Origin: the human T2T-CHM13v2.0 reference genome, Homo sapiens
Assembly: GCA_009914755.4 (NCBI GenBank)
Contig: CP068257.2
Location: 6,880,001 to 6,944,000, forward strand
DNA: 64,000 bases
Direction: 5' to 3'
The position numbers and the translations under genes are program-made. The notes under the pieces are model-generated. The model saw only the letters and a program-made list of their open reading frames with translations, searched no databases and was not told the DNA's origin. Of this stretch, positions 1 through 64,000 are shown one piece after another. The first letter of the stretch is position 1, and the number at the start of each line of letters is the position of its first letter.

Positions 1-1060
1 ATGATATGTCTACGTTATTAATTATATGTAACATATGTTATATATTATATATTTCACATGGAATACACGTTACATATAATATATACTATGATACCTATAA
101 CGTATAATTTATTAAATATAATATACTGTATCTCATATATTATATATAATTCATAATATACAGTATGTGGAATGTGTTATATATGACATGTAATATATGA
201 TATATATAACATGCAATATATCATATAGAACATACAATATATGATACATAATATATATGGTATACAAAATATATTTTATGATATATATTATATATGTGTT
301 ATATTATATTATATATAACTATTTAAAATTTTATATAACTGTATAATATTATACGTAAATATATAATATAATAAACATGACTATATATTATGTTATATAT
401 AATTTTATTACATACGTTACATAATATATCATACTATAATGCATATATTATATTATTTTATATTACATAATATATATTATATATCACATAATATATGCTG
501 CGTACATAATATTAAAATATATATTATATTATGATATATGAAATATCGTATATATTATGTATCCTATATTGTATAATGTACATTATATATTATATAACAT
601 GTATGTTGTCTATCATACGATATATAAAATTATATATATGATTATATTGTTATACCTATAACGATATAAATATGTAATTATATGTATCATTATTTATATT
701 ATATATTATTATATAATCATGTATAATTATTTATATTATATAAATAATTATATGATTATATAAATTATAATATATAAATTATACTATGTAATAAAAAATA
801 TATATATTATATATCATATATGATATAGTATATATGCTATATATCATATTATATATAAAAATATGTTATGTTATATACAATTATATATTTTCATATATAA
901 GATGTATAATATGTATTATCTATTATATATGTTATGTACTATATGTAATGTAAATAAGCTGACACAGGATAAATATTACATATTATGATATATAATATCT
1001 ATGAGGTTATATATTACATATAAAGCATATTACAAAACATATAATATATATCATGTATAA

Positions 1061-1352
1061 TTTTTTTTTAGACAGAGCCTTGTCCTGTTGCACAGCGTGG
1101 GGTACAATGGCGCCATCTTTACTCACTGCAACATCTGCCTCACGGGTTCAAGCGATTGTCCTCCCTCAGCCTCCCAGGTAGCTGGGAGTAGACCACACTG
1201 GGACTACACCAGCTGCCACCATGCCTAGCTAATTTTTTGGATTTTTAGCAGTGACAGCGTTTCACTGTATTGGCCAGGATGGTCTTGATCTCTTCACCTT
1301 GTGATCCCCTTGCCTTGGCCTCCAAATTTCCTGGGATTACAGGCCTGAGCCA
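1061..1352 (-). mobile_element. Alu SINE (antisense), embedded in macrosatellite unit 1
   Basis: Poly-T head then gacagagccttgtcctgttgcacag...cctcccaggtagctgggagta...ctgggattacaggcctgagccaag, the reverse-complement Alu consensus. It lacks the last ~12 bp. Confidence 0.9.
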
Positions 1353-3465
1353 AGATACATGTTTTTTAAATGAAGAAGAATTTCAAAGCTACTCTGCTTG
1401 GGACAAGAATCAAATATATAAACTGAGGAATAAAACATAACCATGAAACATATTTATAACTGCATATGGAAAATACAGAGGATAATTTTTTAAATAACAT
1501 ATTTTGAAAGCATTAACTAGTAATTTGAAGAGTTGGCATTTGAAAGGCCCGTATGAATATACCTTCAAAGCAGCAACACAGGTTCCCCATGAGAAAAATC
1601 AAACTCAGGGAAAATAAAACCACAAGGGTTCACTCTGTTCTGACCTTTGAAAAACACAGCACAGACAGTGGCCCTTAGGACCAAGAGCAGGAGATCCCTA
1701 ATCCCGTCACCACGGCGATAGGGCACAAACATTGCAGGGTGAGGGCACAATCCACATTGTGAGGTCCAACTGCTGCCGGGAAGACAGGAGTGCTTTTACA
1801 TAGACCCAAAGGTCATTGAAGGCTCAGTGTTTTGTTTCAAAAACTGAATCCCAAGCCCACACATTACTATGCTGCGCTTCTTAAAACAAGTTATGAGATG
1901 GGAAATAGGGCACCCACAAATATATCTATACATTATGTATATAATAATATATAGAATCATATATATAATATATGTAACATATATATATAATATTCTTTTA
2001 CACCCTGCATCTTACATTATGTATATTATATGTAATATAATAATTGAAAGTATATAAGTATAATATTTATACAATATGACATATAATAATTATATTTTAT
2101 GACATATATAATATATATTCTATATCATATATAGAATATATTATATGGTTAATATACGTACTAAATATATAATATACATTATATGTATTATATATATTAT
2201 ATCTACGTTATATATAACATACCTCATAGATAATATATATGATATCTCTGTTATATATAATATAAAATAACATAAAAAAATATATAATTGTATATATAAA
2301 ACATGACATATAATATATATTATATTTTATGACATATATAATACATATTATATATTATATATGTAATACGTTGTATGTATGATGCATATATTAAATATAT
2401 ATGATATGTCTACGTTATTAATTATATGTAATATATGTTATGTATTATATATTTTACATGGAATACACATGTTACATATAATTTATACTATGTTACCTAT
2501 AACGTATAATTTATTATATATAATATAATATATGTCATAAGTTATATGTAATTTATAATATACAGTATGTGGAATGTGATATATATGACATGTAATATAT
2601 GATATGTAACATACAATATATCATATATAACATACAATATATGATACATAATATATATGGTATACAAAATATATTTTATGATATATATTATATATGTTTT
2701 ATATTATATTACATATATCTATTTAAAATTATATATAACGGTATAATATTATACGTAAATATATAATATATATGACTATATATGAAGTTATATATAACTT
2801 TATTACATACTTTACATAATACATCATAATATAATGCATATGTTATATTATTTTATATTACATAATATATATTACATATCACATAATGTATACTACCTAC
2901 ATAATATTAAAATATATATTATAATATGATATATTAAATATCATATATATTATGTATCCTATATTGTATAATATACATTATATATTATATAACATGTATG
3001 TTGTCTATCATATTATATATATAATTATATATGATTATATTGTCATACATATAACGATATAAATATGTAATTATATATATCATTATTTATATTATATGTA
3101 ATTATATAATCATGTTTAATTATTTATATTTTATAAATAATTATATGATTTTATAAATTATAATATATATAAATTATACTATGTAATAAAAATATATATA
3201 TTATAGATCATATATGATATAGTATATATGTTACATATCATATTATATAGAAATATATGTTATGTTATATACAATTATATAATTTCATATATAAGATGTA
3301 TAATATGTATTATCTATTATATATGTTATGTAATATATATAATGTAAATAAGCTGACACAGGATAAATATTAAATATTATGATATATAATATATTTGAGG
3401 TTATATATTACATATAAAGCATATTACAAAACATATAATATATATCATGTATAATTTCTTTTTAG

Positions 3466-3748
3466 ACAGAGCCTTGTCCTGTTGCACAGCGTGGGGTACA
3501 ATGGCGCCATCTTTACTCACTGCAACATCTGCCTCACGGGTTCAAGCGATTGTCCTCCCTCAGCCTCCCAGGTAGCTGGGAGTACACCACACTGGGACTA
3601 CACCAGCTGCCACCATGCCTAGCTAATTTTTTGGATTTTTAGTAGTGACAGCGCTTCACTGTATTGGCCAGGATGGTCTTGATCTCTTCACCTTGTGATC
3701 CCCTTGCCTTGGTCTCCAAATTTCCTGGGATTACAGGCCTGAGCCAAG
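3466..3748 (-). mobile_element. Alu SINE (antisense), unit 2 copy of the same Alu
   Basis: Same sequence and same truncation point as 1061-1352. Confidence 0.9.
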
Positions 3749-5847
3749 ATACATATTTTTTAAATGAAAAAGAATTTCCAAGCTACTCTGCTTGGGACAA
3801 GAATCAAATATATAAACTGAGGAATAAAACATAACCATGAAGCTTATTTATAACTGCATATGGAAAATACAGAGGATAATTTTTTAAATAACATCTTTTG
3901 AAAGCATTAACTAGTAATTTGAAGAGTTGGCATTTGAAAGGCCCGTATGAATATACCTTCAAAGCAGCAACACAGGTTCCCCATGAGAAAAATCAAACTC
4001 AGGGAAAATAAAACCACAAAGGTTCACTCTGTTCTGACCTTTGAAAAACACAGCACAGACAGTGGCCCTTAGGACCAAGAGCAGGAGATCCCTAATCCCG
4101 TCACCACGGCGATAGGGCACAAACATTGCAGGGTGAGAGCACAATCCACATTGTGAGGTCCAACTGCTGCCAGGAAGACAGGAGTGCTTTTACATAGACC
4201 CAAAGGTCATTGAAGGCTCAGTGTTTTGTTTCAAAAACTGAATCCCAAGCCCACACATTACTATGCTGCGCTTCTTAAAACAAGTTATGAGATGGGAAAT
4301 AGGGCACCCACAAATCTATCTATACATTATGTATATAATAATATATAGAATCATATATATAATATATGTAACATATATATAATATTCTTTTACACCCTGC
4401 ATCTTATATTATGTATATTATATGTAATATAATAATTGAAAATATATAAGTATAATATTTATACAATATGACATATAATAATTATATTTTATGACATATA
4501 TAATATATATTCTATATCATATATAGAATATATTATATGGTTAATATACGTACTAAATATATAATATACATTATATATATTATATATATTATATCTACGT
4601 TATATATAACATACCTTATAGATAATATATATATGATATCTCTGTTATATATAATATAAAATAACATAAAAAATATATAATTGTATATATAAAACATGAC
4701 ATATAATATATATTATATTTTATGACATATATAATACATATTATATATTATATATGTCATACGTTGTATGTATGATGCATATATTAAATATATATGATAT
4801 GTCTACGTTATTAATTATATGTAATATATGTTATGTATTATATATTTTACATGGAATACACATGTTACATATAATTTATACTATGTTACCTATAACGTAT
4901 AATTTATTATATATAATATAATGTATGTCATATGTTATATGTAATTTATTATATACAGTATGTGGAATGTGATATATATGACATGTAATATATGATATGT
5001 AACATACAATATATCATATATAACATACAATATATGATACATAATATATATGGTATACAAAATATATTTTATGATATATATTATATATGTTTTATATTAT
5101 ATTATATATAACTATTTAAAATTATATATAACTCTATAATATACGTAAATATATAATATATATGACTATATATGATGTTATATATAATTTTATTACATAC
5201 TTTACATAATATATCATAATATAATGCATATATTATATTATTTTATATTACATAATATATATTATATATCACATAATGTATGCTACATATATAATATTAA
5301 AATATATATTATATTATGATATATTAAATATCACATATATTATGTATCCTATATTGTATAATATACATTATATATTATATAACATGTATGTTGTCTATCA
5401 TATTATATATAATTATATATATGATTATATTGTCATACATATAACGATATAAATATGTAATTATATATATCATTATTTATGTTATATGTAATTATATAAT
5501 CATGTATAATTATTTATATTATATAAATAATTATATGATTTTATAAATTATAATATATATAAATTATACCATGTAATAAAAATATATATATTATATATCA
5601 TATATGATATAGTATATATGTTATATATCATATTATATAGAAATATATGTTATGTTATATACAATTATATATTTTCATATATAAGATGTATAATATGTAT
5701 TATCTATTATATATGTTATGTAATATATATAATGTAAATAAGCTGACACAGGGTAAATATTAAATATTATGATATATAATATATATGAGGTTATATATTA
5801 CATATAAAGCATATTACAAAACATATAATATATATCATGTATAATTT

Positions 5848-6138
5848 CTTTTTAGACAGAGCCTTGTCCTGTTGCACAGCGTGGGGTACAATGGCGCCAT
5901 CTTTACTCACTGCAACATCTGCCTCACGGGTTCAAGCGATTGTCCTCCCTCAGCCTCCCAGGTAGCTGGGAGTACACCACACTGGGACTACACCAGCTGC
6001 CACCATGCCTAGCTAATTTTTTGGATTTTTAGTAGTGACAGCGCTTCACTGTATTGGCCAGGATGGTCTTGATCTCTTCACCTTGTGATCCCCTTGCCTT
6101 GGCCTCCAAATTTCCTGGGATTACAGGCCTGAGCCAAG
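5848..6138 (-). mobile_element. Alu SINE (antisense), unit 3 copy
   Basis: Same sequence as the unit 1 and 2 Alus. Confidence 0.9.
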
Positions 6139-8251
6139 ATACATATTTTTTAAATGAAAAAGAATTTCAAAGCTACTCTGCTTGGGACAAGAATCAAATA
6201 TAAAAACTGAGGAATAAAACATAACCATGAAACTTACTTATAACTGCATATGGAAAATACAGAGGATAATTTTTTAAATAACATCTTTTGAAAGCATTAA
6301 CTAGTAATTTGAAGAGTTGGCATTTGAAAGGCCCGTATGAATATACCTTCAAAGCAGCAACACAGGTTCCCCATGAGAAAAATAAAACTCAGGGAAAATA
6401 AAACCACAAAGGTTCACTCTGTTCTGACCTTTGAAAAACACAGCACAGACAGTGGCCCTTAGGACCAAGAGCAGGAGATCCCTAATCCCGTCACCACGGC
6501 GATAGGGCACAAACATTGCAGGGTGAGGGCACAATCCACATTGTGAGGTCCAACTGCTGCCAGGAAGACAGGAGTGCTTTTACATAGACCCAAAGATCAT
6601 TGAAGGCTCAGTGTTTTGTTTCAAAAACTGAATCCCAAGCCCACACATTACTATGCTGCGCTTCTTAAAACAAGTTATGAGATGGGAAATAGGGAACCCA
6701 CAAATCTATGTATACATTATGTATAAAATAATATACAGAATCATATATATAATATATGTAACATATATATATAATATTCTTTTACACCCTGCATCTTATA
6801 TTATGTATATTATATGTAATATAATAATTGAAAATATATAAGTATAATATTTATACAATATGACATATAATAATTATATATTATGACATATATAGTATAT
6901 ATTATATATCATATATAGAATATGTTATATGGTTAATATACGTACTAAATATATAATATACATTATATATATTATATATATAATATCTACGTTATATATA
7001 ACAAACCTCATAGATAATATATATATGATATCTCTGTTATATATAATATAAAATAACATAAAAAAAATATAATTGTATATATAAAACATGACATATAATA
7101 TATATTATATTTTATGACATATATATAATACATATTATATATTATATATGTAATACGTTGTATGTATAATGCATATATTAAATATATATGATATGTCTAC
7201 GTTATTAATTATATGTAATATATGTTATATATTATATATTTTACATGGAATACACATGTTACATATAATTTATATTATGTTACCTATAACGTATAATTTA
7301 TTATATATAATATAATGTATGTCATATATTATATATATTTTATAATATACAGTATGTGGAATGTGATATATATGACATGTAATATATGATATGTAACATA
7401 CAATATATCATATATAACATACAAGATATGATACATAATATATATGGTATACAAAATATATTTTATGATATATATTATATATGTTTTATACTATAATATA
7501 TATAACTATTTAAAATTATATATAACTGTATGATATTATACATAAATACATAATATAATATATATAACTATACATTATGTTATATATAATTTTATTACGT
7601 ACTTTACATAATATATCATAATATAATGCATATATTATATTATTTTATATTACATAATATATATTATATATCACGTAATATATGCTACATACATAATATT
7701 AAAATATATATTATATTATGATATATTAAATATCGTATATATTATGTATCCTATATTGTATAATATACATTATATATTATATAACATGTATGTTATCTAT
7801 CATATGATATATAAAATTATATATATGATTATATTGTCATACATAAAACGATATAAATATGCAATTATATATATCATTATTTATATTATATATAATTATA
7901 TAATCATGTATAATTATTTATACTATATAAATAATTATATGATTATATAAATTATAATATATATAAATTATACTATGTAATAAAAAATATATATACTATA
8001 TATCATATATGATATAGTATATATGGTATATATCATATTATATATAAATATATGTTATGTTATATAGAATTATATATTTTCATATATAAGATGTATAATA
8101 TGTATTATCTATTATATATATTTTATGTAATATATATAATGTAAATAAGCTGACACAGGATAAATATTAAATATGATGTTATATAATATATATGAGGTTA
8201 TATATTACATATAAAGCATATTACATAACATATAATATATATCATGTAAAA

Positions 8252-8544
8252 TTTTTTTTTAGACAGAGCCTTGTCCTGTTGCACAGCGTGGAGTACAATA
8301 GCGCCATCTTTACTCACTGCAATATCTGCCTGACGGGTTCAAGCGATTGTCCTCCCTCAGCCTCCCATGTAGCTGGGAGTACACCACACTGGGACTACAC
8401 CAGCTGCCACCATGCCTATCTAATTTTTTGGATTTTTAGTAGTGACAGCGTTTCACTGTATTGTCCAGGATGGTCTTGATCTCTTCAACTTGTGATCCCC
8501 TTGCCTTGGCCTCCAAATTTCCTGGGATTACAGGCCTGAGCCAA
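8252..8544 (-). mobile_element. Alu SINE (antisense), unit 4 copy
   Basis: Same Alu with a few substitutions. Confidence 0.9.
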
Positions 8545-10624
8545 GATACATATTTTGTAAATGAAAAAGAATTTCAAAGCTACTCTGCTTGGGACAAGAA
8601 TCAAATATATAAACTGAGGAATAAAACATAACCATGAAACTTATTTATAACTGCATATGGAAAATACACAGGATAATTTTTTAAATAACATGTTTTGAAA
8701 GCATTAAATGATAATTTGAAGAGTTGGCATTTGAAAGGCCAGTATGAATACACCTTCAAAGCAGCAACACAGGTTCCGCATGAGAAAAATCAAACTCAGG
8801 GAAAATAATACCACAAAGGTTCACTCTGTTCTGACGTTTGAAAAACACAGCACAGACAGTGGCCCTTAGGACCAAGAGCAGGAGATCCCTAATCCCGTCA
8901 CCATGGCGATAGGGCATAAACATTGCAGGGTGAGGGCACAATCCACATTGTGAGGTCCAACTGCTGCCAGGAAGACAGGAGTGCCTTTACATAGACCGAA
9001 AGGTCATTGAAGGCTCAGTGTTTTGTTTCAAAAACTGAATTGCAAGCCCACACATTATTATGCTGTGTTTGTTAAAACAAGTTATGAGATGGGAAACAGG
9101 GCACCCACAAATATATATATATACATTATGTATACAATAATATATAGTATCATAAATATAATATATATAACATATATATAATATTGTTTTACATCCTGCA
9201 TCTTATACTACATATATTATATGTAATATAATAATTGATAATAAATATTATATTTATACAACATGACATATAATATATAATAATTTATGACATATATAAT
9301 ATATTGTATATATTATATATAGAATATATTATATGGTTAATATACGTATTAAATATATAATATACATTATATATATTATATATATTATATCTATGTTATA
9401 TATAATATACATTATATATAATGTATATATTATATCTATGTTATATATAATATAAAATAATATATAATAATATATAATTGTATATATAAAATGTGACATA
9501 TAGTATATATTATACTTTGTGACATATATATAATATATATTATATATTATATATATAATACGTTGTATGTAGAATACATATATTAAATATATATTATATG
9601 TCTATGTTATTAATTATATGTAATATACGTTATATATTATATATTTTACATAGAATATACATGTTACATATAATATATATTGTTACATATAATGTATAAT
9701 TTATTATATATAATATAATGTATGTCATATATTATATATAATTTATAATGTACAATATGTGGAATGTGATATATATAACATATAATATATGATATATGAT
9801 ATACAATATATGATATATAACATACAATATATGATACATAATATATATGGTATACAATATATATTTTATGTTTTATATCATATATGTTTTATATTATATT
9901 ATATATAACTATTTAAAATTATATATAACTGTATAATATTATATGTATATATATAATATAATATATATAACTATATATTATGTTATATATAATTTTATTA
10001 CATACTTTACATACTACATAATAGTATAATATATATTATATTACATTATTTTATATTACATAATATATATTATATATCACATAATATATGTTACATACAT
10101 AATATTGAAATATATATTATGACATATTAAATATCATATATATTATGTATCCTATATTGTATAATATATATTATATATTATATAATATGTATGTTGTCTA
10201 TTCTGTGATACATATAATTATATATATAATTATATTATTATGCATATAACTATATAAACATGTAATTATATATATTATTATTTATATTATATAAAATTAT
10301 ATAATCATATATAATTATTTCTATTTTATAAATAATCATATCATTATATAAATTATAATATATATAAATTATAATATGTAATAAATATATATATTATATA
10401 TCATATATGATATAGTATATATGTTATATATCATATTATATATAACTCTATATTATGTTACCTATAATTATATATTTTCATATGTAAGATGTATAATATG
10501 TATTATATATTTTATATGTTATGTAATATATATAACATATATAATATGACGTAGGATAAATATTATATATTATGACATATAATATATATGAGGTTATATA
10601 TTACTTATAAAGCATATTACATAA

Positions 10625-10940
<316 letters not shown>

Positions 10941-13004
10941 AGTACATATTTTTTAAATGATGAAAAATTTCAAAGTTACTCTGCTTGGAACAATAATGAA
11001 ATATATTAACTGAGGAATAAAACATAACCATGAAACATATTTATAACTGCATATGGAAAATACAGAGGATAATTTTTTAAATAACATGTTTTGAAAGCAT
11101 TAACTAGTAATTTGAAGAGTTGGCATTTGAAAGGCCAGTATGAATATACCTTCAAAGCAGCAACACAGGTTCCCCATGAGAAAAATCAAACTCAGGGAAA
11201 ATAAAACCTCAGAGGTTCACTCTGTTCTAACCTTTGAAAAACACAGCACAGACAGTGGCCCTTAGGACCAAGAGCAGGAGATCCCTAATCCCGTCACCAT
11301 GGCGATAGGGTATAAACATTGCAGGGTGAGGGCACAATCCACATTGTGAGGTCCAACTGCTGCCAGGAAGACAGGAGTGCTTTTACATAGACCGAAAGGT
11401 CATTGAAGGCTCAGTGTTTTGTTTCAAAAACTGAATCCCAAGCCCACACATTATTATGCTGTGCTTCTTAAAACAATTTATGAGATGGGAAACAGGGCAC
11501 CCAGAAATATATATATACATTATGTATATAATAATATATAGTATCATATATATAATATATATAACATATATATAATGTTGTTTCACATCCTGCATCTTAT
11601 ATTGTATATATTATATGTAATATAATAATTGATAATATATAAGTATTATATTTATACAATATGATATATAATATATATTATGTTTTATGACATATATAAT
11701 ATATATTATATATCATATATAGAATATATTATATGGTCAATATAAGTATTAAATATGTAATATACATTATATATAATACATATATTATATCTATGTTATA
11801 TATAATATAAAATAATATATAATAATATATAATTGTATATATACAATATGACTTATAATTATATATTATATTTTTTGACATATATAATATATATTATATA
11901 TTTTATATATATAATACATTGTATGTATAATACATATATTAAATATATATTATATGTCTATGTTATAAATTATATGTAATATATATTATATATTATATAT
12001 TATATATTTTATATACAATATATATGTTGTTCAACTTCTCCTTTTAAAGAAAAATGAGAAAAAATATCTCTAAAATCGAGGACAGGCAAGGAGAATGTCC
12101 CCCTTTGGGCACCCCTGCTTGTTTTATGTGTGATAATTATAGCACCTCTTCTTGCAAACATTTATGTAAAGTGAGGATTTTACTAAGGACGACCAACATC
12201 TAAGGTTCCCAAAGTGAAGAACTTTAAATATTCCCAACCTGGTCTTCTCGTATGCTAAATTAGAGAAGTTAGGTTTCTGCATCAAGGAAAATAAATGAGG
12301 GTTGTATTTTAGCTGGCACCTAAAAACATCCAAAATTAGAAATGATAAACTTATTTCTTTCCAGAAAGGTAACAACAAAATATTTGAAACTACCTCAGAA
12401 TTAAAGAAAAGTAGCAAAATCAGTTTCTAAAATCAGGAAACTGCGAGAAACTGTCTCTTCTTTTTCTTCTCCTAAACCTCTGCTTTCTAAACTTCCTTGC
12501 CTGGATGATTTCATTTTTTTTCTCTTTCTCCTCCCTGTATTCCTTCTTAAACCACAAAGGGTCCAGAAATAGCTACAGGAGAAGACAAAATAGTAGTCAT
12601 TTCTTTTAAAACAAAACCCACAGGATGAGTGGGTTCAAACATAAGATATACACCTTACACCAAGTCAGAATTAAATGCTCTGATGTTTGGATTTCCTGAT
12701 CTGACTCAAGACACCTTAGGTTTGCCAAGGAATTCCAAATAATGCTTAAGACCTATGATTCAGGGTTTTCAAACCAATATCAGCTAACTGATTTACTAGT
12801 CCTCCAAAACAAAGCCAAAGATTGCTACAAAGTAGTGAATTAGAAACAGCTTTAGCAGATTTTAACAAACTAAAGTGCAAATGGGAGAGAGAAGCGTAGG
12901 GAGTTTTGCAACTGCCTCTGTGGGAATTTACCACAGCTATTCCCCCTAATCCTATAGACTAGGCAAAATACAACAATGTAATACATACCCCAGCAAAACC
13001 ATAC

Positions 13005-16000
13005 CTGATTATTATATCACATTTATTTTTATTTTTTGTGGGTATACAGTAGTTGTGTGTATAAATGTGGTATATGAGATACTTTGATACAGGCATGCAA
13101 CATGTAACAATCACAGCATGGTAAATGGGGTATCCATCTCCTCAAGCATTTACTCTGTATTACAAAAATTGAATTATATGATTTCAGTTATTTTAAAAGG
13201 TACAACTAAATTATTATTGATTATAATAATTGTCAATTATTGACAATTGCAGTGTTGTGGTATCAAGTACTACTGTTGTGCTACCAGTACAAACTGTGTT
13301 ATCGGTACAAATACTACTGTTGTGCTATCAGCACAAATATCCTGTTGTGCAATCAAATAGTACCTCTACCTCTTATTCATTCTTTTTAACTATTTCTTGT
13401 ACCCATTAGCCATCTTCACTTCCCTCCATGGCCCTACCAAACTGCCCCCCTACTATGCTTCTCAGCCTCTGGTAACCATCCTTCTACTCTCTATCTCCAT
13501 TGAATTCAACTCAGTGGGATCCTTAGCGCCCATAAATAAATGAGAACATGCAAAGTTTGTCTTTCTGTGCCTGGCTTATTTCATTTAACATAATAACCCA
13601 CATCCATGTTGTTAAAAATGACAGAATCTCATTCTTTTTTTCTGGTTCCACTGTGTATACATACTACATTTTCTTTATCCATTCATCTGTTGATTGACAC
13701 TTACGTTGCTTCCAAATCTTGGCTATTTTCAACAATGCTGCAACAAACATGGGAATGTAGACATCTCTTCAACATACTGAGTTCCTTTCTTGTTAGTATA
13801 TACTTAGCAGTGAAATTGCTGGATTATATTGAAGCTCTAGTTTAGTTTTATGAGGAACCTCCAAGCTGTTTTCCATAGTGGTTGTACTAATTTACATTTC
13901 CACCAACAGTGTACCAGGCTTCCCATTTCTCCACATTCTCACTAGCATTTGCTGTTGCCTGACTTTTGGACATAATTCATTTTAATTGGGATAAGATGAT
14001 ATCTCATTGTAGTTTTGATTTGCATGTTTCTGATAATATAACTGCTTGCAATTCATATGCCTTCTTTTAAGAAAGGTTTATTGAAATATTTTGCCCATTG
14101 TAAAGATCAGATTACTAGATTTTTTTCCTATACAGTAGTTTGAGCTGCTTATCTGTTCTAGTTATTAATCTTTTGTCAGGTGAATAGTTTGCAAATATGT
14201 TCTCCTATTCTGTGGGTTGCCTCCTCACTTTATTGATCATTTCCTTTGACATACAGAAGATTTTTAACTTGATGTAACTTCATTTGTCCATATTTGCTTT
14301 GGTTGCCTGTGCTTGTGGGGTATTACTCAAGACATTTTTGCCAAGACCTGGAGAGACTTTCCCCAATGTTTTCTTGCAGTAGTTTTTTATTCGAGGTCTT
14401 AGATTTAAGTATTTAATCCATTTTGATTCGACTTTTGTATATGGCAAGAGTTGGGGTTATAATTTCATTCTTTTGCATGTAGATATCCAGTTTCCAAGCA
14501 TGATTTATTGAAGAGATTGTCTTTTCCCTAATTTAAGTTCTTGGCACCTTTGTTGAAAATGAGTTCAGTGAAAATGTATAAAATTTTTTTCTGGGTTATC
14601 TGTTCAATTCCATTGGTTTATGTGTCTATTTTTATGCCAGTACCAGGCTGCTACAGTTACTATAGCTTTGTAATATAATTTGAAGTCAGTTAATGTGATT
14701 CCTGCATTTAATCTGTGAATTGCTTTGGATAATATAGACATTTTAACATACTAACACTATCAATCCATGAACATGGAATATCTTTCAATTTTTGTGTCTT
14801 CAATTTATCTTATGATTGTGTTACAGTTTTTGTTGTAGAAATCCTTCACTCCTTTGGTTGATTTCTATGTATTTAGTTCTATTTGTGGCTATGATGAATG
14901 GTATTTCTTTTTAAATTCTTTTTCAGACTGTTCACTCTTGGCATATAGAAATGTTACTGATTCCTGCCGGGCGCGGTGGCTCACGCCTGTATTCCCAGGA
15001 CTTTGGGAAGGTGAGGTGGGCACATCACGAGGTCAGGAGATCGAGACCATACTGGCTAACACGATGAAACCCCGTCTCTACTAAAAATACAAAAAAAAGT
15101 TAGTCAGGCGTGATGGTGGGTGCCTGTAGCCCCAGCTCCTCGGGAGGCTGAGGCAGGAGAATGGTGTGAACCCAGGAGGCGGAGCTTGCAGTAAGCCAAG
15201 ATTGCATCACTGCACTCCAGCCTGGGTGACAAAGTGAGACTCTGTCTCAAAAAAAAAAAAAAATCTACTGATTTTTATATATTGATTTGTATCCTGAAAC
15301 TCTACTGAATTTATCAGTTCTAGTAGTTTTTTGTGGAGTCTTCAGGTTTTTTACAAATATAAGATTATATCATCTGCAAAACAAAGATAATTTGTCTTCC
15401 CTTTAGATGCCCTTTATTTCTCTCTCTTGTCTGATTGCTTTTGCTAGGACTTCCGGTACTGTGGAGAATAACAGTGGTGAAAGTAGGTATCCTGGTCATG
15501 CTCCAGATCTTAGAGAAGGGGATTTCAGTGTTTCCCTTGTCAGTATGATACTAGCTGTGGGTATGTCATATATGGCTTTCATTATGTTAATAATGTTCTT
15601 TCTCTACCCAGGTTTCTGAGGGTTTTTAATCATGATGGGATGTTGAATTTTATCAAATGCTTTTTTAAAATACCTTAATTTAAATGATTATATAATCTTT
15701 TCCCTCATTTTGGTGATGTGATGTATCATTTGGATTGATTTGCAACCATTCTTGCATCCTTGTGATAAATCACACATGATCATGAAGAATGATATTTTTA
15801 ATGTATTGCTTAAAGGTTTGCTAGCATTTTGTTGAGGATTTTTGCATCAATATTAATTGGAGATATTGTAGTTTTCTTTTTTTAAAGTGTCTTTGATTTT
15901 GGTATAAAGGTAATTCTGGTGTTATAGCATGAGTTTGGAAGTATTCCCCATCTGTATTTTGTGGAATAGTTTCAGTAGGATTGGTATTAGTTCTTTAAAT

Positions 16001-16110
16001 ATTTGTTAGAATTCAGTAGTGAAGCCATAGAATATTGGGGCTTTTCTTTCCTGGGAGACTTTTTATTACAGCTTTGTTCTCATTATTTGTTATTGGTCTG
16101 TTCATGTTTT
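13005..16110 (-). mobile_element. Old L1 LINE 3' portion (ORF2 C-terminal region plus 3' UTR), antisense, interrupted by an Alu
   Basis: Poly-T at ~13005, then sequence collinear with the reverse complement of L1 from the 3' UTR into ORF2. Examples: ...gatatctcattgtagttttgatttgcatgtttctgataat..., ...ctggatattagacctttgtcag... and ...gccagtaccaggctgctacagttactatagctttgtaatataatttgaagtcag.... Confidence 0.75.
14965..15262 (+). mobile_element. Alu SINE inserted into the L1, flanked by target-site duplication tactgatt
   Basis: ggcgcggtggctcacgcctgtattcccagg ... tctgtctcaaaaaaaaaaaaaaa. The 8-bp direct repeat tactgatt sits immediately before the Alu and immediately after its poly-A. Confidence 0.92.
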
Positions 16111-16189
16111 GTATTTCTTTGTGTTTCAATTTTGGTGTGTTTCTTGGCCCTAGTCTGGTCCACTCAGACCTGCTCCATGCTCACCATCA

Positions 16190-29486: not shown

Positions 29487-29772
29487 TTGGAGATGGAGTC
29501 TCGCTCTGTCTCCCAGGCTGGAGTGCAGTGGCACAATCTCGGCTCACTGCAACCTCTGCTTCCCAGGTTCAGGTGATTCTTATGCCTTAACCTCCTGAGT
29601 AGCTGTGACTACAGGCACCCACCACCATGCCTGGCTAATTTTGGTATTTTTAGTAGAGACAGGTTTTCACCGTGTTGGTCAGCCTCATCTCGAACTCCTG
29701 ACCCCAGGTGATATGCCCACCTTGGCCTCCCAAAGTGTTGGGATGACAGGTGTGAGCCACTGTGCTCGGCCA
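29487..29772 (-). mobile_element. Alu SINE (antisense)
   Basis: ggagatggagtctcgctctgtctcccaggctggagtgcagtggcacaatctcggctcactgcaacc ... gtgtgagccactgtgctcggcc. Confidence 0.9.
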
Positions 29773-29977
29773 ACCCTTGAATTTAGGCTCAGAAGTTGCC
29801 ATTTCCTCTGTTTTGCAACTTATTCTCTGAATACTCACTGAAAAATCACCCACCTTCTAGAAAGTTCTGATGTCTCTTCTGTAAAATGCCTGCCTCTCAT
29901 TGTCTGAGGATCAAGCTGCATTTTAAAACAAAAGCGCTATGTAAAAATTGCATATTTCTCTCCATAAAATAAAGGTA

Positions 29978-30345
<368 letters not shown>

Positions 30346-30358
30346 ATTTTTTTTTTTA

Positions 30359-32420
<2,062 letters not shown>

Positions 32421-32430
32421 TATTTATTCA

Positions 32431-33527
<1,097 letters not shown>

Positions 33528-33548
33528 TGAGGGGGATTCTGTTATTTA

Positions 33549-34210
<662 letters not shown>

Positions 34211-34544
34211 TTAAAGTAAAGGTGGTGTCTTATCCTCAGCTGTCTCTGTGCACAGGGCCAGAGGAAGGAGTCTTGAGTTTCTTGGAAACAGTACCTGGCT
34301 GTAGTGCGACTTAATCTCTGTCTCTTGAGCTGAACAGCCAGGTGAATTTGCCCCAAGTCACATTGGAAAAAGTTGGGCCTCTCTGCTCAGCAAACTGGGA
34401 GAGAAAAATTACAACCAGATTGGGTGTGCCCATTACTCCGATGGCAAACACTGAAAAAAATTCCTTAGGTTATCTATTTATCTCGTTATTGATGTATTGG
34501 TGTGAATTATATCACTGAAGTACTTTGAAATATGTAGCTTTGTC

Positions 34545-34837
34545 ATGGAATACGCTATAAGGAAGAAAGAAATCATGTCCTTTGTGGCAATCTGGATGCA
34601 GCTGGGGAATATTATCCTAAGATCATTATCACAGGAACACAGAAACAAATCCTGCATGTTCTCAACTTATAAGTGGGAGCTAAGTGTTGGATATATGCGG
34701 ATATAAACATGGGAACAACAGAAACTGGGGGACTAGCAGAAGAGAGGGAGGGAGGGAGGAAGGGAGGGAGGCTAGGGTTGAAAACCTCAAATAGCCACGA
34801 AACCTTATTGAGCAAATGCAAAGTGTCTGGCGTGTTT
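34545..34837 (+). mobile_element. L1 3' fragment (ORF2 end), sense, interrupted by an Alu
   Basis: aatcatgtcctttgtggcaatctggatgcagctggggaatattatcctaag...cagaaacaaatcctgcatgttctcaacttataagtgggagctaagtgttgg matches the L1 ORF2 C-terminal region. Confidence 0.65.
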
Positions 34838-35244
<407 letters not shown>

Positions 35245-35297
35245 TCACTTGTACCCCAAACCCGAACATCACACAATATTCCCATGTAACAAACCTC

Positions 35298-36199
<902 letters not shown>

Positions 36200-36712
36200 T
36201 TAAACAACAACAACGCTTAAGTGTTAAACAACAACAACAAAAAAGGAAACCATTAGAGGATTCTGTCAGTGATTCATGGAGACTGGCTTGGCGAATGCCG
36301 TTGAAAAGAAGGGCCGTCATCCCAGACTCCGGGTGATAGACAGGTGAACGCCTAAGAAGAAAGCATTTATTTTCCATGTTTAAATCGTTATTAAACAAGA
36401 CACATACTGCAAAACATTTCTTGGAAGGGAGCAACGTGAACCAGCCATGGGCTGCCTGAAGAGCCCCAGATGTAAACCATTACATTATCTGAGGATTAAA
36501 GTGTGTTCACATTTCCAGTTTTGCCCATCAGGAAGGCATGTGATTTGAAAGTGTAATTGGCCGATGTCATTTTTGGGGAAACGCACAGCGTGCTGTGGAC
36601 GTATTAACTTACTGTAAAGAATGTATGGGGCGTGTGGCCTCCTTGCAGGATTCTGGGACATGGGGTGAAGTCCCCACTATCAATGGGCACCCACAGGTGT
36701 GTGGATACCCCA

Positions 36713-37928
36713 CCCAGCAGAGGCTCCAGCATGATTTACCCACCAGAGGCTCCAGCATGATTTACCCACCAGAGGCTCCAGCATGATTTACCCACCAGAG
36801 GCTCTAGCATGATTTACCCAACAGAAGCTTCAGCATGATTTACCCACCAGAGGTTCCAACATAATTTACCCACCAGAAGCTCCAGCATGATTTACCCACC
36901 AGAGGTTCCAGCATGATTTACCCACCAGAAGCTTCAGCATGATCCACCCACCAGAGGCTCCAACATGGTCCACCCACCAGAAGCTCCAGCATAATTTACC
37001 CACCAGAAGCTCCACCATGGTCCACCCACCAGAAGCTCCAGCATGGTCCACCCATCAGAAGGTCCAGCATAATTTACCTCCAAGAAGCTCCCACCATGGT
37101 CTACTCACCAGAAGCTCCACCATGGTCCACCCACCAGAAGCTCCAGCATGGTCCATCCACCAGAAGCTCCAGCATGATCCACCCACCAGAAGCTCCAGCA
37201 TGGTCCACTCACCAGAAGCTCCAGCATGGTCCACCCACCAGAAGTTCCAGCATGATTTACCCATGAGAAACTCCAGCATGGTCCACCCACCAGAAGCTCC
37301 AGCATGATTTACCCACGAGAAGCTCCGGCATAATTTATCCACCAGAAGCTCCACCATGGTCTACTCACCAGAAGCTCCAGCATGATTTACCCACCAGAAG
37401 CTCCAGCATGCTCCACCCACCAGAAGCTCCACCATGGTCTATCCACCAGAAGCTCCACTATGGTCCACCTACCAGAAACTCCAGTATACTTCACTCACCA
37501 GAAGCTCAGCATGGTCCATCCACCAGAAGCTCCACCATGATCTACCCACCAGAAGCTCCACCATGGCCTACCTACCAGAAGCTCCAGTATGGTTCACCAA
37601 CCAGAAGCCCCAGCATGGTCCACCCACCAGAAGCTCCAGCATGGTCCACCTACCAGAAGCTCCAGCATGATTTACCCATGAGAAGCTCCAGCATAATTTA
37701 TCCACCAGAAGCTCCACCATGGTCTACTCACCAGAAGCTCCAGCATTATTTACCCACCAGAAGCTCCACCATGGGCCACCCACCAGAAGATTCAGCATCG
37801 TCCACCCACCAGAAGCTCCAGCATCGCCCACCCACCAGAAGCTCTAGCATTGTCCACCCACCAGAAGCTCCAGCATCGCCCACCCACCAGAAGCTCCAGT
37901 ATGGTCCACCCACCAGAAGCTCCAGCTT
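36713..37928. repeat. Minisatellite, 26-bp unit x ~47
   Basis: Unit CCAGARGCTCCAGCATGRTYYACCCA, in two variants ending ...gatttaccca or ...ggtccaccca. The plus-strand 122/175-aa and minus-strand ~100-aa ORFs are artefacts of this repeat. Confidence 0.95.
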
Positions 37929-37967
37929 CTTCTAAAAAGCTGATGCTGTTTGCTGTATTTGCTTTCT

Positions 37968-38313
37968 TTTTCTGGGAGGTGGAGGTTGCAGTGAGCCAAG
38001 ATTGCACCACTGTACTCTGGCCTGAGCAACAAAGGCAGAGACTCCATCTCAAACAAACATACAAACACAACAAAAACAAACAAACAAACAAACAAACAAA
38101 AACACTTTTATTTTAGGTCCAGGGGTACATGTGTGGGTTTGTTATATAGGTAAACTCATGTCATAGGGGTTTGTTGTACAGATTATTTTGTCACCCAGGT
38201 ACAAACTTTGTACACAATAAGTTATTTTTTTCTGATCCATTCCCTCCTCCCAACCTGCACCCTTAAAGAAAATGTGCCACATATGCATGGAATACTATAC
38301 AGCCATAAAAAAG
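37968..38313. repeat. Composite block: Alu right-arm fragment, (CAAA)n, L1 3'-tip (antisense) and L1 ORF2-end (sense); copy A of a local duplication
   Basis: gggaggtggaggttgcagtgagccaagattgcaccactgtactctgg...(caaa)n...cacttttattttaggtccaggggtacatgtgtgggtttgttatataggtaaactcatgtcataggggtttgttgtacagattattttgtcacccag...aaagaaaatgtgccacatatgcatggaatactatacagccataaaaaag. Confidence 0.7.
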
Positions 38314-38427
38314 TATCAGCTCATATCCTTTGCAGGAACACAGCTGGAGCTATGGTATGCTTAGCAAACCAATGCAGGAACAGAAAACTAAATACCACAC
38401 GTTTTCATTTAAAAGTGGGAGCCAGCC

Positions 38428-38428
<1 letters not shown>
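38265..38428 (+). mobile_element. L1 ORF2 3' region (sense), interrupted by two Alus and resuming at 39060-39110
   Basis: ...atggaatactatacagccataaaaaagtatcagctcatatcctttgcagg...aaataccacacgttttcatttaaaagtgggagc | Alu, Alu | aaaataaaagtgagagctaaatgatgagaacctatggacaagagacac. Confidence 0.65.
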
Positions 38429-39056
<628 letters not shown>

Positions 39057-39310
39057 TTAAAAATAAAAGTGAGAGCTAAATGATGAGAACCTATGGACAA
39101 GAGACACTGATTTTTTTTCCTGGTGTTACCCACATCACGAAGAATATTGTTTTTTCACCCCACTGATGCTTGGAACCACCTGTCAACCAGTTTTCTTATA
39201 TTGTTTTATTTAAATAGAAGGAAGAAGGGAAGACCCTGACCTTCCAGGGTACCTGGGGAGGTAAGAAGTAATCTATGTAACAGGAATGGGGAAAGAGAGC
39301 AGGTAGGTAG

Positions 39311-39696
<386 letters not shown>

Positions 39697-39702
39697 GGAT
39701 GA

Positions 39703-39850
39703 CAACCATGCCTGGCTAATTTTTGTATTTTTAGTAGAGACAGGGTTTCACCATGTTGGCCAGGCTGGTCTCGATCTCCTGACCTCGTGATCCACCAGCC
39801 TTGGCCTCCCAAAGTGCTGGGATTACAGTTATGAGCCACTGCGCCTGGCC
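39703..39850 (-). mobile_element. Alu fragment (antisense, half element)
   Basis: catgcctggctaatttttgtatttttagtagagacagggtttcaccatgttggccaggctggtctcgatctcctgacctcgtgatccaccagccttggcctcccaaagtgctgggattacagttatgagccactgcgcctggcc. Confidence 0.85.
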
Positions 39851-39934
39851 AGTTGACTGCTTTTGTAATCAAGAAACCTTGTGATATATAAATAGCCACT
39901 TTCCAAAAAAAAAAAAAAAAAAAAAAATCACCAG

Positions 39935-40507
39935 AATACCTCCAGTATTGACAAGCTGTGGGGTGTTGAGAGAATTCGAGATTGTCTTAGCAGCCTGGGA
40001 CCTTTCAGTAGTCCTGAACAGAACAGTGGACGATGATCTCATTGTTGAATCAGGAGGATGTGCTCCTATTCACAACAGCAAAGACTTGGAACCAACCCAA
40101 ATGCCCATCAGTGATAAACTGAATAAAGAAAATGTGGCACATAGACACCATGGAATACTATGCAGCCATAAAAATGGATGCATTCATGTCCTTTGCTGGG
40201 ACATGCATGAAGCTGGAAGCCATCATTCTCAGCAAACTAACACAGGAACAGAAAACCAAGCACCGCATGTTCTCACTCATAAGAGGGAGTTGAACAATGA
40301 GAACACATGGACACAGAGAGGGGAACATAACACACTAGGGCCTGTCTGGGGGTTGGGGGAAAGTGGAGGGACAGCATTAGGACAAATACATAATGCAGGC
40401 AGGGCTTAAAACCTAGATGATGGGTTGATAGGTGCAGCAAACCACCATAGTGCATGTATACCTATGTAACAAACCTGCACGTTCTGCAAATATATACCAT
40501 AACTTGA
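39935..40507 (+). mobile_element. L1 3' end (ORF2 C-terminus plus 3' UTR), sense
   Basis: ...gaaaatgtggcacatagacaccatggaatactatgcagccataaaaatggatgcattcatgtcctttgctgggacatgcatgaagctggaagccatcattctcagcaaactaacacaggaacagaaaaccaagcaccgcatgttctcactcataagagggagttgaacaatgag...gggttgataggtgcagcaaaccaccatagtgcatgtatacctatgtaacaaacctgcacgttctgc. Confidence 0.85.
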
Positions 40508-40610
40508 AGTGAAGAAGGAGAAGGAGGAGAAGAAGAAGAAGAAGAAGAAGAAGAAGAAGAAGAAGAAGAAGGGGAAGAAGAAGAAGAAGAAGAAGAAGAA
40601 GAAGAAGAAG

Positions 40611-40642
<32 letters not shown>

Positions 40643-40862
40643 GAAGAAGAGGAGGAGGAGGAGGAGGAGAAGGAGGGGGAGGAGAAGGAGGAGGAAGGGG
40701 TAGGGGAAGGGGAAAAAGAAGAAGGAGAAGGAGAGGAGGAAGAAGAGGAAGAGGGAGAAGAGGGAGAAGAAGGAGAAGGAGAGGAGGAAGAGGAAGAAGA
40801 AGAAGGAGAAGGAGAAAAGAAGGAGGAGGAGGAGCGGGAGGAGCAGGGGGAGAAGAAGAAGT
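40508..40862. repeat. GAA/GAG/GGA purine-rich triplet tract (~355 bp), including pure (GAA) runs of about 13 and 20 units; positioned as the tail of the L1
   Basis: gaagaagaagaagaagaagaagaagaagaagaagaaggggaagaagaag... then gaggaggaggag. The 150-aa poly-Ser minus-strand ORF is its artefact. Confidence 0.95.
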
Positions 40863-41232
40863 AGGGTGTGTTCACATGGAAATTTGCTTCTAGCACCCAG
40901 TGGTTAAAAGGCACTCAAAACTTGTAATCACAGAGAGGGTGGTGATGACGGTTTTTAAACATGCCATTCATTTGGAAGAAAACACTTGTGTCTTTACTTG
41001 TCTAGATGTAATGCCAAGTACCCACACTTCCTGTACAGACAGAACTTCATTTACTATTTATTCAATTTCCTCAAAGAGCAGGATGAAATAATTCCCTTTT
41101 CTATTTGGGGGGAAATGGGTTATTATTTACGCGGGTTTTGTTAAGAGAATTGTAAATGATTTCTTCCCTATCATCTGTCCAAACAGCTCAATGGGGAACT
41201 TTATTAGAACCAAAGCATGTATTAAAAAGTCT

Positions 41233-41535
41233 CGGCCAGGCACGGTGGCTCACATCTGTAATCCTAGCACTCTGGGAGGCCGAGGTGGGGGGATTACCTG
41301 AGGTCAGGAGGTCAAGACCAGCCTGGCCAAGAAGGTGAAACCTGTGTCTACTAAAAATACAAAAATTAGCCGGACAAGGTGGAGGGTTCCTGTAATCTCA
41401 TCTGCTCGGGAGGCTGAGGCAGAGAATTGCTTGAACCCGGGAGGTGGAGGTTGTGGTGAGCCAAGATCGCGCCACTGCACTACAGCCAGGGTGACAGAGT
41501 GAGACTCTGTCTAAAAAATAAAAATAAAAATAAAG
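41233..41535 (+). mobile_element. Alu SINE
   Basis: ggccaggcacggtggctcacatctgtaatcctagcactctgggaggccgaggtgggggg ... gagactctgtctaaaaaataaaaataaaaataaag. Confidence 0.9.
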
Positions 41536-41654
41536 AGTCTCTAAAATCTTCATTGAAAACTCATTTCGTCTCAAGACATCATTTATTTTGCAAATGTATT
41601 CTTCATGGGTGGCATGTGAATTTGTAATGTGATATAGAAATTTTGGAATTTACT

Positions 41655-41775
41655 TTTTTGTTGTTTTTTGGTTGTTATCTTTCTTTTTTTTAAATTTTAT
41701 TATTATTATACTTTAAGTTTTAGGGTACCTGTGCACAACATGCAGGTTGGTTACATATGTATACAAGAATTTACT
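41655..41775 (-). mobile_element. L1 3'-terminus fragment (antisense)
   Basis: tttaaattttattattattatactttaagttttagggtacctgtgcacaacatgcaggttggttacatatgtatacaag is the reverse complement of the L1 3' end. Confidence 0.85.
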
Positions 41776-42124
41776 TTTAAAAAGTTTTAAATAAGAAGGA
41801 AATACTTTCTAGGTAAATTTAATTGTATATAGAAGACCTAATGGGTGAGAATCTGTCTTGAAAGCTGGAGACACGTCAATAAATAAGAATACACAATTAG
41901 AATAAGAAAGAGTAACAAACACTCTGCCCTCTAAAGCTTCCATTCTGCTTGGAGAAACCAAGAAAAACCCGAGAATCTTGGCCAAATACAATCTAGGATA
42001 ATGCAGTCAGGGAGCTGTCTGGTGAGTGTTGGAGGCCCCATAGGAACGCTGAGGAAGAAGAAGTTGAGGAAGAAGAAGACGCTTGTCACTAGGAGAATTC
42101 TAAGAATAAAAAAGGATGAAGACA

Positions 42125-43360
42125 AAGTGATTTCACCAAAGATGTCCAAGTTGTAATTATCTCGTGGTAGACAGAATAATGGCCCCAAAGATATCCATGT
42201 CCTAATCCCCATGTGGTAGACAGAATAATGGCCCTAAAGATGTTACCAATATCCTATTCCCCATGTGGTAGACAGAATAATGGCCCTAAAGATGTTACCA
42301 ATATCCTATTCCCCATGTGGTAGACAGAATAATGGCCCTAAAGATGTTACCAATATCCTATTCCCCATGTGGTAGACAGAATAATGGCCCCAAAGATATC
42401 CATGTCCTAATCCCCATGTGGTAGACAGAATAATGGCCCTAAAGATGTTACCAATATCCTATTCCCCATGTGGTAGACAGAATAATGTCCCCAGAGATGT
42501 CCATGTCCTAATCCCCATGTGGTAGACAGAATAATGGCCCCAAAGATGTCCACATCCTAATCCCCATGTGGGAGACAGAATAATGATCCTAAAGATGTGA
42601 CCAACATCCTATTTCCCACGTGGTAGACAGAATAATGGTCCCAGAGATGTCCATGTCCTAATCCCCATGTGGTAGACAGAATAGTGGTCCCAAAGATGTC
42701 CACATCCTAATCCCGTGTGATAGACAGAACAATGGCCCCAAAGATGTCCATGTCCTAATCCCATGTGGTGAAAACAATAATGTTCCCAAAGATCTTCACA
42801 TCCTAAATCCCATGTGGGAGACAGAATAATGGCCCCAAAGATGTCCACATCCTAATCTCCACTTGGTAGACAGAATAATGGCCTCAAATATGTCCATGTC
42901 CTAATCCCATGTGGCAGACAGAATAATGGCCCTAAAGATGTCCACGTCCTAATCCCCATGTGATAGACAGAATAATGGCCCCAAAGATGTACACATCCTA
43001 ATCCCCATGTGGCAGACAGAATAATGGCCCCAAAGATGTCCACGTCCTAATCCCCATGTGATAGACAGAATAAGGGCCCCAAAGATGTACACATCCTAAT
43101 CCCCACGTGGCAGACAGAATAATGGCCCCAAAGATGTCCACGTCCTAATCCCAATGTGGGAGACAGAATAATGGTCCCAAAGATACCCATGTCCTAATCC
43201 TCATGTGATACAGAGAATAATGGTCCCAAAGATGTCCATGTCCTAATACTAGGTAGCAGACAGAATAATGGCCCCAAGGATGTCTACCTCCTAATCCCCA
43301 TGTGGTTGACAGAGTAAGCACCCCCTTCCCCCCCTCAAAAAAAATCCACATCCTAATTCC
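42125..43360. repeat. Minisatellite, 52-bp unit x ~23
   Basis: Unit ccccatgtggtagacagaataatggccctaaagatgttaccaatatcctatt, with variants ...ccaaagatgtccatgtcctaat.... The 79/63/68-aa minus-strand ORFs are artefacts of this repeat. Confidence 0.95.
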
Positions 43361-43892
43361 AGAAATCTGTAAAAATCTGTCATGGCTAAAAATATTTTGC
43401 AGATGTGATTAGTTTAAGAATCATGAAATGAAATGACCCTGGATTATCCAGCTGGGTCTAAGATCATCACAGGATCTTTGTAAGAGGGAGCCAGGAGTGC
43501 CAGAGCCAGAGGAGGTGATGTTAGGACAAAAGCAAAGGTCAGAGTCACAGAGAAATTAGAAGATGCTGCACTACTGGCTTTGAAGGTCAAGGAAGGGTCC
43601 AGGAGCCAAGGAATACTCTAGAAACATTCCCTTAGAAGCAGGAAATGGCAAGGAAACTGATTCTCCCCCAGAACTTGCATCAAGAGGGAAGTTTAACTGA
43701 CACCTTGGTTTTAGGCCAGTGAGACCCAGGGTGGGCTTCAAAACTACAACACTGTAAGATAATACATTTGTGTTGCTTTAATCCAATACGAATGTGATCA
43801 TAGGTGATGGCGGCCAGAGGACACTCACAGAAGGAGTAATGTACTGGCGGTCTGCAGCAGGAATGAATTTGGCATGACTGGGGGGACGCCCA

Positions 43893-44045
43893 AGGGGGCA
43901 GCAAAGAAGAACAAGCAAAGGCTAAATGTGACGACTCGTTTTAGAAGAACCCCCTTCAGAAGAAGAATCAATAAAGCAAAGGCTGAAATCAACTTTGTCT
44001 TCTTTTCTTCCCCAGACATAATTTACGTTATTTTATTGGGACCAC
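43893..44045. repeat. ~150-bp segment with a paralog 1.25 kb downstream (~85-88% identity); low-copy repeat of unknown family
   Basis: aagaacaagcaaaggctaaatgtgac...gttttagaagaa...cagaagaagaatcaataaagcaaaggctgaaatcaactttgtcttcttttcttccccagacataatttacgttattttattggga. Confidence 0.5.
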
Positions 44046-45149
44046 AGAGTCCCAGTTGGAGCAAGTGACCAGGGACAGAGTTACAAAGAAGCCATAGGGA
44101 AGTAGTCAGATTGTATTCTGACTTCGATGTGAAATTATTGGCTGGTTTTGAGTGGCATGAGGGATGTCTTAGTCAGCTCGGGTTGCCATAACAAAAATTA
44201 TAGACTGGGTGGCTTAAGTAACAGCCATTGATTTCTCACAGTTCTGGAGATGGGGAAGTTTGAGATCAAGGTATGGCAGATTTATTGTCTGGAGTGGGTC
44301 CTCTTGCTGGTTCACAGATGGTGCCTTCAGAGAGAGAAAGAGAGAGAGAGAGAGCTCTTTTGTGTTTCTCGCTCTTCTTATAAGGATACTAATCACGTCA
44401 TGAAGGACCCATCCTCATGACCTCATCTAAACCTCATCACCTCCAGAGACTTCACCTCCTAATATCATCCCACTGGGGACTAGGGTTTCAATATGGTGCA
44501 TTTTGGAGGGACATGACTAGTAGTGGTTAGGCCTTCAACATACAAATTTTGGGAAACTTTGCTATTTAGTCATTAGCAAGGGATGAGGGCCACAGGCTAA
44601 AAATCATCTCTATTTTTAAAAGATTTCTCTGCTTAAGAATAATACCAGGATCAAAGCAGAAACCAGGACAGAAGCCAAGAGATCAATCAGGAGGATGTGG
44701 CTATGATCCAGATGACATATGTCATGCATGAGGGTGAAGAAAGCAAAGGCAGGAAAATCTGATCCAATTTGACAAATGTTTGAGGTCATTCAAGAGACTT
44801 GCCAATGAATTGTATAAAGGGGAGATGAGAGAAAGAAGAGTTCAGTTTCCAAAGTCTTCTGCCAAAACACTTCTCAGGGGTGGTGGTGAATCCAGTGAAG
44901 GCTTTCCAGATGGTTTGGGATGGGTTAACTTGGAAGCCCTAATCATTTATCTGAGCTGAGAAGTTGAGGATACAGTTACATGCATGAATCCGAAGTAGAG
45001 AAAAGATGTCAAAGCCAGAGATGGGAATTTAGGATTTTGAGTGGATGTGTCAAGTCCTGGGGCTGAGTGAGATCCCCTGGAGAGAGAAGGAAGCTTATGT
45101 TTGAGCCCTAGTTCAGCCCAGCATTTAGAAGAACACCTTTGGGAAGAGG

Positions 45150-45300
45150 AGAAGAACAAGCAAAGGCTAAATGTGACTCCCTGTTTTAGAAGAATCTCCT
45201 TTAGAAGAAGAATCAATAAAGCAAAGGCTGAACTCAACTTTGTCCTCTTTTCTCCCCCAGACATAATTTATGTTCTTTTATTGGGAGTTTGTTTCCCACT
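45150..45300. repeat. Paralog of 43893-44045
   Basis: aagaacaagcaaaggctaaatgtgac...ctgttttagaagaatctcctttagaagaagaatcaataaagcaaaggctgaactcaactttgtcctcttttctcccccagacataatttatgttcttttattggga. Confidence 0.5.
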
Positions 45301-45439
45301 CAACCTTTCAGGTAAGAGCTCTGAAGTCACGTTTGATTTTTCCCTCAACATCAAAGAGACACAACAGTTTGCTTCTGTGGTGACTGTTTTTTTGTTTGTT
45401 TTTGTATTTTTGTTTTTTGTTTTTGTGTGTTTGTGTTAT

Positions 45440-45738
45440 TTTAATTGTTTGAGACAATGTCTCACTCTGTCACCTGGGCTGGAGTGCAGTGGCACAATCT
45501 CAGCTCACTGCAACCTCCACCTCCTGGGCTTAAGTGATCCTCCCACCTCAGCTCCCCTAGTAGCTAGGACTACAGGCACACACCACCACTCCTGGCTATT
45601 TTTTCTATTTTTAATAGAGATGGGGGTCTCATCATGTTGCCCAGGCTGGTCTTGAACTCCAGAGCTCAAGTGATCTGCCTGTCTTGACCTCTCAAAGTGC
45701 TGGGATTACAGGTGTGAGCCATGGTGCCCAGCCTCACT
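45440..45738 (-). mobile_element. Alu SINE (antisense)
   Basis: gtttgagacaatgtctcactctgtcacctgggctggagtgcagtggcacaatctcagctcactgcaacc ... ggtgtgagccatggtgcccagcc. Confidence 0.9.
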
Positions 45739-46894
45739 GGTGACTTTGAATGCCTTCTCACTTCTTCCTTCCCACTCCATGCTCCAGGTTCAAAGACTCC
45801 ATTACCACCATCCATCCCATGCCAGAGTCTCCAGGCTTCCATCTTCAGTGCCATCCCTTCTCATCCATCTATGCATGGGTTCCAAGGTAATAGGTCCAAA
45901 CACATTTAGACCTATTTAATATGTATTAGCATAAATGTTGACATGACTGGTCACAAAATGTTGGTGGTTTCTCATCAACTGCAGAGAATAGTTCAGGATC
46001 CTTACCTAAGTGTCTGATATCTTTCATAAATTCACACATGGAAAGATGTGGCCTCTCTGTCTGTACTTCATCACATCACACCCAGCACCTCAATCTCTGA
46101 CTCCATCGTCAATTTCCTAGTTCCCTGACTTTCCCTGCCCAGCCCTGAGTCATTGTAACATCTGATTCATCTTTTAAAGTTTAACAACAACAACAACAAA
46201 ATCATCTGCTCTGAGAAGCCAGCCTTTCTCAGGTGCAGAGATTATCCCAGAGATAGACATACGGTTCAAGACAGGCTAGTTAACCTTCCCCTGAATTTGA
46301 TCAGCAAAGACTGAGGCGGTGGAGGGAGAAGCTCAGACTGTGAATCTATAGCTGCAGCAGCTGGAATTTTTTTTCCATCCTATATTCCAAGACTTTTTCT
46401 AAGAGAATCTAGACCGGAACCCAGAGAGAAGCAGAGAGTTGAGAGAGTCATCAGAACTTGGGAGATCCCTGAGAAGCTGTCCACCTCTACTTTTTGAGAC
46501 TGTTTTTCCTAGACTCCCTTGCAGCTCTGTGTGACTGTATGATGAATTTTGAGCTCATGAGAAGTAAGTAGGAATGTATTAAGACCATAAAAATCTCTTT
46601 AATTTCGTAAAAAAGTGAATGTGAACTCTTCCCTCTCCTTTTGCTGCTAGCTGCAATGGAGATGTGAGGGCTGGAAACCATGCCACCATATTGAACCATG
46701 AGTAGAAAGTCACGTACTAAAATAGTGGAGCAACAACATTCAAAATGCCTGACATCTTGAATCTGTACAATAACCTGGACCCCTTGTTCTGGTCTCCTAT
46801 CATATCAGAGAGAAACAAACTTCCATCTTATTTAAGTCATGATTATTTGCTTATTTCCATACATTTGTTTATGCAGTTATACGATATTTATTCC

Positions 46895-47006
46895 ATCTAT
46901 CTATTATCTATCATCTATCCTATCTATCTAACCTTCATCTATCCCTCTCTCTATCATCTATCATCCATCTTATTCTATGTGACTATCTATCTATCATCCA
47001 TCTTAT

Positions 47007-47063
<57 letters not shown>

Positions 47064-47385
47064 ATAATCTATCATCTATCATCTCTCCTATCTAATCTAT
47101 TTATCTATGTATCTATCCATCTTATCTATTTACCTATCATTTATCTATCCTGTCTATCAATGTATCTATCATGTATCTATCTGTCCTAGTTATCTATCAA
47201 TTATGTAACTATCCATCCTATTTATCTACCTATTTTATGTATCTATTAAACATCTACATATCTATATATATTACCTATCATCTAGCTATTTATCTATCTA
47301 TCCTATGTATTTATCTATCATCTATTTATTCTATCTATATCTATTTTTTTCTCTATGTCTCTATCTATCTACCTATCTAGAGATT
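46895..47385. repeat. TATC/ATCT-rich compound repeat including a pure (ATCT)15 core at ~47013-47072; third TATC-type block in the window
   Basis: ccatctatctattatctatcatctatcctatctatc...(atct)15...tatataatctatcatctatcatctctcc.... Confidence 0.9.
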
Positions 47386-47876
47386 TCTTAAGTCCTTGGG
47401 AATCCTGAAGTCAGCTCCATCATAGGATCTCACAGTTATATTAGGTCAACAGTTTTCTTTCTCTGCCTAACTTAGTCTGAGTTGTGTTTCAGTTGCTGTT
47501 GATTGGAACAAACCTCAAAAAGAAATTGGGACTGTTATAATATTGCATTTATGGGTGGCTGACTTATGATGCTGCCTTCCTTGTCTCTGGATCCTGAGTC
47601 CTGCATCCAACCCAGTTCCACAGCCTGGGTATCTATACACACAGTATATAAATGATTCTAATACTTTTTGCTGTAAAACTTTTGGAGTCTCTCTGCTAAA
47701 TTATGTTCCAGTTTCTTAGCTTGGGATTCAAGTCATAAATATACTAGGTCTGTCTTACCTTTCAATGCTTTTATTTGTTCCCTTTTGAACATGGCTGAAT
47801 TTTACCTTTCTGTCTACCTGCCTGCCATTCTTGCTACCCCTCCTTCCTTTTTCCACTCTCATCTTTCAGTCTGTAA

Positions 47877-48680
<804 letters not shown>

Positions 48681-48818
48681 ATTCCCGGCTAGTTTTTGTA
48701 GATACTGGGGTCTCGCTGTGTTGCCTAGGCTGGTCTCGAACCCATGGGCTCAAGTGATCCTCCCATTATAGCCTCCCAAAGTGATGGGATTACAGGCATG
48801 GGCCACTGTGCCCTGCCC
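48681..48818 (-). mobile_element. Alu fragment (antisense, half)
   Basis: ggctagtttttgtagatactggggtctcgctgtgttgcctaggctggtctcgaacccatgggctcaagtgatcctcccattatagcctcccaaagtgatgggattacaggcatgggccactgtgccctgcc. Confidence 0.85.
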
Positions 48819-48902
48819 TGTCCTCCTCTTTGAAGTCTCTCTCTCTCTGTCTTTACTTTTATACTTATTTTTTCTCTCTCGTCATGTCTTTGCCCTTGTC
48901 TT

Positions 48903-49063
48903 TTTTGGAGTCTCACTCTGTCACACAGGCTGGATTGCAGTGGCACAGTTCTAGCTCACTGCAGCCTTGAACTCCTGGGGTCAAGTGATCCTCTAGCTCA
49001 AGTGATCCTCCTACTTCAGCCTCTGAGTAGCTGGGACTCTATGTGTGCACCACCACGCCTGGC
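48903..49063 (-). mobile_element. Alu fragment (antisense, half)
   Basis: ttttggagtctcactctgtcacacaggctggattgcagtggcacagttctagctcactgcagcc...cagcctctgagtagctgggactctatgtgtgcaccaccacgcctggc. Confidence 0.8.
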
Positions 49064-49082
49064 TCCTTTGCCCATTTTTGTT

Positions 49083-49722
<640 letters not shown>

Positions 49723-51224
49723 TTAACTACGTATTTTTTACATCTGCAGTGTTTTGGAAAAAGTGGTTCAACTGAAAGAATGAAAAGTTGGGGGCAGAAT
49801 TTGCTTTTAAAAAAAAAAATTTAAAAAAGGGCATTGAAAAAAGTTTCAGTGGTGTTGGGAGGGCCTTGGAACAAGGAGTGAATGGAAGATGAAGGAGTGG
49901 AGGGAGGCCATGTATGGACTCTTTCTACAGACCAGGCTGTTGAAGGAGAGAGGGCTAACAGGAAATGAAATGCAGGGGGAAGTTTTTTGAAGATGGGAGA
50001 AAGAGGACAACTTTTATATATTTCATTTCATTTGATTCCTTATAAATTTGTAAGGAAGATAGAGCTTGTATTATGTCAGTGAAGTTGAAAATAGAGTACA
50101 GAAAAATTAAGATACAGCACCCCCAAAACCGAGAACTTCTGACATAATACACTGTTGGAAATACTTATTTCAGAGTGAAGAAAATATTGGAAGTTAGGCT
50201 TGTTAATTGGTCTGCATGGTTCATAATTACTCTTTCTTATTAACTATTTAAGGAACATGAGACCAGGAAGTTAAATACCCAGGTATATGCAGATGTATAT
50301 CTAGAATTGGTACCAAAGTAAATATAGGCATACCTTGGAGATACTGTAGGTTCCATTATAGACTACCACAATAAAGTGAATATCACCATAAAGCAAGGCA
50401 CACAAATATTTTGGTTTACCAGTGCATGTAAATATTATGTTTATATTCTACTGCAGTCTATTAAATGTTCAATAGCATTATATTTAAAAAACCAATGTGC
50501 ATACTTTAATTTAAAAATACTTTATTGCTAAAAAATGCTAGTGATCATCTGAGCTTTCAGTAAATTGTAAGATTTTTTGCTGATAGAGGATGTTGGTAGC
50601 TGCTGACTGATCCCAGCAGTGATTGCTGAAGGTTGGGGTGCCTCTGGCAGTTTCTTACAGTAAGACAACAATGAAGTTTGCTACATTGATTGCCTCTTTC
50701 TTTCATGAAAGATTTCTCTGTAGCACTTGATGCTGTTTGATAGCATTTTTTACCCAAAAGTAGAACTTTTTTTCAAAATTGGAGTCAGCTCAAACCCTGC
50801 CACTGCTTTAACAACTAAGGTTATATAGTATTCTAAATCCTTTGTTGTCATTCAATAATTTCACAGCCTTTTCACCAGGAGTAGTTTCCATCTTTAAGAA
50901 ACCACTTTCTTGGGTCATCTGTAAGGAACAACTCCTAATCTGTGCATGTTTTATCATGAGATTGCAGCAATTCAGTCACATCTTCAGGCTCCACTTCTAA
51001 TTCTCTTGCTGTTTCCACTACATCTGCAGTGACTTCCTCCACTTGAGTCTTGAACCTCTCAAAGTCATCCATGAGAGTTGGAATCAACTTCTTCCAAACA
51101 CCTGTTCATGTTGATATTTTGACTTCCTCTCATGAATTATGAATGTTCTTAATGACATCTACAGTGGTGAAGTCTTTCCAGAAGGTTTTCAGTTTATTTT
51201 GCCCAAATCTACTACAGGAATCAC

Positions 51225-51515
51225 TTTTTTTTTTGAGCTGGAGTCTCGCTTTCTCGGCCTCGCTGGAGTGCAGTGGTGCTATCTTGGTTTACTGCAACCT
51301 CTGCCTCCCGGTTCAAGCGATTCTCCTGACTCAGCCCCCCGAGTATCTGGGACTACAGGTGCGTGACACCACGCCTGGCTAATTTTTGTATTTTTAGTAG
51401 AGATGGGGTTTTGCCATGTTGGCCAGGGTGTTCTCGAACTCCCGGCTTCAAGTGATCCTCCTGCCTTGGCGTCCCAGAGTGCTGGGATTACAGGCATGAG
51501 CTGCCGTGCCTGGCT
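51225..51515 (-). mobile_element. Alu SINE (antisense) nested in the Tigger1 element
   Basis: ttttttttttgagctggagtctcgctttctcggcctcgctggagtgcagtggtgctatcttgg ... ggcatgagctgccgtgcctggct. Tigger sequence resumes on both sides. Confidence 0.9.
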
Positions 51516-51924
51516 GAAATGTATTTCTTAAACAGTAAGACTTAAAAATTGAAATTACTCATTGATGCATGGGCTGCAGGATAGATGTTGTATTGTACTG
51601 GCAGGCATGAAAGTAACATTCTTCTTTCTGAACATATCCATCAAAGCCTTCGAATGACCTGGTCCATTGTTAGTGAGTGCTAATATTTTGAAATGAATGT
51701 TTTTTCCTTAGCAGTAGGTCTTGACAGTGGACTGAAAATATTCAGTAAGCCAACCTCTAAACAGATGTGCTGTCATCCAGGAGACTGTTGTTCCATATGT
51801 AGATAGCAAGCAGATTAGATATAGCATAATTCTTAAGAGCTCTAGGACTTTTTGAGTGGCAAATGAGCATTAGCTTCAACGTCAAGTTACCAGCTGCATT
51901 AGCCCCTAACAAGAGAGTCAGTTT

Positions 51925-51973
<49 letters not shown>

Positions 51974-52760
51974 AAAGAGACAAGAGTCTCACCTTGTTGT
52001 CCAGGCTGGCCTTGAACTCCTGGGCTCAAGTGATTCTCTTACCTTGGCCTCTCAAAGTGCTGGAATAACAGGTGTGGCCCCAGCCTGACCTTTGAAGCAA
52101 GGCATTGATTTTCCCTCTCTAGCTGTGAAAGTCCTAGATGGCATCTTCTTCTAATGGAAGGCTCTTTTGTCTACTTAAAACACCTTGTTTAGTATAGCCA
52201 CCTCCAGCAATGATCTTAGATAGATATTCTGGATAACTTGCTACAGCTTCCATGTCAGCACTTGCTGCTTCACTTTCCACTTTTATGTTATGACAAGAGC
52301 ATTTTTCCCCATGAGCCAACCTCTACTTGCTTCCAGTTTTTCTTCTGCAGTTTTCTCACCTCTCTCAGCCTTCATAGAACTGAAGAAGGTTAGAGCCTTG
52401 CTGTGGATTAGGCTTTTTGCTTAAGGGAATGTTGTGGCTGGTTTGATCTTTCATATGGACCACTAAAACTTTCTTCATATTAGCAATAAGATTGTTTCAT
52501 GTTCACTGACATAGTGCTTTTAATTTTATTCAAGAATTTTTCGTTTACATTCATAATTGGCTGAGTGGTACAAGAGGCCTAGTTTTAGGCCTTTCTCACT
52601 TTTTGATATTCCTTCCCCACTAAGATTAATCATTTGTAGCTTTTCAGTTAAAATGAGGGGCACGTGACTTTTCCTTTCCCTGAATTGTTTGGGCATTATA
52701 TATGACTTCCGTTGCACTACAGTGTCAGAGTTGGTTGCTGCAGAGAGCACATACATTTCA
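51516..52760 (-). pseudogene. Decayed Tigger1 (pogo-family) transposase coding region, fragmented by stops and the FLAM insertion
   Basis: Six-frame minus-strand ORFs at 52134-52319 (...ASYPEYLSKIIAGGGYTKQGV...) and 52526-52756 (...RKSHVPLILTEKLQMINLSGEGISKSEKGLKLGLL...) resemble the Tigger1 transposase from memory. No intact reading frame remains. Confidence 0.6.
51918..52090 (-). mobile_element. Free Alu monomer-like fragment (FLAM/FRAM-type, antisense) with (TTTA)n tail, nested in the Tigger1 element
   Basis: (ttta)12 ttaaaagagacaagagtctcaccttgttgtccaggctggccttgaactcctgggctcaagtgattctcttaccttggcctctcaaagtgctggaataacaggtgtggccccagcc, inserted between Tigger ...caagagagtcag and cctttgaagc.... 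Confidence 0.7.
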
Positions 52761-53149
52761 AATTGCTGCTCTGCATGCTACGAATCACAATGACATAGTT
52801 ACTGTTTGTCAGTATGTGTGTGCACCACACATATTGCCCTGGCATCTTATTTATTTCTCTCATTACCAGTGCATACTTACCTATCATGTTAAAACAAGAA
52901 AAGGAGAAAAGTGGACTTTATATGTAACACTTTAGAGGCATAGTGGAATGTATATTATTATTAACAAATTAGACAGCAAAGCATTATATTTGTTATGCTA
53001 GAAGACTATGGCTGTGCTAAAAGAATATAATATATGTCAACATTGCCAGACTGGGCACTTCTCACAATATTCCCAACCCACAGGAATAAAACTAAAAGGT
53101 AAGAAAAAAAATAATAAATTAAAACAAAATTTTATCACAGCAGAATTTC

Positions 53150-54530
53150 TTCTCAAAAACAAAAAATGGAAATTAGGCTATAATTAAAGTAAGTTTTTTC
53201 AATGGCTTATTTGTTAGCCAAGCAAGGAAAACCATTACCAACAGTAGTTAATTAAATTATGTTTAATTACAGTAACCAAAGATGTGTCCATAGAAAATAA
53301 ACTTTAAAAAAGACTATTAGCCTTTCAGCGAGAGTAATTGCTCTAAAAGTTAAGGACATTGGGATTAATATCAAGTCATTTTGGAAAGAAGGGTGAATGA
53401 TTTTTCATGGTTTTCTTAGGCTTTTGTTGGATGAATAGGTGTTACCAGTACTGTTCAGTTGTTACATATTCCAGAAGTCAGTGCTGAGTTTGAAGTGATT
53501 GAAGAATTAGTGTTTATGCATAGTCTATGTGAAACAACTACAAGAGAAAATATTTTCAGAAAAGTTGAGCAAACACTAACTTAGTACAACCTGAAGTGGA
53601 ATCCGCTAAGATGCGTTACAGTTGATAGTGGCAAAAATAACTGTGGAGCAGAAAGACTTGAGTTGGACAAATTTACAAAGCTTGTTAAATGTCAGGTGTT
53701 TAAAACCTGATTATTTATTGTATTATTTATTAGCAGGTACTTTGTAGAAAATATTTAAATCTGTCATGTTTTAGTGAACTATTATATAATAGTGTCAGCA
53801 GTGATTTTGACTTGCATTTGTGGACTTCATCATCAAATCCTATGAATTTTTGTTAGATATAGGGGCAGAATATACTGAATTGCCATTCTACATAGCAATT
53901 TAATGACTTGGCAGTGGTAAAGTTTTATTTCAGTTTTTTGCGCTGAGGAATGAGATTGAAATTTTTCTGAATAATATTGCCCTCAACTGTTAAGTCAAAT
54001 GCTTAATAGCTTTGAAAGTTGGCTTTTCCTATAGATTTCATAATATTTTGTAACAAATTCACCTAAAATTACAAGGCAGAACAGTGATTATAAGTGAACC
54101 TTATATTGTGGTAAGGTCACTTCTACAAGAATAATGAATCATGAAAATCAAGAGAAAGAACAAATAGTAGGAAAATGTCTTCCAATTCCTTTTGGCCCTT
54201 CATATTTCCACCTAAACTCATAAGCTTTTAAAAAGATAATAATTATTATTTATACTTAAAAAGATAATATAGGATAATATTTTTGTAAAAGAGTTCTTGA
54301 GATACAACACTGAACGTAAAGGAAAATATTGGAGCATTCAACTACATTTGAGAAATAACTTCTGTTTATTAAAATATACGGTAAGAATGAAAGCACAAGC
54401 CCTAATGAATATTCCTGTTTGATACTAAAACAAAGCTTGAGAAGTGGTAGTTTCTCAAGTTTTTCAAGTGGTTTGGTGCAATCTGAAGACTGCAATCCCA
54501 TCAATGAACTTTATATCTTTACCCTTTAAA
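53150..54530 (+). mobile_element. hAT-superfamily (Charlie-like) DNA transposon remnant with decayed transposase ORF; boundaries approximate
   Basis: Plus-strand translation at ~53500-53700 gives EELVFMHSLCETTTRENIFRKVEQTLT*YNLKWNPLRCVTVDSGKNNCGAERLELDKF. The motifs L.ETTT.E.IF, then LKW, then CVT.DG...G are characteristic of hAT transposases, and the sequence style matches Charlie-family internal regions. Confidence 0.5.
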
Positions 54531-54542
54531 ATTATAATTTAT

Positions 54543-54838
54543 GGGCTGGGTGCAGTGGTTCACGCCTGTAATCCCAGCACTTTGGGAGGCTGAAGTGGGT
54601 GGATCACGAGGTCAGGAGCTCAAGACCAGCCTGGCCAAGATTGTGAAACCCCGTCTCTACTAAAAATACAAAAATTAGCCAGGCATTGTAGGAGGCACCT
54701 GCAATCCCACCTACGGGGGAGGCCGAGGCAGAGAATCTCTTGAACCCAGGAGGTGGAGGTTGCAGTGAGCCGAGATTGTGCCACTGCACTCCAGCGTGGG
54801 TAACAGAGTGAGACTTTATCTCAGACAAAAAAAAAAAT
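54543..54838 (+). mobile_element. Alu SINE, followed by an (AT)n run
   Basis: gggctgggtgcagtggttcacgcctgtaatcccagcactttgggaggc ... gagactttatctcagacaaaaaaaaaaatatatatatatata. Confidence 0.9.
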
Positions 54839-55011
54839 ATATATATATATATAATTTATTAGACTACCTTGCAATTTCAGGGGATCTTTTACCCATATAA
54901 GATTTTATAAGATTACTAAGTGGTCTTTGGAAAATATTGGTTCACTGAGTGATCCAGATATTCCAACTATTGATACGGTTGTTTTTGTTTGTTTGTTTTA
55001 TTTTGTTTTGT

Positions 55012-55268
55012 TTGTTTGAGACAGAATCTCACTCTGTTGCCCAGGCTGGAATGCAGTGGTGCGATCTCAGCTCACTTCCGTCTCCTGGGTTCAGGTGATG
55101 CTCATGCCTCAGCCTCCTGAGTAGCTGGGACTACAGGCATGCACAACAAGGCCCAGCTAATTTTCATATTTTTAGTAGAGATGGGGTTTCACTATGTTGG
55201 CTAGGCTGGTCTTGAACTCCTGACCTCCAGTGATCCCGAAGTGCTGGGATTACAAGTGTGAGCCAGCT
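55012..55268 (-). mobile_element. Alu SINE (antisense; upstream end slightly truncated)
   Basis: gtttgagacagaatctcactctgttgcccaggctggaatgcagtggtgcgatctcagctcacttcc ... gtgctgggattacaagtgtgagcc. Confidence 0.85.
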
Positions 55269-55899
55269 TACCTAGTCCTACACATTTTTAGTTAATAACA
55301 AAATTCACATTTGTTATAATCGACTGATCTCATCAGAAAAGTCTTTAAGTATTGGAATTAGTTAAGCTTACATTGTTGGTTGTAAGTTTTTCAAATTTTC
55401 TTATTGTCCACTCATGTTCTAAGTTGTTTTCCTTGAAGTGACAGGCTCACTTTATTCATTTTTGAAGAAATATGTCAGATAATCAAGTTTTAATAATTGC
55501 GGTTTCTTAGTTGTTCTTACATGTAAAAACAGTGTTCCATTAAAAAAGCAGTTATTTCAGTTTATAAATCACATGATCACAAATTCTTTCCTCAAGAAAA
55601 ACTGTGGTGTAACAATTATTTTACGCTTCATTTCTCATTTTGTCACATAGATAATTAAAAGATGTGTATTCATGGATCAAGACTTAAAACATTAAAGATT
55701 TTTGCTGCTTCATCAGTGATATTCTCAATGATACTCTACATTATTTTTACTGTAGTTGTAGTGCCAGTTGAGAATGTGACAACTTCTAATACAGCTTGGT
55801 GCCAGCTGCCTTCAGTTTTGGAAATGCATCAACAGTTTTACCCACCATAGCTTTTGCATCATGTAACAATTTTTGCTTCAATTGTTAAACATTATTTTG

Positions 55900-56515
55900 G
55901 AAACTCAAGGAAGAGTAAAGTCTGTTTTATTGCCCATAGTTTTACTATTTGTTTGTTCTTTCTTCCTTCAGGATGTTCTAAGAATCCTTCTTTTTATCAT
56001 TCTCCTTTCTGGTTCAATAACTTTTCTCACTATTCTTTTGGTGTAGTTTTGTCTCATGACTAATTTTTAGTTCTCATTCATCTCACAATTTCTTGATTTC
56101 CCTTTCATTACTAATGGATGTTTTTGCTGGATATAGAATTCTTTGTTGTCAGTTCTTTTAGGACTTACAAAAATGTTATGCTGCTTTGTTCTGGCCTCCA
56201 TGGTTTCAGGTGAGAAATCTGCTGTCATTTGAGTTGTTTTTCATCTGTGGATAAGGTGTCATTTCTCTTATTTATCTCAAGGTTTTTAAGTTTAGTCATT
56301 AGTTTTCAGAAGTTTATGATATAAATTAGCATTGATTTATTTGTGTGTATCCTCTTAGGATTTATTCAATTTCTTGAATCTGTGGGTCTTCGAATAATTG
56401 TTCAGCTGCATCATGTTCCTTTTCTGAGATTCCAGTGACAGGAATGTTACGTCATTTATTATAGTACCACAAGTGTCTTTAATGCCTTTTTTTAAAAATA
56501 TATATATATATATTT
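55900..56515 (-). mobile_element. Old L1 fragment (ORF2 region), antisense
   Basis: ...gctggatatagaattctttgttgtcagttcttttaggacttac...ggtttcaggtgagaaatctgctgtcatttgagttg... aligns with the reverse complement of L1 ...ggctggatatgaaattctgggttgaaaattcttttctttaag.... Confidence 0.6.
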
Positions 56516-56527
56516 ATTTGTTTATTT

Positions 56528-57311
<784 letters not shown>

Positions 57312-57539
57312 TAATTGCTTGTTGAAGCAGTTTTATAACATATAGTTTAAAATCTTTGATAGATAATTATGACATCTATGAATTCTCATTGTTTGCACCT
57401 TTTGACTATATTTTCAAATTCCTGTTCAGATTTTCCTGGTTCTTAGTATGGTATGACATGTTATATTTGGTTGAATCCTTTGCATTTTAAGTGTTGTGTT
57501 ATGAAGCTCTGCCTTTTATTTAAATCCCCCCTTTTAGTA

Positions 57540-59358
<1,819 letters not shown>

Positions 59359-59599
59359 TGAAACTCTATTTAAATATAGATTTTAGCCAATGATATTCCG
59401 CTTTTTTTCCAAGGGTAAAATGTCCTCCCATTCCAGCCAGTTTTTGGTTATTTACAGGTAACTTCAATTAGTTAGCTTTTACATTTTCTTCAGATTTGAG
59501 ACATTTTAGGAAAGTTATTCTGATATTAGTCCCTATGCTGTTACCCAAGAAATAAATAAATTTATGTGTGAGAGTCATTGTTTTGTTAAGGTATATTTT

Positions 59600-60800
59600 G
59601 CATACACTATAATTCACCCTTTCTAAGGTGTGTATTGAATGTGATTTGGTAAATATGAACAGTCATGTAATTACCATCATAGTCAAGATACAGAATAGAC
59701 CCTTTACGCATAAATTCACTCATGACCTTTTGAAGTTACTGCCTACCTCCCAACTCCAGCTCCTGGCAATCACCTATCTGTTGCTTTCCTATAGTTTTGC
59801 CTTTTCTAGACTAATATATGAATGGAAACATACAGTATAGAATCTTTTCTGTCTGCCTTTTTTTTGGCTTAGCATAATCGTTTTGAGGTTGGTCCATTCA
59901 CTAGCTTACAGTTAAGTTTCATTCAATTTTTGTCCAGTATATAAAGCTGCTGTGAGCATTTATGTAACATGCTTCGTTGTAGATGTATCTTTTCATGTTT
60001 CTTGTGTAAATACCTAGGACTGGAATTTCTGACTTGTTGGAAATAATATTCTTAACTTTGGAAAACAGTTTCACAATTTCTTAAAAAGTGTCTGTATACT
60101 TTTCCATTTCTAGAGATCTGAGAGTTCCATTTGCTGTACATTGTTGCCAGCACTGGATATTGCCACTGTTTCTAAATTTTAGCCATCTGGTTGGCATTTA
60201 GTGACAATTTATTGTGGGTTTGATTTTGCATTCTCTGATGATTAATTAGATTGAGCCTCTTTTTATGTCTTTTTTTGCCATTTGTGTATCTTTGGTGACA
60301 TGTCTGTTAAAGTATTTTGTCTCTACAACCATTTTTTTCCAATTGATTTGCTTGTCATCTTCTTCAGTTGTAAGATTTTTTTATATATTATTCACAGAAG
60401 TCAGTTATTGGAGATGCATTTTATAAATATTTTTGCCTAATGTGTGACTTGTTTTCATTTATTTAGCAGTGTTTATCGAACAGCAGAGGGTTTCATTTTG
60501 ATGACATTTGTCATTTGTTAATTTTTTGGAAGTTGAAAAAATTATGCTCTTTATGCTTTATTAAAAAATCTTTGCTTGCCGCAGTGTTACTTGTAGGTTT
60601 AAAAAATCCATTTATGGTTAAATTACACATATGATAAGAGAATACAAGATAAGATTCATGTTTCTTTGTTTTCCATATGAATTATTTGGCAGTTCCAGCA
60701 TCATTCTAAAAGATTATTTATTGCTCTCTTGAATTATCTTGGCCCCTTGCTCAAAAATTAATTGAATATGGGAAAGTTTGCCTATTTCTGTATTTTCTGT
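59600..60800 (-). mobile_element. Old L1 3' portion (3' UTR into ORF2), antisense; same L1 region as 13005-14600
   Basis: ...catgtaattaccatcatagtcaagatacagaatagaccc...gtaaatacctaggactggaatttctg...ctgtttctaaattttagccatctggttggcatttagtgacaatttattgtgggtttgattttgcattctctgatgattaattagattgagcctctttttatgtctttttttgccatttgtgtatctttgg.... Confidence 0.7.
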
Positions 60801-62733
60801 TCTTCTGACTTATTTTTCTCTCCTTTTACCAAAACCAAACATAAAAAAGATTTTTTTTCAAAATCATGAGTTGATATTTATGTTTTCAGTTTAATTCAAT
60901 AGCACAATTACATATCTTTAAAACAATTTTATAACTGTAGCTAAGCTATAGTTGTATATTTTCTTTTAATATCATCTTTCCTATAACTGAAAAAGTCATT
61001 AAAAGAAGAAAAGATTATTGTTTTTGTTTCAATTTCAAAGTAATCAAAACTAAGTGTACTAGTATTAAATAGTTAAAGCTAGTAGATCAATAATGAAATT
61101 TAATGTTATTGCTTTTTGCTATCTTTTTTGAGTTTACTAGTGATGTAAAAGATTTGAGTTATTTGCTGTGATTATGTAAATACTCTTTTGATGCATAATT
61201 CAGCTGTTAACATCATGTTAATTTGTGGCATTAATAATTTTACTGATAGCCCTTCTGTGATTCTGATTTTTGGTAGTGGTTTTTACCTGGTAAGCAGCAT
61301 TTTGTCAGCTGGCAGGTACTGGAAATATGCTTTATCACTTCTTTTTTAAGAAAAGTGGAAAACACAAACAGTTTGTTCACCAAAGTTATATTTCAAGGAT
61401 TCCATTCAACCAGAATCTGGTTCACCTTATTGACTCAACTTGGGGGTATATGTACTAGATTTTTACATACATCTGTTTGGAGAAACTCGTTTTATCTGTG
61501 TAATGTTTGTAAGACCAGAAGTTCTTTTACTGTTCTTGAAATAAAACTTTTAAGAAGCTGAGTATTCTTCTGTTAGTTTCAAATTTGGACTAAAATTACA
61601 CCAAGGTTTTGGACTAAAGAGAAAGCAAATAATCTGTTCTTATGTTCTTAAAAGACATGATTTAAGTGTATCCAACTAGATTCTTAGTGTGTCTGTGTTT
61701 ACTCCTACTCAAATGAAAGCTTTTAAATTTTTTCCCACTTTTTGAAGTGTTTAACTCTTCTGTAATATGCAGTGTTTTCTTATTAACTTTAAAGTTGTGC
61801 TAAGCAAACGTGTTTAAATTAATATTTCAATTATTTCAAAAACCCTAATTTGAAACAATAAATTTTATCATTGTAAACATTATGAGCTTTTAAGAATAAC
61901 CAAAAAAATGGGGGTGGATGTTTTATGTGGAAGTTATGTGTATCCCTTTTCTGCTTTTGGCTAAGGACAGATATCTTAGAATTAGCTTTATGGCGCATTC
62001 ATCTATCTGATTATTTCAGTTAATATCATCTTAATATAATACAGGTTACTTGAGAAGAAAAACTCTTAACCCAGTATTGGAGAGATGCCAGGTAGGATAA
62101 TAACGTTGATAGAGGATTTCATGTGAGAAAGAAAAAGGAAAATATTTTCCATTAAAAGTTGAGTTTTTATCTAAAATTCTCGTAATTTTCTAAAAAAACT
62201 TAATTTTTCTAAAAATATGTTGAAGAATTATATATAAAATTCACTTTCTATATATATAGAGCAAGTGAATAATAGGTACACATTTCTAGGAATACCCAAA
62301 ATATTAGAACCTATATACTAAAATCACATCAGAAAACAAATAATAGCGCCCCAGACATTCCATTCAAGCCTCCTGTTGGTTACTATTCCTAACTCCCCAG
62401 AGACATGCACTATCATCTAGTAACAACATAAGTGAGTCTTGCCTATGTTTGTACTTTGCGTAATTGGCTTTGTACTTCGTATAATTGAGCTACTAAGTAC
62501 TGTTTTCTGTCATCTTTCACGTATATATTTGTGAGATAAATCCAAATTGTTCCTTCCAGTCGTTTATTTTTCTCATCGATATATAGTATTCTGTTGTTAA
62601 GAGTACTATAATTTATTTATTTTACCGTTGGGCATTTTGAGGGCTTTCAATTTGAGGTCATTATGAATTGTGTTCTGTGAACATTGCAGTACATTTCTTT
62701 TGGTTGACACTGAGAGTATTTTATGGATTCTAA

Positions 62734-63099
<366 letters not shown>

Positions 63100-63251
63100 T
63101 AAAAACCATTATGTAAACAAGACAAAACACTCAGTACATTTCCATAGTCGATGAATTTGTCTTTATTACTTGTATATAAATAATTATGAACTCCTTGAGT
63201 TCAGTTCCTTTTTCATTTCCTGACCCTATGGACTTGAACAAGGAAATTTAA

Positions 63252-63650
<399 letters not shown>

Positions 63651-64000
63651 TAAAGTAATTCTTATAAAGTACTTGGCTTAGCTGCTGGCAAATAATAATG
63701 CTTACTGATTCTTGCATATTACCCATAGTTTATTGGCTAACTTTATGTCTTCCTTAAATTATGAAATTCTATAAAGTATCCTTGTCTATTTTAAAATTAT
63801 ACTCATTTTTATAACTTACATGCTTTATTTGTATATATCCAGGATACTAGATATTTGTAATCCAAATTGGAGGTTATTTTTTGTCATTTGATTTTTTTTC
63901 TGTAATGTGTGTTCTCACCACATAGAAGTTTTTACATTTTTATGTAGTCAGATTTATTCATGTTTTTATTTATGGTTATGTTAAAGATTATAGCTATTAG

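What the first reader, a model, noticed from the sequence alone, without database searches (positions are those of the whole stretch)
1..1060. Kilobase-scale TA-rich blocks (one per macrosatellite unit) with many short inverted repeats: candidate AT-rich flexibility island
Each unit holds about 1.0-1.5 kb that is over 85% A+T, built from TA/ATA/TATA motifs. It contains numerous short palindromes, for example atatgatatagtatatat and tatatgttatatat-type self-complementary stretches. These blocks occupy 1-1060, 1920-3460, 4320-5845, 6710-8250 and 9110-10645.

Long AT-rich, self-complementary tracts are the sequence class of the expandable AT-rich minisatellites at rare fragile sites (FRA16B, FRA10B). 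They are also the class of palindromic AT-rich repeats at recurrent translocation breakpoints. They stall replication forks and can extrude cruciforms.

Five such blocks in tandem, or more, make this a candidate unstable or fragile locus.
Basis: partly seen in the sequence, partly recalled or inferred. Interest (0 to 1): 0.5.

Follow-up and report, generated by a model that had tools for sequence, protein, structure and literature searches.

The report
AT-rich core of HSat1B satellite
The kilobase TA-rich blocks are the already described "extremely AT-rich region" of the human 2.4-kb HSat1B (DYZ2-type, satellite I) repeat; they are flexible purely by composition and fold into hairpins no better than shuffled AT-rich DNA, so this is a known satellite and not a new fragile site.

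Summary
A sixth, truncated block (11507-12025) ends the array. Each unit is tripartite: a 5'-truncated Alu about 20% diverged from AluY, a 569-bp GC-richer part, and a roughly 1.54-kb AT block. This is the published architecture of HSat1B/DYZ2 ("HSATI"). Fifty-six human-contaminant metagenome contigs carry the same unit. Their commonest form shows the published Yq12 DYZ2 hallmarks: a 2,420-bp unit, 24% GC and the ACATACG junction. The window's units match that form at 94% (GC part), 96.5% (Alu) and 85.6% (AT block), so they belong to a diverged subfamily.

The fragile-site reading fails most tests. Perfect palindromes and (TA)n runs are depleted relative to shuffles, and spacer-containing inverted repeats equal chance. 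Local DNA hairpin energies are about those of shuffles. No 33- or 42-bp minisatellite period exists. Block length stays within 1,539-1,586 bp across 34 copies. The blocks do exceed the TwistFlex threshold everywhere, but composition alone explains that. They mutate 2.2 times faster than the rest of the unit, through substitutions and 1-5-bp indels. One caveat comes from the literature: PATRR22 arose inside a dispersed relative of this unit.

The parts
1..12025 (-). End of a tandem array of HSat1B (DYZ2-type / HSATI) 2.4-kb composite units: 4 full units, a partial unit at the window edge and a truncated terminal unit. The canonical order GC-part -> Alu -> AT-block reads on the minus strand.
   Evidence: Periods 2394/2390/2407/2396; units 89-98% identical, with the outer units most diverged. 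Homologous units occur in 56 metagenome contigs.
1..1068 (.). AT block B0 (partial; the window starts at block offset ~481)
   Evidence: 85.8% A+T; aligns to the other blocks at 89-95%
1920..3462 (.). AT block B1
   Evidence: 86.6% A+T; aligns end to end with family AT blocks at 84-97%
4314..5852 (.). AT block B2
   Evidence: 87.0% A+T
6704..8259 (.). AT block B3
   Evidence: 87.1% A+T
9111..10655 (.). AT block B4 (most diverged full block, most AT-rich)
   Evidence: 89.0% A+T; 90-91% identical to B1-B3
11507..12025 (.). AT block B5, truncated; the array ends inside it at about 12025
   Evidence: 90.6% A+T; sequence reading; internal 190-bp duplication
1061..1352 (-). 5'-truncated ancient Alu of unit 1 (AluY positions 13-289; poly-A abuts the AT block)
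   Evidence: 80.5% identity to the AluY consensus (consensus recalled from memory)
3455..3746 (-). Alu fragment of unit 2
   Evidence: 79.8% identity to AluY
5845..6136 (-). Alu fragment of unit 3
   Evidence: Placed by register with the other units (alignment); not aligned to AluY separately
8252..8543 (-). Alu fragment of unit 4
   Evidence: 79.4% identity to AluY
10649..10939 (-). Alu fragment of unit 5
   Evidence: 82.2% identity to AluY
1351..1919 (-). GC-richer 569-bp part of unit 1 (the 'HSATI' segment of RepeatMasker-based descriptions)
   Evidence: 91-98.4% identical to the same part in 56 contigs; 67-nt invariant core across the window's units
3745..4313 (-). GC-richer part of unit 2
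   Evidence: alignment, 98.5% to unit 1, no indels
6135..6703 (-). GC-richer part of unit 3
   Evidence: alignment
8542..9110 (-). GC-richer part of unit 4
   Evidence: alignment
10938..11506 (-). GC-richer part of unit 5
   Evidence: alignment
2070..2219 (.). The only locally hairpin-prone stretch of block B1. It includes a perfect inverted repeat with 13-nt arms and a 3-nt spacer at 2113-2141 (ATATATTCTATAT-CAT-ATATAGAATATAT).
   Evidence: DNA MFE -22.6 kcal/mol, z = -3.5. The same block offset gives z -0.4 to -4.1 in 15 family copies. The perfect form arises from a single A->C change specific to units 1-2.

Best explanation
The blocks are the 'extremely AT-rich region' of the HSat1B composite satellite. 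This family is also known as DYZ2-type, RepeatMasker HSATI, the classical 2.47-kb satellite I unit, and the '2.4-kb tripartite repeat' of Babcock 2007. Each unit joins three parts: a ~1.54-kb degenerate (ATATAAT)n/(ATATATAAT)n-like low-complexity tract, a 5'-truncated ancient Alu, and a 569-bp GC-richer segment. The window holds the last ~5.5 units of an array from a diverged, non-Yq12-consensus subfamily in the human genome. The chromosome was not determined.

Shown here:
- The AT block is a heritable sequence that aligns end to end, not a free-running microsatellite.
- It accumulates substitutions about 2.2 times faster than the rest of the unit.
- Its indels are 1-5 bp long, most often 2 bp, consistent with TA slippage.
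- Its length is held at 1.54-1.59 kb.
- Its TA register flips every 5-9 nt. This keeps alternating (TA)n runs at 13 nt or less and perfect palindromes rare.

Inferred from the literature on this family: arrays change size by unequal exchange or gene conversion between whole 2.4-kb units, with the least homogenisation at array edges. Breakage at hairpins in the AT block is not the proposed driver. The blocks are highly flexible and easily melted simply because they are AT-rich. No function is demonstrated. The likeliest role is as bulk AT-rich heterochromatin.
For: Architecture:
- Periods are 2390-2407 bp and the blocks are >85% A+T.
- The Alu covers AluY positions 13-289 with 18-21% mismatches.
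- Published descriptions match. [quoted passage not shown] Homology:
- 56 metagenome contigs (human contamination) carry the same three parts in the same order.
- The commonest, high-coverage form has a 569+282+1569 = 2420-bp unit, 24.1% G+C and the junction heptamer CGTATGT, the reverse complement of ACATACG. All three match the Yq12 DYZ2 consensus hallmarks.
- The window's unit aligns to that form at 94.0% (GC part), 96.5% (Alu) and 85.6% (AT block, full length).
- The window's units have 22-24% G+C and one CpG per 126-171 bp, against the published 24% and 1 per 150 bp.

Edge behaviour: the outer units are the most diverged, as reported for DYZ2 arrays.

AT-block dynamics:
- Pairwise difference is 6.3% in the AT block against 2.8% in the rest of the unit.
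- Indels are 1-5 bp with a mode of 2 bp; the only indel in the 851-bp remainder is a single 2-bp one, in unit 4.
- Block length is 1539-1586 bp in 30 family copies, and 1539-1556 bp in the window.
- Autocorrelation peaks at lags 7 (z about 24-26), 9, 14 and 16, while lags 4, 6 and 8 fall below shuffles.

Human origin: an ORF in the flank is found exactly in 99 blocks of human-associated metagenome assemblies.
Against: - No RepeatMasker/Dfam run and no alignment to GenBank X00470.1 or T2T-CHM13 was possible. The identification of the 'Y consensus' contigs rests on three published hallmarks, not on an annotated record.
- The chromosomal location is unknown.
- The window's units are 6% (non-AT) and 14% (AT block) diverged from the presumed Yq12 form, and they lack the ACATACG junction.
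- Whole-block folding is 7-13% more stable than shuffles, and one 150-nt segment is mildly hairpin-prone. Some secondary-structure contribution to the raised mutation rate therefore cannot be excluded.
- Part of the excess divergence in the AT block could be alignment noise in low-complexity sequence.
Confidence: 0.88

Rival explanations
1. The blocks belong to the class of expandable AT-rich minisatellites (FRA16B, FRA10B) or palindromic AT-rich repeats (PATRRs). They stall forks or extrude cruciforms, and this makes the locus a fragile or breakpoint-prone site.
For: - 100% of block windows exceed the TwistFlex-type flexibility threshold.
- HSat1B is reported as enriched in inverted- and mirror-repeat motif calls (T2T-Y Extended Data Fig. 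5).
- PATRR22 lies inside a dispersed HSATI/Alu/AT-rich unit of this family (PMC5906017).
- Whole-block MFE is 7-13% below shuffles.
- There is one locally stable hairpin segment.
- The AT block mutates 2.2 times faster than the rest of the unit.
Against: - Palindromes and TA runs are depleted relative to shuffles and to Markov order-5 models.
- Inverted repeats with spacers occur at the chance rate.
- Local hairpin energies are about those of shuffles and about one third of (AT)50.
- The best self-versus-reverse-complement alignment scores are 39-72, within or near the shuffle range, whereas near-perfect arms of hundreds of bp would be needed.
- There is no 33- or 42-bp periodicity: match 0.37 and 0.42 against a 0.39 baseline. 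A FRA16B 33-mer, recalled from memory, is absent.
- Block length is invariant within +-1.5%.
- In vivo ssDNA mapping finds IR/cruciform motifs depleted of signal (10.1101/2025.11.03.686349).
Confidence: 0.07
2. The window is a dispersed, segmental-duplication copy of the tripartite unit of the FAM230C / LCR22 'TBTA' type (chr13, 21 or 22 pericentromeric). In those loci the AT parts are the substrate from which PATRR22 evolved.
For: The unit parts are the same (HSATI ~566 bp, Alu ~280-290 bp, AT-rich repeat), as tabulated for FAM230C and LINC01660. The window's units are diverged from the Yq12 consensus. The flank is euchromatin-like, Alu-rich and VNTR-rich.
Against: - FAM230C/LCR22 copies have 2-3 units, with AT parts ranging from 77 to 1716 bp and often a 155-bp Alu remnant. 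Here there are at least 5.5 regular units with 1.54-kb AT parts and 282-292-bp Alus.
- The flank has no EIF3F pseudogene and no match to published snippets of the FAM230C 5' half. The EIF3F query was recalled from memory and could not be validated.
Confidence: 0.1
3. The AT block is a functional module. It would act as a binding platform for AT-hook or minor-groove proteins (HMGA-type, scaffold-attachment-like) that compacts the array into heterochromatin. Its length and its non-cruciform character would be under constraint.
For: Block length is conserved at 1539-1586 bp despite fast substitution and frequent small indels. Palindromes and long TA runs are depleted beyond k-mer expectation in all 15 copies examined. 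Hallast et al. argue for constraint on Yq12 from the 1:1 DYZ1:DYZ2 ratio.
Against: No binding or chromatin data were examined. Length constancy can result from homogenisation of whole units. The depletion may simply be inherited from a 7/9-mer ancestral repeat. Dispersed copies tolerate AT parts of 77-1716 bp.
Confidence: 0.2
4. The 2.4-kb units are the DAZ gene 2.4-kb repeats of the Y chromosome, each carrying a 72-bp exon.
For: 2385-2404-bp monomers are reported on Y contig NT_011903 (PMC3592446).
Against: There is no tblastn match to the DAZ repeat peptide at E<=10 (peptide recalled from memory). DAZ units are described as a novel repeat plus a fragmented L3, not Alu plus an AT-rich tract.
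Confidence: 0.01

Closest known systems
HSat1B / DYZ2 (RepeatMasker HSATI, Dfam DF0000210; classical 2.47-kb satellite I unit, Frommer et al. 1984; '2.4-kb tripartite repeat', Babcock et al. 2007)
   Same: The unit length is ~2.4 kb. The three parts occur in the same order. The AT part is >85% A+T. The Alu is 5'-truncated and ~20% diverged. G+C is ~24% with sparse CpG. The whole unit aligns end to end with the presumed Yq12 consensus.
   Different: The window's units are 2390-2407 bp, not 2413/2420 bp. They are 6% (non-AT) and 14% (AT) diverged and lack the ACATACG junction heptamer. Unit-to-unit identity is only 89-98%, against >98% in Yq12. They adjoin ordinary Alu-rich sequence and not DYZ1. 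They are therefore an array edge or a minor array of another subfamily.
TBTA / PATRR22 element of LCR22 and the HSATI/Alu/AT-rich repeats of FAM230C (PMC5906017)
   Same: The building blocks and ancestry are the same. The AT-rich part is the variable portion.
   Different: Those copies are few (2-3 units). Their AT parts are rearranged, ranging from 77 to 1716 bp, and one of them contains a long near-perfect palindrome. In the window the longest perfect arms are 16 nt and block length is uniform.
FRA16B (33-bp) and FRA10B (~42-bp) AT-rich minisatellites
   Same: A+T content is very high (FRA10B 91%). Both are predicted targets for minor-groove binders.
   Different: The fragile-site minisatellites are regular and uninterrupted, and are fragile only when expanded to several kb (PMC9714581). 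Here there is no 33- or 42-bp period. The blocks are 1.5 kb, separated by 0.85 kb of GC-richer DNA, and do not expand.
Flex1-type perfect (AT)n tracts of common fragile site FRA16D and (TA)n expansions in MSI cancers (from my own knowledge)
   Same: Both are TA-rich with high twist flexibility.
   Different: Those need roughly >=20-35 uninterrupted AT repeats. Here the longest is 6.5 repeats (13 nt), shorter than in composition-matched shuffles.
HSat1A (42-bp 'SAR' satellite)
   Same: It comes from the same classical AT-rich satellite I fraction and has a comparable A+T content.
   Different: HSat1A is a simple 42-bp tandem repeat without Alu or a GC-richer part (10.1101/2021.07.12.452052). 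The window's AT block shows only a weak lag-42 signal (0.416 against 0.391).

Membership tests
HSat1B / DYZ2-type satellite (HSATI) | Tandem array with a ~2.4-2.5-kb unit | tested here: met
   Periods 2394, 2390, 2407 and 2396 bp over at least 5.5 units
HSat1B / DYZ2-type satellite (HSATI) | [quoted passage not shown] | tested here: met
   A+T is 85.8-90.6%. The Alu covers AluY positions 13-289 with 18-21% mismatches (consensus from memory). The 569-bp GC-richer part is seen.
HSat1B / DYZ2-type satellite (HSATI) | Sequence homology to bona fide DYZ2 units | tested here: met
   The unit aligns at 94.0%, 96.5% and 85.6%, full length, to high-copy contaminant contigs. Those contigs carry the published DYZ2 hallmarks: 2420-bp unit, ACATACG junction, 24% G+C. 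No annotated reference record was available, so the link is indirect.
HSat1B / DYZ2-type satellite (HSATI) | Location on Yq12, acrocentric short arms or chr10 | not testable with these tools
   No human reference genome could be searched. The flank matches no fetched contig.
FRA16B / FRA10B rare-fragile-site minisatellites | Regular AT-rich minisatellite with a 33-35-bp or ~42-bp unit | tested here: not met
   Autocorrelation at lags 33, 35 and 42 is 0.373, 0.409 and 0.416, against a 0.39 baseline. The strongest lags are 7, 9, 14 and 16. TRF finds only 2-5-copy local arrays at 68-88% matches. A FRA16B 33-mer recalled from memory is absent at <=3 mismatches.
FRA16B / FRA10B rare-fragile-site minisatellites | Uninterrupted expansion to several kb, polymorphic in length | tested here: not met
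   The blocks are 1.54-1.59 kb in 34 copies and are separated by 851 bp of non-AT DNA.
FRA16B / FRA10B rare-fragile-site minisatellites | Cytogenetic gap induced by distamycin A or BrdU | not testable with these tools
   Requires cytogenetics
PATRR (palindromic AT-rich repeat, e.g. PATRR22/11/17) | Near-perfect palindrome of several hundred bp | tested here: not met
   The best self-versus-reverse-complement local scores are 39, 40, 48 and 72, against shuffles at 32-46 +-6-7. The longest perfect arms are 16 nt.
PATRR (palindromic AT-rich repeat, e.g. PATRR22/11/17) | Embedded in an HSATI/Alu/AT-rich context (PATRR22 only) | tested here: met
   The window has the same unit type as described for TBTA. 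This shows shared ancestry, not palindrome membership.
Structure-forming (AT)n tracts of common fragile sites (Flex1 type) | Long uninterrupted (AT)n, roughly >=20-34 repeats (threshold from my own knowledge) | tested here: not met
   The longest pure TA run is 10-13 nt in all 6 window blocks and in 10 family copies.
AT-rich flexibility island (TwistFlex definition) | 100-bp windows with mean twist-angle fluctuation >13.7 degrees, clustered | tested here: met
   100% of block windows exceed the threshold, with means of 15.0-15.5. The parameter table was recalled from memory, and the result is a direct consequence of composition.

The most novel reading that the evidence does not exclude
Within tandem HSat1B arrays, the AT block may be kept in a 'safe' state: fixed length of ~1.55 kb, the TA register broken every 5-9 nt, and perfect palindromes and long (TA)n runs purged below k-mer expectation. 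This could come from selection or from preferential loss of cruciform- and slippage-prone variants. Dispersed single copies (LCR22, FAM230C) would escape this homogenisation. Their AT parts would then drift in size and occasionally mature into PATRR-type breakpoint palindromes.
Probability: 0.15. Interest if true: 0.4.

Novelty: already known. Interest (0 to 1): 0.12.

Why it matters
The main value is as a correct label. A striking 'AT-rich macrosatellite' turns out to be HSat1B, a satellite described in 1984 and fully resolved by the T2T-Y and 43-Y-assembly studies. Its evolutionary link to the 22q11.2 PATRR was already published in 2007.

The analysis also shows that very high A+T, many motif-level 'inverted repeats' and TwistFlex peaks do not by themselves indicate hairpin or cruciform potential. 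Composition-matched controls remove the signal.

Two observations may deserve a look in T2T and pangenome data. One is the depletion of perfect palindromes and (TA)n runs. The other is the tight length conservation in a block that otherwise mutates quickly. Both could bear on why only dispersed copies of this unit became translocation hotspots.

Tried and rejected
- Rfam gathering scan of the whole window: no hits.
- Exact 22-mer from the invariant core against GTDB genome contigs, looking for HSat1B contamination: 0 hits.
- DAZ 2.4-kb repeat idea, raised by PMC3592446: rejected, no DAZ peptide match.
- Locating the window:
  - No fetched contig shares the flank.
  - The closest contig, L004, is a chimera with bacterial DNA.
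  - Exact-ORF look-ups found nothing for two ORFs. The third was found only in short human-contaminant contigs, which give no chromosome.
  - The window has no EIF3F pseudogene and no match to FAM230C 5'-half snippets. The same queries also found nothing in the loci, so the EIF3F query remains unvalidated.
- An apparent pair of compensatory changes preserving a 13-nt-arm hairpin (2113-2141 against 9292-9320) was an alignment artefact. In register, all copies share the right arm. Units 1-2 differ by a single A->C that perfects a quasi-palindrome. This is not evidence of covariation.
- More regular spacing of G/C interruptions does not explain the palindrome depletion: the CV of A/T-only runs is 0.87-0.94, against 0.92-0.94 in shuffles.
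- Babcock et al. 2007 (PMC1832092) is not held. Its content is cited second-hand.
- Protein, structure and promoter/terminator tools were not used. They are irrelevant to a primate satellite.

Full report
OBSERVATION

The window opens inside a tandem array that ends at about position 12025. Anchoring on the conserved start of the Alu gives unit starts at 1069, 3463, 5853, 8260 and 10656. The periods are therefore 2394, 2390, 2407 and 2396 bp.

A sixth block (11507-12025, 90.6% A+T) is truncated and terminates the array. The remaining 851 bp of each unit is about 39-41% G+C. The coordinates and composition are confirmed.

ANATOMY OF THE UNIT

On the minus strand each unit reads as follows:
- a 569-bp GC-richer segment;
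- an Alu that lacks its first 12 bases and differs from the AluY consensus at 18-21% of aligned positions (consensus recalled from memory);
- the Alu's poly-A;
- a roughly 1.54-kb AT block.

Units are 94-99% identical in the non-AT part. The only indel there is a single 2-bp one, in unit 4. In the AT block identity is 89-98%, with 12-55 gap columns per pair. The two outermost units are the most diverged.

IDENTITY

The literature describes exactly this unit.
[quoted passage not shown] - It is the old male-specific 2.47-kb satellite I unit with one Alu per repeat (cited in PMC9909926).

T2T-Y reports HSat1B as a major human contaminant of microbial databases. I therefore used a stop-free 76-codon stretch of the GC-richer part as a degenerate probe against metagenome contigs. 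Fifty-six loci came back, and all carry the same three parts in the same order.

The most frequent, high-coverage form has these properties:
- a 569+282+1569 = 2420-bp unit;
- 24.1% G+C;
- CGTATGT, the reverse complement of ACATACG, at the junction between the GC part and the AT block.

Hallast et al. report a 2,420-bp consensus, 24% G+C and precisely that ACATACG heptamer at that junction. These contigs are therefore the Yq12 DYZ2 consensus.

The window's unit aligns to that consensus at 94.0% (GC part), 96.5% (Alu) and 85.6% (AT block, end to end). It lacks the heptamer. The closest contig is 98% identical.

The window thus holds the edge of an array of a diverged HSat1B subfamily. An ORF in the flank occurs exactly in 99 blocks of human-associated assemblies, so the source is human. 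The chromosome could not be determined. The DAZ 2.4-kb repeat, a rival suggested, is excluded.

TESTING THE FRAGILE-SITE / CRUCIFORM READING

1. Palindromes. Spacer-less perfect palindromes with arms >=6 number 7-17 per block, against 17-42 in dinucleotide-preserving shuffles. Between 0 and 22 of 400 shuffles are as low as the observed count. They stay below Markov chains of order 1-5, which give 23-38. The same depletion is seen in ten independent family copies. Inverted repeats with arms >=10 and spacers <=10 occur at the chance rate, and the longest perfect arms are 12-16 nt.

2. Alternating tracts. The longest pure (TA)n run is 10-13 nt in every copy, against 16-19 in shuffles.

3. Hairpin energy.
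- In 100-nt windows the mean DNA MFE is -9.4 to -11.4 kcal/mol. Shuffles give -8.5 to -10.6, the non-AT part of the unit about -10, and (AT)50 gives -32.
- With the strand folding, ten consecutive 150-nt windows of block B1 give z-scores of +1.0, -3.5, -1.2, -0.8, +1.1, -0.4, -0.2, -0.3, -0.3 and 0.0.
- The one outlier (2070-2219) is mildly hairpin-prone in most family copies, with z from -0.4 to -4.1.
- Folding whole blocks gives -200 to -223 kcal/mol, against -187 to -204 for shuffles. This 7-13% excess depends on long-range, low-identity pairings.

4. Long palindromes. The best self-versus-reverse-complement local alignments score 39-72, against 32-46 +-6-7 for shuffles. Nothing resembles a PATRR.

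5. Minisatellite structure. Autocorrelation peaks at lags 7 (0.54 against 0.385), 9, 14 and 16. Lags 4, 6 and 8 fall below shuffles, and lags 33 and 42 are at baseline. TRF finds only low-match short periods and a few 2-5-copy local arrays. The block is a degenerate 7/9-mer tract whose TA register flips every 5-9 nt.

6. Expandability. In 30 complete family blocks the length is 1539-1586 bp, and in the window it is 1539-1556 bp.

7. Flexibility. With the Sarai twist-angle table used by TwistFlex (recalled from memory), every 100-bp window in the blocks exceeds 13.7 degrees, with means of 15.0-15.5. The rest of the window gives 10.7-10.8. This is a restatement of composition.

WHAT IS UNSTABLE

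The AT block does evolve faster than the rest of the unit.
- Pairwise difference is 6.3% against 2.8%.
- Of the G/C-majority columns in the block, 38% vary.
- Indels are 1-5 bp long, most often 2 bp.

At the array level the family is known to be dynamic.
- Yq12 shows iterative duplications and sister-chromatid exchanges in about 15% of Strand-seq libraries.
- Homogenisation is strongest mid-array, with diverged units at array edges.
- De novo SNV rates are about tenfold elevated on acrocentric short arms and Yq12.

In vivo ssDNA mapping finds IR/cruciform motifs depleted of signal.

The PATRR22 translocation-breakpoint element (TBTA, AB261997.1) is itself built from HSATI, an Alu fragment and AT-rich repeats. 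It is 85% identical to satellite I. FAM230C and the LCR22 copies carry 2-3 such units, with AT parts of 77-1716 bp (PMC5906017). Babcock et al. 2007 called the family a 2.4-kb tripartite AT-rich repeat shared by LCR22s, acrocentric pericentromeres and Yq12 (cited in PMC2638574 and PMC7767330). The paper itself is not held.

It was already published, and the copies in this window carry no such palindrome.

VERDICT

The feature is real and already known. It is an HSat1B array edge. The flexibility-island label is descriptively true but compositional. The hairpin, cruciform and expandable-minisatellite mechanism is not supported for these copies.

Two observations remain unexplained (notebook): the depletion of perfect palindromes and (TA)n runs, and the tight length conservation in a block that otherwise mutates quickly.

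Noticed in passing
window 11507-12025: The array ends inside an AT block. This last block is truncated to 519 bp, is the most AT-rich (90.6%) and contains an internal ~190-bp duplication (TRF 11605-12000, 2.1 copies, 78%).
   Followed up: partly
window 20951-23579: A 2.6-kb (TCTA)n-derived complex satellite with a 295/258-bp higher-order period (about 7 copies at 82%). It has strong C>G skew (-0.6) and several TwistFlex-type peaks.
   Followed up: no
window 31124-31746 and 40511-40822: A ~620-bp (TC)n polypyrimidine tract and a (GAA)n tract of about 104 repeats (79% matches). Both are mirror repeats of the triplex/H-DNA class and are arguably better non-B DNA candidates than the AT blocks.
   Followed up: no
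window 18240-18849, 27145-27467, 36710-37926, 42164-43317: The flank is dense in minisatellites: 45/90-bp x12, 110-bp x2.9 (93%), 26-bp x47 (83%) and 49-bp x23 (84%). This suggests a subtelomeric or pericentromeric type of neighbourhood, but the locus was not identified.
   Followed up: no
window 27686-27987 and 46895-47379: There are further (CTAT)n/(ATCT)n tetranucleotide tracts, related in motif to the 2.6-kb TCTA satellite.
   Followed up: no
window 2113-2141 (and 4505-4533): A perfect inverted repeat with 13-nt arms and a 3-nt spacer exists only in units 1-2. A single A->C change perfects a quasi-palindrome that is imperfect in all other family copies. This is one event, compatible with chance or with template-switch 'quasi-palindrome correction'.
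   Followed up: partly
AT blocks of the window and loci L002-L048: Perfect palindromes and pure (TA)n runs are depleted relative to dinucleotide shuffles and to Markov order-5 models. Block length is conserved at 1539-1586 bp despite a 2.2-fold higher substitution rate. The cause is unresolved.
   Followed up: partly
L004 (OJNL01006922.1) 2619-3690; many of L001-L056: Public metagenome assemblies contain HSat1B units. Some are collapsed to contigs of about one unit at high coverage. At least one is chimerically joined to bacterial coding sequence. This human satellite contamination escapes host filtering.
   Followed up: partly
window 1353-1370 versus 1050-1060: The sequences flanking the Alu (…AAAAACATGTATCT | Alu | poly-A TTATACATGATAT…) look like a degenerate target-site duplication. 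This would suggest that the Alu inserted into pre-existing AT-rich DNA before the unit was amplified. It was judged by eye only.
   Followed up: no
L049, L053-L056 (BNJT01002008.1, 54 kb): A long metagenome contig carries many HSat1B units with unusually low and uneven identity (53-96% at the protein-probe level). It is either a long-read assembly with errors or a more heterogeneous array. It was not examined.
   Followed up: no
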